DNA from: a virus
Lineage: Duplodnaviria; Caudoviricetes
Virus record (IMG/VR): IMGVR_UViG_3300028591_000086
Span: 131,467-195,466 of that record
DNA length: 64,000 nucleotides
Strand: one strand, 5' to 3'
Shown here: in pieces, positions 1-64,000 of the stretch
Position numbering within the stretch: position 1 is the stretch's first letter
How the letters are laid out: each line of letters opens with the position of its first letter
Program-made: the position numbers and the translations under genes
The notes under the pieces: generated by a model
Seen by the model: the letters and a program-made list of their open reading frames with translations, nothing else
Databases searched by the model: none
Told to the model about the DNA's origin: nothing

Positions 1-1577
1 GTTTCATTTTCATCTTCATCATTATCATCACCAAAATCCCAATCATCATCAGGATTATCTTCATCAGTAAAATTTTGGACTTTATTTATAAATCCGTGTA
101 ATTTACTGAGATTATTTATTTCTTTTTTCTCATCTGAAGATATAACTATATTTGTTTGTTTTTGTTTAGATAAATCGTTTTCAGTTTTAAATCCTAATTC
201 TATTTGTTTATCTAAACGAAGTTTTGCTTCAGTTAATAATTCAAGTGTAGATTTATTATTATTTTTAGGATTATTATTCTTAATATAATCTAATAATTGT
301 TTATCAGAAGCTTTAAGTTTAGAATTAAAATTAGAAATATCAGATTTTGATGTGATAGTTTTTTCAGCTTCAATAATAGGTTTATTAATGTCTTGTATCA
401 TCTGTTTATTAAATTCTTCATTATTTGAAATCGTTGAATTTATATTATTTGAAACTTCTTCACTGTCTCCATCAGAAGAGTTAATCATTTGTGTTACTAA
501 TTCATCAACTTCATTATCTGAAATTTCAGAATTATTAAGACCTATAAGTATTTTCAATGAAGATTTAATAAATCTAAATGTAGAATCAAAACGCATTCCT
601 TTTTCGATAAATTCTTTATAATCTACATAAAAAGCGTGTGTTTCATTATAAAAAATGAATGTAACATGATCCATTTGTTTAATATAATCTTTTAATAATC
701 TTGATATTGGACTATCTTCGAAAGGAGAATCATCTAAAAGACCTATTACAAATTTTAAAATACCTAAATGACTAGATATTTCAGGATCACGTTTTAAAAT
801 ATTTGATGTCAATCTAAATTCTGGATTTATCCAAATATTAGGAATTCGTTTATCTTTGCTTGTTATTTTAAACGGTATTATTATATTTTTAAAATTATCA
901 GCAATTGGAGGAAGTGAAGTTATGTAAGTTGAAAACAGTGGAGATACTTCATTGTTATTACTGAATACTAATCTCAAAATGTTTTGTAGAATAATTGTTT
1001 CAGATGTTCTCATAACAGCTGGTCTACTACACATTTTTAAATTAGGTAATGTTTCGTTTAAAATACCAGTTAAATCGAATACTGTATTTTTAAGATTTTT
1101 AATTATATAACTTGGTAATTGTGTTAAACCTGGTAGATATTTATTCTTAATTTGAATAAAATCTTCAGGTTTATTTGTTTTTATAATTTTTTTGCTGCCA
1201 GGGATAAATGGGTTTTTATAACCCATTTTTCTTGGAAAGACATAATTAAAAATCATTTGTTTATACATGTTTTCGCCAAAAAATAACTTAACAGTTTCTG
1301 CTACTTCACTAGAAGTATGAACTAATGGCAATAATGCAACGTTTGATTTTTGACGAAGTAAAATTCCGTTTTTAGGAAAATCAATTTTATTTTTTCTTAA
1401 CCTAAATAATTTTCCGAATTTCATCACAGGTGGAAGTAATTGTGAATATGCTTCCAAACCAAGAATTTCGTTTGGTGAAGAAATAAATAAACTTTCACCA
1501 GATTTAATTTTACTGGCTCTTAATTTTTCAAAATTGTCAATTGACACGTCGTAAATTTTTGTATTGTCACTGTTCAT
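1..1577 (-). CDS. Large phage protein, N-terminal part, runs off the left edge (not in ORF track); possibly a virion protein or virion RNAP subunit
   Basis: ATG at 1577 (minus strand), MNSDNTKIYDVSIDNFEKL...; frame reads open to the edge, ending in acidic DDWDFGDDNDEDENE; AACA-N6-TG motif upstream at 1651-1662. Function is speculative. Confidence 0.75.
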   Translation of the reverse strand, partial: MNSDNTKIYDVSIDNFEKLRASKIKSGESLFISSPNEILGLEAYSQLLPPVMKFGKLFRLRKNKIDFPKNGILLRQKSNVALLPLVHTSSEVAETVKLFFGENMYKQMIFNYVFPRKMGYKNPFIPGSKKIIKTNKPEDFIQIKNKYLPGLTQLPSYIIKNLKNTVFDLTGILNETLPNLKMCSRPAVMRTSETIILQNILRLVFSNNNEVSPLFSTYITSLPPIADNFKNIIIPFKITSKDKRIPNIWINPEFRLTSNILKRDPEISSHLGILKFVIGLLDDSPFEDSPISRLLKDYIKQMDHVTFIFYNETHAFYVDYKEFIEKGMRFDSTFRFIKSSLKILIGLNNSEISDNEVDELVTQMINSSDGDSEEVSNNINSTISNNEEFNKQMIQDINKPIIEAEKTITSKSDISNFNSKLKASDKQLLDYIKNNNPKNNNKSTLELLTEAKLRLDKQIELGFKTENDLSKQKQTNIVISSDEKKEINNLSKLHGFINKVQNFTDEDNPDDDWDFGDDNDEDENE

Positions 1578-1697
1578 AATTTTCTCTTTGTTTAAAAAAA
1601 TTTATTGATTTTAAACTGTGATTTTTAAAATTTTGACGTTTAATTTCAATCATGAAAATGTTTATTGGGTTTATTAAAATTTAAATTTTTTTTAATA

Positions 1698-2185
1698 AAT
1701 TTTATTTAAAATCTTGATTTCATTTATATATAATTTATATTAATTATTATTATACGAAGTATAATAATAATTATTTTATTAATATTATATATCTAGTTAT
1801 TATATAATATTATTATAACTAGTTATTATATCTAGATATTAATATTAGTTATATAATAATATTAATTATAATTAAGATATTATATTTAGTTATTATATCT
1901 AGTTATAATAACTCTGTATTATTGCTAAATATAATTAAAGTGATATAGCTAAAGTATATCACTTTAATTAATTATAATATAATATTTAGTTATAATATTT
2001 AGTTGTAATATTACATCTCAGGATTATATCTCTCTCTTAAAATATAAATATTACCTAACAATACTGTGTACATTAAATTTTAGTACTTGTATTATAACTA
2101 AAAATATTCTTGTAAATTATAGCTAAAGATAACTAAAATTTAATATAAATTATATATAAACGAATTTTGGATTTTGAATAAAATT
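1698..2185. other. Candidate replication origin: extremely AT-rich core flanked by inverted repeats
   Basis: Perfect 20-bp inverted repeat 1723-1742/2141-2160, extending imperfectly to ~45 bp; internal palindromes and CTAGTTATTATA-like repeats; lies in a 1.4-kb non-coding gap. Confidence 0.45.
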
Positions 2186-2471
2186 TTGATTTTACAAATT
2201 TTAAAATTATTTTTTACAAAAATAAAATGACTTAATTCGAAAAAGTTTGTAACATAATAATACAACACGAAAAATTAAATAAACGATTTTTTAATTTTTT
2301 GACACTAATTGTCCTACCCGCATTATTAGATTCATGAAATGTGGTTGTTTACATTGTCTGTTGATTTTTCTAACGCATTTAACAGATTTGAATTTATTTA
2401 TTTTTTCCGTGTAACACAAAAAATAATAAGGGTTACTTGTTTAGAATCCTTCGAGATATAAATCCGATTTT

Positions 2472-2550
2472 GTTTAGTTATTGTCTGATATTTCGGATAA
2501 GACAATAGAGTTTGACCAATGCAAACCTGAAAGCATTGGAATAACTAAAC
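2472..2550. ncRNA. Small three-stem structured element, orientation unknown
   Basis: GTTTAGTTATT/AATAACTAAAC closing stem; ATTGTCT/AGACAAT and CCAATGC/GCATTGG inner stems. Confidence 0.3.
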
Positions 2551-2991
2551 GACATATAATATTTTCTTAACGCATTTGTTAAAATGCGATTTAATATATA
2601 TTTTTTTAAAAGCACGTGTACTTTTAAATGGTGCTAAATAAAATTGTTTTTAAAATCTCTTAGAATTTATGGATAAATCGACGGATCTTTATTTTTTAGA
2701 GATTTTAAAATATATTTTAATAAAATTTTAAAATCAGATGAATGCATTTAACAATGGGAGTAATCGTAGGTTTTAAATCTTTTACATTCACGAGTCTTAA
2801 ACGGATTGCGTAATCCTAAATAAGATATTTACATGCAGACTGTTGATATCATTAAAGAAAAATAAAAGACCGTAACTAATTGATTTGAAATCGTAGATGA
2901 TAAAACGTAATTGTTAAAGACAAGTTCAGCGGTAAAGACAGACTCGTTTAAAATCGATTTTATTATTTTATTTTAGTTCTTTGACATTTAT

Positions 2992-3025
2992 AAAAAAAAT
3001 AACGCCTGGGCTTATTCCGCCCAGG
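2992..3025 (-). terminator. Intrinsic terminator
   Basis: CCTGGGC/GCCCAGG hairpin with a T-run on the minus strand, downstream of 3042..3266. Confidence 0.6.
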
Positions 3026-3041
3026 TCGCTATTATTTAATC

Positions 3042-3266
3042 CTAATCCTCGAACCACCTATCGTTCCAGTCGGGGTTCTTTTCCCCGTATTCTTCGATCT
3101 CGTCCATCATTTTCGAGATCTTTTTATTTGTTTTATAAACTTTAACAGGATTGATATCCTTATTAAAGTTTCTGTTGACTAAATTGACGCCAACGGCGAG
3201 ACCTATCATAGACCCTACCGCAGCAGCAACTCCACCGATTATTTTTAATATAGTTGATCCTGACAT
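3042..3266 (-). CDS. Small membrane-anchored hypothetical protein
   Basis: GAGGA RBS; Gly/Ala-rich N-terminal TM; TTTATATTATATTATT promoter-like motif upstream. Confidence 0.75.
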   Translation of the reverse strand: MSGSTILKIIGGVAAAVGSMIGLAVGVNLVNRNFNKDINPVKVYKTNKKISKMMDEIEEYGEKNPDWNDRWFED

Positions 3267-3380
3267 GACATTTTCCTCCTTTTCTATTTATTCAATAATA
3301 TAATATAAACGTTTGATTATAGATTGATTAAAATATGTATTAATATTAAATACAAAACAAAATAATGATTGGAGGCGAAT

Positions 3381-4232
3381 ATGTTTGAAAATATGCCATG
3401 GTGGGTATCTGCTATTATAATTATTCTTGCGATTTGTGTTGTATTTGTATTTTTATTAATAGTCATTAAAAATAATAAGGATATAGATGCAACTGCTGAA
3501 ATAGGAGATAATTCGTTCGGGTTACAGGTTCAGAGTAGTAGCAATAATAATCAATCTATAAATGAAAAACCCCATCAAACTTCATTATTTACAGAATATG
3601 AATTTATTAAAAGTTATATTATGTCTATATTAGATTCACATTCGTTGATAACATCGATATTCACGATGATAGCGAATAAAGAAGATATAAATGACAAGAT
3701 ATATCTAAGAATTCTAAAAAACAATGAAATTAATTTTAAACATTTAAATATTAATGTAAAGATTATACAAAAATTGTATAAAAATTATTCGTTGAAAATT
3801 AAAGAAGAATTATCAAAATCTGTTATAAATATTAAGAATAATTTAGAAGATATTAATTCCGTATCATTAAACATAGATAAATTCTGTATGCTATTCGAGT
3901 CCGATAGTTTTATAGATATTATAATTCAGGAGTTTAAAAATAAAGGTTTTAAAACTGAATTATTAGATGGTGATTCTTATTCGGCATCTATTGAAACTCT
4001 AGATGATAAAATATTCAAATCGTTTAAGTATAAGATTCGTAGACATTCTGTTGAATTAGTTAGCGAAATAAAACTAGCTAAAACTCGATTGATGAATACT
4101 GATGATAAAATTATTAAATTATTGTCAATTTTATATTGTGTAAATTCTACATACGATGCTGTACTAAAACACTTATATGAAGTGTATTTTGAATGCAAAC
4201 CTGCTGTCATAGGAGATAGCGAAGGAGTGTAA
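3381..4232 (+). CDS. Hypothetical protein with N-terminal TM helix
   Basis: GGAGG RBS before ATG 3381; hydrophobic WWVSAIIIILAICVVFVFLLIVI. Confidence 0.8.
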   Translation: MFENMPWWVSAIIIILAICVVFVFLLIVIKNNKDIDATAEIGDNSFGLQVQSSSNNNQSINEKPHQTSLFTEYEFIKSYIMSILDSHSLITSIFTMIANKEDINDKIYLRILKNNEINFKHLNINVKIIQKLYKNYSLKIKEELSKSVINIKNNLEDINSVSLNIDKFCMLFESDSFIDIIIQEFKNKGFKTELLDGDSYSASIETLDDKIFKSFKYKIRRHSVELVSEIKLAKTRLMNTDDKIIKLLSILYCVNSTYDAVLKHLYEVYFECKPAVIGDSEGV

Positions 4233-4233
4233 A

Positions 4234-4467
4234 ATGAGTTTAAATGATGCTATTTATGACGATCTTCTAGACGAATCATTTCAAAAAGATTATGACAATT
4301 TTTATAATGATGACGATTGTAATGATTACAATGACGATGAAGATGAAGATTTTGATGATTTTTCTTGGGCAGTATCATCCGATAGTTGTAATCCGTATAG
4401 TATTGGTTCACCATATGATGACGTTGACGATGACGATGATTATTATGATGATTTATTAGATTTTTGA
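4234..4467 (+). CDS. Very acidic small protein
   Basis: 77 aa, Asp-dominated; AAGGAG RBS. Confidence 0.7.
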   Translation: MSLNDAIYDDLLDESFQKDYDNFYNDDDCNDYNDDEDEDFDDFSWAVSSDSCNPYSIGSPYDDVDDDDDYYDDLLDF

Positions 4468-4473
4468 AATAAA

Positions 4474-4503
4474 ATAATCCTACCCATAATAGGGTAGGAT
4501 TAT
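4474..4503. terminator. Bidirectional terminator between convergent genes
   Basis: ATAATCCTACCC/GGGTAGGATTAT hairpin. Confidence 0.7.
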
Positions 4504-4509
4504 ATTTTG

Positions 4510-5121
4510 TTATTTTTTGTTTTTAAAGAATTTAAAAGACGATAAATCAATATTTTCAGCAAGTTTATTACCATACCTAGCAAATAAATATGCAATAACG
4601 TTTGATGTTAAACCATCAATAAACTCATTAGTTCCATATTCTGGTAAAATTAATATCTCTTCTATATTCTCTTTAGGCATATTAGTAAATCTACTTTTAG
4701 TTATAAATTCGAAAACTATAGCAACTAATGTGATTATACAAAAAGATAATAAATACCAAAATAAAATTCTAAGTTTATATGCTGGAACAGGTGTTGACGT
4801 ATCTACGCCAGTTTTTGTAAGACTGCGAAATCCTTCAGCTAAACCGATAATTACTATAAACACATTTAATGTATTAGCAAGTTTTGATATATCTATACTT
4901 AATAAAATTTGATATTTATTGAATGATATAAACATATAACTTAATGCCGCTAATGTAAATGTGTATATAACATAAAAGACGAATTTTAAATCTCTTTGAT
5001 TTAATTTATGTCGTTTTTTCATAAGCATTTGAGATTCAGTTAATTCGTCGTCATCTATGATTCCGTTTTGATTTATATCTTGCGATATATCAAATGATTC
5101 TTCAATAGTTACTCTATTCAT
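4510..5121 (-). CDS. Multi-pass membrane protein with EF-hand-like N-terminal loop
   Basis: DINQNGIIDDDE loop followed by 3-4 hydrophobic segments. Confidence 0.75.
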   Translation of the reverse strand: MNRVTIEESFDISQDINQNGIIDDDELTESQMLMKKRHKLNQRDLKFVFYVIYTFTLAALSYMFISFNKYQILLSIDISKLANTLNVFIVIIGLAEGFRSLTKTGVDTSTPVPAYKLRILFWYLLSFCIITLVAIVFEFITKSRFTNMPKENIEEILILPEYGTNEFIDGLTSNVIAYLFARYGNKLAENIDLSSFKFFKNKK

Positions 5122-6216
5122 CTATTCATGTACCTCATTTATCTTCATCGTATTCTTATTAAAGAATATTGAATTCATTAAAGAATGATTATTCAATATA
5201 CTTCCATCAAGAGATGAAGATATTATTCTGTCATAGAAATTCATTTCTCCTATCAAAGCACACAATGTAATACATATTCCGTACGCGTTTTTTAATATTC
5301 TTATTTCGAAATCTTTATTGTTTTCGTTTACTTCTTTATCGTTAACATTCACATCGTCGAAGAAATTGAATATTGCATCAAGGTTTTTATAGAACACATC
5401 TATAAGATCAAATTTGTTTTTTATAGATAAATTTACGTTGGAAATTGAATAAATTCTTTCACTAGGAGTTTCATACGGATACCCTTTTATACAGAATTGA
5501 AATGCTGTATAATTAATTATGCTTCTAGGGAATAATTGATTTGTATTTCCTGACATCGATGTTATGATATCTGAAACAAAACTTCTGAAAGAATTTTCTG
5601 ATACAGTTAAATATGCGCTTAGATTACTTAGTTCACACAATTTAACTATTAAATCTTTTACGTTTTTAAGTGCTAAGTCTATAAAATCATTACTTTTTAT
5701 TTCATTTCGTAAAGAAGGAAATGAAATGTATGATATTTTTGATTCTGCGGGATAATGTCTATCAGTGTCGTTGTCTGTTAAGATATCTTTATTGTTTTTA
5801 TCAACTAAACAATTGTTTATTATAAAAGTTTCAATCGTTCCTTTTTGAACGTTTTTATCGCTTTTAATTAGCGATACATAAGGTTTTATGATCGCGGATA
5901 AACATTTAGATAAATCTGAAATCGATTGAAAATATTCTTGTCGTTTAGATTCTTTTTCTTCAAAACTTAAACTGTTATTATTTTCAGAAAAATTATCTTT
6001 ACATGTTGAGAATATTTCATCAAAGAAATTATTTGGAAGCAATCTTCTATAATCTTCACTTATTGAAATTGGTAAGAATTTTTTCACAGATGAAAATGTG
6101 GTAATATCGTTTCTTAAATAATATTCTTTGAATTCAAAAGATTTCACGTCGTTTGTTACGTTGATAATTCGATGCTCATTATGAATTGAAGTTCTAGATT
6201 TAATAGAACCGCTCAT
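5122..6216 (-). CDS. Hypothetical protein
   Basis: GGAGG RBS before ATG 6216; AACA-N6-TG motif at 6253-6264. Confidence 0.8.
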   Translation of the reverse strand: MSGSIKSRTSIHNEHRIINVTNDVKSFEFKEYYLRNDITTFSSVKKFLPISISEDYRRLLPNNFFDEIFSTCKDNFSENNNSLSFEEKESKRQEYFQSISDLSKCLSAIIKPYVSLIKSDKNVQKGTIETFIINNCLVDKNNKDILTDNDTDRHYPAESKISYISFPSLRNEIKSNDFIDLALKNVKDLIVKLCELSNLSAYLTVSENSFRSFVSDIITSMSGNTNQLFPRSIINYTAFQFCIKGYPYETPSERIYSISNVNLSIKNKFDLIDVFYKNLDAIFNFFDDVNVNDKEVNENNKDFEIRILKNAYGICITLCALIGEMNFYDRIISSSLDGSILNNHSLMNSIFFNKNTMKINEVHE

Positions 6217-6320
6217 AAAGGCCTCCAATTAATATAAAATAAATTCGCTCATCATATTCATGTTTTTTTATAAAGTATATTACATTTAATTGATATACTT
6301 TAAAATATGGGAGGCCTAAA

Positions 6321-7553
6321 ATGGCAAAAGAAGAAACACGTAAATTGAATATAAATTATTCAAATAAAAATCGTGGGTTTAAGAAAAAGTTTTCTAAATC
6401 AACATTTAAGTCTGGTGAAGAAATTTTACATGATTCTGAAATTTTCAAGAGTGGCGCATTTAAAGAATTTGAAATTGGAGCAAAGTATTGTCTTCCAACA
6501 AATAAATTAAGTGATGAACAGCTTGCAGAAATTAAAGAACTATTTGGACAGGGAGAAGATAAACGTAATATTGTTTCATCTTTCGGCATCAATGATTCTG
6601 GTTGGATTGGAACAACTGTTAAAACCGGTGATATTTGTAGAAATGATCCTGTAAATACTATCGATGTTGTTTCACCAGCTATTGATAAGTATCGAGGTTT
6701 CGCTGAAGGCAATAAAGAACTCTTTGTTTCAAGTTATGGTTACTTCAAAGCAACGATTGATTTTTCTAAATTGAATATGCTTAGCGATCCTTATACTGAT
6801 GAAATTTATTATCCATATGGAGCAATGTTTTTCTCAGATAATAAGCATATGAATCAGTTTGAAGCATCGGTAGCATGCATTCCTAAGAAATACGATGGTG
6901 TAAAAAACAAGAAGAGCATTAAACCTGTTACTTGTGAAAATTGGACAAACGCCGTAATTGAAGGAAACTTTACTCGTCACGGATATCTTGTGATTTTCTA
7001 TGTAAGTGAAGAAATAGTTGAAAATGACAATTATAATCCAACAGTAAAAACTGTAGTTATCGAAATTGCTGCTAAGAAAGATTATAAAACTTCTAAGATT
7101 GAAGATGTATATATTGGAAGAGTTAAAACTTCTTCAGATAATACTTCTGATCTTTGTGGATATATTGTTGATGAAATTTATAAAAAATATGCGACATTTG
7201 TTGAAAAATCAAATGTTAAATATTGTATGATTGATTGGATTTTCTCTGTAGGAAATAATCCTAAGAATTATGACCTTACACTTGAAAATAAACCTAAAGA
7301 TACTAAATCTCCTGATTTCAAGAGCAATTTAAGTATTGGCAACAAACGAAGGGTTGTTGTAGAAAATAACGAAAGTCAAGTTGATGAAGCAAAGGAAGAG
7401 GAAGCTAAAACAGATTGCATTTGTGAATGTGAAACAATTGATGAATCTAGCGTGAGCGAAGCGGATTCTGAAGAATCAGAAGTTTGTGAATGTGAAGCTG
7501 AAGCCGAAACATCAGATGCTGAAGTCGATGTTGACTCTGATAGTGAGGATTAA
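6321..7553 (+). CDS. Hypothetical protein with basic N-terminus and acidic, CxCE-containing C-terminal tail
   Basis: 410-aa ORF, GGGAGG RBS. Confidence 0.85.
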   Translation: MAKEETRKLNINYSNKNRGFKKKFSKSTFKSGEEILHDSEIFKSGAFKEFEIGAKYCLPTNKLSDEQLAEIKELFGQGEDKRNIVSSFGINDSGWIGTTVKTGDICRNDPVNTIDVVSPAIDKYRGFAEGNKELFVSSYGYFKATIDFSKLNMLSDPYTDEIYYPYGAMFFSDNKHMNQFEASVACIPKKYDGVKNKKSIKPVTCENWTNAVIEGNFTRHGYLVIFYVSEEIVENDNYNPTVKTVVIEIAAKKDYKTSKIEDVYIGRVKTSSDNTSDLCGYIVDEIYKKYATFVEKSNVKYCMIDWIFSVGNNPKNYDLTLENKPKDTKSPDFKSNLSIGNKRRVVVENNESQVDEAKEEEAKTDCICECETIDESSVSEADSEESEVCECEAEAETSDAEVDVDSDSED

Positions 7554-7555
7554 TT

Positions 7556-7957
7556 ATGGCCGTAACTAAAACCACTACAGCTAAGACAGCTGCAAAAAAG
7601 TCTGCACCTGCTAAGAAAGCAGCTCCTGCTAAGGCAAAAACACCTGTTAAGACTACTGCTAAAGTAGCAGCTAAACCTACTAAAAAAGCAGAAGTTAAGA
7701 AAACTACTGCTAAAACTGCAGCAAAGAAAGCTACTACTGCACCTGCTAAGAAAGCAGCTCCTGCTAAGGCAAAAACACCTGTTAAGACTACTGCTAAAGT
7801 AGCAGCTAAACCTACTAAAAAAGCAGAAGTTAAGAAAACTACTGCTAAAACTGCAGCAAAGAAAGCTACTACTGCACCTGCTAAGAAAGCAGCTCCTGCT
7901 AAGGCAAAAACACCTGTTAAGACTACTGCTAAGAAAGTAGATGTTAAAAAAAAGTAG
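7556..7957 (+). CDS. Histone H1-like (Lys/Ala/Thr/Pro-rich) DNA-binding protein
   Basis: PAKKAAPAK-type repeats; GAGGA RBS. Confidence 0.8.
   Translation: MAVTKTTTAKTAAKKSAPAKKAAPAKAKTPVKTTAKVAAKPTKKAEVKKTTAKTAAKKATTAPAKKAAPAKAKTPVKTTAKVAAKPTKKAEVKKTTAKTAAKKATTAPAKKAAPAKAKTPVKTTAKKVDVKKK
7602..7932 (+). repeat. Perfect 135-bp tandem repeat (~2.4 copies, 45-aa unit)
   Basis: CTGCACCTGCTAAGAAAGC... recurs at 7602, 7737, 7872. Confidence 0.9.
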
Positions 7958-7986
7958 AAACTAACAAAAAGCCAATAATTAAACAC

Positions 7987-8217
7987 ATGCCTCCTAAAGA
8001 AGAAGTTAAGATTATTCGTGATCATCTAAACAGAGTAACTAAAGCGGCTAGTGATTATGAAAAACCAGTTGCTAAAGCTGCATCTAAAGTCTATGACAAT
8101 AGTAACGAAATAGTCACATCTAGTGTATTCAAGAAAACAAAATCTATAGCTCCTTCAGGTAAAGCATGTGATATTGGTGAGAATCTGTTGGATTCTTTCA
8201 ATGGTAGTCTAACGTAG
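7987..8217 (+). CDS. Hypothetical ORF, probably the -1-frame C-terminal extension of the H1-like protein
   Basis: No RBS; frame is open upstream to the A8G run at 7946-7954. Confidence 0.55.
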   Translation: MPPKEEVKIIRDHLNRVTKAASDYEKPVAKAASKVYDNSNEIVTSSVFKKTKSIAPSGKACDIGENLLDSFNGSLT

Positions 8218-8221
8218 ATTC

Positions 8222-8255
8222 AAATAAACTGGTCTTATATAAGACCAGTTTATTT
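8222..8255 (+). terminator. Intrinsic terminator (perfect palindrome)
   Basis: AAATAAACTGGTCTTAT/ATAAGACCAGTTTATTT followed by Ts. Confidence 0.7.
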
Positions 8256-8274
8256 TTATTTAAAGGAGAAAAAA

Positions 8275-9246
8275 ATGGAATCAAAACAATTGTTTTTAGT
8301 TGAAGGTCCCGATATGTGTGGCAAAACCTTCATCTGCAACCTTATGAAGGAAATTATAGAAGTAGATAAAACTATTAAAGATACTTCTTATAAATATTTT
8401 AAATTCCCACAATATGATCAAACGTTTGGTGATTCTATAATGGATCATTTGATTAATTTTGATCCTAAAAGTATACACATGTTTGAAAAACGTGAAAAAA
8501 TTTCAAATGAATTGATTATCAATAAGATCGATAGTCTTGGTAAGATATTGGATGAAATAAATAAATCAACAGAGAAAAATACAGTTATAGTGTTTGATAG
8601 ATTTACTATGTCCCAATTAGTTTATGATTTGGCATGGACAACTAATCCTAGATTCAGAAACCACATAAATGTATACAGATATTATGATATTAAAAATAAA
8701 TATGCTAGTATAGTGTATAATATGTATAAAAATGCTTTTCCTAAAGAAACATCTATATCATCTATATATTGTAAATCGTCGGTATATATTAAATGTGTAT
8801 CACAAGTTGAAAAAGGTTTACGTAGATTAGATTCATATGATAAAAATAAATTATATCAAGATACTGTTAAGATTTTGTTTCGTTTGATGTATGAAGGTTT
8901 GACTTTTAGGGAACTTCGAACTTGTGTAAGCGGAAGCACGTTGTCTAAAAGATATTGTTCGATACGTTCTATGAAAGAAATAATTTTTGAATCAAAATAT
9001 ACTAAAATCCAACAACCGTATTCGGAACAAAACGTTCGTGTAATACATCCTGATATTATTTATTCTGAAATTTATTCATCTATGGGAATTGAAAAAGTAG
9101 CTAAGGCCATATTAGATCAAGATGAAAAATGTATAGTCAGATTTTTAACAAACCCGGCAAATGCAGACACTATTAATGAAGCAAAAGAAAAGTATATCTC
9201 AGAAATTAAAAATATTTTAACTGAGCTAATAACACAAGGAGTTTAA
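8275..9246 (+). CDS. tmk: Thymidylate-kinase-like dNMP kinase
   Basis: P-loop EGPDMCGKT, KFP motif, FDRF motif. Confidence 0.7.
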   Translation: MESKQLFLVEGPDMCGKTFICNLMKEIIEVDKTIKDTSYKYFKFPQYDQTFGDSIMDHLINFDPKSIHMFEKREKISNELIINKIDSLGKILDEINKSTEKNTVIVFDRFTMSQLVYDLAWTTNPRFRNHINVYRYYDIKNKYASIVYNMYKNAFPKETSISSIYCKSSVYIKCVSQVEKGLRRLDSYDKNKLYQDTVKILFRLMYEGLTFRELRTCVSGSTLSKRYCSIRSMKEIIFESKYTKIQQPYSEQNVRVIHPDIIYSEIYSSMGIEKVAKAILDQDEKCIVRFLTNPANADTINEAKEKYISEIKNILTELITQGV

Positions 9247-9248
9247 TT

Positions 9249-17509: not shown

Positions 17510-20500
17510 ATGTCTATTATTAATGACAAAATCGCATCCAATGTGTTGGACGGAGTTATTAATGTACATGGTACACGTAGAAACTTAGATGCTTCTACTG
17601 ATGAACGAAGATGTATGAGATTAACTTCTGAAGATATACAGCATTATTTATCTCAGTTTAAATATAATACTGGGACAGTATCGGATGGTAAAAATATAGT
17701 AATAGATGAGTCTGTTATTTATGTTAGGATACCGTTAAACATGTGTTTAGTTGAAAGTAATAATAATACTGAAAATGAACACGAGAGTTATTTATATAAC
17801 GTGGAGAATCGTTCTATGTCTAATAGAGATTCTTTGTCAGTATATGTTGACGGTTTTAAAATACCAGATTCGGAAATAAGGTTTTATCCTACTATATCAA
17901 ACGTTGATGTATTTATACCTACAAAGTATTTAACTGTAGATAGAGAACATGAAGTTATAATTGAAGAAAAACGATACGATTTATTTCCATATATTCATTA
18001 TTATGAAAAGAAAAGTTCTAGTCAGCATATAATTATTCCTATATCTCAAGCAGTTAAAAATAAAATATCAGGAATGTTAAAAGGAAATCTAGAAAAATAT
18101 TTTCAAATATATTTAAATAGAAGATTGTATAATAGTTCTAGAACAGTAAATATCGTTGGAAACAATATAGAAATTTATATTACGTCTGAAGTAATTGATT
18201 CTGAAATAGAAATAATGTTTGATCCTTTTATCGTTTGGTATTTTCCATCAAATACATCAGTATATAATGATACTAAGAATGTTTGGAAGGTATCTGAGGA
18301 ATATTTGGACTCGATACATGGACCTTTGTCTAAATTTTCATGTGCATTCTTTGTTAACGGATTACGTATAATGAATGACGAAGTTGATCAGAAAGGTAGA
18401 CTTCATTTTGAATATGATGGTGTATCTACTTCTGATAATGCACTTTCTTTTTATTTATCAGACAGAGGTTATATAACCGATGAATATCTTAAATTGTATG
18501 GTAAAGATTATTATCTGTACAATTTCATCGGGTGTGATGCTGTAAATAACGCGTTACATAATACTATTAGCGGTTCTCCTTTTATTGATGAGGGTGCTAA
18601 TAAAATAATACCATTTTCAGTTATGAAGTCTATAGGTTCAACCAAAGTCAATTTATCTTTACCTAATGGTGTAAGATATCATGAAGATGGCGTTCAAAAC
18701 TTAAAAATAAAAGTATATAAAACCCGATCCATTGGTGAAAACAGATATCAGGTTGATACTGAATTAACTGAAATAAACAGAGATGATTTTGAAATAAATT
18801 ATTCATCAAATCCTGTAACCATTGCAATTAATGCTCCATCTTCATATATGGCAAACGGTACAACTACTTATGGATTTATAGAAATAGATTCTTGGTTTAG
18901 TTGGGATTACGTATTGAATGATAATGGTTCATTATTTACTAGATCATCTGTTGATGAAATAATTTCTAAGTTTGAGAAATCTTATGACCATTCTGAAAAA
19001 GTTGCTAATCTATTAAGAGATAGACCGTATTTGATGAGAACTTTCTTAGAGAATTTTGGTTATAAGAATTTTGATTCGCAAGTAGAATATAATGGAACAG
19101 ATGCTTATGTGTATTTTGGTATACCGGATGATATAGGTAAAAATACTAAAAAAATATATGATATCTCTATAAACAATAAACATATTCCTAATAGTAGAAT
19201 TACGGTCATAAACAAAGATTTAACTGACGTTTTCAAACTTGAGGGTAAATATTTTGAAAAAGGTATAAATGACATATCTATACAAATAATAGATAAAATA
19301 CCAATACAATATAAGAAATATACGCAAGATGATATACGTGAAATTGATGGTCTTAGGATTCTTGAGGTAAAAGGTTTTGAAAATTTTGGGAATATTGAAA
19401 ACAATATTATTGTTCTCGAACAGGTTGATTCCACCGATGAATCAATACAAAGATTTCCGACATCAGCAAATAAGGGATATAGATTATTTACCGATTATGA
19501 ATTCGGTCAATATGATGGAGAAAATAATATAATAAACTTAATTTTCACAAAAATACCTGAACACGATTTCTTAGTGTATAATAAAAATTTTTCAATGTCT
19601 TATGCATATGTAAAACCTGCTATATCTACTGTAACTGATGTAGTTATACCGCTGTATCATGGTCAAGAATTTGATCCTATACCACTTATACCTAGAGGAA
19701 AAATTTATGTATATTGTGGTAATGATAAATTCATTGAAGGTGTAGACTATTTTGTTAAAACTCCAGAAGATGACCCATCTATAGTAGGTTCATATATTAT
19801 AATGAAACGAATTGTCCTCCCTGGTTCACAAGTAGATATATATTTTTCAAACCATAGAACCACTTCTATTTATAACAAAACAGGATATTTTAATAATAAT
19901 AAATATGGTCTTTTTTATTTGAATAATTTAAGATTCCCTTTTTCTCTTAAATATATGAATTTTTATATTAATGGAAATAAATTAAGTGAAAATGATATCG
20001 ATATTCTTTCAGATAAATTGATCCGTGTTCATTCTGTTCCGATACCAATGTTTGATTTGGTTGTTGAAAGTGTATTTACAGTAGATGATAGTGAACTTGA
20101 ACCTTTTATAATGCAATATCAGCCAGATGCATTTGAAAGATATTTGGCTAGATTATTTGTTGGGGCAAATTATGCCGGAGCATATCAAGATTCTGGATAC
20201 GATATAAATGAAATATACGAATCATTCATCGATACGGTTGATTCAGTCAATAAACGTCCTAATCCTATATCTAGAGATGACGAATGGATACCTTCATATA
20301 ATGATGATGAAAATAAAATAGGACCTTACAGTGATGGTAGTGTATTAGACGGTAAAGATATTCACACTTCTCTTATAGTTGGTAATATCTATATTGTAGC
20401 TGGTGACAAAGGTAAAGTTGCTTCATGTAATTTAGATAATGAATTATGCAGATGGACTAAATGTAATGATGAAGTTCCTTCGTTCCAAGGAGCAATTTTC

Positions 20501-21853
20501 AATGACGGTACTAATTTAAACAATGAAGATATCGTTAGCTCAGTTTTATTTCATGATTATATAATTTTTGGAACTAAAATTGGACATCTGTATGCTTATG
20601 GTGTAAATAGTAAACGTTGGTATAATTCAAACGATTTATCATTTTTAAACATATCCAATTCGTGGGTAGAAAATACTTCTATAAACGGATTCGTTGTAGA
20701 TCCGGTTTCAGATGTATTATATATGTATGGTGATAATGGAACAGTAGATGGTTATTCAATAGCGGATAATAAATGGTTTGGAACATCTTATTCTAAATTT
20801 AAGCCTTATAATTATTCGGTTGGAACAACTGGGGTTATGGGCAACATTTATGATGCGTTTATAACTAATGAAGTCCCATATAGAACTTTAGTCGTTTTAG
20901 GTGAAGATGGAAAAGCAGCTTCATGCTTTATAGACTGTGATAGTAGTAATAACTGGGTAAAACCTGATTCAACTAATCATTTAGATTCATCCGGTTTTAA
21001 ACCTAAAATATATTCTGATGGTAATTATAGAAATAACTCAACAATCCGTTCACATTGTGAATATTTTGGATTTAAAGTATTAATTGGTGATAATGGTGTA
21101 GTATCATATTTCGACGGTTCATTTTTTATAAATAACGATAGTTTGCATATTTGTAATGATGGTTCACATCTTAATAATTTGATAGCATATGATTGTGTTT
21201 CTTATAATGAAAAGATGATTGTCGTCGGTGGACAAAACGGAAAAATATCGGAATATGAAGGTGAAACCAAAAAATGGTTTAATTGTGATAGCGGAAATGG
21301 AATTTCTAGTGATGGTATATATATGGAAGGTAATGATATTTATACAATGCAGTTGATAACAGGAAATATTAATTATATAATATTTGCTGGAAAAAATGGA
21401 AAAGTCTCTTCATATAACATATCATTATCTAATGTACCATATAGATATAATCCGTTTAAATCTGCTTTTTTGGAATGGTATACTACACCAGGAAATGCAA
21501 GAATTGCAACTAAATGGGAAATACCAAAAGAAGTTTCTAAAAAATTTGATATGCTTTTGGAATCTAACACAGATGATGCTTCTGGAAGTATTTGTATCAG
21601 GGACGGTGATGATGATCTTATGGTAGAAATACTCATGAATGATAACGGTGATTATCCATGGGAATTACCTAAACGTCGTAAAATTCTAGCAGATTTTATA
21701 CATAGTTTACCAGACGGATTATATTCCATAGACCAAATATTTGAATTATATAAACAATCTAATATTAAACATTCTTTATATGAAGAAGATCTTATATGTC
21801 TAAAAGACGGTGATGAGATAGATTCAGATGAAGATATAAATATAACCCAATAA
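17510..21853 (+). CDS. Large putative virion (baseplate/tail) protein with beta-propeller-like repeat domain
   Basis: 1447 aa; repeated (F/Y)xxG-x(K/R) motifs (YVDGFK, FVNGLR, YINGNK); seven xxxGxxGxxx blade-like repeats in the C-terminal third. Confidence 0.7.
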   Translation: MSIINDKIASNVLDGVINVHGTRRNLDASTDERRCMRLTSEDIQHYLSQFKYNTGTVSDGKNIVIDESVIYVRIPLNMCLVESNNNTENEHESYLYNVENRSMSNRDSLSVYVDGFKIPDSEIRFYPTISNVDVFIPTKYLTVDREHEVIIEEKRYDLFPYIHYYEKKSSSQHIIIPISQAVKNKISGMLKGNLEKYFQIYLNRRLYNSSRTVNIVGNNIEIYITSEVIDSEIEIMFDPFIVWYFPSNTSVYNDTKNVWKVSEEYLDSIHGPLSKFSCAFFVNGLRIMNDEVDQKGRLHFEYDGVSTSDNALSFYLSDRGYITDEYLKLYGKDYYLYNFIGCDAVNNALHNTISGSPFIDEGANKIIPFSVMKSIGSTKVNLSLPNGVRYHEDGVQNLKIKVYKTRSIGENRYQVDTELTEINRDDFEINYSSNPVTIAINAPSSYMANGTTTYGFIEIDSWFSWDYVLNDNGSLFTRSSVDEIISKFEKSYDHSEKVANLLRDRPYLMRTFLENFGYKNFDSQVEYNGTDAYVYFGIPDDIGKNTKKIYDISINNKHIPNSRITVINKDLTDVFKLEGKYFEKGINDISIQIIDKIPIQYKKYTQDDIREIDGLRILEVKGFENFGNIENNIIVLEQVDSTDESIQRFPTSANKGYRLFTDYEFGQYDGENNIINLIFTKIPEHDFLVYNKNFSMSYAYVKPAISTVTDVVIPLYHGQEFDPIPLIPRGKIYVYCGNDKFIEGVDYFVKTPEDDPSIVGSYIIMKRIVLPGSQVDIYFSNHRTTSIYNKTGYFNNNKYGLFYLNNLRFPFSLKYMNFYINGNKLSENDIDILSDKLIRVHSVPIPMFDLVVESVFTVDDSELEPFIMQYQPDAFERYLARLFVGANYAGAYQDSGYDINEIYESFIDTVDSVNKRPNPISRDDEWIPSYNDDENKIGPYSDGSVLDGKDIHTSLIVGNIYIVAGDKGKVASCNLDNELCRWTKCNDEVPSFQGAIFNDGTNLNNEDIVSSVLFHDYIIFGTKIGHLYAYGVNSKRWYNSNDLSFLNISNSWVENTSINGFVVDPVSDVLYMYGDNGTVDGYSIADNKWFGTSYSKFKPYNYSVGTTGVMGNIYDAFITNEVPYRTLVVLGEDGKAASCFIDCDSSNNWVKPDSTNHLDSSGFKPKIYSDGNYRNNSTIRSHCEYFGFKVLIGDNGVVSYFDGSFFINNDSLHICNDGSHLNNLIAYDCVSYNEKMIVVGGQNGKISEYEGETKKWFNCDSGNGISSDGIYMEGNDIYTMQLITGNINYIIFAGKNGKVSSYNISLSNVPYRYNPFKSAFLEWYTTPGNARIATKWEIPKEVSKKFDMLLESNTDDASGSICIRDGDDDLMVEILMNDNGDYPWELPKRRKILADFIHSLPDGLYSIDQIFELYKQSNIKHSLYEEDLICLKDGDEIDSDEDINITQ

Positions 21854-21874
21854 ACCTAAAAGGAGATTACACAT

Positions 21875-24049
21875 ATGGGATACAATAAAGGTCGTTTGAT
21901 ACCAGATGCAAGACCGTTGTCTGAATTTAGACAAGAAGACTCTCGTTCTCCTTTTGATGGAGAAGTGGTATTTGACGATACTGATAAATCTTTAGATATA
22001 GGTGTATGGGTGAAAAATATGAATAATGTCTGGGAATGTCACATGAGAACAAAAGAAATACAAGAAATTATAGATTCTTATGGTTCTTCAGGAGACAATA
22101 CTTTTCAAAATGCTACTGCATTTTATGAATCAGGCATTATTCATAAATTTTTCTTTTCCCAAAAAGGTCAAAGAGTTTGGTTAGATAGTTCTTTTGATAT
22201 TTCGAAATTTGCATATTATGCGATAAAGACTATAAACACTGAACGATATGTTACTGGTTTAGTAGATTCAGATGGAAACGATTATTTAAAAGCATTGATT
22301 CCTGTTTCCATGAAATATGGAAAAATAACTTCTGAAATCCGCATTAATACTTGGTATACTGTTGAGTTTTATAATGATAAAAAAGATTTAATGCATTCTA
22401 TAAATTATTTATCTCATCAAGCTCTAACTATGCCTATAGATCTCATTAATGAGCCTTCTGGTAAAGAAAATACGATAACTAATGTAAAATTGACTTTTGA
22501 CAGAGTCGATAGTGATGGTAAGGGTATTTTATATAAAGGTGAACGCCTATCAGATATACATCCACATTTGCGTTTAACTATATCAGATGGTCATATCGTT
22601 ATAATTGACGATATTGAGAAAATGAAATTATCATATAATGAATTAGATACCGATAGGGTCGGTGAATACAATATCAAAGCTTCATACCCGGTTTTTGACA
22701 ACGATAATGCTTCACAACGAAAAATATTTAAATATTTTAAAGATATAATTTTCTATTACGGATACGAAACGCAGAAACCATATATCAGTATAGTTATGCC
22801 GAAAATTGAAAATGGAATGTATAATCGTGAATATAAAGAAGTTCGTGTTAGAGGAATTGGTAATGAAGATACCCAATATATAACAGATTTTGAAATTGTA
22901 CAAAATGAAAATGGTAATGATGTAATATTAATACCTCATAAATATTTTAAAATTGAAAAGAATTCAGTATTAATTTATTTTACCGAAACTACTGATTCCA
23001 ATCTTGTTCATTCTGATTCATTATATATTCCTGTTGAAAATACCGTAAAAATCATTGAACCTGAAATATACGAATACGATGATTTTAAAGCTATTGGATA
23101 TATCGTTAATGTTGGTGGTGAAAATAAAGTAGCATATAAATCATACGTTATACGAAACGGTATAGTTGAAGAAATAACTAATTTAGTAAGTTATGTTTAT
23201 CCACCAGATTATGAATCTGGTAAAATAAATAGAATAGTTGCTAAATTTAAAGGACATGAAGAAGCGTTTTTTAGTTATTTCATGGACCCAAATGTTTCAG
23301 GTAACACTAAAATTCTTACATCTAAATCTAGATCAGATTTAGGTTTGACACCTGAAACATTAGAAACGCCAGTATTACTATACTCTACAGGTTATTCAGA
23401 TTTTACATTAGGAATGGGAAACTTTAATAAATCTAATCCTGTAAATTTTGATGTTATATTTAATATGATATCTCCTAATGTAGATTTGATTCGTGTAAGA
23501 AACGTTAAAGTCAATAAATATATGACACATTATGTAAGAAGTAATTCTTTTACATATATGCCATCGCATAAAACTTTTGTTCGAATACCAAATAAAGCTA
23601 AAACTTTAAAAGATGTTGTTTCTAACGTGTTTACACCAGATAATTATTCTGTGTCTTATAGAATAATAAAATGTAAAAATAAAGTTCTAACTAATATGTA
23701 TGGTACTAGAACAGTTAAAGAACTATTACAAATGGTTAATGAACCATCTGATTCATTTGGTACATTTATAGGATATTCTTTAAGTAATGGATGGATTATA
23801 AATGATAGTGAATCTGAAAGATTGATTAATAATGGTGAAAAATTATATTATTATGAATGGTTTGCTTTAGAAGTTGATAATATTAATACACCTTTACCTT
23901 TAAATTTTGATGGTTTAGTTGAATTTAAATATACTTTAAATCGAATAACCATTTCTAATAATGATTGTTTCTTAATAGAAGGATACAATTCGACTAATAA
24001 GGGCAAGTGTTTAGGAAGTATAATAGCACACGCTGCTGTTAAGATATAA
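21875..24049 (+). CDS. Putative virion structural protein (paralog of 24067..25767)
   Basis: Shares RTxEIQ, YYAI, YxVEFY and IRxRxVK motifs with the next gene. Confidence 0.7.
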   Translation: MGYNKGRLIPDARPLSEFRQEDSRSPFDGEVVFDDTDKSLDIGVWVKNMNNVWECHMRTKEIQEIIDSYGSSGDNTFQNATAFYESGIIHKFFFSQKGQRVWLDSSFDISKFAYYAIKTINTERYVTGLVDSDGNDYLKALIPVSMKYGKITSEIRINTWYTVEFYNDKKDLMHSINYLSHQALTMPIDLINEPSGKENTITNVKLTFDRVDSDGKGILYKGERLSDIHPHLRLTISDGHIVIIDDIEKMKLSYNELDTDRVGEYNIKASYPVFDNDNASQRKIFKYFKDIIFYYGYETQKPYISIVMPKIENGMYNREYKEVRVRGIGNEDTQYITDFEIVQNENGNDVILIPHKYFKIEKNSVLIYFTETTDSNLVHSDSLYIPVENTVKIIEPEIYEYDDFKAIGYIVNVGGENKVAYKSYVIRNGIVEEITNLVSYVYPPDYESGKINRIVAKFKGHEEAFFSYFMDPNVSGNTKILTSKSRSDLGLTPETLETPVLLYSTGYSDFTLGMGNFNKSNPVNFDVIFNMISPNVDLIRVRNVKVNKYMTHYVRSNSFTYMPSHKTFVRIPNKAKTLKDVVSNVFTPDNYSVSYRIIKCKNKVLTNMYGTRTVKELLQMVNEPSDSFGTFIGYSLSNGWIINDSESERLINNGEKLYYYEWFALEVDNINTPLPLNFDGLVEFKYTLNRITISNNDCFLIEGYNSTNKGKCLGSIIAHAAVKI

Positions 24050-24066
24050 GTTTAAGGAGTTAAGAA

Positions 24067-25767
24067 ATGGCAAAGTTGTCTATGGGTTTAAACCCTATTT
24101 CTAAATATAGAGGACCTAATGCTGCTGTTCCTATAGAAGGAACAATGGCATATGATGATAGCACCAAGGATATATATTCTGCACATTGGAACGATGTAAA
24201 GAACGAGTGGGAGTGGAAAAGTAGAACAGCGGAAATCCAGAGATTTTTAGATAATCTTTCGTCTGCTGGTCTTTTTGAGGCTTCTGCAGCATTCGTTAAT
24301 AATAGAAAGATTTTGAGATTTTATTACGATACAGATAACGGTATCGTTAGACTTAATTCTGATTTACGTTTCGATGCATCTTACAGATATTATGCTATTC
24401 GAAGTATTTCTAAAACTGCGAATGGCGGATATGAATATATCACTGGTGAAACAAATCATGATGGAAACATCGTTAGTTCTCTTGTAAATATGGATCTTGT
24501 TGATTCTGCTGTAGCAGACGGAACGCAAGAATCTAAACCAGGAACAGGTAAACTGTATGGTGACGTAATTGATGGTAACGCTTATATTGTAGAGTTCTAT
24601 GATATAAATAGAACACTCATTGATGTAGAATCTTATCAAGCAGTTAAAGTTAGAACAGCTGATACTGATTTGTGTCCTGACACAGCTATTAAAGATTTAC
24701 TTGTACATTGTAATCAGGAAAGTAATGGAGCATTTTATTTACATCAAGGTCAAAGCGTAGATGAACTTGCAATACAAGTCCTTCTTGATTACGGTGATGA
24801 TCTACTTAAAGATGTTTCTCATGAAGAAACTAATGGTGGAAGATTAGCTATTCAAGGTTTAGATGAAATAGATACTTCTACACTTACAGCTGATTCAGGT
24901 GTTCAACAGAAAATAGTTGTTGCTTATACTATGATACGTTCAAATGCGTCATACCCAGTTCAACAGTCTTATAACTCTGAAACTGGAGCTATTATTTCAC
25001 CAAATAGTAATACTATATATAAGGAAATACCTATTAATATTGTAGCTAATGATAACACTGATTTAGTTGAAGTTATACCTGTTGGATATATTCTTCCTAC
25101 AATTGAAAATGTTTATGATTCTACAACCGGTGCTATTATCGGAGAAAAAAGTGTTAAGAAAATTAAACTTAAGTTCTTTGGTCATTATTCTGATGGTACA
25201 TTGTATGATATTACTCGTCTTACATCCATTAACAATGATGTTGAACAGTTTAACGATGAAAATATTATTTCTCCACAAAATATTGTAATACAAGTACGTT
25301 TAGGATACAGTAACTATAAGTACAATACTTATCAATTTACTATATATCCATTTGGTATTGAATCAAACGCTGTAACTTTCAAAAATGGGGTAAGTAGTTA
25401 TGTATCATTTGATACTACTCAGAATGCTGGTGGTATTTATTCTGGTTCATTTGTAGGTTTCACATACAATGGACAGTTACTTGATCCTAGTGAATTAATA
25501 AATCAGGACGCAGCTAAATACGGTGATATTCAAGCTAACTATATTAGAATACGAGACGTTAAAGATCCATCATTTTATTACACTGATATAGTTCAGCCTT
25601 CAGATCAGATTTTCTATAAAACAAATAGTGAACATATTTTAACTAAAGACACTCCTTTATTAGTTGAATTCTACAGAGTAACAGTAGAATCTTCTACAAA
25701 TAAAACAATCAATATTTTTGCAACAGGTGCAATGTTATTCTTTGCTGATACTAGAATTACAAATTAA
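24067..25767 (+). CDS. Putative virion structural protein
   Basis: 566 aa, beta-rich, in the late operon. Confidence 0.7.
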   Translation: MAKLSMGLNPISKYRGPNAAVPIEGTMAYDDSTKDIYSAHWNDVKNEWEWKSRTAEIQRFLDNLSSAGLFEASAAFVNNRKILRFYYDTDNGIVRLNSDLRFDASYRYYAIRSISKTANGGYEYITGETNHDGNIVSSLVNMDLVDSAVADGTQESKPGTGKLYGDVIDGNAYIVEFYDINRTLIDVESYQAVKVRTADTDLCPDTAIKDLLVHCNQESNGAFYLHQGQSVDELAIQVLLDYGDDLLKDVSHEETNGGRLAIQGLDEIDTSTLTADSGVQQKIVVAYTMIRSNASYPVQQSYNSETGAIISPNSNTIYKEIPINIVANDNTDLVEVIPVGYILPTIENVYDSTTGAIIGEKSVKKIKLKFFGHYSDGTLYDITRLTSINNDVEQFNDENIISPQNIVIQVRLGYSNYKYNTYQFTIYPFGIESNAVTFKNGVSSYVSFDTTQNAGGIYSGSFVGFTYNGQLLDPSELINQDAAKYGDIQANYIRIRDVKDPSFYYTDIVQPSDQIFYKTNSEHILTKDTPLLVEFYRVTVESSTNKTINIFATGAMLFFADTRITN

Positions 25768-25781
25768 TGGAGGAATTATAA

Positions 25782-27875
25782 ATGTCAGGTACTGTAGGTG
25801 AAATGCTTAATAAGATTAAAACATCGTGTGATCCTAAAACAATGATGTTTTGTTTTAAAGATACTAAAATAGCTAAAGCATATAACAGAACAGTATTATA
25901 TACTCCTTGGGAATCTAGAGTTAAACCGATATCTAATTATATAAATTATTCTGAGCAGAATGTTTTTGAAAGTTGGAAACAAAATGATATTTTTGCTGCT
26001 GGAAATGTAGCTTTCGATTCAAGAGAACATTCTTCCAAAGTAGTAGTTAAAATAGAATATAGTGGAAATCCAGCAGATTCTTCTACTAAAAAGAAAACTA
26101 CTACAACAGTAGAAACATATAATTTTAATGGAACGATTACTACGACAATAGAAGTAATTTATACGTATAATAATAAAAATTATACAACTCCTGTTGAAGG
26201 TAGTTTAGATAGACCATTATTCGGTGTGGCAGTAGATCAATTTACTACTTATAGTGAAGCGTTTACTGCTAATCCGAATTATTTAAGAGTATATAAATTT
26301 GTTCCAGATAATATTGGAATTTATTATTGGGTAGAATCTCCATATTTTTGTGAATTTAAAACTGAAAGATTATCGTCTGGGAATATAGACAGTTATTATG
26401 CGTATAAAAACGAAGATGATACGTATTATATAAAAGATATTCTGAAACGTTCAATACGTAAACCTTTATTAAACGTTTATTATAAAAATTCTCAAGGCAT
26501 TTGGATTGATTATAATCAATGTATTAGATCATACCCAGAATATGATGTTGAAGAAGCTAGTAAGATATGGACAGAACGTTTACGGGTAGATAATGATATT
26601 TTACCTAGATGTGAATATATTGATGAAAATAAAAACAGATATTTCATAGATAACGGAGATGGTCAAGATACTTATGTTGAAAACTGTACTAGTATAGAAC
26701 TTGATACTGTAAAAGCTATAACTGTATTATCGAAAGAATTAGAATTTAATATCGACACTGAAATAGATGCTATTACATTTTTGAGTGGCGAAATTGTTCC
26801 TCGTGTATCAGGATTTGTATTTAATCACTGGTCATGGATTAAAGATGGTGCAGAGATTACATCAATGTCGAATAAAAATCTTAATCCAGGTGATGTGTTA
26901 AAAGTTTACGCCGTATATTACAGATCTACTGGTAAAGTATTATATGAACCTTATTCATTAGATGATCCTACTATTCCATGGAAACGTAGATTCATGTATG
27001 ATGATCTAAAAATTACTTTACCTGAAGGATATAAGAAAGAGCAATTCTTAGTGTGGTTGAATGGTGCATTTGTTCCTTCAACTAAAGATAATACTTACGA
27101 ACACGTTATGTATCTAGAGAATGCTATGACCATGATAGGAAGTAAATCTGTAAATCAGAAACTCGGTTCAACTTATACAAATGGTGATTATGGTACAGTT
27201 ATAACATCTGAAGAAAATGATGAGTATAGATATGATATCAATTTAAGATTATTTGGTTGGAAAGGTGTAAAAGTTTCTAATTTTTATAGACCAGTTAGTT
27301 CAACAACTACACCAATAACTTATAATTTTGAATCTATTTATCCTCTGAAAACATTAACCTTCCCAGTAGCAGTTAATAAATCTGCTCATTTAATTATGTG
27401 TAATGGTAAAGTATTGGATTCTAGTGAATATTTTGTAGATGAAAATAATCCTAAGACTATAATATTGAAGAATGTTGAAGCTGATGCTAATATTCTTCTT
27501 GACGAATTAGTTAAGGAAATAGATGAAAATCTTGATTACTATGAAAACGTAAATCCTTTACATTTATTACGAAGTATGATACTTGAGAGAACTTATTCTT
27601 TAATAAATTTTGAAGCAGAAGATCCTACTAAGGTAGTAGAACTTCATAATTCAAATGCTTGTGCGGTAGATTTTCCTAAAAAAGGAGAAATAACGTTCAC
27701 AAGATTAAGAATAGGTGATATGGTATTGATAAATGGTTTATTCGAACCTTATATCTGGGTTCATCAGAATACTATAAAGATACCTAAGACTGCTAATACA
27801 TATAGTGACGGCGTTGTCGATAAATTGTATGCTGAAAATGTCATTAGATACTATTTCGTATTAAAGGATAAATAA
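25782..27875 (+). CDS. Putative virion structural protein
   Basis: 697 aa; LVWLNG, LIMCNG, VLINGL motifs; last gene before terminator 27879-27909. Confidence 0.7.
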   Translation: MSGTVGEMLNKIKTSCDPKTMMFCFKDTKIAKAYNRTVLYTPWESRVKPISNYINYSEQNVFESWKQNDIFAAGNVAFDSREHSSKVVVKIEYSGNPADSSTKKKTTTTVETYNFNGTITTTIEVIYTYNNKNYTTPVEGSLDRPLFGVAVDQFTTYSEAFTANPNYLRVYKFVPDNIGIYYWVESPYFCEFKTERLSSGNIDSYYAYKNEDDTYYIKDILKRSIRKPLLNVYYKNSQGIWIDYNQCIRSYPEYDVEEASKIWTERLRVDNDILPRCEYIDENKNRYFIDNGDGQDTYVENCTSIELDTVKAITVLSKELEFNIDTEIDAITFLSGEIVPRVSGFVFNHWSWIKDGAEITSMSNKNLNPGDVLKVYAVYYRSTGKVLYEPYSLDDPTIPWKRRFMYDDLKITLPEGYKKEQFLVWLNGAFVPSTKDNTYEHVMYLENAMTMIGSKSVNQKLGSTYTNGDYGTVITSEENDEYRYDINLRLFGWKGVKVSNFYRPVSSTTTPITYNFESIYPLKTLTFPVAVNKSAHLIMCNGKVLDSSEYFVDENNPKTIILKNVEADANILLDELVKEIDENLDYYENVNPLHLLRSMILERTYSLINFEAEDPTKVVELHNSNACAVDFPKKGEITFTRLRIGDMVLINGLFEPYIWVHQNTIKIPKTANTYSDGVVDKLYAENVIRYYFVLKDK

Positions 27876-27878
27876 AAT

Positions 27879-27909
27879 AATAATCCCCTGAAATTATCAG
27901 GGGATTATT
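27879..27909 (+). terminator. Intrinsic terminator
   Basis: AATAATCCCCTGA/TCAGGGGATTATT. Confidence 0.75.
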
Positions 27910-27974
27910 TTAATCTATCAGTTTAACGATTGTATATTCTGTTAGTATCTATAGATAAAATATGGGAGGGCCAT

Positions 27975-28409
27975 ATGGTCAGAAAAAGTAAAAGGCAGAT
28001 AGATATAGATAAAAATCTATATCTATCATTTGTGGAGAAATCGACTCGTGAAGAATTAATTTCTCTAATGGAATTATTGGTTTCACGAGAAACAGTAAGC
28101 AATAATTCGTATGAAACACCTTTAGATGATTTGATAAAGGAAGTTGATGCGATTGCTGCCGCATGTGCTGATTTAGAAAAACGTACTGCTACTACTGGTG
28201 CTTGCATAAGACCGATGTTGCGAAGAATGTCTCAGAGAAGTTTTACTGAGACATGTGAATTGATGAATGACATAATCGAGAAAAACATTTTCGACTGTCC
28301 ATGTAACAAGATGAAACATATCGTCGACTTTAAGAATAAGTTGAATGAACATGCTCTTGTGGACTATGTTGATATCGTCGATTCTATAGCAGATATCATC
28401 TCACAATAG
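27975..28409 (+). CDS. Hypothetical protein
   Basis: GGGAGG RBS before ATG 27975. Confidence 0.75.
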   Translation: MVRKSKRQIDIDKNLYLSFVEKSTREELISLMELLVSRETVSNNSYETPLDDLIKEVDAIAAACADLEKRTATTGACIRPMLRRMSQRSFTETCELMNDIIEKNIFDCPCNKMKHIVDFKNKLNEHALVDYVDIVDSIADIISQ

Positions 28410-28545
28410 TAAAACTATGGACAAAGAAGAGCGCTTTATGCGCTCTTCTTTTTTTATTTATTATATAATACTATTTATATATTGTATTATTGATATGGCA
28501 GAGTAAACTCTTTAATTATTTTAACCATATAATAGGAAACATAAA

Positions 28546-28770
28546 ATGCAAATTAAATATGATGATCAAGGACGACTTAGTGAAGTGATCTTTGCCGAAA
28601 ATGATGATCAAACTAAGTTTTGGGATGCTTTTAATAAAGCTAATGAAGAAATTACAAACAGATGTAAAATTCTTCAAGAAGAAAACACTGAAAGATGTAA
28701 AATTCTTCAAGAAGAAAACACTAAAGTGATGCAATTCATCACTAAAAGTTATTTAGGCGTGATGGATTAA
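28546..28770 (+). CDS. Small hypothetical protein with an 11-aa tandem duplication
   Basis: RCKILQEENT twice (30-bp copies at 28660 and 28693). Confidence 0.7.
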   Translation: MQIKYDDQGRLSEVIFAENDDQTKFWDAFNKANEEITNRCKILQEENTERCKILQEENTKVMQFITKSYLGVMD

Positions 28771-28921
28771 TTCAAGTAAAAAGAAAGAAGTTATAAATTG
28801 CTTCTTTCTTTTTCTTTTTTATCAAAATGTAGAGTTCTGTAAACAATCATATGAACTCGTTTTTTATTAAATTTATATATTATTTTTTAGTATAAATAGT
28901 GCTTTAAAAGGAGATAATAGC

Positions 28922-29212
28922 ATGAAACGAGGATACTCAACAGAACCAAACACTAGACCATATGATAATGGAGCAATATCAGCAATGCAATCGTTATCGT
29001 TTGCTATGATAAAATCTATATCAGATTCTACAACAGTACAATTTGATATAACGATTAAAACTGAAGGAGTTAGGGTAACTCTTATTAAAAAAGAAAAAGA
29101 TAATTCTTTAAGAAAAAGAACGGTCGAGTGTGATAATGCTGAACTTGGTATGTTGCCAATGAAGATAAATAATGCTTTATCAGAAGTGACAACTGGTTTG
29201 GCACACTTATAA
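28922..29212 (+). CDS. Hypothetical protein
   Basis: AGGAG RBS, 96 aa. Confidence 0.75.
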   Translation: MKRGYSTEPNTRPYDNGAISAMQSLSFAMIKSISDSTTVQFDITIKTEGVRVTLIKKEKDNSLRKRTVECDNAELGMLPMKINNALSEVTTGLAHL

Positions 29213-29233
29213 TATTGTAAGGAGGTGGGAAAC

Positions 29234-30043
29234 GTGAATCAACCTGTTCCACCTAAACATTTTAACAAATTAGTTGAAATGAATCCTAATATCTCATATG
29301 CTATCAATACGTTGATAGCAGAATACGATATACAACGTTGTCATCCGACATGTATGTATTTCTTAAAAGGAAAAGAATTTTATGATCAATTAATGAAAAT
29401 GCCTAAATTTGATAGTAATGTTCTTATTGGAAAAATGATGAAAGAGGATTTAACTTTATCCGATAAGATAAGTAATTTGAAATTAAAATTCTTTAATGAT
29501 TTTTGTAAGTTAAACAATATTAAGGATTCTAATTTTATATCATCTACAGTAGATTCAATGTTGTTGGTTAATAAGAAACCGATGAAAACTAAACTTGAAA
29601 ATGGAATTGTTAATTTCAGAAATAAGGATGGAGAATTTACTAGTTACATAAGGTTATCTAATAATAGAATTATAGAAATCTTATTTGATGGTATGAGTAA
29701 TAATATTAGAATTAAAGGCGTGAATGCTGAATACGTTGATAAGAATAATGTGTTTATACGATTATTCAAACAGTATTTAATATTGCTTGAAAATTCTAAT
29801 AAAATGCCAACTCAAGATATTTTAAGAAAATTAAATCATCTTAGAAGTAAATACATTAATTCTAAAGATCCGATGATGTGGGCAAGTTTATTGGATGGTA
29901 ATAAATATGCGTATATTATTGCTGGTGAAAGAATTTTATCTGATGAATATATGCAGGAAAGTGAACAAAATATTTTGATAAAAACTGATAATTATATGAC
30001 CTTCATTTCACCGCTGATTAAGCTATATTTTAAGCCACATTAG
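29234..30043 (+). CDS. Hypothetical protein with polymerase-palm-like motifs
   Basis: AAGGAGG RBS before GTG 29234; EYDIQRCHPT and STVDSML motifs. Confidence 0.55.
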   Translation: MNQPVPPKHFNKLVEMNPNISYAINTLIAEYDIQRCHPTCMYFLKGKEFYDQLMKMPKFDSNVLIGKMMKEDLTLSDKISNLKLKFFNDFCKLNNIKDSNFISSTVDSMLLVNKKPMKTKLENGIVNFRNKDGEFTSYIRLSNNRIIEILFDGMSNNIRIKGVNAEYVDKNNVFIRLFKQYLILLENSNKMPTQDILRKLNHLRSKYINSKDPMMWASLLDGNKYAYIIAGERILSDEYMQESEQNILIKTDNYMTFISPLIKLYFKPH

Positions 30044-30126
30044 TGTGATTTTTGCACATACCTCTTTTCCAACATGTATATGATTCTTTCGAATCAAACT
30101 ACTTTATAGAGAAGAGGTATTTTTTT

Positions 30127-30546
30127 ATGTATGGAAGATTAAAATGCATAAAGAAACGATCAGGATTAATACAAGATTTCGATATTTTAAAACTGCAAAA
30201 AACTATTTTAGTTACTATCGAAGAAGAAAAAGAATTTCAGGAGCCATTGGCTGTTGCTAAAAATTCTGCCTCTAGATTATCTTTTGAAGTCGTTACTGAA
30301 ATTGAAAAACTGATCAAATCAGGAAAAGTAGACCCATTAGCAATAGATGCTGATGTAATACAAGATAGTGTAGAGAATGTATTTTATAATTCTGGTTATC
30401 ATAATACAGCTAAAAACTATATGAAATATAAATTTGATAAACAATTGAAACGAAAAGATGAGTACATTAAAACTCTCGAAAGAGAAAATAAAGAATTAAA
30501 AGATATGAAGGAGAAATATATCGACGATAGAAGACATGATATTTAA
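30127..30546 (+). CDS. Stand-alone ATP-cone domain protein
   Basis: IKKRSGLIQDFDILKL...IQDSVENVF...AKNYMKY; GAGGT RBS before ATG 30127. Confidence 0.75.
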   Translation: MYGRLKCIKKRSGLIQDFDILKLQKTILVTIEEEKEFQEPLAVAKNSASRLSFEVVTEIEKLIKSGKVDPLAIDADVIQDSVENVFYNSGYHNTAKNYMKYKFDKQLKRKDEYIKTLERENKELKDMKEKYIDDRRHDI

Positions 30547-33500
30547 ATTCATTGTCGATATTGTGCGCGTTATGAAAAAGAATGAAGACGTTGTAATTTT
30601 ACCTATTACTAAGAGAGATGGTAAAATTGAAGAATTTAATATTGCTAAAATTGTAAATGCGATTACTAAAGCAAACGACTCTCTTGAAAATAAGAAAGAT
30701 AAAATTTCTAAAAAAGAAATTAATAATGTAGCTAAAGAAGTTACATTAAATTATCTTACGTTTAAAGAAAAAACTGTAGAAGCAGTTCAAGATAACGTTG
30801 AAGATACGCTTATAAAATTTGGTTATATTAAATTGGCTAAAGAATATATTAGATATAGGGCTGAGAGAACTCGCATTCGAAATAAAGCATCTGATCGTAT
30901 ATCGGAAGCTATTGAATTAGCTCGTGAATCTGCTGAAAAATCTTCATCTAAAGCTGTGGATTTAGTAATTAGACCTAATGATGATCCTGAAGTTGAAGAT
31001 CCTAATGACCCAGTAGATGGTACTATCAAAAAGACTCCGCCTAAAATGAAAAATATTAAGACCATTTCATATGATCCTATTAGAGAAAAATTATACCCTA
31101 AAAGAGCTGAAGCTATGAATGCTAATCTCGATGATAAGTCTTTTGGCGGTATAAAAGGTGGAGTTGATTCATACGTTTTAAAGAAATTCGCATTCGATGA
31201 AATACTTTCAGAAATAGATGTTATTGACCATAAAGAAAATCGTCGTTATAAACACGACGCGGATTCTATTGCATTAGGAATGCATAACTGTGATAGTGTT
31301 CCATTAGAATGGTTATTATCACATATTGTATATGTTAGACAAACAGCAATTAGACCTGCTGGTAGTTTAAATACCGCTTTACAATTAATTGCTGTATATT
31401 TCCAGATCCAATCATTACAACAATTCGGTGAACCAAAGCGTCTCTGCCGAAGTAAAACCTTGTGGACCTATAAATATAGGGTGTCTCTTAATTATAAAAG
31501 AGGCTAACGGTCAACTAAATCGAAAGATTAAGGTGGTAAGAGAGTCTAAATCCTTGAAAAAGGACAAGATAATACCGTGTTAAAGAAACAATTAATAGAT
31601 ATAGAATTATGTTTCTTTAATGTATCGACTATCGAAAGCATAGCTATATACATATCGCTAATGTCGGTATGTATATAGTGAAGAAGCGAGTAGAGTACAC
31701 GAATAGGTGAAAATCCTACGTGGAAGTGCAAGGGTGTATTTTTTTACACAAGATATAGTCAGGCTTTATAGAAATATAAAGATGGTGACGGGAGTCGCCG
31801 CAACTGCTATTGATTGGTTGCTTGTTCCATATTTCAGAATGAGTTTCTGGAGACATTATTTCACAGTTGTAGATATTCTTCCTTTCTTAAACGTAGACAA
31901 GTGGAAGAAACGACTTGGATTTGATAAATGGGAAGCTAAGAAAATCAGTATTTATGATGAAAAATATACTGGTAAACGTTGGTGGAACATTTTACATAGA
32001 TACATTTCAAAGAAAGCTTTGAAATTAACTAAACGAGAATTAAATCAAGCTGTAGAAGGTTTGTACCATAATTTGAATTCACTTCAGAGTAGAAGTGGCA
32101 ATCAGCTAGAATTGGTGGCTGCTTAATATAGAAATATATTAATAGGAATCGGACAAAATCGGTGAAGTCTAAATGAAATTAATATTAGTAAAATACTGTT
32201 GATTCAACATATATAATGACGGAGTTATATATGAATTTTAAATTAACAGAAGATTTAAAAGATAAAGTTGTCGAATTTTATTTATCTAGACCTATGAGTT
32301 TAGATACTGCATCATACAAATTTAGAATATGTAAGCCTAAAATTGTGGAAATTCTTAAATCTAGAAATATTGAAATATATACTAAAAATCAAATATTTAA
32401 TCCGAATTTTGATGAAAGATATTTTCAAAATATAGATTCAGAAATAAAAGCATATTTTTTAGGTCTGATATTTACTGACGGAAACGTTTTTATTAAAGAA
32501 AACGAATGTTCTAAGAAAATAACACAAGTATCATTAACATTGAAGGATGAAGATAGATATATTTTAGAGATTCTTAGAAAAGAATTAAAAACTAACAGAG
32601 TTATAACTTCTGATAATAGAGGTTCTTTGACTTTAAGTGTTAGAAGTAATCTTATGGGTGAAGATCTTAAAAAATATAATATCGTTCCGAATAAAAGTTT
32701 AACGATACATTTCCCGGAAATCGATGAAAATCTTAAAAAATATTTTAATCATTTTTTAAGAGGTATTTTTGACGGCGATGGTTCTATTCAATTTAGAATA
32801 GGTGATAAACGTGTTAAATATTCTGTTGGATTAAGTGCTGGAAATCCTATAGTATTAGAACAAATTAGAGATATTTTAGTTGATGAATTAAAATTGTTTC
32901 CTGTATCAGTTTATGAGTATTCTAATAAATATACTTGTATGCTTACATGGCAATCAGCTAAAGATATGTTTAAGATATGCGAATACCTTTATAAAGATTC
33001 CACAATATATCTAGAACGTAAACGAAAAATCTATGACAACTTTAAACAATATTATTTCACAAGATAATACCGAGATAATTTTAATAGTAACGTATTAAAA
33101 TATTGTAACGCGTAGATAGTGAAACTGTTTTTATAAACAGAATATAATCTATCCAAGAGTGCCCGACACTGAGAATACAGTTCTCATTAACTGCAAATTC
33201 ACAGTTAACCTAACGTTAAACGAGGGTGAAAATGTACGCTGAACTCATGAGAAATCATGAGAACTAGAGGATAAAAAGCCCCTAGGATAACAACAGATGA
33301 GTATGACCGTTCTCATCAATCAACTACGGTACATGTACATTACCAGAAGGACAGATGATTATAGAATCTATTCTTAATGGATGTATCGCAGGTACTGGTC
33401 CACTTGGACAAACAGCAATTTTCCCATGTGGAATTTTTAAGGCTGATAAAAATATTAACCTTTATAAAGGCACACCTAACTACAAACTGTTCAAATTAGC

Positions 33501-35929
33501 TATCAAATCTACATCAAAACGTTTCTATCCAAATTATGCTAATAATAACTGGTCTGTTAATGAAGCTGCTATTAAATATGATATAGATTTGAAAAACCGT
33601 GTTCTTGCGGATATTAAAGAGAACCATAGGGATTATTTTGATAGATTAGTTAACGTATTTAAAGCCAATATTGATCTTATGCGTGAGCTTAGATTGGAAA
33701 TGGTTGTAACCGAAGGATGCGTTAACGATTATACTATTGTTTCTGATGGTAAAATCTATCCTGATTGCGAAACTAGTACCATGGGTTGTAGAACATATAA
33801 CGGTTACGATATCAATTATGAAGAAGTGTTCCGTAGAAACCTTGATTGTGTTGTGGGAGCAAACGGACTTGCAATTAATGATATTGAACCTTATTTTAGT
33901 GCTGCTCAGAAAGATGGTAGAGGTAATATCTGTCCTGAAACAATTATTCTTCCAACTCTTGCTATGGAAGCAAAGACTAATAATCCTCACATGATTGAAG
34001 AATTTAAAAATTTCAATGTTGATATTGATGTTGAAAAAGCTAGCTTAATTGATAAGTTTATGGCTTATCTTGATATTGAAATTGCTAGAACAAGAGATTC
34101 TTTAATTAACAGATATGAATATATTTGTTCCCGATCACCAGATGCAGCAACGTTCATGTGGGTAAATAAAACAATGGTAGGTTATATTCCTGAACAAGGA
34201 TTAGAATCTGCTATGAAACACGGTACGTTAGCAATAGGTCAACTTGGTTTATCTGAAACTCTTAAGATTCTTATAGGTGTAGATCATACTACCTCAAAAG
34301 GAATGGAATTAGCAAAGCGTATTGAAAATCTATTCAATAAACGCTGTAAAGAGTTTAAAGAAAAATATAAGTTGAATTTTGGGGTATACTATAGCCCTAA
34401 ACATAAATTAAGTGGGGCACATACAAGTAATTGTATGATTAAAAACTGTGTTAAACGGGCGTAGTGTAATAAACTGGTAAGAAAGGCTAAACCTATTAAT
34501 AAGGCAAGCTAACCCCGTAGGATGAATTAAAATTATAATTATGGTTATATATTATAGACGTAAGGAGTTATATAATATATGGCTAGACGAAAATTTACAA
34601 ATAAACTCATTGACAAAAATACTATTTCTGAGAAAATTAAATTGATCAAAGGCAGTACAACGGATTATATATCTGAATCTGGAAAGGTTTATAAAGATTA
34701 TGGTGATGGAAAAATGCTTCCTAAGCATATTAAACCTAATGTAAATAACGGATATGTTTATGTAGGTATTACTATAGGTAATAAAAATATCAGTAAACGT
34801 GTACATAGATTAGTTGCTGAAGCATTTATACCTAATGATGATCCTAAAAACAAAACTGTTGTAATGCATAAAGATAATAATAAAACTAATAACAATGTTG
34901 AAAATTTAAAATGGGGAACTATTTCAGAGAACACAAAACAGGCGTTTAATGACGGTTTAGCAGTGAATGATAAATCTTGGGATGATTCACAATCTATACC
35001 TGTTAAAACCATTGATAAAAATGGCAAAACTATTGACGCTTTTGGTTCAATGAGAGAAGCTTCTAGAATTACAGGTGAAAAACTTGCTATAATACGTTAT
35101 CATTGTAATGCTGAGGTAGATCCTAAAAAATTAAGAAAATGTAAATATTGTTTTAGATATATAACAGAAAAAGATCATATATGTCAATGTAAAAAGAAAT
35201 GATTTTAATTCGTTCTCTAACGACTATCGAAAGCATAGCTAAGAAGAAATATCTTAGTGAAGAAGCGAGTAGAGTAGAATCAAGTGATTCGAAATGCACA
35301 GCTCCCACGATTTGGTAAAAAGAATCGTGGGATGATGATATAGTCTAATCCCCTAATAAATATCGGGAAACCGAGGGTATAAAATACGAATAATGGCTGA
35401 AAGTTTATGTTTTACTGCTATGACAGCATTTAAAGATAAATATGGTGAAATTCTAGGCATAACAACTCATACTGATGGAAGTGAAAAACTTTATTTCACT
35501 AATAGTATGCATGTTCCTGTAGAAGTTAAGTTATCTGTATTTGATAAGATCGATATTGAATCGCAACTTACAGGATATTCTAATGCCGGTTGTATAACTT
35601 ATGTAAGATACGGTAATACTGCTAAGAACAATCCTCGTGCTATTGAACAAGCTGTAGTTCATGCTATGGAAAAAGATGTTCCATACTTTGCTGCAGATAT
35701 TGATTCTGATATGTGTATGGATTGTGGTTATATTGGATCTATTCCTGTAAATCATACTTGTCCTAAATGTGGTTCTGACCGAATTTCAAGAACAGAACGT
35801 GTAACTGGATATTTGAATCCTAACTGGATAACTTCTCCTGTGTCATCAGGTGGATTTAATTTAGGAAAACAAAATGAAAATCTTCATCGTGAAGATAACA
35901 CAGATCTTTTCTGTGCTTATGAGGAATAA
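30536..35929 (+). CDS. nrdD: Anaerobic ribonucleoside-triphosphate reductase, spliced from 4 exons (30536-31429, 31791-32107, 33306-34398, 35396-35929; 945 aa)
   Basis: ATP cone; splicing restores QQFG^GVAAT, SGNQL^PFSSINYG and YYSP^AESLC; MGCRT, CxxC..CxxC, glycyl-radical RVTGYL; exon total 2838 nt is in frame. Confidence 0.93.
31430..31790 (+). mobile_element. Group I intron 1 in nrdD (361 nt, no endonuclease)
   Basis: P1 TTCGGT/GCCGAA, terminal G, P7 GACTAT/ATAGTC. Confidence 0.9.
32108..33305 (+). mobile_element. Group I intron 2 in nrdD with LAGLIDADG HEG
   Basis: P1 CAGCT/GGCTG, terminal G at 33305, candidate P7 GCGTA/TACGC. Confidence 0.88.
32231..33067 (+). CDS. LAGLIDADG homing endonuclease (two motifs)
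   Basis: YFLGLIFTDG and FLRGIFDGDG; GGAG RBS. Confidence 0.9.
   Translation: MNFKLTEDLKDKVVEFYLSRPMSLDTASYKFRICKPKIVEILKSRNIEIYTKNQIFNPNFDERYFQNIDSEIKAYFLGLIFTDGNVFIKENECSKKITQVSLTLKDEDRYILEILRKELKTNRVITSDNRGSLTLSVRSNLMGEDLKKYNIVPNKSLTIHFPEIDENLKKYFNHFLRGIFDGDGSIQFRIGDKRVKYSVGLSAGNPIVLEQIRDILVDELKLFPVSVYEYSNKYTCMLTWQSAKDMFKICEYLYKDSTIYLERKRKIYDNFKQYYFTR
34399..35395 (+). mobile_element. Group I intron 3 in nrdD with HNH HEG
   Basis: P1 GCCCT/GGGGC, terminal G at 35395, P7 GACTAT/ATAGTC. Confidence 0.9.
34579..35202 (+). CDS. HNH homing endonuclease (I-HmuI-like architecture)
   Basis: VHRLVAEAF...HKDNNKTNNNVENLKW...EN; C-terminal FGSMREASR NUMOD1-like motif. Confidence 0.9.
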   Translation: MARRKFTNKLIDKNTISEKIKLIKGSTTDYISESGKVYKDYGDGKMLPKHIKPNVNNGYVYVGITIGNKNISKRVHRLVAEAFIPNDDPKNKTVVMHKDNNKTNNNVENLKWGTISENTKQAFNDGLAVNDKSWDDSQSIPVKTIDKNGKTIDAFGSMREASRITGEKLAIIRYHCNAEVDPKKLRKCKYCFRYITEKDHICQCKKK

Positions 35930-36429
35930 TGCTTATGAGATATGCTGCTATTTTAGGAAATGACTGTTTGAATGCAACAAACGGTTTTGCTGTAAGTCTT
36001 TGGACACAAGGTTGCCATTTTCATTGTAAAGGATGTCATAATAAGCATGTTTGGGATTTTAACGGTGGTAAAGAAGAACCGATAGAAGACGTTACTCATA
36101 AGATAAAAACTTTGCTTGTTGCTAATGACGTTCAACGTGATTTCAGTGTATTAGGTGGAGAACCATTGTGTAAAGAAAATTTACATGATGTTGCTACCAT
36201 TATAAAAGATATAAAAGAGGAATTTCCAGATATAACTATTCACATTTGGACAGGATACACTATTGAAGAATTACTTGTTAGAGAGCCTGATGAAAGCGAT
36301 TTAACAGATATATTTAGATACACTGATATCATTATTGATGGAAGATTTGATGAAACTAAAAAAGAATTAGATTTACCTTTTAGAGGTTCAACTAACCAAA
36401 GAATTTTAAGGAGGGGATATGATTTCTAA
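35929..36429 (+). CDS. nrdG: Anaerobic RNR activase (radical SAM)
   Basis: GCHFHCKGCHN, LGGEP, DGRF, RGSTNQR. Confidence 0.93.
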   Translation: MLMRYAAILGNDCLNATNGFAVSLWTQGCHFHCKGCHNKHVWDFNGGKEEPIEDVTHKIKTLLVANDVQRDFSVLGGEPLCKENLHDVATIIKDIKEEFPDITIHIWTGYTIEELLVREPDESDLTDIFRYTDIIIDGRFDETKKELDLPFRGSTNQRILRRGYDF

Positions 36430-36856
36430 AAAGGTATTATTAATTTATCTATTTAGTTTTATATTGTCAGTATCAATCTATTGTCAAAGTTATACAAACA
36501 GAGGCACGGATTTTTTATATACACCTGATCCTATTTTAAAATTAACTGGTGAAAAATCTTCAGTTATCAAGGAAAAAATTAAATATAAAAATGAGGATAT
36601 TGAAATATACGTAACGTGGTATTCTCAATATAATCAAGGTATATTCACTATAAACATCCCGGAAGATATAGATACGAAATATGAAGAAGGACTAGTTGAA
36701 AATATTTTTTATGAAGTTATAGAAACTTGGATAAAAGATATTAATCATCGATATTTTTCATATACTATCACTAAAAGGAGTGTGTTTTTTAGTAGAAAAA
36801 CATCTGATAATTGTGAGTGTGTTTCTACTGAAATAAAGGTGAATTTTTTAAAATAA
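36419..36856 (+). CDS. Exported hypothetical protein
   Basis: N-terminal signal-peptide-like sequence. Confidence 0.75.
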   Translation: MISKKVLLIYLFSFILSVSIYCQSYTNRGTDFLYTPDPILKLTGEKSSVIKEKIKYKNEDIEIYVTWYSQYNQGIFTINIPEDIDTKYEEGLVENIFYEVIETWIKDINHRYFSYTITKRSVFFSRKTSDNCECVSTEIKVNFLK

Positions 36857-36884
36857 ACAAAATATAGATTATATATTTTATTTC

Positions 36885-36989
36885 TGTCTAAGTAGAGTAA
36901 ACTAATTCGGATTCAACTGATTCTATATTCCCTCCCACCCATAGAATTTGTTTGAAGTGTCCTTTCTCCAGTTTTACTATACTTAGGCA
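36885..36989 (+). ncRNA. Hairpin sRNA candidate with C-rich anti-Shine-Dalgarno-like loops
   Basis: TGTCTAAGTA/TACTTAGGCA closing stem; loop ATTCCCTCCCACCC; bulge TCCTTTCTCC; promoter motif immediately upstream. Confidence 0.5.
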
Positions 36990-36995
36990 ATTTTT

Positions 36996-37106
36996 GATGT
37001 AGTAGTTTAAATAGTAAAACGAAAGACATTTTTAATTAATATAGTTTTCCATAACTCGTCCATGTTGAATGTGTCTTTTATACAGGTTCAAGTCCTGTCT
37101 ACATTA
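36996..37106 (+). ncRNA. tRNA-like RNA with extended anticodon stem and ~27-nt loop
   Basis: GATGTAG/CTACATT acceptor; GTTT/AAAC D-stem; ACAGG-TTCAAGT-CCTGT T-arm; AAAGACA/TGTCTTT stem extends to ~15 bp. Confidence 0.7.
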
Positions 37107-37150
37107 ATACAGAAAATGGTGTTTTCTGTAAATCAAATCCTTTAAGCATT

Positions 37151-37180
37151 GAGAACCACCGAAAGGTGGTTCTCTTTTTT
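37151..37180 (+). terminator. Intrinsic terminator closing the small-RNA locus
   Basis: GAGAACCACC-GAAA-GGTGGTTCTC-TTTTTT. Confidence 0.85.
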
Positions 37181-37266
37181 ATTTAAATTCGATTATAATC
37201 CTGTGAATAGGGTAGGGTGGTATTTTTTTATTTGTTTTTAAACTTAATAATACATAGGTAATTAAT

Positions 37267-38004
37267 ATGGAAAAATTTAAGAATTATAGAATAAGAAAAC
37301 CTAAACCTTCAGAAAAAGATATTGATGATGAGGAAAAAGGTGTTCCTGATAAAGATGGTTTAATTCATGTTGATGAAATACCTGATCCTCAATTTGATAT
37401 GAAATATTATGAGTACGATGAAAAGATTGTAAAAAAGATAGAAATGAAAGTTAGAAATTCATTTGAATACAAAGGATTATTTCAATTTATAAAGATTTAT
37501 CTTAATGTCGATCATTGTTCATACTATGAAGGATACTCTATGCAAAACGGATTGACAATTGAATTACATCATTCGCCGTTTACATTATATGATATAACTG
37601 AAGCTGTTCTTGCTAAGTCTATTCATGATAAAGGATATTATGAAACTTATAGAATAGTTGAAGAAGTAAATATGCTACACTATAGTTATAAAATAGGTTT
37701 AACTCCTTTGAATCCTACTTTACATAAGTTAGTTCATTCTGGCGTTGTTCCTATTCATCCAGCTATAGTATTAGGAAATTGGTGGGAATTTTATACTGAG
37801 TATCAAGCTTTTTTAAATCCTTCAGCTGTTAAGAAATATGAAGATTTCTTATCTCTAAAAGATAAGAAAAACCCTAGTATACCTCAGATTTTAAACTTCT
37901 CTCCTACTAAGATAGTTAGTCCTATTAAAATACCATCATTCAATGAAATACAAAAATTATTAGTAGATTCAAAGCTTAAGAAACTTGAAAATTTCATTGC
38001 ATAA
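37267..38004 (+). CDS. HNH-like His-rich phage protein (paralog of 46204..46947)
   Basis: IELHHSPFTLYDI...LHKLVH. Confidence 0.6.
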   Translation: MEKFKNYRIRKPKPSEKDIDDEEKGVPDKDGLIHVDEIPDPQFDMKYYEYDEKIVKKIEMKVRNSFEYKGLFQFIKIYLNVDHCSYYEGYSMQNGLTIELHHSPFTLYDITEAVLAKSIHDKGYYETYRIVEEVNMLHYSYKIGLTPLNPTLHKLVHSGVVPIHPAIVLGNWWEFYTEYQAFLNPSAVKKYEDFLSLKDKKNPSIPQILNFSPTKIVSPIKIPSFNEIQKLLVDSKLKKLENFIA

Positions 38005-38019
38005 GACGAAGGAGTTTTT

Positions 38020-38604
38020 ATGTCAATAATTAATATTATCTTTTATATTGCAATATTAATATTGCTATCATTTATTTTATATTTTATCATTAAGCGAAAA
38101 CCAATTGTTAAATATGATGTTTCTGAAGTAGATGTTAATTTAACAGATCTTAATAAATTTATAAAACGAGAAACATTATTCCAAATAATCATGTGGTTCA
38201 CTAGCAAATCCAATGTTAAAAATATGTCATCTTTTGAACACGCGTCAGTTATTGTATCTGATCTTAAAAACACAGATGAAATAAAAAAGAAAGTATCGGT
38301 TATAACTAGTTTAATTGTCGGTAATTTATCTCCGCTTCTTATAGAGCAATTTAAACGAGTATATAATATAAACGCTTATAGTAGTCCTGTTGATGCTTTA
38401 TCTATATATGTGAGTAGGATGGTTCTTTTTTATTTTAGAAAGATCAATACTGATATAACTATGCTAATAGAAACTGATTCTAATAGATCAGTAGATAGTA
38501 TTATTAAGATGTATACTTTATCTATAGAAAATGAAATCTATAAAGACAATAATATAGAGACAATAACAAAAGATAATGTTGAAAATGAAGGAGTGAATGA
38601 ATGA
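38020..38604 (+). CDS. Membrane-anchored hypothetical protein
   Basis: N-terminal TM; AAGGAG RBS. Confidence 0.8.
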   Translation: MSIINIIFYIAILILLSFILYFIIKRKPIVKYDVSEVDVNLTDLNKFIKRETLFQIIMWFTSKSNVKNMSSFEHASVIVSDLKNTDEIKKKVSVITSLIVGNLSPLLIEQFKRVYNINAYSSPVDALSIYVSRMVLFYFRKINTDITMLIETDSNRSVDSIIKMYTLSIENEIYKDNNIETITKDNVENEGVNE

Positions 38605-40163
38605 TTAATTTAGTTGGTGGAAGCATGTTATTGAACCAAATGTCGATGCTTTCAGGTGGTTCGAAAGATGATTTATACGATATTGTTCCAGCAATACCTA
38701 CGAAGTATACTATTTACAACGTGTATTCTGGGCAGATGGAAATGGGTATTCACGGATACCCAGTATTGAATGGCGGATTGTATCCTAGAATTGGTAATAT
38801 CATTGGAGAATCTGCCACAGGTAAAACTACTTTATTAGTAGGTTTATGTACTAGTGCCGTAGATTGGATTAGAAATAGATTCGGCAATGGCTATAGTGAA
38901 TTATTTTATTTTGATGTTGAAAAGAACCTTAATAAGAATCGTTTTTGTGACGTTTCTGGTTGGACATTAGCCGATTATCAGACAAAATGTAATTATTCAT
39001 CTGATGATATATCATTACTTGATTTAGCGAATTTTATTATGAAAATCGTTGATATCAAGACAAAATATAAGAATGATTATTTATTGCCTTCTGGTTTACG
39101 TGATATAGATGGTCGTGAGGTGAAATTTCTTGCACCTACATATATCTGCGTTGATTCTGTAGCAGCAGTAAATCCTAATGGTGTAGAAGATCTTTTGGCA
39201 CATGATAAATCTGGTGAAGCTAAGGAAATTGAAAAATTAGCATCCAATACTGATGGTATGACTGATGCTAAAGCTTGGACAGTATTTGTTCGAAAAATCA
39301 AACCATATCTTGATAAAGCCAATATCGGTTTATATTGTATAAATCATAAAACTAAAGAAACTAAGATGGATATGTTCCAGAAAGAAAAACGATATCTTCC
39401 ATTCTTGGCTATGGGTGAAAAACTTAAAGGTGGTTCTGAATTTATTTATCAGTCTTATAATATTTTTGATTTACAGTCTGGTGAAAAATTTGATGAAAAG
39501 AATCCTGTATATGGTCCAAATATTAATGGATTCTCAACAAGAACACGATTTGTCAAGAGTAAGACAAATATGGAAGGTGTTCAATTTCCTATGGTATTTG
39601 ATCTTAATAGGGGTTATTTACCTGAACTTTCTGATTTTGAATATCTTTATCAGAAGAAATTTGGAATCGATGGAAGCATTAAGATGACGTTAGATGTATT
39701 ACCCGAAGTTCAATTTACAAGACGTACATTATTGGATGCTATCGATGAATACCCTCAATTAGCTAGAGCTATTCAGTTTACAGCAAAATTCCACGCATCA
39801 AATGATATGATTTATCGTTGTGCGCCAGGTGGATTAAAAGATTTTGGCCAGAATGTTCCTCTTGAACAGAGATTAGCTATTCTTTATAATTTCACTACCC
39901 CATATAATCGAATTATATTCGATGACCCATATAAGAATTTTGCAGAATTAGCTGCGGCTAATAAACACTATTTTATATTCGGAACAAATAATGTTGATCA
40001 TAGTAATGATCTCGTTAAAAATGCGAATATTGATCAAGCAAGTAAAGGATACACTTTCACATCTACAGTTGGTGTTACACCATACGATGTTGATAAAGGA
40101 CTTGCTGAAACTGATGGTCATTATGTTACTCCGATAGCAACTGTTCAAAACACTGCAGCTTAA
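38601..40163 (+). CDS. uvsX: RecA/UvsX-like recombinase
   Basis: Walker A GESATGKTT, FDVE, Walker B CVDSVA, INH, KGG. Confidence 0.8.
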   Translation: MINLVGGSMLLNQMSMLSGGSKDDLYDIVPAIPTKYTIYNVYSGQMEMGIHGYPVLNGGLYPRIGNIIGESATGKTTLLVGLCTSAVDWIRNRFGNGYSELFYFDVEKNLNKNRFCDVSGWTLADYQTKCNYSSDDISLLDLANFIMKIVDIKTKYKNDYLLPSGLRDIDGREVKFLAPTYICVDSVAAVNPNGVEDLLAHDKSGEAKEIEKLASNTDGMTDAKAWTVFVRKIKPYLDKANIGLYCINHKTKETKMDMFQKEKRYLPFLAMGEKLKGGSEFIYQSYNIFDLQSGEKFDEKNPVYGPNINGFSTRTRFVKSKTNMEGVQFPMVFDLNRGYLPELSDFEYLYQKKFGIDGSIKMTLDVLPEVQFTRRTLLDAIDEYPQLARAIQFTAKFHASNDMIYRCAPGGLKDFGQNVPLEQRLAILYNFTTPYNRIIFDDPYKNFAELAAANKHYFIFGTNNVDHSNDLVKNANIDQASKGYTFTSTVGVTPYDVDKGLAETDGHYVTPIATVQNTAA

Positions 40164-40324
40164 ATTTATATAAAAGAACCGAGAAGTCTCGGTTCTTTTA
40201 TTTTTATTAGAAAAGATTTAAACTAGATATTATATTATTGGTAATATTGAAATGGATGTCGGTATTATTTTGGTGGTGGGCAGTATCTAAAACGGATGTT
40301 AGATACTGTATTTTGGGGGAATAA

Positions 40325-40483
40325 ATGAAGATAAGTATTTTAGAAACGTTAGTAATAATGCTTATTACATTTATCGTATGTTATGTAATAGCATGGATAC
40401 AGAAGAAATATTACGACAAAACGTTTTATAAAAAGTTGCATGATTCTTATGAAAATAAGAAAAAGCAACAATCTGAATCTTGA
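40325..40483 (+). CDS. Small membrane protein, 52 aa (below ORF-track cutoff)
   Basis: GGGGGA RBS; MKISILETLVIMLITFIVCYVIAW...; own promoter motif and terminator. Confidence 0.6.
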   Translation: MKISILETLVIMLITFIVCYVIAWIQKKYYDKTFYKKLHDSYENKKKQQSES

Positions 40484-40596
40484 TTAAAAAAAGAAGAGAC
40501 AAAAGTCTCTTCTTTTTTTGTTAAATTTAATATTTCTATTAACGATATTATGATGTAAATTATTAATTATATTTTTATTAATATATTTATCTTATA

Positions 40597-40809
40597 ATGG
40601 AGGATATATTGTTTGTAAAAAAGAAAAAGCAACAAAAAAATAAAGAACACCAGATAAATGACAAGATGCGTTCTAAATTACGATATAGTTTTTATGCCAT
40701 AATGTTCATTTTTACAATCGTGAGTATAGCATGTTTTAAACCGTTATGGTTGATGATAGTTATACTGATATTGACAATATTTATAATTAGATTAAATCTT
40801 TTTGAATAA
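40597..40809 (+). CDS. Small two-TM protein
   Basis: Basic N-terminus plus hydrophobic hairpin. Confidence 0.6.
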   Translation: MEDILFVKKKKQQKNKEHQINDKMRSKLRYSFYAIMFIFTIVSIACFKPLWLMIVILILTIFIIRLNLFE

Positions 40810-40838
40810 GGAATTATAATAAGTGATTTGGAGGAAAT

Positions 40839-43184
40839 ATGACAACCGAAAAAGACTTGGAATATGCTAATGCTAAATTTCCTAAAGGAGAAGAATACAA
40901 GATTCAACTTGCTGGAAATCTTACATTAGCGGAATTTGTATCAGGAAACCGAAGTCAAATGTGGTCAACGCAGATCGAACAACATGTTCCGTTGATTTCA
41001 CCTGAAGTTCAAAATATGGCAACGAGTTTTGAAAAAGCTTATGGTAAATACTGTGATAGCTATGCTGTAGCACCAGCAGATTTTAAAGTGATTGCAGTTA
41101 TACCGAAATTCTTAAACATATCAAGATTTAATTATATCTATGTAGTTCAAAATATGTTGACTAAAGTATTTGACGTTATCGAAGTTAAACATTATGCATG
41201 TTTGTCTGAAGACAGAGGATATTTGCGTCCATATACTAAAGGAGACAGTTTTAAAGCTGGTGATGTTATTAAGAAAGGAACAACGATTTATCGTTCTAAT
41301 TCACACGATGAATATGGTAATTATAGATATGGTGTAAATCCTAAATGTGTTTACATTTCATTACCAGAGGTTGAGGAAGACGGTATTGCTATTAGAGCTG
41401 GGTATAGAGAAAAATTTTCATTTTATGATATGAAAGAAACTCCAATAGCACTAAACAGAAATCAAGTTCTTCTTAATCTTTATGGTGATAATGAATATAA
41501 AGTTATTCCTGATATCGGTGAAGAAGTAAAAGACGGAATTCTGTGCGTTAAACGAAGTATAAACTATGCAAATATTGCAGCAGAATGTACAGACAATATG
41601 CTCAAGACAATTCTTAGTACTGATGAGGTTGTTAAAGGTGGTGGAATTGTTGGTGATATAGATATATGGATTAATGATGTTGAAGAATTTGAAAATTCTG
41701 GAAATAAGAGTCAAATTTACAAATATTATTGTGCATGTAGAGATTACTATACTAAAGTAATAAATGTACTTGGACCGATAGTTAATTCAAGAGAAAATGT
41801 TCAATATACTCATAAACTCAGATGGCATTATGAAAATGCTAGAGATTATATTGATAATAAAGCTATATATATGAACAACAATAATAGCATAGAATTTGCT
41901 TATATTAAGATATTTACATATGAGAAAAAATATGCAACAGATGGATATAAAGTAACTGATAGATTTGGTTCTAAAGGTGTTATTACTTATGTCTGTCCAG
42001 ACGAATATATGCCTCGTGATGAATACGGTAATGTAGCAGATTTGATATTGTCTCCTCCTGGAACAATTGCTCGTGCAAATCCTGGTCAGGAATATGAAGA
42101 AGAATATAACTTTATTGCAAATGAAGTTGGTAAGAAAATAACTGCTCTTCCAAATTTAGCAGATAAAGAAAGGCTTCTTGTTGATTTCATAACTACTGTA
42201 AATGGTAATGAAGGAATTGTTCTTAAAGATTTCTTAAATAAAGCGTCCCTTGAAGAAAAGATCGAATGTTTTAATGATATTGCCGAATATGGTATGAATC
42301 TTGTAAAGGAACCTTTTGATGGTACAATTTCTCCAGAAAATTTGGAAATGCTGTATAAAAAATATAAAGTAGCTCCTACACATGTATTAATTTGTAGAGA
42401 GTTCAAAGATACGATGACTGCTCTTCCACTAGTTAATGTGCTTAAAGCTAAAGTAAGTGCAGATGGAAAATTTGTTGATACCGGTGATTATATCGATATC
42501 AACAAACGTCAAATTGTTACAGATGAAAATAAGGGTATTACTCCATTCGATGTGAAGAAAGGAGATAAATACATCAATTTTAATAACAGGAAAGCTATAG
42601 TTCCGGATTTTGTTGGCGGTTTTGATTCGGTAGATTTATTTAATTATAGAACAGAAGATCATTTAAATGATATTGACGTTATTAAGAATAATGAGCCAGG
42701 TACATGTATTAAGGCATGGATTAATGAAAAAGGAAGATTGGTGAGACAATATAAAAGTATAGATAAATTAGTAATCGGTAAAAAATATTATATATTGTTG
42801 AAACAAATGCCTGATGAAAAATTTTCAGCAAGAAGTGTCGGAAGTACTAGCCAAGTAGGTATTCCAAATAAAACAGGTAAGCAAACAAAGTTAACTAGTC
42901 CATATGCTAAGAACGCTATTCGTTTATGTGAAATGGATAATGATGTTAACTTCTGTCGAATTGATCCTGAGATTGAAAACAGATTTATGGCAACACATTC
43001 AGTTAATCCTGAATTGTGTGAGGCTTTAGGTGAAATGTTATTGACTGAAGATCCTTTTAAAGCTCATGATTTACCTATCAAAAACGAGGATATTAAAGAT
43101 AATGTCCCAGCATTGTTGGTTCACTCCGCTTTATATTCTATTGGTAGAGAGGTTGGTGATATTTACGAGGACGAAATATCATAA
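40839..43184 (+). CDS. Phage multisubunit RNA polymerase beta subunit, C-terminal half (probably non-virion RNAP)
   Basis: GYKVTDRFGSKGV, LSPPGTIARANPGQ, KFSARS and RLCEMD correspond to conserved RpoB motifs; split gene typical of phiKZ/AR9. Confidence 0.88.
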   Translation: MTTEKDLEYANAKFPKGEEYKIQLAGNLTLAEFVSGNRSQMWSTQIEQHVPLISPEVQNMATSFEKAYGKYCDSYAVAPADFKVIAVIPKFLNISRFNYIYVVQNMLTKVFDVIEVKHYACLSEDRGYLRPYTKGDSFKAGDVIKKGTTIYRSNSHDEYGNYRYGVNPKCVYISLPEVEEDGIAIRAGYREKFSFYDMKETPIALNRNQVLLNLYGDNEYKVIPDIGEEVKDGILCVKRSINYANIAAECTDNMLKTILSTDEVVKGGGIVGDIDIWINDVEEFENSGNKSQIYKYYCACRDYYTKVINVLGPIVNSRENVQYTHKLRWHYENARDYIDNKAIYMNNNNSIEFAYIKIFTYEKKYATDGYKVTDRFGSKGVITYVCPDEYMPRDEYGNVADLILSPPGTIARANPGQEYEEEYNFIANEVGKKITALPNLADKERLLVDFITTVNGNEGIVLKDFLNKASLEEKIECFNDIAEYGMNLVKEPFDGTISPENLEMLYKKYKVAPTHVLICREFKDTMTALPLVNVLKAKVSADGKFVDTGDYIDINKRQIVTDENKGITPFDVKKGDKYINFNNRKAIVPDFVGGFDSVDLFNYRTEDHLNDIDVIKNNEPGTCIKAWINEKGRLVRQYKSIDKLVIGKKYYILLKQMPDEKFSARSVGSTSQVGIPNKTGKQTKLTSPYAKNAIRLCEMDNDVNFCRIDPEIENRFMATHSVNPELCEALGEMLLTEDPFKAHDLPIKNEDIKDNVPALLVHSALYSIGREVGDIYEDEIS

Positions 43185-43246
43185 ATTAAAGGTTTAATTG
43201 AAACCTCCCTAAAATATTTTAGGGAGGTTTATTTTTTGGTATTATT

Positions 43247-43924
43247 ATGAATAGTAAAAATAAAAAAGATGGTATCTGTTTGATATCGTCACCTACTAAA
43301 AAAGATAAACGTGATGGATATAAAGATTGTCTTAGTAAGAGAATAAAAACCGTTCAGGTTATTAAACTTTATTCTGATGATATAACTAAAGATGATGAAC
43401 GGCAGATGTGTTCTATTCTTAGAGAAATAGATCCAGAAAAATTTTCAACAATACAATATAGACCAGATTATGAACAAATATTGAAAATTGAAAAAGAATT
43501 AGTTGACGGCAATATGCCTGAAAATATGGAGTTATTGTTTTTATCAAAGACACAGTTATTAAAATCAATAGATAATAATAAACTTGATTTGATTATACCT
43601 GTAGAAGTATATGTTTGTGGAACAAATCCTAATTCGACATTTTATAAATTAAATTATGATGACGAGTATATGAGAAAACAGGTGTTACATAATATAGTAT
43701 CTTTCGTTGTGGTTAAATATTTAGCCACAATATCGGAAAATGATTATATTGTAGTTTATAGATTAATGGCTGATGGATTGATTGAATCTATGTGTTATGA
43801 GGATAATGAAGGAAATAAAGTTCCGTTCCTTATACCTATAAAATGTAATAAAATTATCGATTTTATTGATAATGAAGATCGTGATAAAATGGAGAAATTA
43901 TATGGAAAATTATATACCTGTTAG
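43247..43924 (+). CDS. Hypothetical protein
   Basis: 225-aa ORF. Confidence 0.75.
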   Translation: MNSKNKKDGICLISSPTKKDKRDGYKDCLSKRIKTVQVIKLYSDDITKDDERQMCSILREIDPEKFSTIQYRPDYEQILKIEKELVDGNMPENMELLFLSKTQLLKSIDNNKLDLIIPVEVYVCGTNPNSTFYKLNYDDEYMRKQVLHNIVSFVVVKYLATISENDYIVVYRLMADGLIESMCYEDNEGNKVPFLIPIKCNKIIDFIDNEDRDKMEKLYGKLYTC

Positions 43925-44543
43925 TAATTTAACTGAAAAAATTCTTAGTAGACGTAGAGATGATTTCAGAGTTGAAATGATGTATGATATCATGTTTGAT
44001 GATAATATTGGAGGTATGCATCCTGAAAGAACAGTCACATTGATGTCGGATAATGAAAATGAAAAACCTACACAGATAACACTAGAAAAAGCTAAATTCC
44101 TCGATACTTATCAATACAATAAAACTAATCTCGACGATATGAAAAGAACCATTGAAGAGAATATAGGAAATATATTAACTCTTAAAAGAAATGGTGCTGG
44201 GTTAAATGGTATGCCACCAATTAAAGACGTGTGGTTATTCGTGTTTGCTATGGATGAAAATGCTAAAATCATACCTAATACGTATCTTAATCCTAATAGT
44301 CAAGATATCGGTGATATATTACGCACAGATAAACCTATAATCATGTGCGGTTTTGTTCTTTCACATCCTACAACATTTAATGGAGAAAAATTACCTGAAG
44401 GATATCCTGAAAACGTTAATGAATGGATATTCATTTCGCCAGTTATGGAAGATCATATGGATGAATATAATAAAATAACTGAAGAAATCGAATGTGAAAA
44501 ACTTAAGCATATGTTTATGTTAGATTTTAAAGAAATTAAATAA
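43902..44543 (+). CDS. Hypothetical protein
   Basis: GGAG RBS before ATG 43902. Confidence 0.75.
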   Translation: MENYIPVSNLTEKILSRRRDDFRVEMMYDIMFDDNIGGMHPERTVTLMSDNENEKPTQITLEKAKFLDTYQYNKTNLDDMKRTIEENIGNILTLKRNGAGLNGMPPIKDVWLFVFAMDENAKIIPNTYLNPNSQDIGDILRTDKPIIMCGFVLSHPTTFNGEKLPEGYPENVNEWIFISPVMEDHMDEYNKITEEIECEKLKHMFMLDFKEIK

Positions 44544-44633
44544 TTAATAATTTGAAGACACCTTACGGTGTCTTCAATGTTTTAGTTAGTTTTTTGTTAA
44601 AAGAACGACATTTTAATAAATAGAGGTATTTTT

Positions 44634-46199
44634 ATGACTATAAATAAAGATGATACTGCTTCACATACAACAGATATTTCAGAAATGATGTTGGATTTTA
44701 TATCAAAAGAGGGTTCAAACAGTTATCCCACAGTAACAGTTTTATTGAATCGTCTTTTAGTATCTATAGATGATTTCGAATGGAGAAAAAATAGTGAGAT
44801 ATCAGATGCTTTACCGGATTTAAAGATTCATGACGATATTCATTGGTATAAGCTTAAAGATATGTATAGTAATGTAAAAAATGCTATTATTAATAATAGC
44901 ATTCTGAGTAATTCAACTATTTTTATTGATGAAAATTCGTTTACATTAAAAAACATATCTAATATTTTTAAAACTGATAATGCGAATTATATATTAGATG
45001 AAAATAAACGTTTAAATAAAGTGGATGATACGTTTAATAATATAATTAAAACATATAAAAACACGTCCTCTTCAGATAGTTATGATATCGTTAATGTTAA
45101 AGATATGTTCTCGTATGAAACGTTCGATTTTGTTTTATGTGATCATAAGATATATCGATTATCTAATGATGGTAGTGTTAAATTGGTTTATGATTATCCT
45201 ACACATATATTGAATGCTTTTGCGTTAGTGAGTAATGAAATAATTGTAGCAAGTAATCATGATGGTGGTTTAATATTCAATAACATAACTACTACATTTA
45301 AATTAAGAAAATCAGTTAAATATAAGACGGGAGTGATAACTCAACAACCAACTACTGATCCAAATAATTCCGGTGATAATTCTAATGATAATCCTACGTC
45401 TTCCAATCCTGGCGCCGGTGCTTCTACGTCAGTTACTATAACTAATAAATTACCGATAAATAATAATTGTACTTTTGTTTATCCTAAAGGTGAAAACGAA
45501 TTTTATCTAGGAGATTCGACTACATCAGGTTCATTTGCGTTAGATGATAATTTCGATGTTGTTACTGAAGATAGACCTATAGGTATTTTACCTGTAGATT
45601 CGAATCGTCATTATAATAATAAAAATTTTGTCCAACTTCAAACGGAAGTGGAATTCGATAAAATTAAATATAACGTAACTAATGTAACATATGCTGCTTA
45701 TACTGAAAATTTAATATATTTTATAACTTCAGATAATTATTTGAATGTATTTATTAAAGGCAACGCAGATAGTCTTATTAAATTTAATAAATCTAATGGA
45801 ATAAAACATAATCCTAAATATATATTTATTAGAAATGACGATGTTTATCTATATACTGAAGATGGATGGTTAAGAAGCATTAATTCTTCTGATAACATTG
45901 AACCGACTTTTGCGTTTTTATTGTTCGATTTTAACTGGGAAAGAGATAATGATAAGAATAAAATAAATGTACAATATTCACGTATGTCAATAAATACATT
46001 ACTTTCTTTTGTAACGGATAAAACTAAATATGATAAATATTTAGGAAAGATTAACAAATCGAATACTACGTTTATGGTAGCTTTTTCTAGAAATAAAACG
46101 TCTGGAAAAACAGTATTTAATTTATTTGGAACGGATGATAGACGTAAAAAGGCTGAAGAATTAAAGATATGCTGTAACGCATTTGATATAGGAGAATAA
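44634..46199 (+). CDS. Putative structural protein, beta-rich with N/S/P linker
   Basis: 521 aa; GACA-N6-TA late-type motif at 44607. Confidence 0.65.
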   Translation: MTINKDDTASHTTDISEMMLDFISKEGSNSYPTVTVLLNRLLVSIDDFEWRKNSEISDALPDLKIHDDIHWYKLKDMYSNVKNAIINNSILSNSTIFIDENSFTLKNISNIFKTDNANYILDENKRLNKVDDTFNNIIKTYKNTSSSDSYDIVNVKDMFSYETFDFVLCDHKIYRLSNDGSVKLVYDYPTHILNAFALVSNEIIVASNHDGGLIFNNITTTFKLRKSVKYKTGVITQQPTTDPNNSGDNSNDNPTSSNPGAGASTSVTITNKLPINNNCTFVYPKGENEFYLGDSTTSGSFALDDNFDVVTEDRPIGILPVDSNRHYNNKNFVQLQTEVEFDKIKYNVTNVTYAAYTENLIYFITSDNYLNVFIKGNADSLIKFNKSNGIKHNPKYIFIRNDDVYLYTEDGWLRSINSSDNIEPTFAFLLFDFNWERDNDKNKINVQYSRMSINTLLSFVTDKTKYDKYLGKINKSNTTFMVAFSRNKTSGKTVFNLFGTDDRRKKAEELKICCNAFDIGE

Positions 46200-46203
46200 T
46201 CTT

Positions 46204-46947
46204 ATGTCCGATATCAATAAGACTGAAATGGTAAATATGAGTTCGGTAACTAAAGATAATGGTAATATAATTGTTGGTGTTACTGGTAAAGAAAAATTCA
46301 TTCATTTACCATTTAATAAAAAAGATAAATACTTTATGAATCCTTTAGATTTCGTGAAATTCGTGAAAGCAACAGAAGCTACCATTAGACATTCGGATGA
46401 ATATGCTAGATACATAGCATATTTGAAAAATGATGTAGGTTTAAAACGGTGTGCTATGTATTCAAACATAGATTCTGATTTAGCATCTATAGAAATGCAT
46501 CATTTTATTTTTACATTATATGACCACGTAGAGATACAGATTTCACATTTATTCCATCAAGGAGATAGAATAAACTCATCGAATGTGACACACAATGTGT
46601 TAAAAGACCATTTTGATAATATTATTCTTATAGTTCCTTTATGTGAAATGGCACATAAAGCATATCATGCACATCTTTTATCTAAAAAGAACGGTCAGGG
46701 TGACGGTAAAGATAAAGATTTTTTCATAGATATAAATAGTGCGTGGGGGGATTTAGGAAAATATATTGAAAAATATAAAGATGACTTGACATCTTCTCAT
46801 TTTATGAAACTTAAAGAATATTTCGACCAATACAATAAATATTCTAGTTCACCAATTAGACCTTCTATATTTAATGAATCTATAACTCGGTGGTCGGATA
46901 CTTTCAATTTCAATAAAGCTAAAGAGGCAACACATGATGACAATTGA
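46204..46947 (+). CDS. HNH-like His-rich phage protein
   Basis: IEMHHFIFTLYDH...PLCEMAHKAYH. Confidence 0.6.
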   Translation: MSDINKTEMVNMSSVTKDNGNIIVGVTGKEKFIHLPFNKKDKYFMNPLDFVKFVKATEATIRHSDEYARYIAYLKNDVGLKRCAMYSNIDSDLASIEMHHFIFTLYDHVEIQISHLFHQGDRINSSNVTHNVLKDHFDNIILIVPLCEMAHKAYHAHLLSKKNGQGDGKDKDFFIDINSAWGDLGKYIEKYKDDLTSSHFMKLKEYFDQYNKYSSSPIRPSIFNESITRWSDTFNFNKAKEATHDDN

Positions 46948-49900
46948 GTCTATTCTCATAGCTAAAAACAGAGATCAATTCAATAATATAATTGGTTTTA
47001 TGAGGAGTTTAATCTTTAAAAATGAAACCGAAGCTAATGAAGTTGAAACTGTTGATACTTTAGAGAATTTTAATAGATATGAATATGCTTATATTCAAAA
47101 AGATTCTTCTTTGTCTTATAATTTTTCAAAACAACAATTAATAGATTTCGGTTTTACAGAACAGCAATCTAAAAAATATTTTGAAGATCCTAGATTATTT
47201 CAAACTGAATATATGAATGGAAATGTTTTATGTAAATTATTTCTAAATAAATTACGTAAACAAAGAGTTGATGAATATATTGAAAACAATCCGTATTATA
47301 GACAATTTTGCGGTTTACCATATGACGAATCGCAATATATTTCAGTATTAAATAATGATAGAAAAGATGAAAATGAACCTGAAACAATATATTTACATGA
47401 AATAAATGCTAACAAATATCCAAATACTTATTCTAGATTATTTTACGAAAGAGAAATTGAAAAAATTTATAAAGAAAATAATTACATGTATCTTATTTTT
47501 TTAGAAAAACCTATGAATCCCTATGATATACGTAATAGAAATCATTTTGATATTTGTTATTACGATACGACTTTGTTATCACCATCAGAACTACAATATT
47601 GGTTTGAATGTTATGAAAAAGCTAGAAATGAAATAATGTTAAACGATTATATCGAATCATATAATACAACATATAAAGCATATGATAATATCATGTTAGT
47701 GTGTATCTTATCGTATGCATTCAATTTGTATTGTAGTAAAATGCTTGAAAAATTTGCAGTTAGAGATTATACTGACTCTGAAATAATGGATATTATAGAA
47801 TCTAATGATCTTAATGAACTCAAGTCGTTAAATATGCCATTATTGCGACGTATAGTTCAACGACTTCCAGATTTAAAAGCATATACCGGAACAGATAGAG
47901 TTGTTGATATTATATTTGATATTGTAGCAGATGCGTCTATAAGTGTAAAGCGATATTATATTAAAAAGAAATATAATATAGATGCTCGAGGTAATACAAC
48001 TATTGATAAGAACCGTTTATACGATAAAAGTGTTGATTTAGTTTTTCAAGAAAAAACTATTAAACGCGGAGCAGATTCTACAGAAGCGTTAGATCAAGAA
48101 TACTCTTATGATTCCGTAGTTATGTCTGATGATACGTGGGGAGCAACGCAAAAAATAGCATCATCATCGGAGAAATTGGCTATAAAAGAAAAGATGAAAA
48201 AAGAGATACTTAAATCTAATTTTTCATCAATAATGACAAAATATATTAGTGTAAGTAAGATTATTGATATCAACGTGAAGATGATAGATTTATCAAACAA
48301 ACTCGGTTTATTGTATCAATATTGTAATGAAAAAGGTAATAAGATTGCTAATGATAGTATTGTTTTTGAGGGAATAGAAACAACTGCTCTTTCAATTTTT
48401 GCTGCGTGGTGTATAGTCTATGGTAGTATTAATGGTTTAAGTGACCCCGATAAAATTCCTTTAGATAAGACAATTATAGAAGGAGTTATGAAATTAAGAA
48501 CTTCAGATAAATTGAATCTAGAGATTTTGAAAGTTAAAAATCTCTCTATAGATTTAGGTAAGGGTTATTTTTCTGAAGTAGAAACGTTGACTAATAATAC
48601 TGATAACGACATTCATTTATCAGATTTATTATCTGATGATTTGCCTAATATACAACGCATTAAATCTAAACATCCAATTTTTTCACATTTTTCTTTACAA
48701 AAAGGAAAAAATGATCCTATAAATTATAAACTTAATTCTATTTCATCATATGGTAAAAATACTGATAATGAAACTTTCGCATATGATTCTAGAATAAATC
48801 TTAAGCACATTAAACAACTTACCAAGATTGATATTTCAGGAAACACAAAAACGTATAATGAAATAACTGAATATGGGTTAACTGAAAATAAGACTTATAT
48901 TGAAGTATTGCATGTAGATGATGGTTTTGACGAAAATAATATATCTAGTACACATTCCTATTTAGAAGATCAATATGTGCCTAATCCAGATTATAGAAAA
49001 GTTTTCAAATATGACACTGGTATTGAACATATTATTTCTATAAGTGGAACACGAAATATATTATTAGAAGATATAAAACCAGTATATATTTATAACAGTG
49101 AAGATCTGTTTGATGGATTGATTGCATATGATGGAAATAATTTATCTGGCTATATAGAACGAGTTATACATGAAGATAGTAAAGGAAAAAGACTTGTAGA
49201 AACTAAAAAATACGGATATAATCTTACTTCCGCACTTCCTGTACTTATTGAAAATTTTTCTAATATGGATGAAGGATTTAATATATCAGATCCTCTAGTC
49301 GTTAGAACCGAGGAAACCGAAAATATAAATAATCCAGAATTCTTAAAAATATACATGTATAATAATGGAACGTGGGACGAAGCTAAAACTGCTTGGGTTG
49401 AAACCGATTTAAAAGTTGATTCTTCAAGAGAAATAATTTTACCTGCTAATTCTACATATGTGTTATATTCGATTTTTAAATACGCTAATACTGTGGGTGA
49501 TTATTTAACTGATAAAGAAATTGAAGACAATTTAGTTGTATTTAAACCGTTATCCACTTTAACAATAGATGAATTGTATGCTGAATATGATAAGAACTAC
49601 GAAATTATTGAAGCTATAAAAAATAAAATTATTAAGGCTTATGATTTTTCAGAATATCAATTATGGGATACTGTATATAAAGCAAATCTTACTCACAGTA
49701 CTATGTATGAGTTATTTAAAGGTAGTCAAAATTATAGCGAATATATTTTATCAGTTTCACAAGATTTATATGATTATTTGGATTCTAAAATTTCAGCAGC
49801 AACTACTCCGATTGAATTAGTTGGATTAGAAAAAATGCTATATACTGCTTATTCAAATTATATTAAGAATATCTCAAACGATTATGCAAACATTTATACT

Positions 49901-50392
49901 AATGAAACTGATATCGCTGGTGGAGAAGATTTAACACAGATAGCGTTGTTATTCAAACAATTCGTTTCATTGTATACACAGTTGTATAAATCGTCTTATA
50001 ATATTTCTTATGATGATGCAGGTGAAAATTCTTTAATATTACTATATAGTATAGTTAGATCATCGTTTATTAGTAAAGGATATGATATACTTGAATTATC
50101 GTATAGTACAATTAAAGATGTAACATATGCTAAAGGATACGATTATCTTATATTGGAAGAATTTATTATTGATAAAATCAAAACTAAAATCTATGAATAT
50201 CTTAGTTTAGATATAGGTGTGTATAACGATGAAGGTGAATTTATACCTGATATGCCTTTTAAACAACTGTATAAAGATATTGATAGAGAGTATTTAGATT
50301 TAGAATATAAAAAACATAAAGATGATATAAAATTTTCATATAATGATAGTATCTCATTAATTATAGAACAGCTAGGAGCTAAAACAAAATGA
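46934..50392 (+). CDS. Large putative virion (baseplate-type) protein
   Basis: 1152 aa; YIENNPYYRQFCGLP motif recalled from jumbo-phage structural proteins. Confidence 0.6.
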   Translation: MMTIESILIAKNRDQFNNIIGFMRSLIFKNETEANEVETVDTLENFNRYEYAYIQKDSSLSYNFSKQQLIDFGFTEQQSKKYFEDPRLFQTEYMNGNVLCKLFLNKLRKQRVDEYIENNPYYRQFCGLPYDESQYISVLNNDRKDENEPETIYLHEINANKYPNTYSRLFYEREIEKIYKENNYMYLIFLEKPMNPYDIRNRNHFDICYYDTTLLSPSELQYWFECYEKARNEIMLNDYIESYNTTYKAYDNIMLVCILSYAFNLYCSKMLEKFAVRDYTDSEIMDIIESNDLNELKSLNMPLLRRIVQRLPDLKAYTGTDRVVDIIFDIVADASISVKRYYIKKKYNIDARGNTTIDKNRLYDKSVDLVFQEKTIKRGADSTEALDQEYSYDSVVMSDDTWGATQKIASSSEKLAIKEKMKKEILKSNFSSIMTKYISVSKIIDINVKMIDLSNKLGLLYQYCNEKGNKIANDSIVFEGIETTALSIFAAWCIVYGSINGLSDPDKIPLDKTIIEGVMKLRTSDKLNLEILKVKNLSIDLGKGYFSEVETLTNNTDNDIHLSDLLSDDLPNIQRIKSKHPIFSHFSLQKGKNDPINYKLNSISSYGKNTDNETFAYDSRINLKHIKQLTKIDISGNTKTYNEITEYGLTENKTYIEVLHVDDGFDENNISSTHSYLEDQYVPNPDYRKVFKYDTGIEHIISISGTRNILLEDIKPVYIYNSEDLFDGLIAYDGNNLSGYIERVIHEDSKGKRLVETKKYGYNLTSALPVLIENFSNMDEGFNISDPLVVRTEETENINNPEFLKIYMYNNGTWDEAKTAWVETDLKVDSSREIILPANSTYVLYSIFKYANTVGDYLTDKEIEDNLVVFKPLSTLTIDELYAEYDKNYEIIEAIKNKIIKAYDFSEYQLWDTVYKANLTHSTMYELFKGSQNYSEYILSVSQDLYDYLDSKISAATTPIELVGLEKMLYTAYSNYIKNISNDYANIYTNETDIAGGEDLTQIALLFKQFVSLYTQLYKSSYNISYDDAGENSLILLYSIVRSSFISKGYDILELSYSTIKDVTYAKGYDYLILEEFIIDKIKTKIYEYLSLDIGVYNDEGEFIPDMPFKQLYKDIDREYLDLEYKKHKDDIKFSYNDSISLIIEQLGAKTK

Positions 50393-51276
50393 ATATTTTA
50401 AACGGAAAAAATCATAATATTTCCCGAGAATCTTGGGAAGAATTCTTAGATGTAGTAGATAACGGCGGTCCAGGTATATATACTTTCATGCAAATCCATG
50501 ATAAGAAAACTGGAAAATTATTATTCTCTACACACAATACAACTGTTCTTAGTGGTAGAATCGCTCTTATTGAAGAGATGTTCGGTCTTTCAAGAAATAA
50601 AGAACAACATCTTCTTCTTAATAATATGCTTGGTATTAACCATTCTGAGACAGATAATGTTTTGAACTCATCAACAATTAAACGTGAATGTAACTATTTT
50701 ATGGTAGGAAATGGAGCTGCTAGTACAGAAGTTCCTGGTAAATATTTTAGTCCTAAAAATTATGAGACTAAATTGTATAAACCGATTCCTTTTAGAATGG
50801 TTCCATTATCTAATGATTTAAGTATATCAGAACAAGAACAATATCGTTTTAGAAAAATAGTAAATATTAATGGAACAGATTACGTATGTTATTATGCTAA
50901 GAAGTTTACACCTAGTTCAGTGTTCCTTGAATATAATGCTGGATCATATAAACCTATAGAATCACATACTACTCCTGTAGATGAAAATGATTCTACACAC
51001 CCATTACGCGGTGGTTCCGTTTTGGTATATACTACATTCTCACTTCCTATCGAAGAAGAAGAATTGAAAGAATACTTTAGAATCACAAGCAATATTACGG
51101 ATTGTGGAACTAGTGAAACTGGTCTTATTTATGCAGCAGATCTTCCTAATGCAAATGATAATAATCGTTCAGAATTAGCAGCTGCTGAATTGTTCACAAA
51201 AATGTGTTCAAATAAGATAGATCTTTCATCTGATGGTTCATCACGTATTGTAACTTATAAGGTTTATGCTAAATAA
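50389..51276 (+). CDS. Putative virion structural protein
   Basis: Coupled to the upstream gene; PIPFR and YYAKKF motifs. Confidence 0.6.
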   Translation: MNILNGKNHNISRESWEEFLDVVDNGGPGIYTFMQIHDKKTGKLLFSTHNTTVLSGRIALIEEMFGLSRNKEQHLLLNNMLGINHSETDNVLNSSTIKRECNYFMVGNGAASTEVPGKYFSPKNYETKLYKPIPFRMVPLSNDLSISEQEQYRFRKIVNINGTDYVCYYAKKFTPSSVFLEYNAGSYKPIESHTTPVDENDSTHPLRGGSVLVYTTFSLPIEEEELKEYFRITSNITDCGTSETGLIYAADLPNANDNNRSELAAAELFTKMCSNKIDLSSDGSSRIVTYKVYAK

Positions 51277-51361
51277 ATAAATTAGAACCAGGTTTTAGCC
51301 TGGTTCTAATTTTATAATAGATTTTTATTAATATATTATATGAATAGAGAGGAGATTAAAT

Positions 51362-51985
51362 ATGGATATAGTTAAAATTCCTAATTTCGGTATAAACAAA
51401 TTTTCATATTCTTTACGTTTTTATTATTGTGGAGATTTATATCAGAAATTATTTGGATTAATTAATCTGAAGGACGTTAATGAATTAGGTGTTCTTGTAA
51501 ATGGTGATAAAACATTTTCAGATAAAAACAGATTAGTTATACCTAATGAATATATTGATAAACTAACTATAGATTTTTCTAAAGACAGAGTACTGGGTAC
51601 GGATGATGAATTTAGATCGGCATTTCGTAAACGATTCGGATTTAGATTGATAGATGTTATTAGACCTTTAGTTTATAGAGCTGTAAATAACATACATATC
51701 AAATATCAATATGCCAAGAGTGAAAATGGTATTAAATATTTTTCACCAAGTGATTGTGAATACCATATTGAATGTAATAAGATTAAATTTGAAAGAGCGG
51801 ATTGCTTTCTATATCTTTCAATTATAGAACCTAATGATTGGAAAGATGGAGATATAGCAGTCAATTATAATAAGATGGAATATTTTGATTCTGATATATA
51901 CAAAGAAAAAATGTTCATAGATAATACGATACTTAAAAAATTAGATGAAATAGGAGAAGATTCTTTTCAACCGTTATTGTTTTAA
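51362..51985 (+). CDS. Hypothetical protein
   Basis: GAGGAG RBS; own promoter and terminator. Confidence 0.8.
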   Translation: MDIVKIPNFGINKFSYSLRFYYCGDLYQKLFGLINLKDVNELGVLVNGDKTFSDKNRLVIPNEYIDKLTIDFSKDRVLGTDDEFRSAFRKRFGFRLIDVIRPLVYRAVNNIHIKYQYAKSENGIKYFSPSDCEYHIECNKIKFERADCFLYLSIIEPNDWKDGDIAVNYNKMEYFDSDIYKEKMFIDNTILKKLDEIGEDSFQPLLF

Positions 51986-52070
51986 ATAAAAAAGAACGAG
52001 ATTAATCTCGTTCTTTTTTTAATGAATTCGCATAGAATTTTATATATTGTATATTTGTAAGGAGATTTAA

Positions 52071-52757
52071 ATGACTAATGAAGAAGTTTTTAATATAGAG
52101 AGTAAATTAAACAATTTGATCAATATCATTAAGAAACTAGAATCTGCTAAAGAAATTAAAGGCGGTTGTGAAGAGTATGTAATACCTATAGAAAGCGTCA
52201 AATTTGATCTAGCAAATACAGTTTCAAAACATCCAGTTTATGAATGCTTTTTGAAACACATTAAAGGCGTTGATTCGATAACTGCTGGATATATTTTAGG
52301 AAGCATTAATTTTTCCAAAGTCGAAAGTATATGGCAGATATTTTCATATTGTGGAATTATAAATACGAATCGGAAACACAATGTGTTTCTGTATAAGAAA
52401 TTGTTGAACGCTTCTAAATACATGATAAATAAATATAGTCCATATGCAATATACTATTATCAGAATCTTAAAATTTGTAATTTTAAGTCTAAAGATAAAA
52501 ATAATTCTGAATTTATTTATAAATCTAAGATTTCAATGGTAAGTATGTTGTTATGTGATATATATGAAGTGTATAACAAGATTATTTTACAAAAAGAAAT
52601 TAATTCGATTAATTATATGGATAAGACTAGATTGTTCGATTATCGAGATTATGTATTTGATTCATCTGAAGTCGATATATTTCAAACTTCAAAATGTCTG
52701 AAAAAGATTAAAAGAATTGAAAAACGGATGGATAAACGAATCCACAATATTGAATAA
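52071..52757 (+). CDS. IS110 C-terminal/Nop-like domain protein lacking RuvC
   Basis: HPVYECFLKHIKGVDSITAGYILGSI...IFSYCG resembles the Transposase_20 GIGxxTAxxL...xYxG pattern. Confidence 0.55.
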   Translation: MTNEEVFNIESKLNNLINIIKKLESAKEIKGGCEEYVIPIESVKFDLANTVSKHPVYECFLKHIKGVDSITAGYILGSINFSKVESIWQIFSYCGIINTNRKHNVFLYKKLLNASKYMINKYSPYAIYYYQNLKICNFKSKDKNNSEFIYKSKISMVSMLLCDIYEVYNKIILQKEINSINYMDKTRLFDYRDYVFDSSEVDIFQTSKCLKKIKRIEKRMDKRIHNIE

Positions 52758-52826
52758 ATTTACATCATATAGTTTTTATTTAAATGTGATGCTAATATTT
52801 ATATTATAATAATGGAGGAATAGGAT

Positions 52827-53180
52827 ATGCATTTGACGAATAAAGATCATCTCGATCTTTTTAACGGGATCGACTTCAGAAACGTAATGTATGTTTATAT
52901 GCCAGTATGTGACATAACGCTAGATCGTTTATCTAAATCTTTAGGATTGTCAAAACAGACAATCTGTGAATGGAAAACGAATCCAACAAAAATTACAAAA
53001 TGTCAAGTAATCAGTCTTCTATTGTATATCATTCATATGAATGACAAATCGTCATCTAGAATTAAAGAAAACTACGACGCCTTATACAAGGCGCTGTATG
53101 AAGAAAATCATCCTGATAGAAAATTTACGTCTTTTAAGGATATTCTTAATGAGTTGATGTTATTTACAGAAGATGATTGA
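52827..53180 (+). CDS. Helix-turn-helix DNA-binding protein
   Basis: ITLDRLSKSLGLSKQTICEWK (XRE/Cro-like). Confidence 0.65.
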   Translation: MHLTNKDHLDLFNGIDFRNVMYVYMPVCDITLDRLSKSLGLSKQTICEWKTNPTKITKCQVISLLLYIIHMNDKSSSRIKENYDALYKALYEENHPDRKFTSFKDILNELMLFTEDD

Positions 53181-53229
53181 TCTTAAAAAATGGACGGATT
53201 TACTCTCCGTCTATTTTTTATTTAAATGC

Positions 53230-53269
53230 TATTATTAGATTTATATTATATTATTAGAGAAAGGAGAAA
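53230..53269 (+). promoter_or_regulatory. Early-type promoter plus RBS cassette, copy 1
   Basis: 40 bp identical to 60902-60941. Confidence 0.75.
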
Positions 53270-53272
53270 ATT

Positions 53273-53536
53273 ATGATTATGGAAAACATTTTTACTATTA
53301 TTTTAGCTTACCTCATTACAGGAGGTATGTTTGTGCTAATTACTTTGTTTAAGGTAATTAGATTCATCGTTAAGTCTGATGATAAGGACATCACAGCAGT
53401 TATAGCTGCTAAAAAAGATCTCTTCAGTCAGATAGGATGGAAGATATGTGCATGGATATATGCACCGATATCTTTCGCCTTCGTGCTATTGGCGTTTTTG
53501 ATAGCGGCGATATCGTCGTTATTTCGTCGTCGGTAG
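53273..53536 (+). CDS. Small two-TM protein
   Basis: Two hydrophobic segments, AAGGAG RBS. Confidence 0.75.
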   Translation: MIMENIFTIILAYLITGGMFVLITLFKVIRFIVKSDDKDITAVIAAKKDLFSQIGWKICAWIYAPISFAFVLLAFLIAAISSLFRRR

Positions 53537-53671
53537 TAATGACCTGAAAGCACGAAAGTGTGAGTAGGGTTATTTTTTTATAAAATCCGTTAAACTTTAT
53601 CGTGTATATAACTTTTGTTTTGATTATATATTTGTTATAAAATAAAGAATAAAATAAGGAGAAAATATAAT

Positions 53672-55405
53672 ATGGCTAAAAAAGACACAGATTTTGACAT
53701 TGAAGAAATGGTTGATGAATCTATGGGGGAAGAATTAACCGATACCGAAGAATCTGATGTAGAGGATGAGTTAGAATCTAAGAAAGAAAAGCATAAAAAG
53801 ATAAAAGATGATGCCGATGATGATCTTCCTGATGGTGGAGATTTTGCTAAAGATTATTTGTTCTCTGAAGAACCTGATTGGAAAGGTTTTAAATACTTTA
53901 CGCTCTTAGGTTCAAATGAACGAATATTAAATATTAAGTTCAGTAAACTTTTCGGTAAGGAAAGTGAAGATTATGAGAACTTCAGAGTATCATGTAATAA
54001 AAAGAAAGCATATGCTAAGATAATGCATTTGATTTCTCACACAGCAAACGTATTATTAAATCAGAATAAACAAGTTACTCAAAACTTTTTATATAGATAT
54101 TATTGTTTAAAACGAGATTTAGATAATGATAATATAGAATCTTCAGAACAGTTTACTTGGGCTATTGTAAATCTTTTTGATACTGCTATAGTAAATGAAA
54201 TTCGAAAGTTTGTAAATAGTCAGTATCATGAAACTGGTGATATTAAATATCAGCAAAATAAAGATAAATTCATTGACTCGATCACGTTTTTGGATTATCA
54301 TATTAAGATTATTTATGTTGTTTCAAGAATGACTCATTTGATTATACCGTTGTGTATAGAATTCTTGTTTACGCATTTTGAAGCTGATGCTAAGACGTTG
54401 TTGTATAATACATTCACCTCTTTATTTACTATGGCTGAAGCACACGGACCTGGTATAGTACCGTTATCAAGCAATGATAGAGATACTGATATCTGTCAAA
54501 AGATATACGAATTTGTTGAATCTAAAGTATCCCCAACTATTAAAAGTGATGAACCTATGTGGGAACGTCAGTCGTATTTCAGTGCAAACCCAAAAACAAC
54601 AATTGAAGTAATTATAAATAAATTTATTGTTGATATTATTCCTGAAATATCATTTAATGGTAATGCGATAAACATGTTCTCAACTGTTGCTCGTAAAACT
54701 GTATTGGATTATACTTTGAGAAAGAAAGATTCATTCAATATAAATCTTTTATCTGACGTAGATAATGCTTCGGATGATAACGATAATGCTGTTGTTTCTG
54801 AATCTGACACATTCGATTCGATGAATGCTAAACATGATGCGTTTGGTGTATTGATTAGACATACTTTTACAACAGATACTGTTGATAAGATAATTGAAAG
54901 AAGCGGTGTAACAGTTGAGCAATCTGATGTCGATTATTATATGAAAAACATCCATTTCCATAAGTTCCAACAATTTGCTATTTTCAGCAGTTGTATCTCT
55001 GCATTCAGAGGAACAGAAAATTTGTATGGTCTTAATAAAGAAAACTATATACGTTTGATGCTTGCTTTATGTAGAAGATTGGAATCAGTTGGATTACAAA
55101 ATCTTTCATATTACATATCTGGTATAAAGAATAGACATTATATCAGTAAGAAGGAATCTAGGATAGCACACTCATTGTTGATCCAAGATCCATTATATCA
55201 ATATATCGTTGAGAATAAATATAATGGTATTAAAAACATTATTGATACTAAAAATAACTTTATTAAATCAAGAATTGATTTCTTACAAAATAATGAGTTT
55301 AGATATAATCTACCAGATAGTGATTTAAACGATACTATAATTGTTAGAGACGACAATACTATTCGAACATCTGTATTGCGTTTCTTTAACGAATTTATAT
55401 TGTAA
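53672..55405 (+). CDS. Probable nvRNAP promoter-specificity (sigma-like) subunit, AR9 gp226/phiKZ gp68 family
   Basis: HIKIIYVVSRMTHLIIPL and DICQKIYEFV...DEPMWER patterns recalled from gp226-like proteins; acidic N-terminal extension; not verified by search. Confidence 0.5.
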   Translation: MAKKDTDFDIEEMVDESMGEELTDTEESDVEDELESKKEKHKKIKDDADDDLPDGGDFAKDYLFSEEPDWKGFKYFTLLGSNERILNIKFSKLFGKESEDYENFRVSCNKKKAYAKIMHLISHTANVLLNQNKQVTQNFLYRYYCLKRDLDNDNIESSEQFTWAIVNLFDTAIVNEIRKFVNSQYHETGDIKYQQNKDKFIDSITFLDYHIKIIYVVSRMTHLIIPLCIEFLFTHFEADAKTLLYNTFTSLFTMAEAHGPGIVPLSSNDRDTDICQKIYEFVESKVSPTIKSDEPMWERQSYFSANPKTTIEVIINKFIVDIIPEISFNGNAINMFSTVARKTVLDYTLRKKDSFNINLLSDVDNASDDNDNAVVSESDTFDSMNAKHDAFGVLIRHTFTTDTVDKIIERSGVTVEQSDVDYYMKNIHFHKFQQFAIFSSCISAFRGTENLYGLNKENYIRLMLALCRRLESVGLQNLSYYISGIKNRHYISKKESRIAHSLLIQDPLYQYIVENKYNGIKNIIDTKNNFIKSRIDFLQNNEFRYNLPDSDLNDTIIVRDDNTIRTSVLRFFNEFIL

Positions 55406-55472
55406 ATAAAGATAGTGCAGTTATTGAACTGCACTATTTTCTTTTTTATTTTTTCTTACACATCAATATGAT

Positions 55473-56000
55473 ATGAATTATAACAATGTAGACATTAAAA
55501 CTTATATTAAAAGACAAGATATAATAAGTGCCACATATATATTAGTAGTTTGTGAATATTTGATAAATAAATTACAGAATACTAAAGAAAAACTGAGATT
55601 AAATGATGTAGCTTTTGAGGATGAATATTTCATTGAACGTATATATCAGAAATTATGGAAAAATGATGTATCTAGAAAAATGATAAGATATTATTTAGAA
55701 ATATCTGATATTTGGTTAGGTGATAAAATAATGACGGATTTTATAAATAAAACTAACATAAGATTTTATAGAGATGAAATATTTAATTCTATTGTAAATA
55801 GGAGAACTGGTGTAGTTTCTAAAATAAAAAAGAAAGTTACGAGATTAGATTCAAGAGTAGATAATAAAGATGAAATTGATTATAATGATCTACAACCTAT
55901 TATAGATTACATGAATTATCTACGAAAAAAATATTATAATAAAAATTGCATTGTTGAAAGCAGTCAAAATTATGATTTTGAAAAAATAAAATATGATTAG
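55473..56000 (+). CDS. Hypothetical protein
   Basis: 175-aa ORF. Confidence 0.7.
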   Translation: MNYNNVDIKTYIKRQDIISATYILVVCEYLINKLQNTKEKLRLNDVAFEDEYFIERIYQKLWKNDVSRKMIRYYLEISDIWLGDKIMTDFINKTNIRFYRDEIFNSIVNRRTGVVSKIKKKVTRLDSRVDNKDEIDYNDLQPIIDYMNYLRKKYYNKNCIVESSQNYDFEKIKYD

Positions 56001-56009
56001 GAGAAAATT

Positions 56010-56561
56010 ATGAAACAAAAAACTGTGAATGAATATAAATGTCCAATTTATACATTAGAATCGTACCTAGATGAACCTGAAAAAATACAATTAGATAGTA
56101 AAACAATGCAACGTTACAAACGTTATATGAAAAAAATTGTATCCAGAAAAACATCAGGATTAAAACCGACGCATTTTACAGGATTTAATTTTGAATACGA
56201 TTTTACGCCTAAAGAAAAAAGAGTGGTTTTACTTAGTATGAATATAAATAATTATGGTTGTGATTTCATTATTCCTAAGGGTTATGTTAAAGGCGTGTAT
56301 AATCATAGATTAAAGAGATGGGATATTATAAATAATTTAAAAAAGGGGGATAAATTTTTAGTTGATGAAACGTTGTATCGGATGTATCCCTCTTTCTTTA
56401 AGGCTAATGAAATTTATACATTAACAGATGATATTCAGATTATATATTATAAGTTCAACAACAAACAGGATTTGTTAAGATTGTCAAACCATATCCTGTT
56501 TCAACAAATTAAAATGATTTATAGGTATCAGAATGTCTCAAAAAAATATAAGAATAACTAA
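56010..56561 (+). CDS. Hypothetical protein
   Basis: AGGAG RBS, 183 aa. Confidence 0.7.
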   Translation: MKQKTVNEYKCPIYTLESYLDEPEKIQLDSKTMQRYKRYMKKIVSRKTSGLKPTHFTGFNFEYDFTPKEKRVVLLSMNINNYGCDFIIPKGYVKGVYNHRLKRWDIINNLKKGDKFLVDETLYRMYPSFFKANEIYTLTDDIQIIYYKFNNKQDLLRLSNHILFQQIKMIYRYQNVSKKYKNN

Positions 56562-59325
56562 ATTAGTTTTGAAAAATTATGCTCCATTCTATGAATCGAT
56601 GGGGATTAAAAATTTTGAATTTGATAGAACTACTAGTAAAAATAAATTAGTATTAATACTTGGTTCAAATGGATCAGGTAAATCGTTTTTATTAACTGAA
56701 TTATCGCCTGAACCGACTGAGCATATTATCGGTAGAACTTCTAATAGATATATTAAAGATGAAGAAGGACGAAAAACACTCACGTATACAATATCTGAAA
56801 ATGGGAATGATATTTTAGAATATACTTGCGATATAATATTTTCTGCTGATAGGAGAAAAACGACGTGTTTTCTCACTAAAAAAGATTTAATAACTGGTGA
56901 AGAAGTTGAATTAAACTCTAATGGAAATGTGACTTCATATTTGGAAGCTTGTAAAATTCATTTAGGATATGATAAAAATTATAAGAGTATAGGTTATTTG
57001 TCAGAAGATATGAAGAATTTGGTATCGATGGGTTTCACAGAAAGACAGCAACTAATTTCAAATTGGTTACCTAATACATCAGAATTTTTACAGGCAAGTA
57101 AGATAGCTCAGAAAAAGAAAAATCAAACTCAAAAAGAAATTGAAAATCTTTTAAAAGATATAGCGAAAATATCCATTGGAAATATAGAAACTTCTTTAAA
57201 ATCTGAAGAAGAAAATCTAATTATTAAGAATATTAAGCTTGATAAAATTAAAGACGGTCTTTCTAAAAGTAATTTAATGCTTTCAATGTTGAATAAGTAT
57301 AATAAAGAATCATTGATTGCTAAAAAAAATAAATTTCTTGATGACGTTAAAAGATATAATGATTTGTGTTCTAAAAATGCTGATTTACTTAAGATGTATA
57401 ATAAATATCTTAAGTCCGAAAATGGAAGCGAGCAATTATCTAGTGATATAGTTGACTTGGATATTAAAGAAGAAAAACTTATAATAAATGAACAGAATAT
57501 AAACGATGAAATATTGAGATTAACCTCTACAATAGAGACCATGAATTCTTCAGTTTCTAAGACAAATACAAATAATCAATATGATGATTTGGTTTCAGTC
57601 AATTTGGCATTAGATAAAAATAAATCTGATTTAGATCTTATTGATCAAAACATAAATAATAAAATAAAAGATAATGAAGAATTGTCTAAATTTAATAAAT
57701 TTTCTCCTGAATTAAAAACCGCTTCATCATCGACTATAAATGCATTGATGAATATTGCATTGATATCTACTAAAATTTCTAATATGTGTGGAGATTACGA
57801 ATTCAAATCGATATTCGATTCAAAAGCAGGAGACGATATTGTTTCACAAATAGATAACATCAAAATCGTCAATAGTAATCTCGAACAACAAAATATCGAA
57901 TATGAAAATCAAATACACAATATAGAAAGTAGTAGTATAAATTATGATTCTTTGAAATCATACGTTCCGTCAAAGTGTGGCGAAAGTACCTGTTCATTGA
58001 TACGGGCATTAATAGAACGTTCTAGTAATTCTTCAACAAATAAAATTTCTGAAATAAGACAAAATATTGAAATAAATAAAAGTAAAATTATTGAAAATAA
58101 TCGTCTTATTGAAGAGAAACAAAGAATTTGTCAGAATCTTCAAAATGCTCTATATGATATGACCCAAGTTACTGATACTTTAAAGACATTAGATGATAAA
58201 ACTTATTATCTTCCAGATTCTTTACGAGAAGAAATAAATAGTCCAATACCATATAATGTATTGATGAAATGTAGTTTATTACTTGATGAAAGCAAGAAGT
58301 ATGATGAATATGTTTCATTGCTTGAGAAGAAAGAATCTATAGAACAAACGATATCTAATCTTAATAATATTTCGCACGTTCTATCTCTTTCTGAAGAAAA
58401 TAAACGGCTCTTACAAGAAAGTATAGATAGACGTAGGGAATTAACTGAAAAGTTAAAAAATATTAAAGACGAATTAACAACTATTTCTAATGAAAAAGAA
58501 ACATTGTTGTCTTTGAAAGATAAAGTTGATTCTTTACGAGTAGATTTCAATAATCTTAATCTTGAAAAGAATAGATTGATTGATTTAAAGAAAGAAATAT
58601 TAGAAGATAACGAATGTTTGTATAATAAAAATATCATTTCTTCTTGTGTTAGAAAACTTCGAGAATTAGAACGAAATCTAACATCTGATATATCCAGTAT
58701 TACAGCTAAAATAGAATCTTATAAAACTCAAATGATATCTGTTGAAACTTTGAAGAGTAGAAAAACTGCGTTAGAAGTTAAAAAGGATTTATATGAGTTG
58801 GCATATAACATTTGGTCAACTGATGGTTATCCATCATTATTAATAAATGATTTTCTTGAAGAAGTTACAGAATGCACTAATAAAGATTTGGATAGTTCTT
58901 GGGGTGGTATTCTGAATATTAAGAAACCTGAACTGGAATCTTCAGCTTTAAAAATACCTGTAATACGAGGAAACTCTGAATTAGATGATGTGAGTGAATG
59001 TTCTAAAGCTGAAAAAGCAACATTAGATTTAGCTATATCTTTTGGAATATTAGAAGTATCGACTATGGATTCTAAATTCGGAATTATAACTAGAATTGAC
59101 GAAAAAGATTCCGGTATGGATGTAGTCAGAAGACAGAATTTCTTAGATTTATTACAAGAACGTTTAAAAACTATAAATTGTATAAATGCTTTCTGTATAA
59201 CACATTCTAACTGTTTTGAAAATATAGAAGCCGATGTTATTTTACTTAAGAATTACGAATCAGTTACTAGTGAAAATGCGTTAGATAATAAGAATATAAT
59301 TTATAGATTTGATAAAAGTGTGTAA
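56533..59325 (+). CDS. sbcC: SbcC/Rad50-like SMC ATPase
   Basis: GSNGSGKS, long coiled coil with central CxxxxC hook, degenerate signature CSKAE, IDE Walker B, ITH. Confidence 0.85.
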   Translation: MSQKNIRITKLVLKNYAPFYESMGIKNFEFDRTTSKNKLVLILGSNGSGKSFLLTELSPEPTEHIIGRTSNRYIKDEEGRKTLTYTISENGNDILEYTCDIIFSADRRKTTCFLTKKDLITGEEVELNSNGNVTSYLEACKIHLGYDKNYKSIGYLSEDMKNLVSMGFTERQQLISNWLPNTSEFLQASKIAQKKKNQTQKEIENLLKDIAKISIGNIETSLKSEEENLIIKNIKLDKIKDGLSKSNLMLSMLNKYNKESLIAKKNKFLDDVKRYNDLCSKNADLLKMYNKYLKSENGSEQLSSDIVDLDIKEEKLIINEQNINDEILRLTSTIETMNSSVSKTNTNNQYDDLVSVNLALDKNKSDLDLIDQNINNKIKDNEELSKFNKFSPELKTASSSTINALMNIALISTKISNMCGDYEFKSIFDSKAGDDIVSQIDNIKIVNSNLEQQNIEYENQIHNIESSSINYDSLKSYVPSKCGESTCSLIRALIERSSNSSTNKISEIRQNIEINKSKIIENNRLIEEKQRICQNLQNALYDMTQVTDTLKTLDDKTYYLPDSLREEINSPIPYNVLMKCSLLLDESKKYDEYVSLLEKKESIEQTISNLNNISHVLSLSEENKRLLQESIDRRRELTEKLKNIKDELTTISNEKETLLSLKDKVDSLRVDFNNLNLEKNRLIDLKKEILEDNECLYNKNIISSCVRKLRELERNLTSDISSITAKIESYKTQMISVETLKSRKTALEVKKDLYELAYNIWSTDGYPSLLINDFLEEVTECTNKDLDSSWGGILNIKKPELESSALKIPVIRGNSELDDVSECSKAEKATLDLAISFGILEVSTMDSKFGIITRIDEKDSGMDVVRRQNFLDLLQERLKTINCINAFCITHSNCFENIEADVILLKNYESVTSENALDNKNIIYRFDKSV

Positions 59326-59374
59326 AAAGATAATATTATTTTTAGTTATATATCATTTTAATGAAGGGGATAAA

Positions 59375-59593
59375 ATGATAATAGGTTTTTGTGTAGATAA
59401 TACTGGATTAGGAAAACCGATAAATTATACTATATCTAAAAATAATAAAAATAGTAAACCTAAGATAATAAAATATTCTAAACCGTTATCAGATAATGCC
59501 GGATTTACACCTTTTGATATAATTGATATTGCATTATCTAAAGAAGATACTATTGAAAATGATGAACTTAAAGAAGATATTTGTAAAAAATAA
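59375..59593 (+). CDS. Small hypothetical protein
   Basis: AGGGG RBS before ATG 59375. Confidence 0.55.
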   Translation: MIIGFCVDNTGLGKPINYTISKNNKNSKPKIIKYSKPLSDNAGFTPFDIIDIALSKEDTIENDELKEDICKK

Positions 59594-59668
59594 ATATTTA
59601 ATTAACACATCAATGTGGAAACTGATATCATTCCACTAAAAAATTTACCTATATATAGGAGGCCAAAA

Positions 59669-60043
59669 ATGGCTCAGAACAAAACTGTAACACGTCTCTG
59701 GGAGGACGTAGTAAACACAACTTGTGAAGCATCAGGAATGCCTAAGAAGCAGGTAACAGAAACTGCTGACGCTATTCACAAAGCAATTCAATCAGAACTT
59801 TCATCACATCAACCAAAACGAGATGGTGACGTTCTTGAAGTAGAAACATTGTATGGAAAATATGTTTCTACACGTGTGAGCGAACAAGTTATTACTGATG
59901 CAGCAGGTAACAAATTTACTAGACCTAGCTGCTGTGCAATGAATTTCTCAATGCCTACAGATTACATTTCTGCAGCAAACCTTGGTTTGGTAGATGATGC
60001 AGCTATTGAAAAAGATGGCATGAGTAAAAAGAAAGGCGCATAA
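59669..60043 (+). CDS. HU/IHF-like DNA-binding protein (divergent)
   Basis: AGGAGG RBS; ASGMPKKQVTETADAI helix pair, then LYGKY and an arm-like segment. Confidence 0.55.
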   Translation: MAQNKTVTRLWEDVVNTTCEASGMPKKQVTETADAIHKAIQSELSSHQPKRDGDVLEVETLYGKYVSTRVSEQVITDAAGNKFTRPSCCAMNFSMPTDYISAANLGLVDDAAIEKDGMSKKKGA

Positions 60044-60122
60044 TATTATAAAAATAAAAGACACAAACTTGATTGGTTGTGTCTTTTATTTTTTATTCTA
60101 CAAATAAAAAAGAGGTTTATAA

Positions 60123-60851
60123 ATGAGTAATAGAAAACGCTCGGAATTAATTGCTGATCATATCGCGTTTTTGATCATGCAACATCTTCAACCTATCACT
60201 AAAGCTAAAGATGATGCTTTAGACGATTTAAAGAAAGCATTGTCTTTTTTAGACGAAAGTCCTGAATCATTAGCTATTGATGAATTGGAAAAAATCGTTG
60301 AACGAAAATATGGTAATGGTGAAACTCTGTTAAATAATAAACAGGCTGAAGAAAAGAAAGAGGAAACTCCTGTAAAAATCGAGGTTTATAGAGGCGTCGA
60401 TAAAGGAGGAATAACTTATTCTAAAGCAACATTGCCTGAAAAGAAAACTGCTAATGCCACAGGTTATGATGCATTGGCTTGTTTCCCTGACGGATTTGAT
60501 AATGAAATAACTATTCATCCTGGAAAAGTAGCTAAGGTTCCTCTCGGTATCAGTATGAAAATACCTGAAGGATACGAAGTACAAGTTAGACCTAGAAGCG
60601 GGTTATCTGCTAAAAAGAATGTACACGTTATTCTTGGAAGCATAGATGAAGATTATCGAGGGGTATTATCTGCAATAGTCGTAAATAGCAGCGATGTTCC
60701 TATTACAATCAATGATAAGACAGCTATCTGTCAATTGGTTGTAGCTAAGAAAATTCCATCAGTTATGGTAATGATGGATGGTGAGATTGACACAAACACA
60801 GAACGTGGAACTGGTGGATTTGGTCACACCGGTAACATGGGCGACAATTAG
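60123..60851 (+). CDS. dut: Trimeric dUTPase with N-terminal extension
   Basis: All five motifs: TGYD, RSG, GSIDEDYRG, ICQL, RGTGGFGHTG. Confidence 0.92.
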   Translation: MSNRKRSELIADHIAFLIMQHLQPITKAKDDALDDLKKALSFLDESPESLAIDELEKIVERKYGNGETLLNNKQAEEKKEETPVKIEVYRGVDKGGITYSKATLPEKKTANATGYDALACFPDGFDNEITIHPGKVAKVPLGISMKIPEGYEVQVRPRSGLSAKKNVHVILGSIDEDYRGVLSAIVVNSSDVPITINDKTAICQLVVAKKIPSVMVMMDGEIDTNTERGTGGFGHTGNMGDN

Positions 60852-60901
60852 ATATAATAAATAGGCGGAAATTTCCGCCTATTTATTTTTTATTTAAACG
60901 A

Positions 60902-60941
60902 TATTATTAGATTTATATTATATTATTAGAGAAAGGAGAAA
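60902..60941 (+). promoter_or_regulatory. Early-type promoter plus RBS cassette, copy 2
   Basis: Identical to 53230-53269. Confidence 0.75.
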
Positions 60942-60947
60942 TATAAT

Positions 60948-61199
60948 ATGGCAACGACAGATTTAGATTTATTCCTGAAAAATAATGGATACGAATATGT
61001 ATCCGAAGTAGACTCAGGAGTCTATACGACAGACGGCGGAAGCTGTCTCGGACATTGGTTTGATATAGAAGCTCATGTTCTTGGAACAGCAGGAAACATG
61101 AGCCGCAATGAAATAGTTAGAGTTTATAAAAACGATGGCTATGTCATGGACGGTTGTAAAACCGGCGATCTCAATCCTGATTGGGAATGGAGTTTCTAA
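60948..61199 (+). CDS. Small hypothetical protein
   Basis: 83 aa behind the promoter cassette. Confidence 0.75.
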   Translation: MATTDLDLFLKNNGYEYVSEVDSGVYTTDGGSCLGHWFDIEAHVLGTAGNMSRNEIVRVYKNDGYVMDGCKTGDLNPDWEWSF

Positions 61200-61278
61200 T
61201 CGAATTAAAAACAGAAAACTAAATTAGTTTTCTGTACCGGATTGCTACGGTTTCTTTTTTATTCAAACGAATAAAATA

Positions 61279-62085
61279 TCATTTAATGATACTATAATAA
61301 CAAATATCACCATCATCCCAATCTCCAGAATCATCTAATGTTCCAGAAAGGCCAGATTGCTGTATAGAAGTTTTTAATTCGTTAAATATTTCATTATATT
61401 TTTCCATAAATTCGTTATAAGCATCTTCGTCTCTCGCTCTATTGTCGGTTCCTTCCCAGGCATTCCAACTAATTAGATTTAATACGGATGATTCACCATA
61501 TATAAATCGTTTTAACGAGCCATCTTCATCATCAGGATTCGATAAACCTATACCTTTATAAGATTTAAATTTGTTTAAAATCGTTGTAGTTATTTTCTTT
61601 AAAATAGCAGCTTCTTGTTTTCGTTTAGATACTATAGAAGACATATCTCTTATAACATAATTTATTTTATATTTTTTAGCAAAATTTTCAACAGTATCTT
61701 TTTCGACATTAGTGATTGTACCATTTTTAAAGAGAAAACCATATATGTCTTTAAAAACTTCTTTATTTTCTTTAATATCAACTTCTATAAATTTAAGCTC
61801 ATGTGTTTCTTTTAATTTTGAAGCATATTTTTTATCAATAAAGAAATTTCCTTTTTCAGAAGGATTAGTTTTTCCGCCGGATTTGTCGTCAACAAATCTA
61901 GCGCCGGTTACATCTGCAAAAAGGTGTCTTGCAGCTAATTCAAGTGTTTTATAAGCAAATTTATCGTTGTCGTAAGAATAACATAAACGTTTTTTATTTC
62001 CTAGACCAAATAATCCTTCATTGCTTCTTTCAGGTACAGTAACACTAATAGGACTAATACCTTCTTGATTTATAGTTATTTTCAT
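61279..62085 (-). CDS. Putative internal head protein
   Basis: GAGGT RBS; N-terminal RSNE-GLFG matches the S/A/G-x-E prohead protease site of phiKZ-like phages. Confidence 0.55.
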   Translation of the reverse strand: MKITINQEGISPISVTVPERSNEGLFGLGNKKRLCYSYDNDKFAYKTLELAARHLFADVTGARFVDDKSGGKTNPSEKGNFFIDKKYASKLKETHELKFIEVDIKENKEVFKDIYGFLFKNGTITNVEKDTVENFAKKYKINYVIRDMSSIVSKRKQEAAILKKITTTILNKFKSYKGIGLSNPDDEDGSLKRFIYGESSVLNLISWNAWEGTDNRARDEDAYNEFMEKYNEIFNELKTSIQQSGLSGTLDDSGDWDDGDICYYSIIK

Positions 62086-62233
62086 AATATTACCTCATAA
62101 TAAAGAGTTATTCGTTGTAAAGTCTTAATTTATAAATAAATTTTGGACATCATAATGACTTCTTATATACGTGTTTATTTAGGAAGTTAAACTAGTTTAA
62201 TTTCTTATTTTTATTATAGGAGGATTTAAAATT

Positions 62234-64000
62234 ATGGCAGATAATGAAATTACCAGCACTAATTTTAATGTCCGAGGATTTCTTGATGTCAGATTAGATT
62301 CTGTTTGGGCAGAATTGTCTCATTATATATCTGCTGAAGAATATAATTTGCTAAAGGCTGATATAGTCAGAGTAGCAAAAGCTAGAGGTATAACTATTGC
62401 TCAGAATATTATACCTAGTGATATTCAAAGTGGAAAGACCGTAACAGTAGATGATCTGACTAAATTGAGAGCCATGACAAAAAACACCGTTCTTTATGAT
62501 GGTGGAAAGAATGTAAATGGAAAACTCGAAAGTGAATATAAATTCTATGATGCTGATAAAATATCTAAACCATTAGCTGCACTTTATAACGAAGTAAGAC
62601 AGGTAGCCGTCGATATGAAAAACGGTGGCGGTTGTGTAGATTGTAGTACTACTTGTAAAACAGGTTGTGGAACTAACTGTTATAATACATGTCACACTCA
62701 ATGTGGTAGTTCTAACTGTGGTGCTTCTTGTGGAACATCTGGTTGTATGACTAGCTGTGATGCTGCTTGTTCTAATGAAACTTGTGGAAGCAATTGTTCT
62801 GGAACATGTGGTTCAGCTTGTAAAGGCGGATGTTATACTACATGTACCGATAATTGTACAAGTTGTACAGGTACTTGTTCTATCTCATGTGGTGGAAGTT
62901 GTGATAATACGTGTACAGGTACTTGTTCAGCATCTTGTAAAGGTGTATGTGGTTCTTCACAATGTACTGGTAACTGTTCTGCTACGTGTGGTTCTACATG
63001 TGCTAGTGGATGTACTAATGGTTGTAAAAACACTTGTTCTGGTCATACATGTACAGCCAATTGTAGTAATAATTGCGGAAGTAACTGTAGTGCATCATGT
63101 AAAGATACTTGTGGAAATACTTGTGGAAATAACTGTACTACTTCTTGTGCAAAGGAATGTAGTAAAACTTGTTCTAATGCTTGTACTGGAAATTGTGATG
63201 CTTCAGGTTGTAAAGGCACTTGTGGTGCTAGTTGTTCGGGTAATACTTGTTATGGTGAATGCACAACAACTTGTGTAGGTAAATGTTGGGGAACATGTAG
63301 TACTGGTACTTGTAGTGGTAAATGTCATAGCGCATGTGCAGGAAGCTGTGCATCTGATTGTACATCAAACTGTGGTGATGGTTGTAAAAATACTTGTTCA
63401 ACAGGTAATTGTAAAGACAATTGTAGTGGAACATGTGCTAATGGATGTAAAGATAGTTGTTACAACGTTTGTACTGGACAATGCGGTGCTAACTGTGCAA
63501 GTAAAACTTGCTATGGTGGTTGTGAAACCGTTTGTACTAGTAAATGTAGTGGAACATGTAGTACTGGTACTTGTACTGGTAAATGTCATAGCGCATGTGC
63601 AGGAAACTGTGCATCTGATTGTACATCAAACTGTGGTGATGGTTGTAAAAACACTTGTTCAACAGCTCGTTGTAAAGACAATTGTAGTGGAACATGTTCT
63701 AATGAATGTAAAGGTAGTTGTTACAACGCTTGTACTGGGGATTGTGGCAGTAGTTGTTCTGGTAAAACTTGCTATGGTAGTTGTGAAACCGTTTGTACAG
63801 GTAGATGTAAAGGAACATGTGCAGCTACTTGTACTGGTAAATGTTATGTAGCATGTGGTGGAAGCTGTGCATCTGATTGTATATTAAACTGTGGTGATGG
63901 TTGTAAAAATACTTGTTCAACAGGTAATTGTAAAGACAATTGTAGTGGAACATGTGCTAATGGTTGTGAAGATAGTTGTTACGACGCTTGTACTGGGGAT
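62234..64000 (+). CDS. Giant Cys-rich CxxxC-repeat protein, runs off the right edge (not in ORF track)
   Basis: AGGAGG RBS, ATG 62234; 133-aa Cys-free N-domain, then at least 456 codons with Cys every 4th-5th residue; 86-87-aa higher-order repeats. Confidence 0.9.
   Translation, partial: MADNEITSTNFNVRGFLDVRLDSVWAELSHYISAEEYNLLKADIVRVAKARGITIAQNIIPSDIQSGKTVTVDDLTKLRAMTKNTVLYDGGKNVNGKLESEYKFYDADKISKPLAALYNEVRQVAVDMKNGGGCVDCSTTCKTGCGTNCYNTCHTQCGSSNCGASCGTSGCMTSCDAACSNETCGSNCSGTCGSACKGGCYTTCTDNCTSCTGTCSISCGGSCDNTCTGTCSASCKGVCGSSQCTGNCSATCGSTCASGCTNGCKNTCSGHTCTANCSNNCGSNCSASCKDTCGNTCGNNCTTSCAKECSKTCSNACTGNCDASGCKGTCGASCSGNTCYGECTTTCVGKCWGTCSTGTCSGKCHSACAGSCASDCTSNCGDGCKNTCSTGNCKDNCSGTCANGCKDSCYNVCTGQCGANCASKTCYGGCETVCTSKCSGTCSTGTCTGKCHSACAGNCASDCTSNCGDGCKNTCSTARCKDNCSGTCSNECKGSCYNACTGDCGSSCSGKTCYGSCETVCTGRCKGTCAATCTGKCYVACGGSCASDCILNCGDGCKNTCSTGNCKDNCSGTCANGCEDSCYDACTGD

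What the first reader, a model, noticed from the sequence alone, without database searches (positions are those of the whole stretch)
36885..36989. Hairpin RNA with two exposed anti-Shine-Dalgarno tracts, apparently co-transcribed with the tRNA scaffold
Seen: directly after a TTATATATT promoter motif, a long stem exposes ATTCCCTCCCACCC in a loop and TCCTTTCTCC in a bulge. TCCTTTCTC is complementary to GAGAAAGGA in the duplicated early cassette (53257-65, 60929-37); CCCTCCCA is complementary to the TGGGAGGG RBS of gene 27975. C-runs are very rare in this genome. The unit ends at terminator 37151-37180. Known analogy: C-rich-loop sRNAs such as S. aureus RNAIII/Rsa. Inference: an RBS-occluding sRNA operon for the early-to-late switch or for host shut-off.
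Basis: partly seen in the sequence, partly recalled or inferred. Interest (0 to 1): 0.75.

Follow-up and report, generated by a model that had tools for sequence, protein, structure and literature searches.

The report
Early jumbo-phage small RNA, C-rich loop
A rumen giant phage carries a small non-coding RNA gene whose long hairpin shows an almost unchanging C-rich loop (CCCUCCCACCC); related giant phages keep the same loop on quite different stems, and it looks like the "UCCC" RNAs that low-GC bacteria use to cover ribosome-binding sites.

Summary
Window 36885-36989 (+) folds into a 105-nt hairpin (-27.1 kcal/mol, z -4.9). Its 14-nt apical loop, AUUCCCUCCCACCC, is the most C-rich tract of the 195-kb genome. 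I found the same loop core (CCCUCCC, mostly UUCCC(C)UCCCACCC) on top of hairpins in about 12 further distinct sequences from related rumen/gut jumbo-phage contigs. The stems are about 30% identical, which is random level, yet all fold (z -2.9 to -8.5). G·U pairs and energies favour the C-rich strand. No reading frame is conserved on either strand.

In 13 of 14 members, TATATT-NN-N6-G/A places +1 within 4 nt of the first structured element. This matches the published early (virion-RNA-polymerase) promoter of phage AR9, and this phage encodes AR9/phiKZ-type RNA polymerase pieces.

The predicted 299-nt transcript is hairpin, tRNA look-alike, small hairpin, single-stranded AAUCCUUUAA, then terminator.

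Most likely it is an early phage sRNA of the UCCC/C-rich-box type that pairs with G-rich Shine-Dalgarno regions. The targets are therefore probably host-encoded or generic. Expression could not be shown. It is a new family (no Rfam match) of a known kind.

The parts
36870..36879 (+). Early-promoter-like element TATATATTTT. After 6 nt it predicts +1 at G36886.
   Evidence: Fits the AR9 early consensus AAATATATATTAT-(6N)-G+1 (PMC5312081). The same spacing to the first structured base holds in 13 of 14 family members. The motif is enriched in intergenic DNA and oriented towards genes.
36885..36989 (+). Long imperfect hairpin, the body of the finding.
   Evidence: MFE -27.1 kcal/mol, z -4.89. It keeps the same fold inside the 299-nt transcript.
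36927..36940 (+). Apical loop AUUCCCUCCCACCC, made of three (U/A)CCC units.
   Evidence: Unpaired in the MFE and centroid structures. It is the most C-rich tract of the genome. The CCCUCCC core is invariant in 10 of the 12 family hairpins tabulated; L004 and L157 carry 1-2 extra pyrimidines between the C triplets.
36960..36969 (+). UCCUUUCUCC tract. Its 3' seven bases lie in an internal loop.
   Evidence: structure. It is complementary to GAGAAAGGA at 53257 and 60929. It is not positionally conserved in other lineages.
36996..37106 (+). tRNA look-alike with a 46-nt insert in place of the anticodon loop. Probable processing module.
   Evidence: Rfam RF00005, 44.7 bits. Missed by ARAGORN. Cloverleaf in the transcript fold.
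37108..37130 (+). Small hairpin UACAGAAAAUGGUGUUUUCUGUA.
   Evidence: fold.
37136..37146 (+). Single-stranded AAUCCUUUAAG just 5' of the terminator: a second, better conserved anti-SD-like site.
   Evidence: Unpaired. Counterparts are AAUCUCCUUUAA (L100, L122), AAUCUCCUUG (L147) and CACCUUCUUUU (L126 group).
37151..37184 (+). Rho-independent terminator (10-bp stem, 6 G-C pairs, U-run).

Best explanation
The hairpin is the 5' module of a roughly 299-nt non-coding transcript (G36886 to about 37184) of an AR9-like rumen jumbo phage. The phage's injected virion RNA polymerase probably makes it from an early promoter.

The hairpin's job is to display an invariant pyrimidine loop made of three (U)CCC units. 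A second CU-rich single-stranded site lies near the terminator. Like the UCCC/C-rich-box sRNAs of low-GC Gram-positive bacteria (RNAIII, RsaE/RoxS, LhrC), the RNA most likely pairs in trans with G-rich Shine-Dalgarno regions (GGGAGG-like) and blocks 30S binding. Host messages are the more probable targets.

The tRNA look-alike between the two modules probably serves as an RNase P / RNase Z cutting signal. Cutting would release the 110-nt hairpin RNA and a 78-nt hairpin-seed-terminator RNA.

Shown: the structure, conservation, strand, non-coding nature, promoter and terminator signals, and the SD-like complementarity.

Inferred: transcription, its timing, the processing, the trans action and the identity of the targets.
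For: - Fold: (z -4.9 for the hairpin, -6.5 for the transcript).
- Family: the hairpin carries the same loop in L004/L144, L145, L146/L147, L150, L126/L152/L154/L157, L158, L127 and L100/L122/L123. Of the 11 folded, 10 have z -2.9 to -8.5; L150 does not (z 0.20, weak AU-rich stem).
- Stems versus loop: the stem bases are 30% identical between lineages while the loop core is fixed. Shuffling the 3' partners gives only 50% pairing.
- Strand: the C-loop strand folds better in 12 of 13 members and carries the G·U pairs. 14 of 66 cells are G·U in subfamily alignment A3, and all 8 varying pairs stay paired.
- Modularity: L145 splits the motif over two loops, and L004 and L157 tolerate 1-2 extra pyrimidines between the CCC units. 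This is expected for redundant short seeds.
- Second site: the density of CU-rich anti-SD-like words in the RNAs is about 8-fold background.
- Promoter: TATATT-NN-N6-G at the first structured base in 13 of 14 members, which matches the AR9 early consensus (PMC5312081). The phage encodes multisubunit RNA polymerase homologues and an AR9 g261 homologue.
- The phage uses SD-led starts: GGAG in 93 of 162 start regions. The loop recognises start regions as well as the 16S anti-SD does.
- Literature for the mechanism class: PMC2790875 and PMC4132741.
Against: - There is no expression evidence. Metatranscriptome contigs cover the flanking genes but not the RNA.
- No conserved phage target exists. The host is unknown, so no host target could be sought.
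- In-genome pairing energies do not exceed the coding-region controls.
- A 15-nt loop kept almost unchanged across phages whose neighbouring protein is only 35-60% identical could equally be a protein-binding site.
- The RNA was not found in the syntenic flank of L148 and L149, nor in the cultured relatives AR9 and LPJP1.
Confidence: 0.45

Rival explanations
1. Protein-binding or decoy RNA. The fixed C-rich loop is a recognition site for a conserved phage or host RNA-binding protein, for example a KH-type poly(C) binder, Rho, or a phage translational regulator. The RNA would titrate, recruit or scaffold that protein rather than pair with mRNAs.
For: The 15-nt loop is nearly invariant over lineages whose neighbouring protein has diverged to 35-60% identity. 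No complementary phage target exists. The hairpin presentation is conserved while the stem sequence is free.
Against: Insertions between the CCC units (L004, L157) and the split of the motif over two loops (L145) fit modular short seeds better than one fixed protein site. The extra CU-rich single-stranded sites and the resemblance to UCCC sRNAs point the same way. No candidate protein co-varies in position: the L100 group has the RNA next to nrdG, about 70 kb from the 245-aa gene.
Confidence: 0.2
2. A purely cis-acting structural module. It would be a 5' stabiliser, processing platform or terminator hairpin for the tRNA-like transcript, or a leader for downstream genes, with no trans target. 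The C-rich loop would be a nuclease or polymerase signal.
For: The hairpin sits exactly at +1 in most members; 5' hairpins stabilise RNAs in Bacillota (stated in PMC2790875). In L004 and L147 the C-loop hairpin is itself the terminator. In the window it is followed by AUUUUU.
Against: A stabiliser or terminator does not need an invariant 11-15-nt loop. The hairpin's position in the transcript varies (5' end, or 60 nt in, or terminator), while the loop does not. The start regions of downstream genes are not G-rich, so cis SD masking does not apply. The scan does not call the window hairpin a terminator.
Confidence: 0.15
3. A mimic of the 16S rRNA 3' end. A hairpin plus a CACCUUCUUUU / AAUCUCCUUU tail would imitate helix 45 plus the anti-SD tail. 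It would soak up SD sequences globally, or decoy a factor or toxin that acts on the 16S 3' end, giving RNA-based host translation take-over.
For: The 3' tails GCACCUUCUUUUUU (L126 group) and UCACCUUCUUUU / AAUCUCCUUUAA (L100 group) resemble the textbook 16S 3' end CACCUCCUUUCU (my own knowledge). The promoter is of the early class. The loop pairs with start regions as generally as the real anti-SD does.
Against: The phage's own genes use the same GGAG sites, so global titration would hurt the phage too. It would require very high stoichiometry. The resemblance is short and was judged by eye. There is no data on abundance.
Confidence: 0.08
4. The C-rich tracts are coding or RBS sequence of minus-strand (or plus-strand) micro-ORFs.
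For: The complement reads ATG-GGT-GGG-AGG in several members. L100 has AAAGGAGA-N9-ATG heading a 39-codon minus-strand frame. The window has a 38-codon minus-strand ORF at 36913-37029.
Against: Frames are not kept. L122/L124 stop after 7 codons because of a 1-nt indel, and L123 uses another frame. L126, L157 and L158 have no start codon, and L147 reads the motif in a different frame. Loop indels of 1-2 nt occur between members. The window ORF lacks an SD and runs into the tRNA look-alike. G·U pairs mark the plus strand as the folded one.
Confidence: 0.02

Closest known systems
UCCC / C-rich-box sRNAs of low-GC Gram-positive bacteria: S. aureus RNAIII and RsaE (B. subtilis RoxS), L. monocytogenes LhrC (PMC2790875, PMC4132741, PMC5419742)
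   Same: Both have unpaired UCCC-type motifs in the most conserved parts, shown in hairpin loops, in a single-stranded stretch and sometimes in the terminator loop. Both carry several redundant CU-rich sites per RNA. Both have a 5' hairpin plus rho-independent terminator layout, and both are complementary to Shine-Dalgarno sequences.
   Different: This RNA is phage-encoded (uncultured jumbo phages), not chromosomal. It has no Rfam match to any of these families. Three CCC units are packed into one 14-20-nt loop. It is driven by a phage early promoter. It is often joined to tRNA look-alikes. Target binding is untested.
Phage- and prophage-encoded regulatory sRNAs in general (my own knowledge: DicF, IpeX, S. 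aureus SprD; jumbo-phage transcript maps such as PMC11512511 were listed but not read)
   Same: A small non-coding RNA made by a phage, with its own promoter and terminator, and presumably acting on gene expression.
   Different: There is no sequence or structure relation. This family is conserved across many AR9-like rumen/gut jumbo-phage lineages and has a Gram-positive-style C-rich seed.
tRNA-linked small RNAs: murine gammaherpesvirus 68 tRNA-miRNA units cut by tRNase Z, the E. coli 3'ETS-leuZ sponge, T4 stable RNAs C and D in the tRNA cluster
   Same: A hairpin RNA lies directly beside a tRNA-shaped element in one transcript, so tRNA-processing enzymes could define its ends.
   Different: The order varies between phages: hairpin first in the window and L158, tRNA-like first in L004. 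The L100 and L126 groups have no adjoining tRNA-like piece. Processing is not shown.
AR9 early (virion RNA polymerase) transcription units (PMC5312081)
   Same: The promoter TATAT(A)TTAT-(6N)-G+1 lies directly upstream, and the phage encodes multisubunit RNA polymerase homologues.
   Different: AR9 itself has no such C-loop hairpin. The start site here is predicted, not mapped.

Membership tests
UCCC / C-rich-box SD-blocking sRNAs (RNAIII, RsaE/RoxS, LhrC class) | Unpaired UCCC/C-rich motif in the most conserved region of the RNA | tested here: met
   The loop AUUCCCUCCCACCC is unpaired. The CCCUCCC core is conserved across the 12 hairpins tabulated (L004 and L157 have 1-2 extra pyrimidines between the triplets), while the stems are 30% identical.
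UCCC / C-rich-box SD-blocking sRNAs (RNAIII, RsaE/RoxS, LhrC class) | Small stand-alone transcript with a 5' hairpin and a rho-independent terminator | tested here: met
   Promoter-like element, +1 at the hairpin base and a terminator. This rests on sequence signals only.
UCCC / C-rich-box SD-blocking sRNAs (RNAIII, RsaE/RoxS, LhrC class) | Homology to a described family (Rfam RsaE, LhrC, RNAIII and others) | tested here: not met
   cmscan of the window at gathering thresholds, and of 36700-37400 at E<=10, gives no sRNA family on the hairpin. It is therefore not a member of those families and is at most a functional analogue.
UCCC / C-rich-box SD-blocking sRNAs (RNAIII, RsaE/RoxS, LhrC class) | Pairs with the SD region of defined mRNAs and blocks initiation | tested here: inconclusive
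   The loop pairs with phage start regions about as well as the 16S anti-SD does (15% versus 4% of controls at <=-10 kcal/mol), but the controls reach lower minima. The candidate target 8-mer is not conserved in relatives.
AR9-type early (virion RNAP) promoter | Consensus AAATATATATTAT-(6N)-G+1 | tested here: met
   The window has TATATATTTT-ATTTCT-G. The L100, L122, L123, L126, L152, L154 and L157 members have an exact TATATTAT-N6-G. 13 of 14 members fit. The consensus comes from PMC5312081.
AR9-type early (virion RNAP) promoter | The phage encodes phiKZ/AR9-type multisubunit RNA polymerases | tested here: met
   A 785-aa ORF with RNA_pol_Rpb2_6 (40.9 bits) and a beta'-like piece (21.5 bits, below cut-off). 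An AR9 g261 homologue lies next door.
AR9-type early (virion RNAP) promoter | Mapped 5' end, early and chloramphenicol-independent transcription | not testable with these tools
   Only contigs of RNA runs were available, and none covers the RNA.
Intrinsic terminator (as an alternative identity of the hairpin itself) | Short G+C-rich stem with a 3-8-nt loop and a U-run | tested here: not met
   The scan calls only 37151-37174. The window hairpin is 105 nt, AU-rich, and has a 14-nt loop. In L004 and L147 the C-loop hairpin does carry a U-run.
Protein-coding micro-ORF | Start codon, RBS and reading frame conserved among relatives | tested here: not met
   Frames, starts and lengths differ on both strands, and 1-2-nt indels occur in the loop.

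The most novel reading that the evidence does not exclude
AR9-like jumbo phages of gut Bacillota carry a dedicated early RNA weapon. A highly expressed transcript made by the virion polymerase is cut out by tRNA-processing enzymes at built-in tRNA look-alikes. Its triple-CCC loop and 16S-tail-like CU tract then act as a surrogate anti-Shine-Dalgarno that captures host ribosome-binding sites, or a factor acting on the 16S 3' end. That would be RNA-only host translation take-over, with a tRNA-punctuated maturation so far known from a herpesvirus.
Probability: 0.12. Interest if true: 0.8.

Novelty: new member of a known kind. Interest (0 to 1): 0.52.

Why it matters
Regulatory RNAs of jumbo phages are almost unexplored, and the phages here are uncultured rumen and gut viruses. 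A conserved, early-promoter-driven RNA with a Gram-positive-style C-rich seed would be a defined, testable candidate for how these phages interfere with host translation. The family also gives a clean sequence signature (early promoter, hairpin, CCCUCCC loop) for annotating such phages. Its varying linkage to tRNA look-alikes offers a natural test of whether tRNA-shaped modules serve as processing punctuation for phage small RNAs.

Tried and rejected
- Rfam: no family on the hairpin at gathering thresholds or at E<=10. Relatives gave nothing either.
- GenBank phage DNA searches with the window unit and the L100 unit gave only chance AT-rich hits.
- AR9 and Listeria phage LPJP1 contain CCCTCCC only in non-hairpin contexts.
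- Expression: one RNA metatranscriptome holds contigs identical to both flanking genes but none over the RNA. No conclusion can be drawn, because contigs drop small RNAs and DNA carry-over is possible.
The closest relatives (84% neighbour protein, Logan/ENA only) could therefore not be fetched, and the window-specific bulge tract could not be tested for conservation.
- The first loose loop pattern in viral contigs gave 117 hits, mostly chance; only L100 was real, and L117 is unrelated.
- Phage-internal targets: no site matching at least 10 of 12 bases in G000, G001 or G002.
- Pairing of the loop with the G-rich tract at 37207-37222: 9 of 11 bases with two mismatches, and not conserved (L004 has none; relatives have a shorter tract).
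- Cis masking of the downstream gene's RBS: those RBSs are not G-rich.
- Y RNA, put/nut-type antiterminator, CRISPR-repeat mimic and type I/III antitoxin identities were considered. They were dropped for lack of any defining feature (no nested stem around the tRNA-like part, no repeats, no toxin ORF).
- The cross-family MAFFT alignment (A2) and the CM alignment (A4) did not align the stems well enough for formal covariation counts. I used an apex-anchored table instead. That table is partly circular, because the pairs come from each sequence's own MFE fold.
- Subfamily alignment A3 has only 3 sequences and no statistical power.

Full report
**What is there.** The window is the last 64 kb of a 195,466-bp IMG/VR phage contig (29% G+C, about 70% complete). 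The gap between a 145-aa ORF (ending at 36856) and a 245-aa ORF (starting at 37267) is 410 bp without a credible gene.

Bases 36885-36989 fold on the plus strand into a long imperfect hairpin (-27.1 kcal/mol, z -4.89, 0 of 200 shuffles as good). The complement folds less well (-25.2, z -2.66). The 14-nt apical loop (36927-36940) reads AUUCCCUCCCACCC. It is the most C-rich stretch of the whole genome, and CCCTCCC occurs nowhere else on that strand.

Six bases after the hairpin comes an Rfam-positive tRNA look-alike (36996-37106, 44.7 bits) with a 46-nt insert at the anticodon loop. ARAGORN does not call it. The only canonical terminator is at 37151-37174 plus its U-run.

**It is a conserved RNA, not a chance hairpin.** I used the neighbouring 245-aa protein (43 clusters of relatives; alignment A1) and loop patterns to fetch related loci from viral and metagenome contigs. 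These are jumbo-phage contigs of 100-330 kb, and the runs that hold the window DNA are sheep and cattle gut samples.

A hairpin topped by the same C-rich loop occurs in L004/L144, L145, L146/L147, L150, L126/L152/L154/L157, L158, L127 and L100/L122/L123. The loops are:
- AUUCCC(C)UCCCACCCA in the window and in L100, L122, L123, L146 and L147
- AAUUCCCCUCCCACCCG in L158
- CAACCCCUCCCACCCA in L127
- UUUUCCCUCUCCCACCCG in L157
- GUUUCCCUUCCCACCAC in L004
- UUUCCCCUCCCGUAG in the L126 group
- ACCCUCCCGAAG in L150

L145 has the motif split over two neighbouring loops.

Of the 11 members folded, 10 fold far better than shuffles (z -2.9 to -8.5). L150 did not (z 0.20); its stem is AU-rich and weak. 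The eight pairs next to the loop are only 30% identical between ten independent lineages. Each pair position shows 3-6 different canonical pair types, and swapping 3' partners between lineages halves the pairing. Part of that test is circular, because the pairs come from each sequence's own fold.

Within the closely related L100/L122/L123 trio, all 8 varying pairs of 22 stay paired: 7 by G-C/A-U to G·U changes and 1 by a double change. Three sequences carry no statistical weight.

**Strand and coding.** The C-loop strand is the more stable one in 12 of 13 members, often by 8-15 kcal/mol, and it holds most of the G·U pairs. 14 of 66 cells in A3 are G·U, which would be A·C mismatches on the other strand.

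No frame is conserved. The minus-strand ATG-GGT-GGG-AGG reading stops after 7-16 codons at different places. L100 has a tidy SD-N9-ATG 39-codon frame further upstream on the minus strand, but that frame is broken by a 1-nt indel in L122/L124 and replaced in L123. L126, L157 and L158 have no start codon, and the loop itself varies by 1-2 nt. The window's 38-codon minus-strand ORF lacks an SD and overlaps the tRNA look-alike. The "micro-ORF" refutation therefore does not apply.

**Transcription signals.** The 245-aa neighbour is a homologue of AR9 g261 and of genes in PBS1, the Staphylococcus S6-type jumbo phages, Listeria LPJP1 and Yersinia phiR1-37. The genome also encodes RNA polymerase beta- and beta'-like pieces. 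It is thus an AR9/phiKZ-style jumbo phage.

AR9 early promoters, read by the injected virion polymerase, have the consensus AAATATATATTAT-(6N)-G+1 (PMC5312081). The window has TATATATTTT-ATTTCT-G, which puts +1 at G36886, the second base of the hairpin. In 13 of 14 family members, TATATT-NN-N6-(G, once A) puts +1 within 4 nt of the first structured element, and within 2 nt in 12 of them. Seven members have an exact TATATTAT.

In this genome the 9-mer TTATATATT is intergenic in 22 of 43 cases, against about 10% intergenic DNA, and those copies mostly face a nearby downstream gene or RNA element.

**The whole unit.** G36886 to U37184 (299 nt) folds (z -6.46) into five parts: the C-loop hairpin, the cloverleaf-like element, a small hairpin (37108-37130), about 20 unpaired bases containing AAUCCUUUAAG (37136-37146), and the terminator.

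The L100 group has the same plan without the tRNA-like part: C-loop hairpin, UCACCUUCUUUU, small hairpin, AAUCUCCUUUAA, terminator. The L126 group ends in GCACCUUCUUUUUU. In L004 and L147 the C-loop hairpin is itself the terminator, and it is preceded by AAUCUCCUU or contains UCUCCUUU.

CU-rich anti-SD-like words are about 8-fold denser in these RNAs than in the surrounding loci and 5-fold denser than on their antisense strand. 7 of 8 lineages have at least one outside the loop.

tRNA-like pieces, each with an acceptor-type stem plus a GGUUCRAnUCC arm, adjoin the hairpin in the window and L158 (3' side), in L004 (5' side) and in L127 (after the terminator). Only the window copy reaches Rfam's threshold.

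**Mechanism.** The loop is three (U/A)CCC units, and the second site is CU-rich. This is the signature of the SD-blocking sRNAs of low-GC Gram-positive bacteria, in which unpaired UCCC motifs in loops, linkers and terminator loops bind SD regions redundantly (RNAIII, RsaE: PMC2790875; LhrC: PMC4132741).

The phage relies on SD-led initiation (GGAG in 93 of 162 start regions). Its loop pairs with start regions about as selectively as the true 16S anti-SD does: 15% versus 4% of coding-region controls at <=-10 kcal/mol.

Two observations favour modular short seeds over one long fixed partner: extra pyrimidines between the CCC units are tolerated, and L145 splits the motif over two loops.

I therefore rank a trans-acting, SD-occluding early sRNA first (0.45). 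The tRNA look-alike would act as a processing signal.

**What does not hold.** They are not special, however:
- The best in-genome partner of the loop is actually the gene just upstream (36419, -18.9 kcal/mol).
- Random coding windows reach -21 kcal/mol.
- A 99%-complete 276-kb relative has no TGGGAGGG apart from the hairpin's own complement.
- No site matching at least 10 of 12 bases exists in three phage records.

A conserved target, if there is one, is therefore host-encoded, and the host is unknown. Expression is unproven, since the RNA-run contigs miss the region. A protein-binding or decoy role (0.20), a purely cis structural role (0.15) and a 16S-tail mimic (0.08) remain open.

**Comparison and novelty.** No Rfam family matches. 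GenBank phages, including AR9 and LPJP1, lack the RNA. It works like a UCCC-box sRNA but is not a member of RsaE, LhrC or RNAIII. I file it as a new family of a known kind. It has two unusual traits: a phage early promoter, and a variable linkage to tRNA look-alikes.

Noticed in passing
window 34579-35390: An HNH endonuclease ORF (34579-35202) and a 55-60-nt element (about 35324-35390) lie between the two halves of nrdD. The element is 92-96% identical to spots in more than 200 genomes of Staphylococcus, Listeria, Enterococcus, Bacillus and Brochothrix phages. It looks like a mobile group I intron with a widely shared core.
   Followed up: partly
L126 865-2500 (also L152, L154, L157): About 1.5 kb without an evident gene, G+C-richer than its surroundings, lies between the C-loop sRNA terminator and the 245-aa gene. 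It probably holds one or more large structured RNAs.
   Followed up: no
L158 1857-2300; L127 2106-2214; L004 2833-2893: Further elements with an acceptor-like stem and a GGUUCRAnUCC arm but no normal anticodon arm lie next to the C-loop hairpin. None reaches Rfam tRNA at E<=1 in L158.
   Followed up: partly
L155 / L156 (about 303-370 of L156): The C-loop sRNA gene is cut off just after the loop and joined to unrelated coding DNA. This looks like a recombination scar in one lineage.
   Followed up: no
L145 2369-2460: The conserved motif is divided between two adjacent hairpin loops (UUUCCCCUCCCGAAG and AUCCCACCCAA) inside one outer stem (z -6.1).
   Followed up: partly
window 37207-37222: The G-rich tract GGGTAGGGTGG lies after the terminator and is partly complementary to the loop (9 of 11 bases). 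Relatives seen in DNA runs carry only GAGTAGGGTGG, so the window has a local TAGGG duplication.
   Followed up: partly
window 37267-38004: The 245-aa neighbour belongs to phrog_12252 (unknown function) and is a homologue of AR9 g261. It has many invariant His, Cys and Pro positions (HH at 101-102, H138, H153, H157, H164). It is widespread in AR9-like jumbo phages.
   Followed up: partly
window 13164-13184: The same early-promoter-like motif (TATATATTAT-GCCTAT-G) sits 3 nt before tRNA-Asp at 13184. The tRNA island therefore appears to be driven by the same promoter class as the C-loop RNA.
   Followed up: no
window 36403-36423: The start region of the upstream 145-aa gene (AAGGAGGGGAUAUG) is the best predicted partner of the loop plus its 5' stem bases in the whole genome (-18.9 kcal/mol, 12 bp with two G·U). 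That gene is absent from L004, so the pairing is not conserved.
   Followed up: partly

Follow-up and report, generated by a model that had tools for sequence, protein, structure and literature searches.

A tRNA-shaped module with a variable anticodon-side arm in a predicted small-RNA unit of related phages

Cleavage by RNase P and RNase Z is known to define the end of an adjoining RNA at mascRNA (the MALAT1 3′ end), at plant mitochondrial t-elements and in mitochondrial tRNA punctuation. A tRNA body has also served as a laboratory tool: with the engineered tRNA scaffold of Ponchon, Dardel and colleagues (PMC3753655), fusions made in E. coli are processed and protected like tRNAs. In phages, the closest published parallel that we found is that of the Lak megaphages (Devoto et al. 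2019, PMC6784885), whose oversized tRNA genes with “enigmatic introns” are recognised as intron-bearing only under eukaryote settings. Beyond these “enigmatic introns”, full-text literature searches yielded no paper that defines a non-decoding tRNA-like class in phages.

Here we examine a tRNA-shaped element in the final 64 kb of an IMG/VR virus record (195,466 bp, 29% GC, ~70% complete); this 64-kb stretch, analysed as a whole, is referred to as the window. Longer assemblies, of the same phage or of close relatives, span 258–321 kb. We put at about an even chance the reading that the element is a non-decoding tRNA-like RNA within a small non-coding unit, its tRNA shape serving for processing or stability, or else for mimicry, and that it is neither an antisense guide nor a translating tRNA.

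The cloverleaf and its extended arm

The Rfam tRNA model (RF00005) aligned over its full length (model positions 1–71) to 36996–37106 of the + strand with 44.7 bits, above the gathering threshold of 29, so that by fold the element qualifies as a tRNA; in this alignment 46 nt occupy the place of six loop positions. The allele with the shortest module, L023, reached 45.2 bits with the same model. The minimum free energy (MFE) fold of 36996–37106 is a cloverleaf with an acceptor stem of 7 bp, a D stem of 4 bp and a T stem of 5 bp, and none of 200 shuffles was as stable (z = −3.9). Its anticodon arm runs through 9 bp, a 1×1 mismatch and 6 bp before closing on a 27-nt loop, in which 17 of the 27 nucleotides (63%) are pyrimidines. 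The first-pass annotation of this DNA had described intact acceptor, D and T arms with an anticodon stem extended to ~15 bp below a ~27-nt pyrimidine-rich loop, and this description is borne out.

As the Rfam alignment and the allele table show, the tRNA tertiary core (U8, A14, G19 and a UUCRANY-type T loop) is in place. One detail counts against the reading that we favour: in its D loop the window allele has a single G (AG), whereas most alleles have GG. Default ARAGORN made no call at 36996–37106. The insert in the arm (37028–37072) has no second copy in the genome, and the idea that it is a repeated mobile element was therefore dropped. The features of the element and of its immediate surroundings are collected in Table 1.

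Table 1. Features of the small-RNA unit in the window, with the evidence for each
Feature	Position	Strand	Basis or remarks
AT-rich promoter-like motif, head of the small-RNA unit	36866–36881	+	near-identical in the window, L015, L016, L017, L026 and L027; recognisable in L003
Long hairpin with C-rich loop, upstream partner	36885–36990	+	fold z = −4.3; 0/200 shuffles as stable
Acceptor stem, 5′ strand, U at −1	36996–37002	+	pairs with 37099–37105; 7/7 pairs standard in 8/8 alleles
D arm, 4-bp stem and 8-nt loop	37005–37020	+	Rfam alignment
Base of anticodon-side arm, 5′ strand, 6 bp	37022–37027	+	pairs with 37073–37078
Variable insert, 45 nt: two further pairs, 1×1 mismatch, 6-bp helix, 27-nt loop	37028–37072	+	fold
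Base of anticodon-side arm, 3′ strand	37073–37078	+	allele table
Variable region, 3 nt	37079–37081	+	Rfam alignment and allele table
T arm, 5-bp stem and canonical 7-nt T loop	37082–37098	+	Rfam alignment and fold
Acceptor stem, 3′ strand, and discriminator A; CCA not encoded	37099–37106	+	Rfam alignment and allele table
Conserved 10-bp hairpin, starting one base past the discriminator	37108–37130	+	fold; identical in L015–L027, retained in L003
Intrinsic terminator, 10-bp GC-rich hairpin and U run	37151–37180	+	fold of 37107–37182, z = −6.2

Other tRNA-like loci were seen in the same genome. At window positions 13453–13535 there is a tRNA-like fold without a D arm (z = −3.0), which has a 7-bp acceptor stem, an anticodon-type hairpin, a long extra arm and a canonical T arm; it received no ARAGORN call and no Rfam tRNA match, only a 19-bit match within the tmRNA clan. 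A tRNA-Leu(UAA) gene at 14535–14835, called by ARAGORN in intron mode, has its anticodon interrupted between positions 34 and 35 by an insert of 213 nt. This insert matches Rfam Intron_gpI at 14566–14763 (41.2 bits, E = 1.6×10−8, below the gathering score of 50) and is probably a compact, ORF-less group I intron. Just past this gene, at 14839–14960, a second tRNA shell had been proposed. In the centroid fold its acceptor, D and T stems remain formed, but the overall fold is no better than that of shuffles (z = −0.76), and the stretch has no Rfam tRNA match. Outside the window, a partial tRNA match of 41.5 bits (G000:C1:2657-2715) covers model positions 6–65 only, with an incomplete acceptor stem.

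Alleles at a conserved site and their rates of change

The 245-aa protein encoded beside the unit has 43 homologs in public assemblies, and the relatives share a conserved gene order: nrdD, nrdG, a gene for 143–145 aa, a gap containing only RNA, the 245-aa gene and, farther on, an RNA polymerase beta-like gene. Seven further copies of the element, six of them distinct in sequence, were found at this same site in related uncultured phages. The module is 110 nt long in L015 (= L019), L016 and L017 (= L021), 153 nt in L026 and L027, 72 nt in L023 and 75 nt in L003/L004, a relative at 84% identity.

In relatives at 51–71% protein identity the gap contained no tRNA-like element, whether the Rfam gathering score or a limit of E = 0.05 was applied, and our own scan of distant relatives for acceptor and T arms likewise gave none. 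Exact-pattern scans of IMG/VR with the 3′ half of the shell, with a degenerate version and with the conserved trailer had no matches; a metagenome scan returned only the contig already known as L001. Searching 50,697 phage records with the unit by blastn produced chance matches only, and the L023 allele gave a non-significant match to a Klebsiella phage tRNA-Met (75%, E = 0.2). A “mini tRNA-like” stretch picked out by eye in L001 (5826–5892) was dropped at a fold z of +0.2.

The neighbouring genes also differ among these phages. In close relatives an extra ORF with its own promoter-like motif separates the small-RNA unit from the 245-aa gene; it encodes 152–154 aa in L015–L017, L026 and L027 (~949–1413 of L016) and 86 aa in L003 (3666–3926), and is missing from the window phage. 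The gene nrdD, for the anaerobic ribonucleotide reductase, is split in several of these phages; the gap contains an HNH endonuclease ORF in the window (34579–35929) and in L003 (1–2378), and a GIY-YIG ORF in L005 (1–2572). It is also split in L008 (492–2947) and L012 (1–1744) and uninterrupted in L007 and L010, and weak group I intron matches occur in L001 (3294–3516) and L012 (487–807).

The allele table comprises eight alleles including that of the window, seven of them distinct, with 22 shell pairs each. Standard base pairs fill 175 of the 176 cells, and double compensatory changes were found in all four helices. They fall at pairs 2, 5 and 7 of the acceptor stem, at pair 2 of the D stem (U-A to C-G in L023), at pairs 1, 3, 4 and 6 of the arm base, and in the T stem, where four of the five pairs (pairs 1–4) are altered on both sides in L003. 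The U at −1 before the module is conserved across alleles, and the discriminator is A, G or U. The near-complete pairing and the compensatory changes are good evidence, drawn from comparison of sequences, that the shell fold is under selection, and they argue against decay. It is therefore very unlikely that the element is a functionless tRNA pseudogene tolerated between genes. Such a relic would account for the missing decoding loop, for an arm that varies freely and for the absence of the module from more distant relatives, but not for a single non-standard cell in 176, for double compensatory changes that extend to L003, or for the conserved promoter motif, 3′ hairpin and terminator that the unit has to itself.

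The arm behaves differently from the shell. Beyond the 6-bp base, the window insert measures 45 nt and that of L015–L017 44 nt, against 87 nt in L026 and L027, where it includes an additional long hairpin, and 5 nt in L023 and L003; the total arms are thus 57, 56, 99 and 17 nt, respectively. A motif common to the inserts (~37050–37063) was considered as a functional site and rejected. Because its predicted structural contexts differ between the window and L026, we treat it as shared ancestry.

Between the window and L015–L017, the four-fold sites of two flanking genes differ by ~15–25% and the shell by ~9%, and the insert is identical to that of L017 at 32 of 48 positions, with three indels. 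The values for shell and insert fit a constrained shell bearing a weakly constrained or unconstrained arm. A sharper comparison is offered by L023, the nearest relative of L015–L017 (97.6% identity in the 245-aa gene). Its flanks differ from theirs at 0–1 of 98 nt upstream of the module and at 5–11 of 190 nt downstream, whereas the module differs at 10–12 of 71 aligned positions and has in addition a 40-nt gap in L023. The module is thus 5–8-fold more diverged than its flanks (Fisher P = 1.5×10−4 to 3.4×10−4), and the changes in its stems are compensatory. This excess may reflect either cassette exchange by recombination or faster evolution with the fold kept.

Such turnover has a possible, if unlikely, explanation in an arms race. 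The RNA would act as a tRNA mimic or decoy that binds a host or phage tRNA-recognising factor, such as a defence nuclease directed at tRNAs or a toxin that modifies tRNA ends, and the conflict would drive the turnover of arm and stems. The divergence hot spot that separates L023 from L015–L017, with every stem change compensatory, speaks for this, as does the finding that the arm was rebuilt three times among phages 95–98% identical in the adjacent gene. Set against these points, exchange of alleles by recombination can yield an equal pattern without selection on the sequence, and the divergence of the window and L017 inserts is only modestly above that of the flanking four-fold sites. A further proposal, which we consider quite unlikely, is that of a natural tRNA scaffold kept as a fast-turnover cassette. 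Its arm would be cargo or bait diversifying in conflict with a tRNA-recognising factor of the host; that it is a programmable pairing element is less likely still. The proposal draws on a fold held by compensatory change while stems and arm are replaced between phages otherwise 96–98% identical.

Decoding, splicing and antisense pairing

A canonical anticodon loop (7 nt with U33) is absent from all alleles, including those with short arms. The 17-nt arms of L023 and L003 are as long as a normal anticodon arm; that of L023 folds into a stem of 7–8 bp with a UGA triloop (3 nt) and that of L003 into a 7-bp stem with a 5-nt loop. When read as 7-nt loops, they present A33 or C33 and a pyrimidine at 37. 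Decoding calls for a 5-bp stem closed by a 7-nt loop in which position 33 is U and position 37 a purine, and the window has instead a 45-nt insert on a 6-bp stem. The identities assigned by ARAGORN (with or without intron mode) were Ile(AAT) in the window, Arg(TCT) in L016 and L017, Ser(TGA) in L023, Arg(TCG) in L026 and Val(AAC) in L027, with nothing in L015 or L003. The orthologous copies therefore do not share an anticodon and discriminator, and no single excision rule yields a common anticodon across the alleles.

These observations bear directly on the possibility of an intron-containing tRNA, from which an insert of 38–45 nt would be removed to leave a decoding product, such as a tRNA-Ile with anticodon AAU or UAU. 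In its favour, ARAGORN run with -i calls a tRNA-Ile(AAT) whose intron is 38 nt long and whose loop has U33 and G37, AUA and AUU codons are expected to be frequent at 29% GC, an allele without the insert exists (L023), and the oversized Lak tRNAs have been read as intron-bearing (PMC6784885). However, the predicted anticodon changes from one allele group to the next or is lacking, the discriminator varies, and neither short-arm allele has a canonical loop, all of which makes splicing to a normal tRNA unlikely. Nor does the fold suggest an intron: the arm is a continuous stem with one 1×1 mismatch and has no bulge-helix-bulge (a 4-bp helix between two 3-nt bulges, situated at the exon–intron junctions). 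A splicing endonuclease (PF01974) was absent from the ~70%-complete record, with controls matched in archaea, and neither RtcB nor RNA-ligase families were found in the 195 kb of that record; in the search with PF09511 (T4 Rnl1), the control itself matched in no genome. Intron_gpI had no match in 36900–37200 at E up to 1, in contrast to the 41.2 bits at the tRNA-Leu gene, and the insert is far too short for a group I intron. On this evidence an intron-containing tRNA is highly improbable.

The first-pass annotation had suggested that the tRNA shell carries an antisense guide, and the complementarities on which it built this suggestion exist. Positions 37045–37057 are the exact 13-nt complement of 13186–13198 and 14246–14258, which lie inside two identical tRNA-Asp genes. 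A 15-nt pairing with one G-U falls at 43901–43915 and spans the ATG of a 213-aa ORF (gene 43902), and an 11-nt complement is found at 53277–53287, directly past the ATG of an 87-aa ORF (gene 53273). Each of the three matches rests on the complement of AUGGAAAA, with which genes of this AT-rich genome commonly begin (Met-Glu-Lys/Asn). In 500 dinucleotide-preserving shuffles of the 46-nt insert, 49% of the shuffled inserts had a perfect complement of at least 13 nt on the + strand of the 195-kb genome, in line with the caution, voiced at the outset, that matches of this length can arise by chance in AT-rich DNA. Similarly, when the 27-nt loop was paired by RNAduplex with 184 start regions (−25 to +15), the best duplex reached −15.6 kcal/mol, and 62% of 150 loop shuffles were equal or better; the top-five mean and the number of strong duplexes were also unremarkable.

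The 13-mer is interrupted in the nearest relatives, L015–L017, the short-arm alleles L023 and L003 lack it altogether, and in the predicted fold the matched stretch is partly paired inside the arm. Thus the loop has neither the complementarity beyond chance nor the conserved seed expected of a base-pairing small RNA. The antisense proposal had itself named complementarity no better than that of shuffled loops as the outcome that would undo it, and this is the outcome that we obtained. What stands of the proposal is the structural half, since the homologs that it had called for do combine a conserved shell (175/176 pair cells) with a variable arm (17, ~57 or 99 nt). That the loop pairs with tRNA-Asp or with phage mRNA start regions and so controls them is, in spite of the matches and of a loop that varies on a constant shell, an explanation to which we attach very little probability.

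Proposed processing and comparison with known systems

Alignment of the unit revealed a conserved order of promoter-like motif, C-rich hairpin, tRNA-like module, 10-bp hairpin, spacer and terminator. The terminator is conserved, with a compensatory stem variant in L026, and the AT-rich motif at the head (36866–36881) is a putative promoter. Within this predicted unit, a non-decoding tRNA shape would adjoin other RNA in one transcript, as in the mascRNA and t-element type.

The reading that we favour, a non-decoding RNA whose tRNA shape serves for processing, builds on the fold, the covariation, the missing decoding loop, the operon context and the failed antisense statistics, from which we infer that the unit is transcribed and processed. 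A phage promoter would drive the C-rich hairpin, the tRNA-like module, the short hairpin and the terminator as one unit. Selection would hold the L-shaped upper body, that is, the acceptor/T stack, the D arm and the elbow nucleotides, and the anticodon-side arm would need only to stay a hairpin, free in length and sequence. Host RNase P would cut the 5′ end after U−1, and RNase Z cleavage and CCA addition would take place at the 3′ end. The module is in this manner probably excised by the two enzymes and given CCA, a role suggested by the processing and stabilisation in bacteria of the engineered tRNA scaffold with a hairpin arm (PMC3753655). Its excision would at the same time determine where the C-rich hairpin RNA upstream ends on its 3′ side, and the stable tRNA-shaped RNA left over may be a by-product or a tRNA mimic.

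Two observations count against a role in processing. Distant relatives keep the C-rich hairpin without the module, which means that the module is not required for maturation of the hairpin in general, and the local 5–8-fold excess of divergence is not predicted by a pure processing handle. The C-rich loop of the hairpin was retained in all relatives examined, down to 51% identity of the neighbouring protein. Since the hairpin is present in every relative examined and the tRNA-like module is absent from the distant ones, the module is a clade-specific addition, and the hairpin the older component of the unit.

The C-rich hairpin was also located in L001 (5905–5996), L003 (~3340–3445), L005, L010 and L012. 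The 16-nt core of its loop recurs in other low-GC IMG/VR contigs (L043, L044, L048, L052, L063 and L077), where it is never followed by a tRNA-like shell, and the hairpin matches no Rfam family. It may be a phage small RNA of wide distribution whose loops resemble an anti-Shine-Dalgarno sequence.

These findings matter for annotation. Genes of this kind are missed by tRNA finders (default ARAGORN) or are given spurious, mutually inconsistent identities (intron mode), and phage “tRNA” counts and the codon-usage arguments based on them can therefore be wrong. In addition, the allelic series, in which arms of 17, 57 and 99 nt sit on one shell in near-identical contexts, amounts to a natural experiment. 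It suggests that the arm is dispensable for whatever maintains the shell, and that the tRNA shape alone is selected in a phage small-RNA operon.

How the element relates to described systems differs from case to case. With the Lak oversized tRNAs it shares the character of a gut megaphage gene too long for bacterial tRNA models and the occurrence of alleles with and without an insert. In contrast, the Lak inserts are reported to be typically identical across cohorts, within tRNAs whose anticodons can be assigned, whereas in the present element nothing varies more than the insert and no consistent anticodon emerges. The stable RNA C of phage T4 (species 1 RNA, rnaC) resembles it as a stable phage RNA with a canonical T arm and a terminal helix. 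However, rnaC has no D arm and is not scored as a tRNA by Rfam, where its best match is 17.5 bits to tRNA-Sec (E = 0.76); it lies beside tRNA genes, whereas the present element is a full cloverleaf at 44.7 bits located away from the tRNA cluster. Like mascRNA and the t-elements, the module is a non-decoding tRNA shape that adjoins another RNA. Those systems are eukaryotic or organellar, while cleavage of the phage module is proposed from its shape, and its partner hairpin occurs without the module in other relatives. As in the engineered tRNA scaffold, the acceptor, T and D arms are kept and the anticodon stem-loop is the insertion site that remains a hairpin. The scaffold is a laboratory design, and the element described here is natural and sits in a phage small-RNA operon, its insert being a candidate cargo at most. 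Should a role as decoy or carrier be established for the released RNA, the engineered tRNA scaffold would have its natural counterpart in it.
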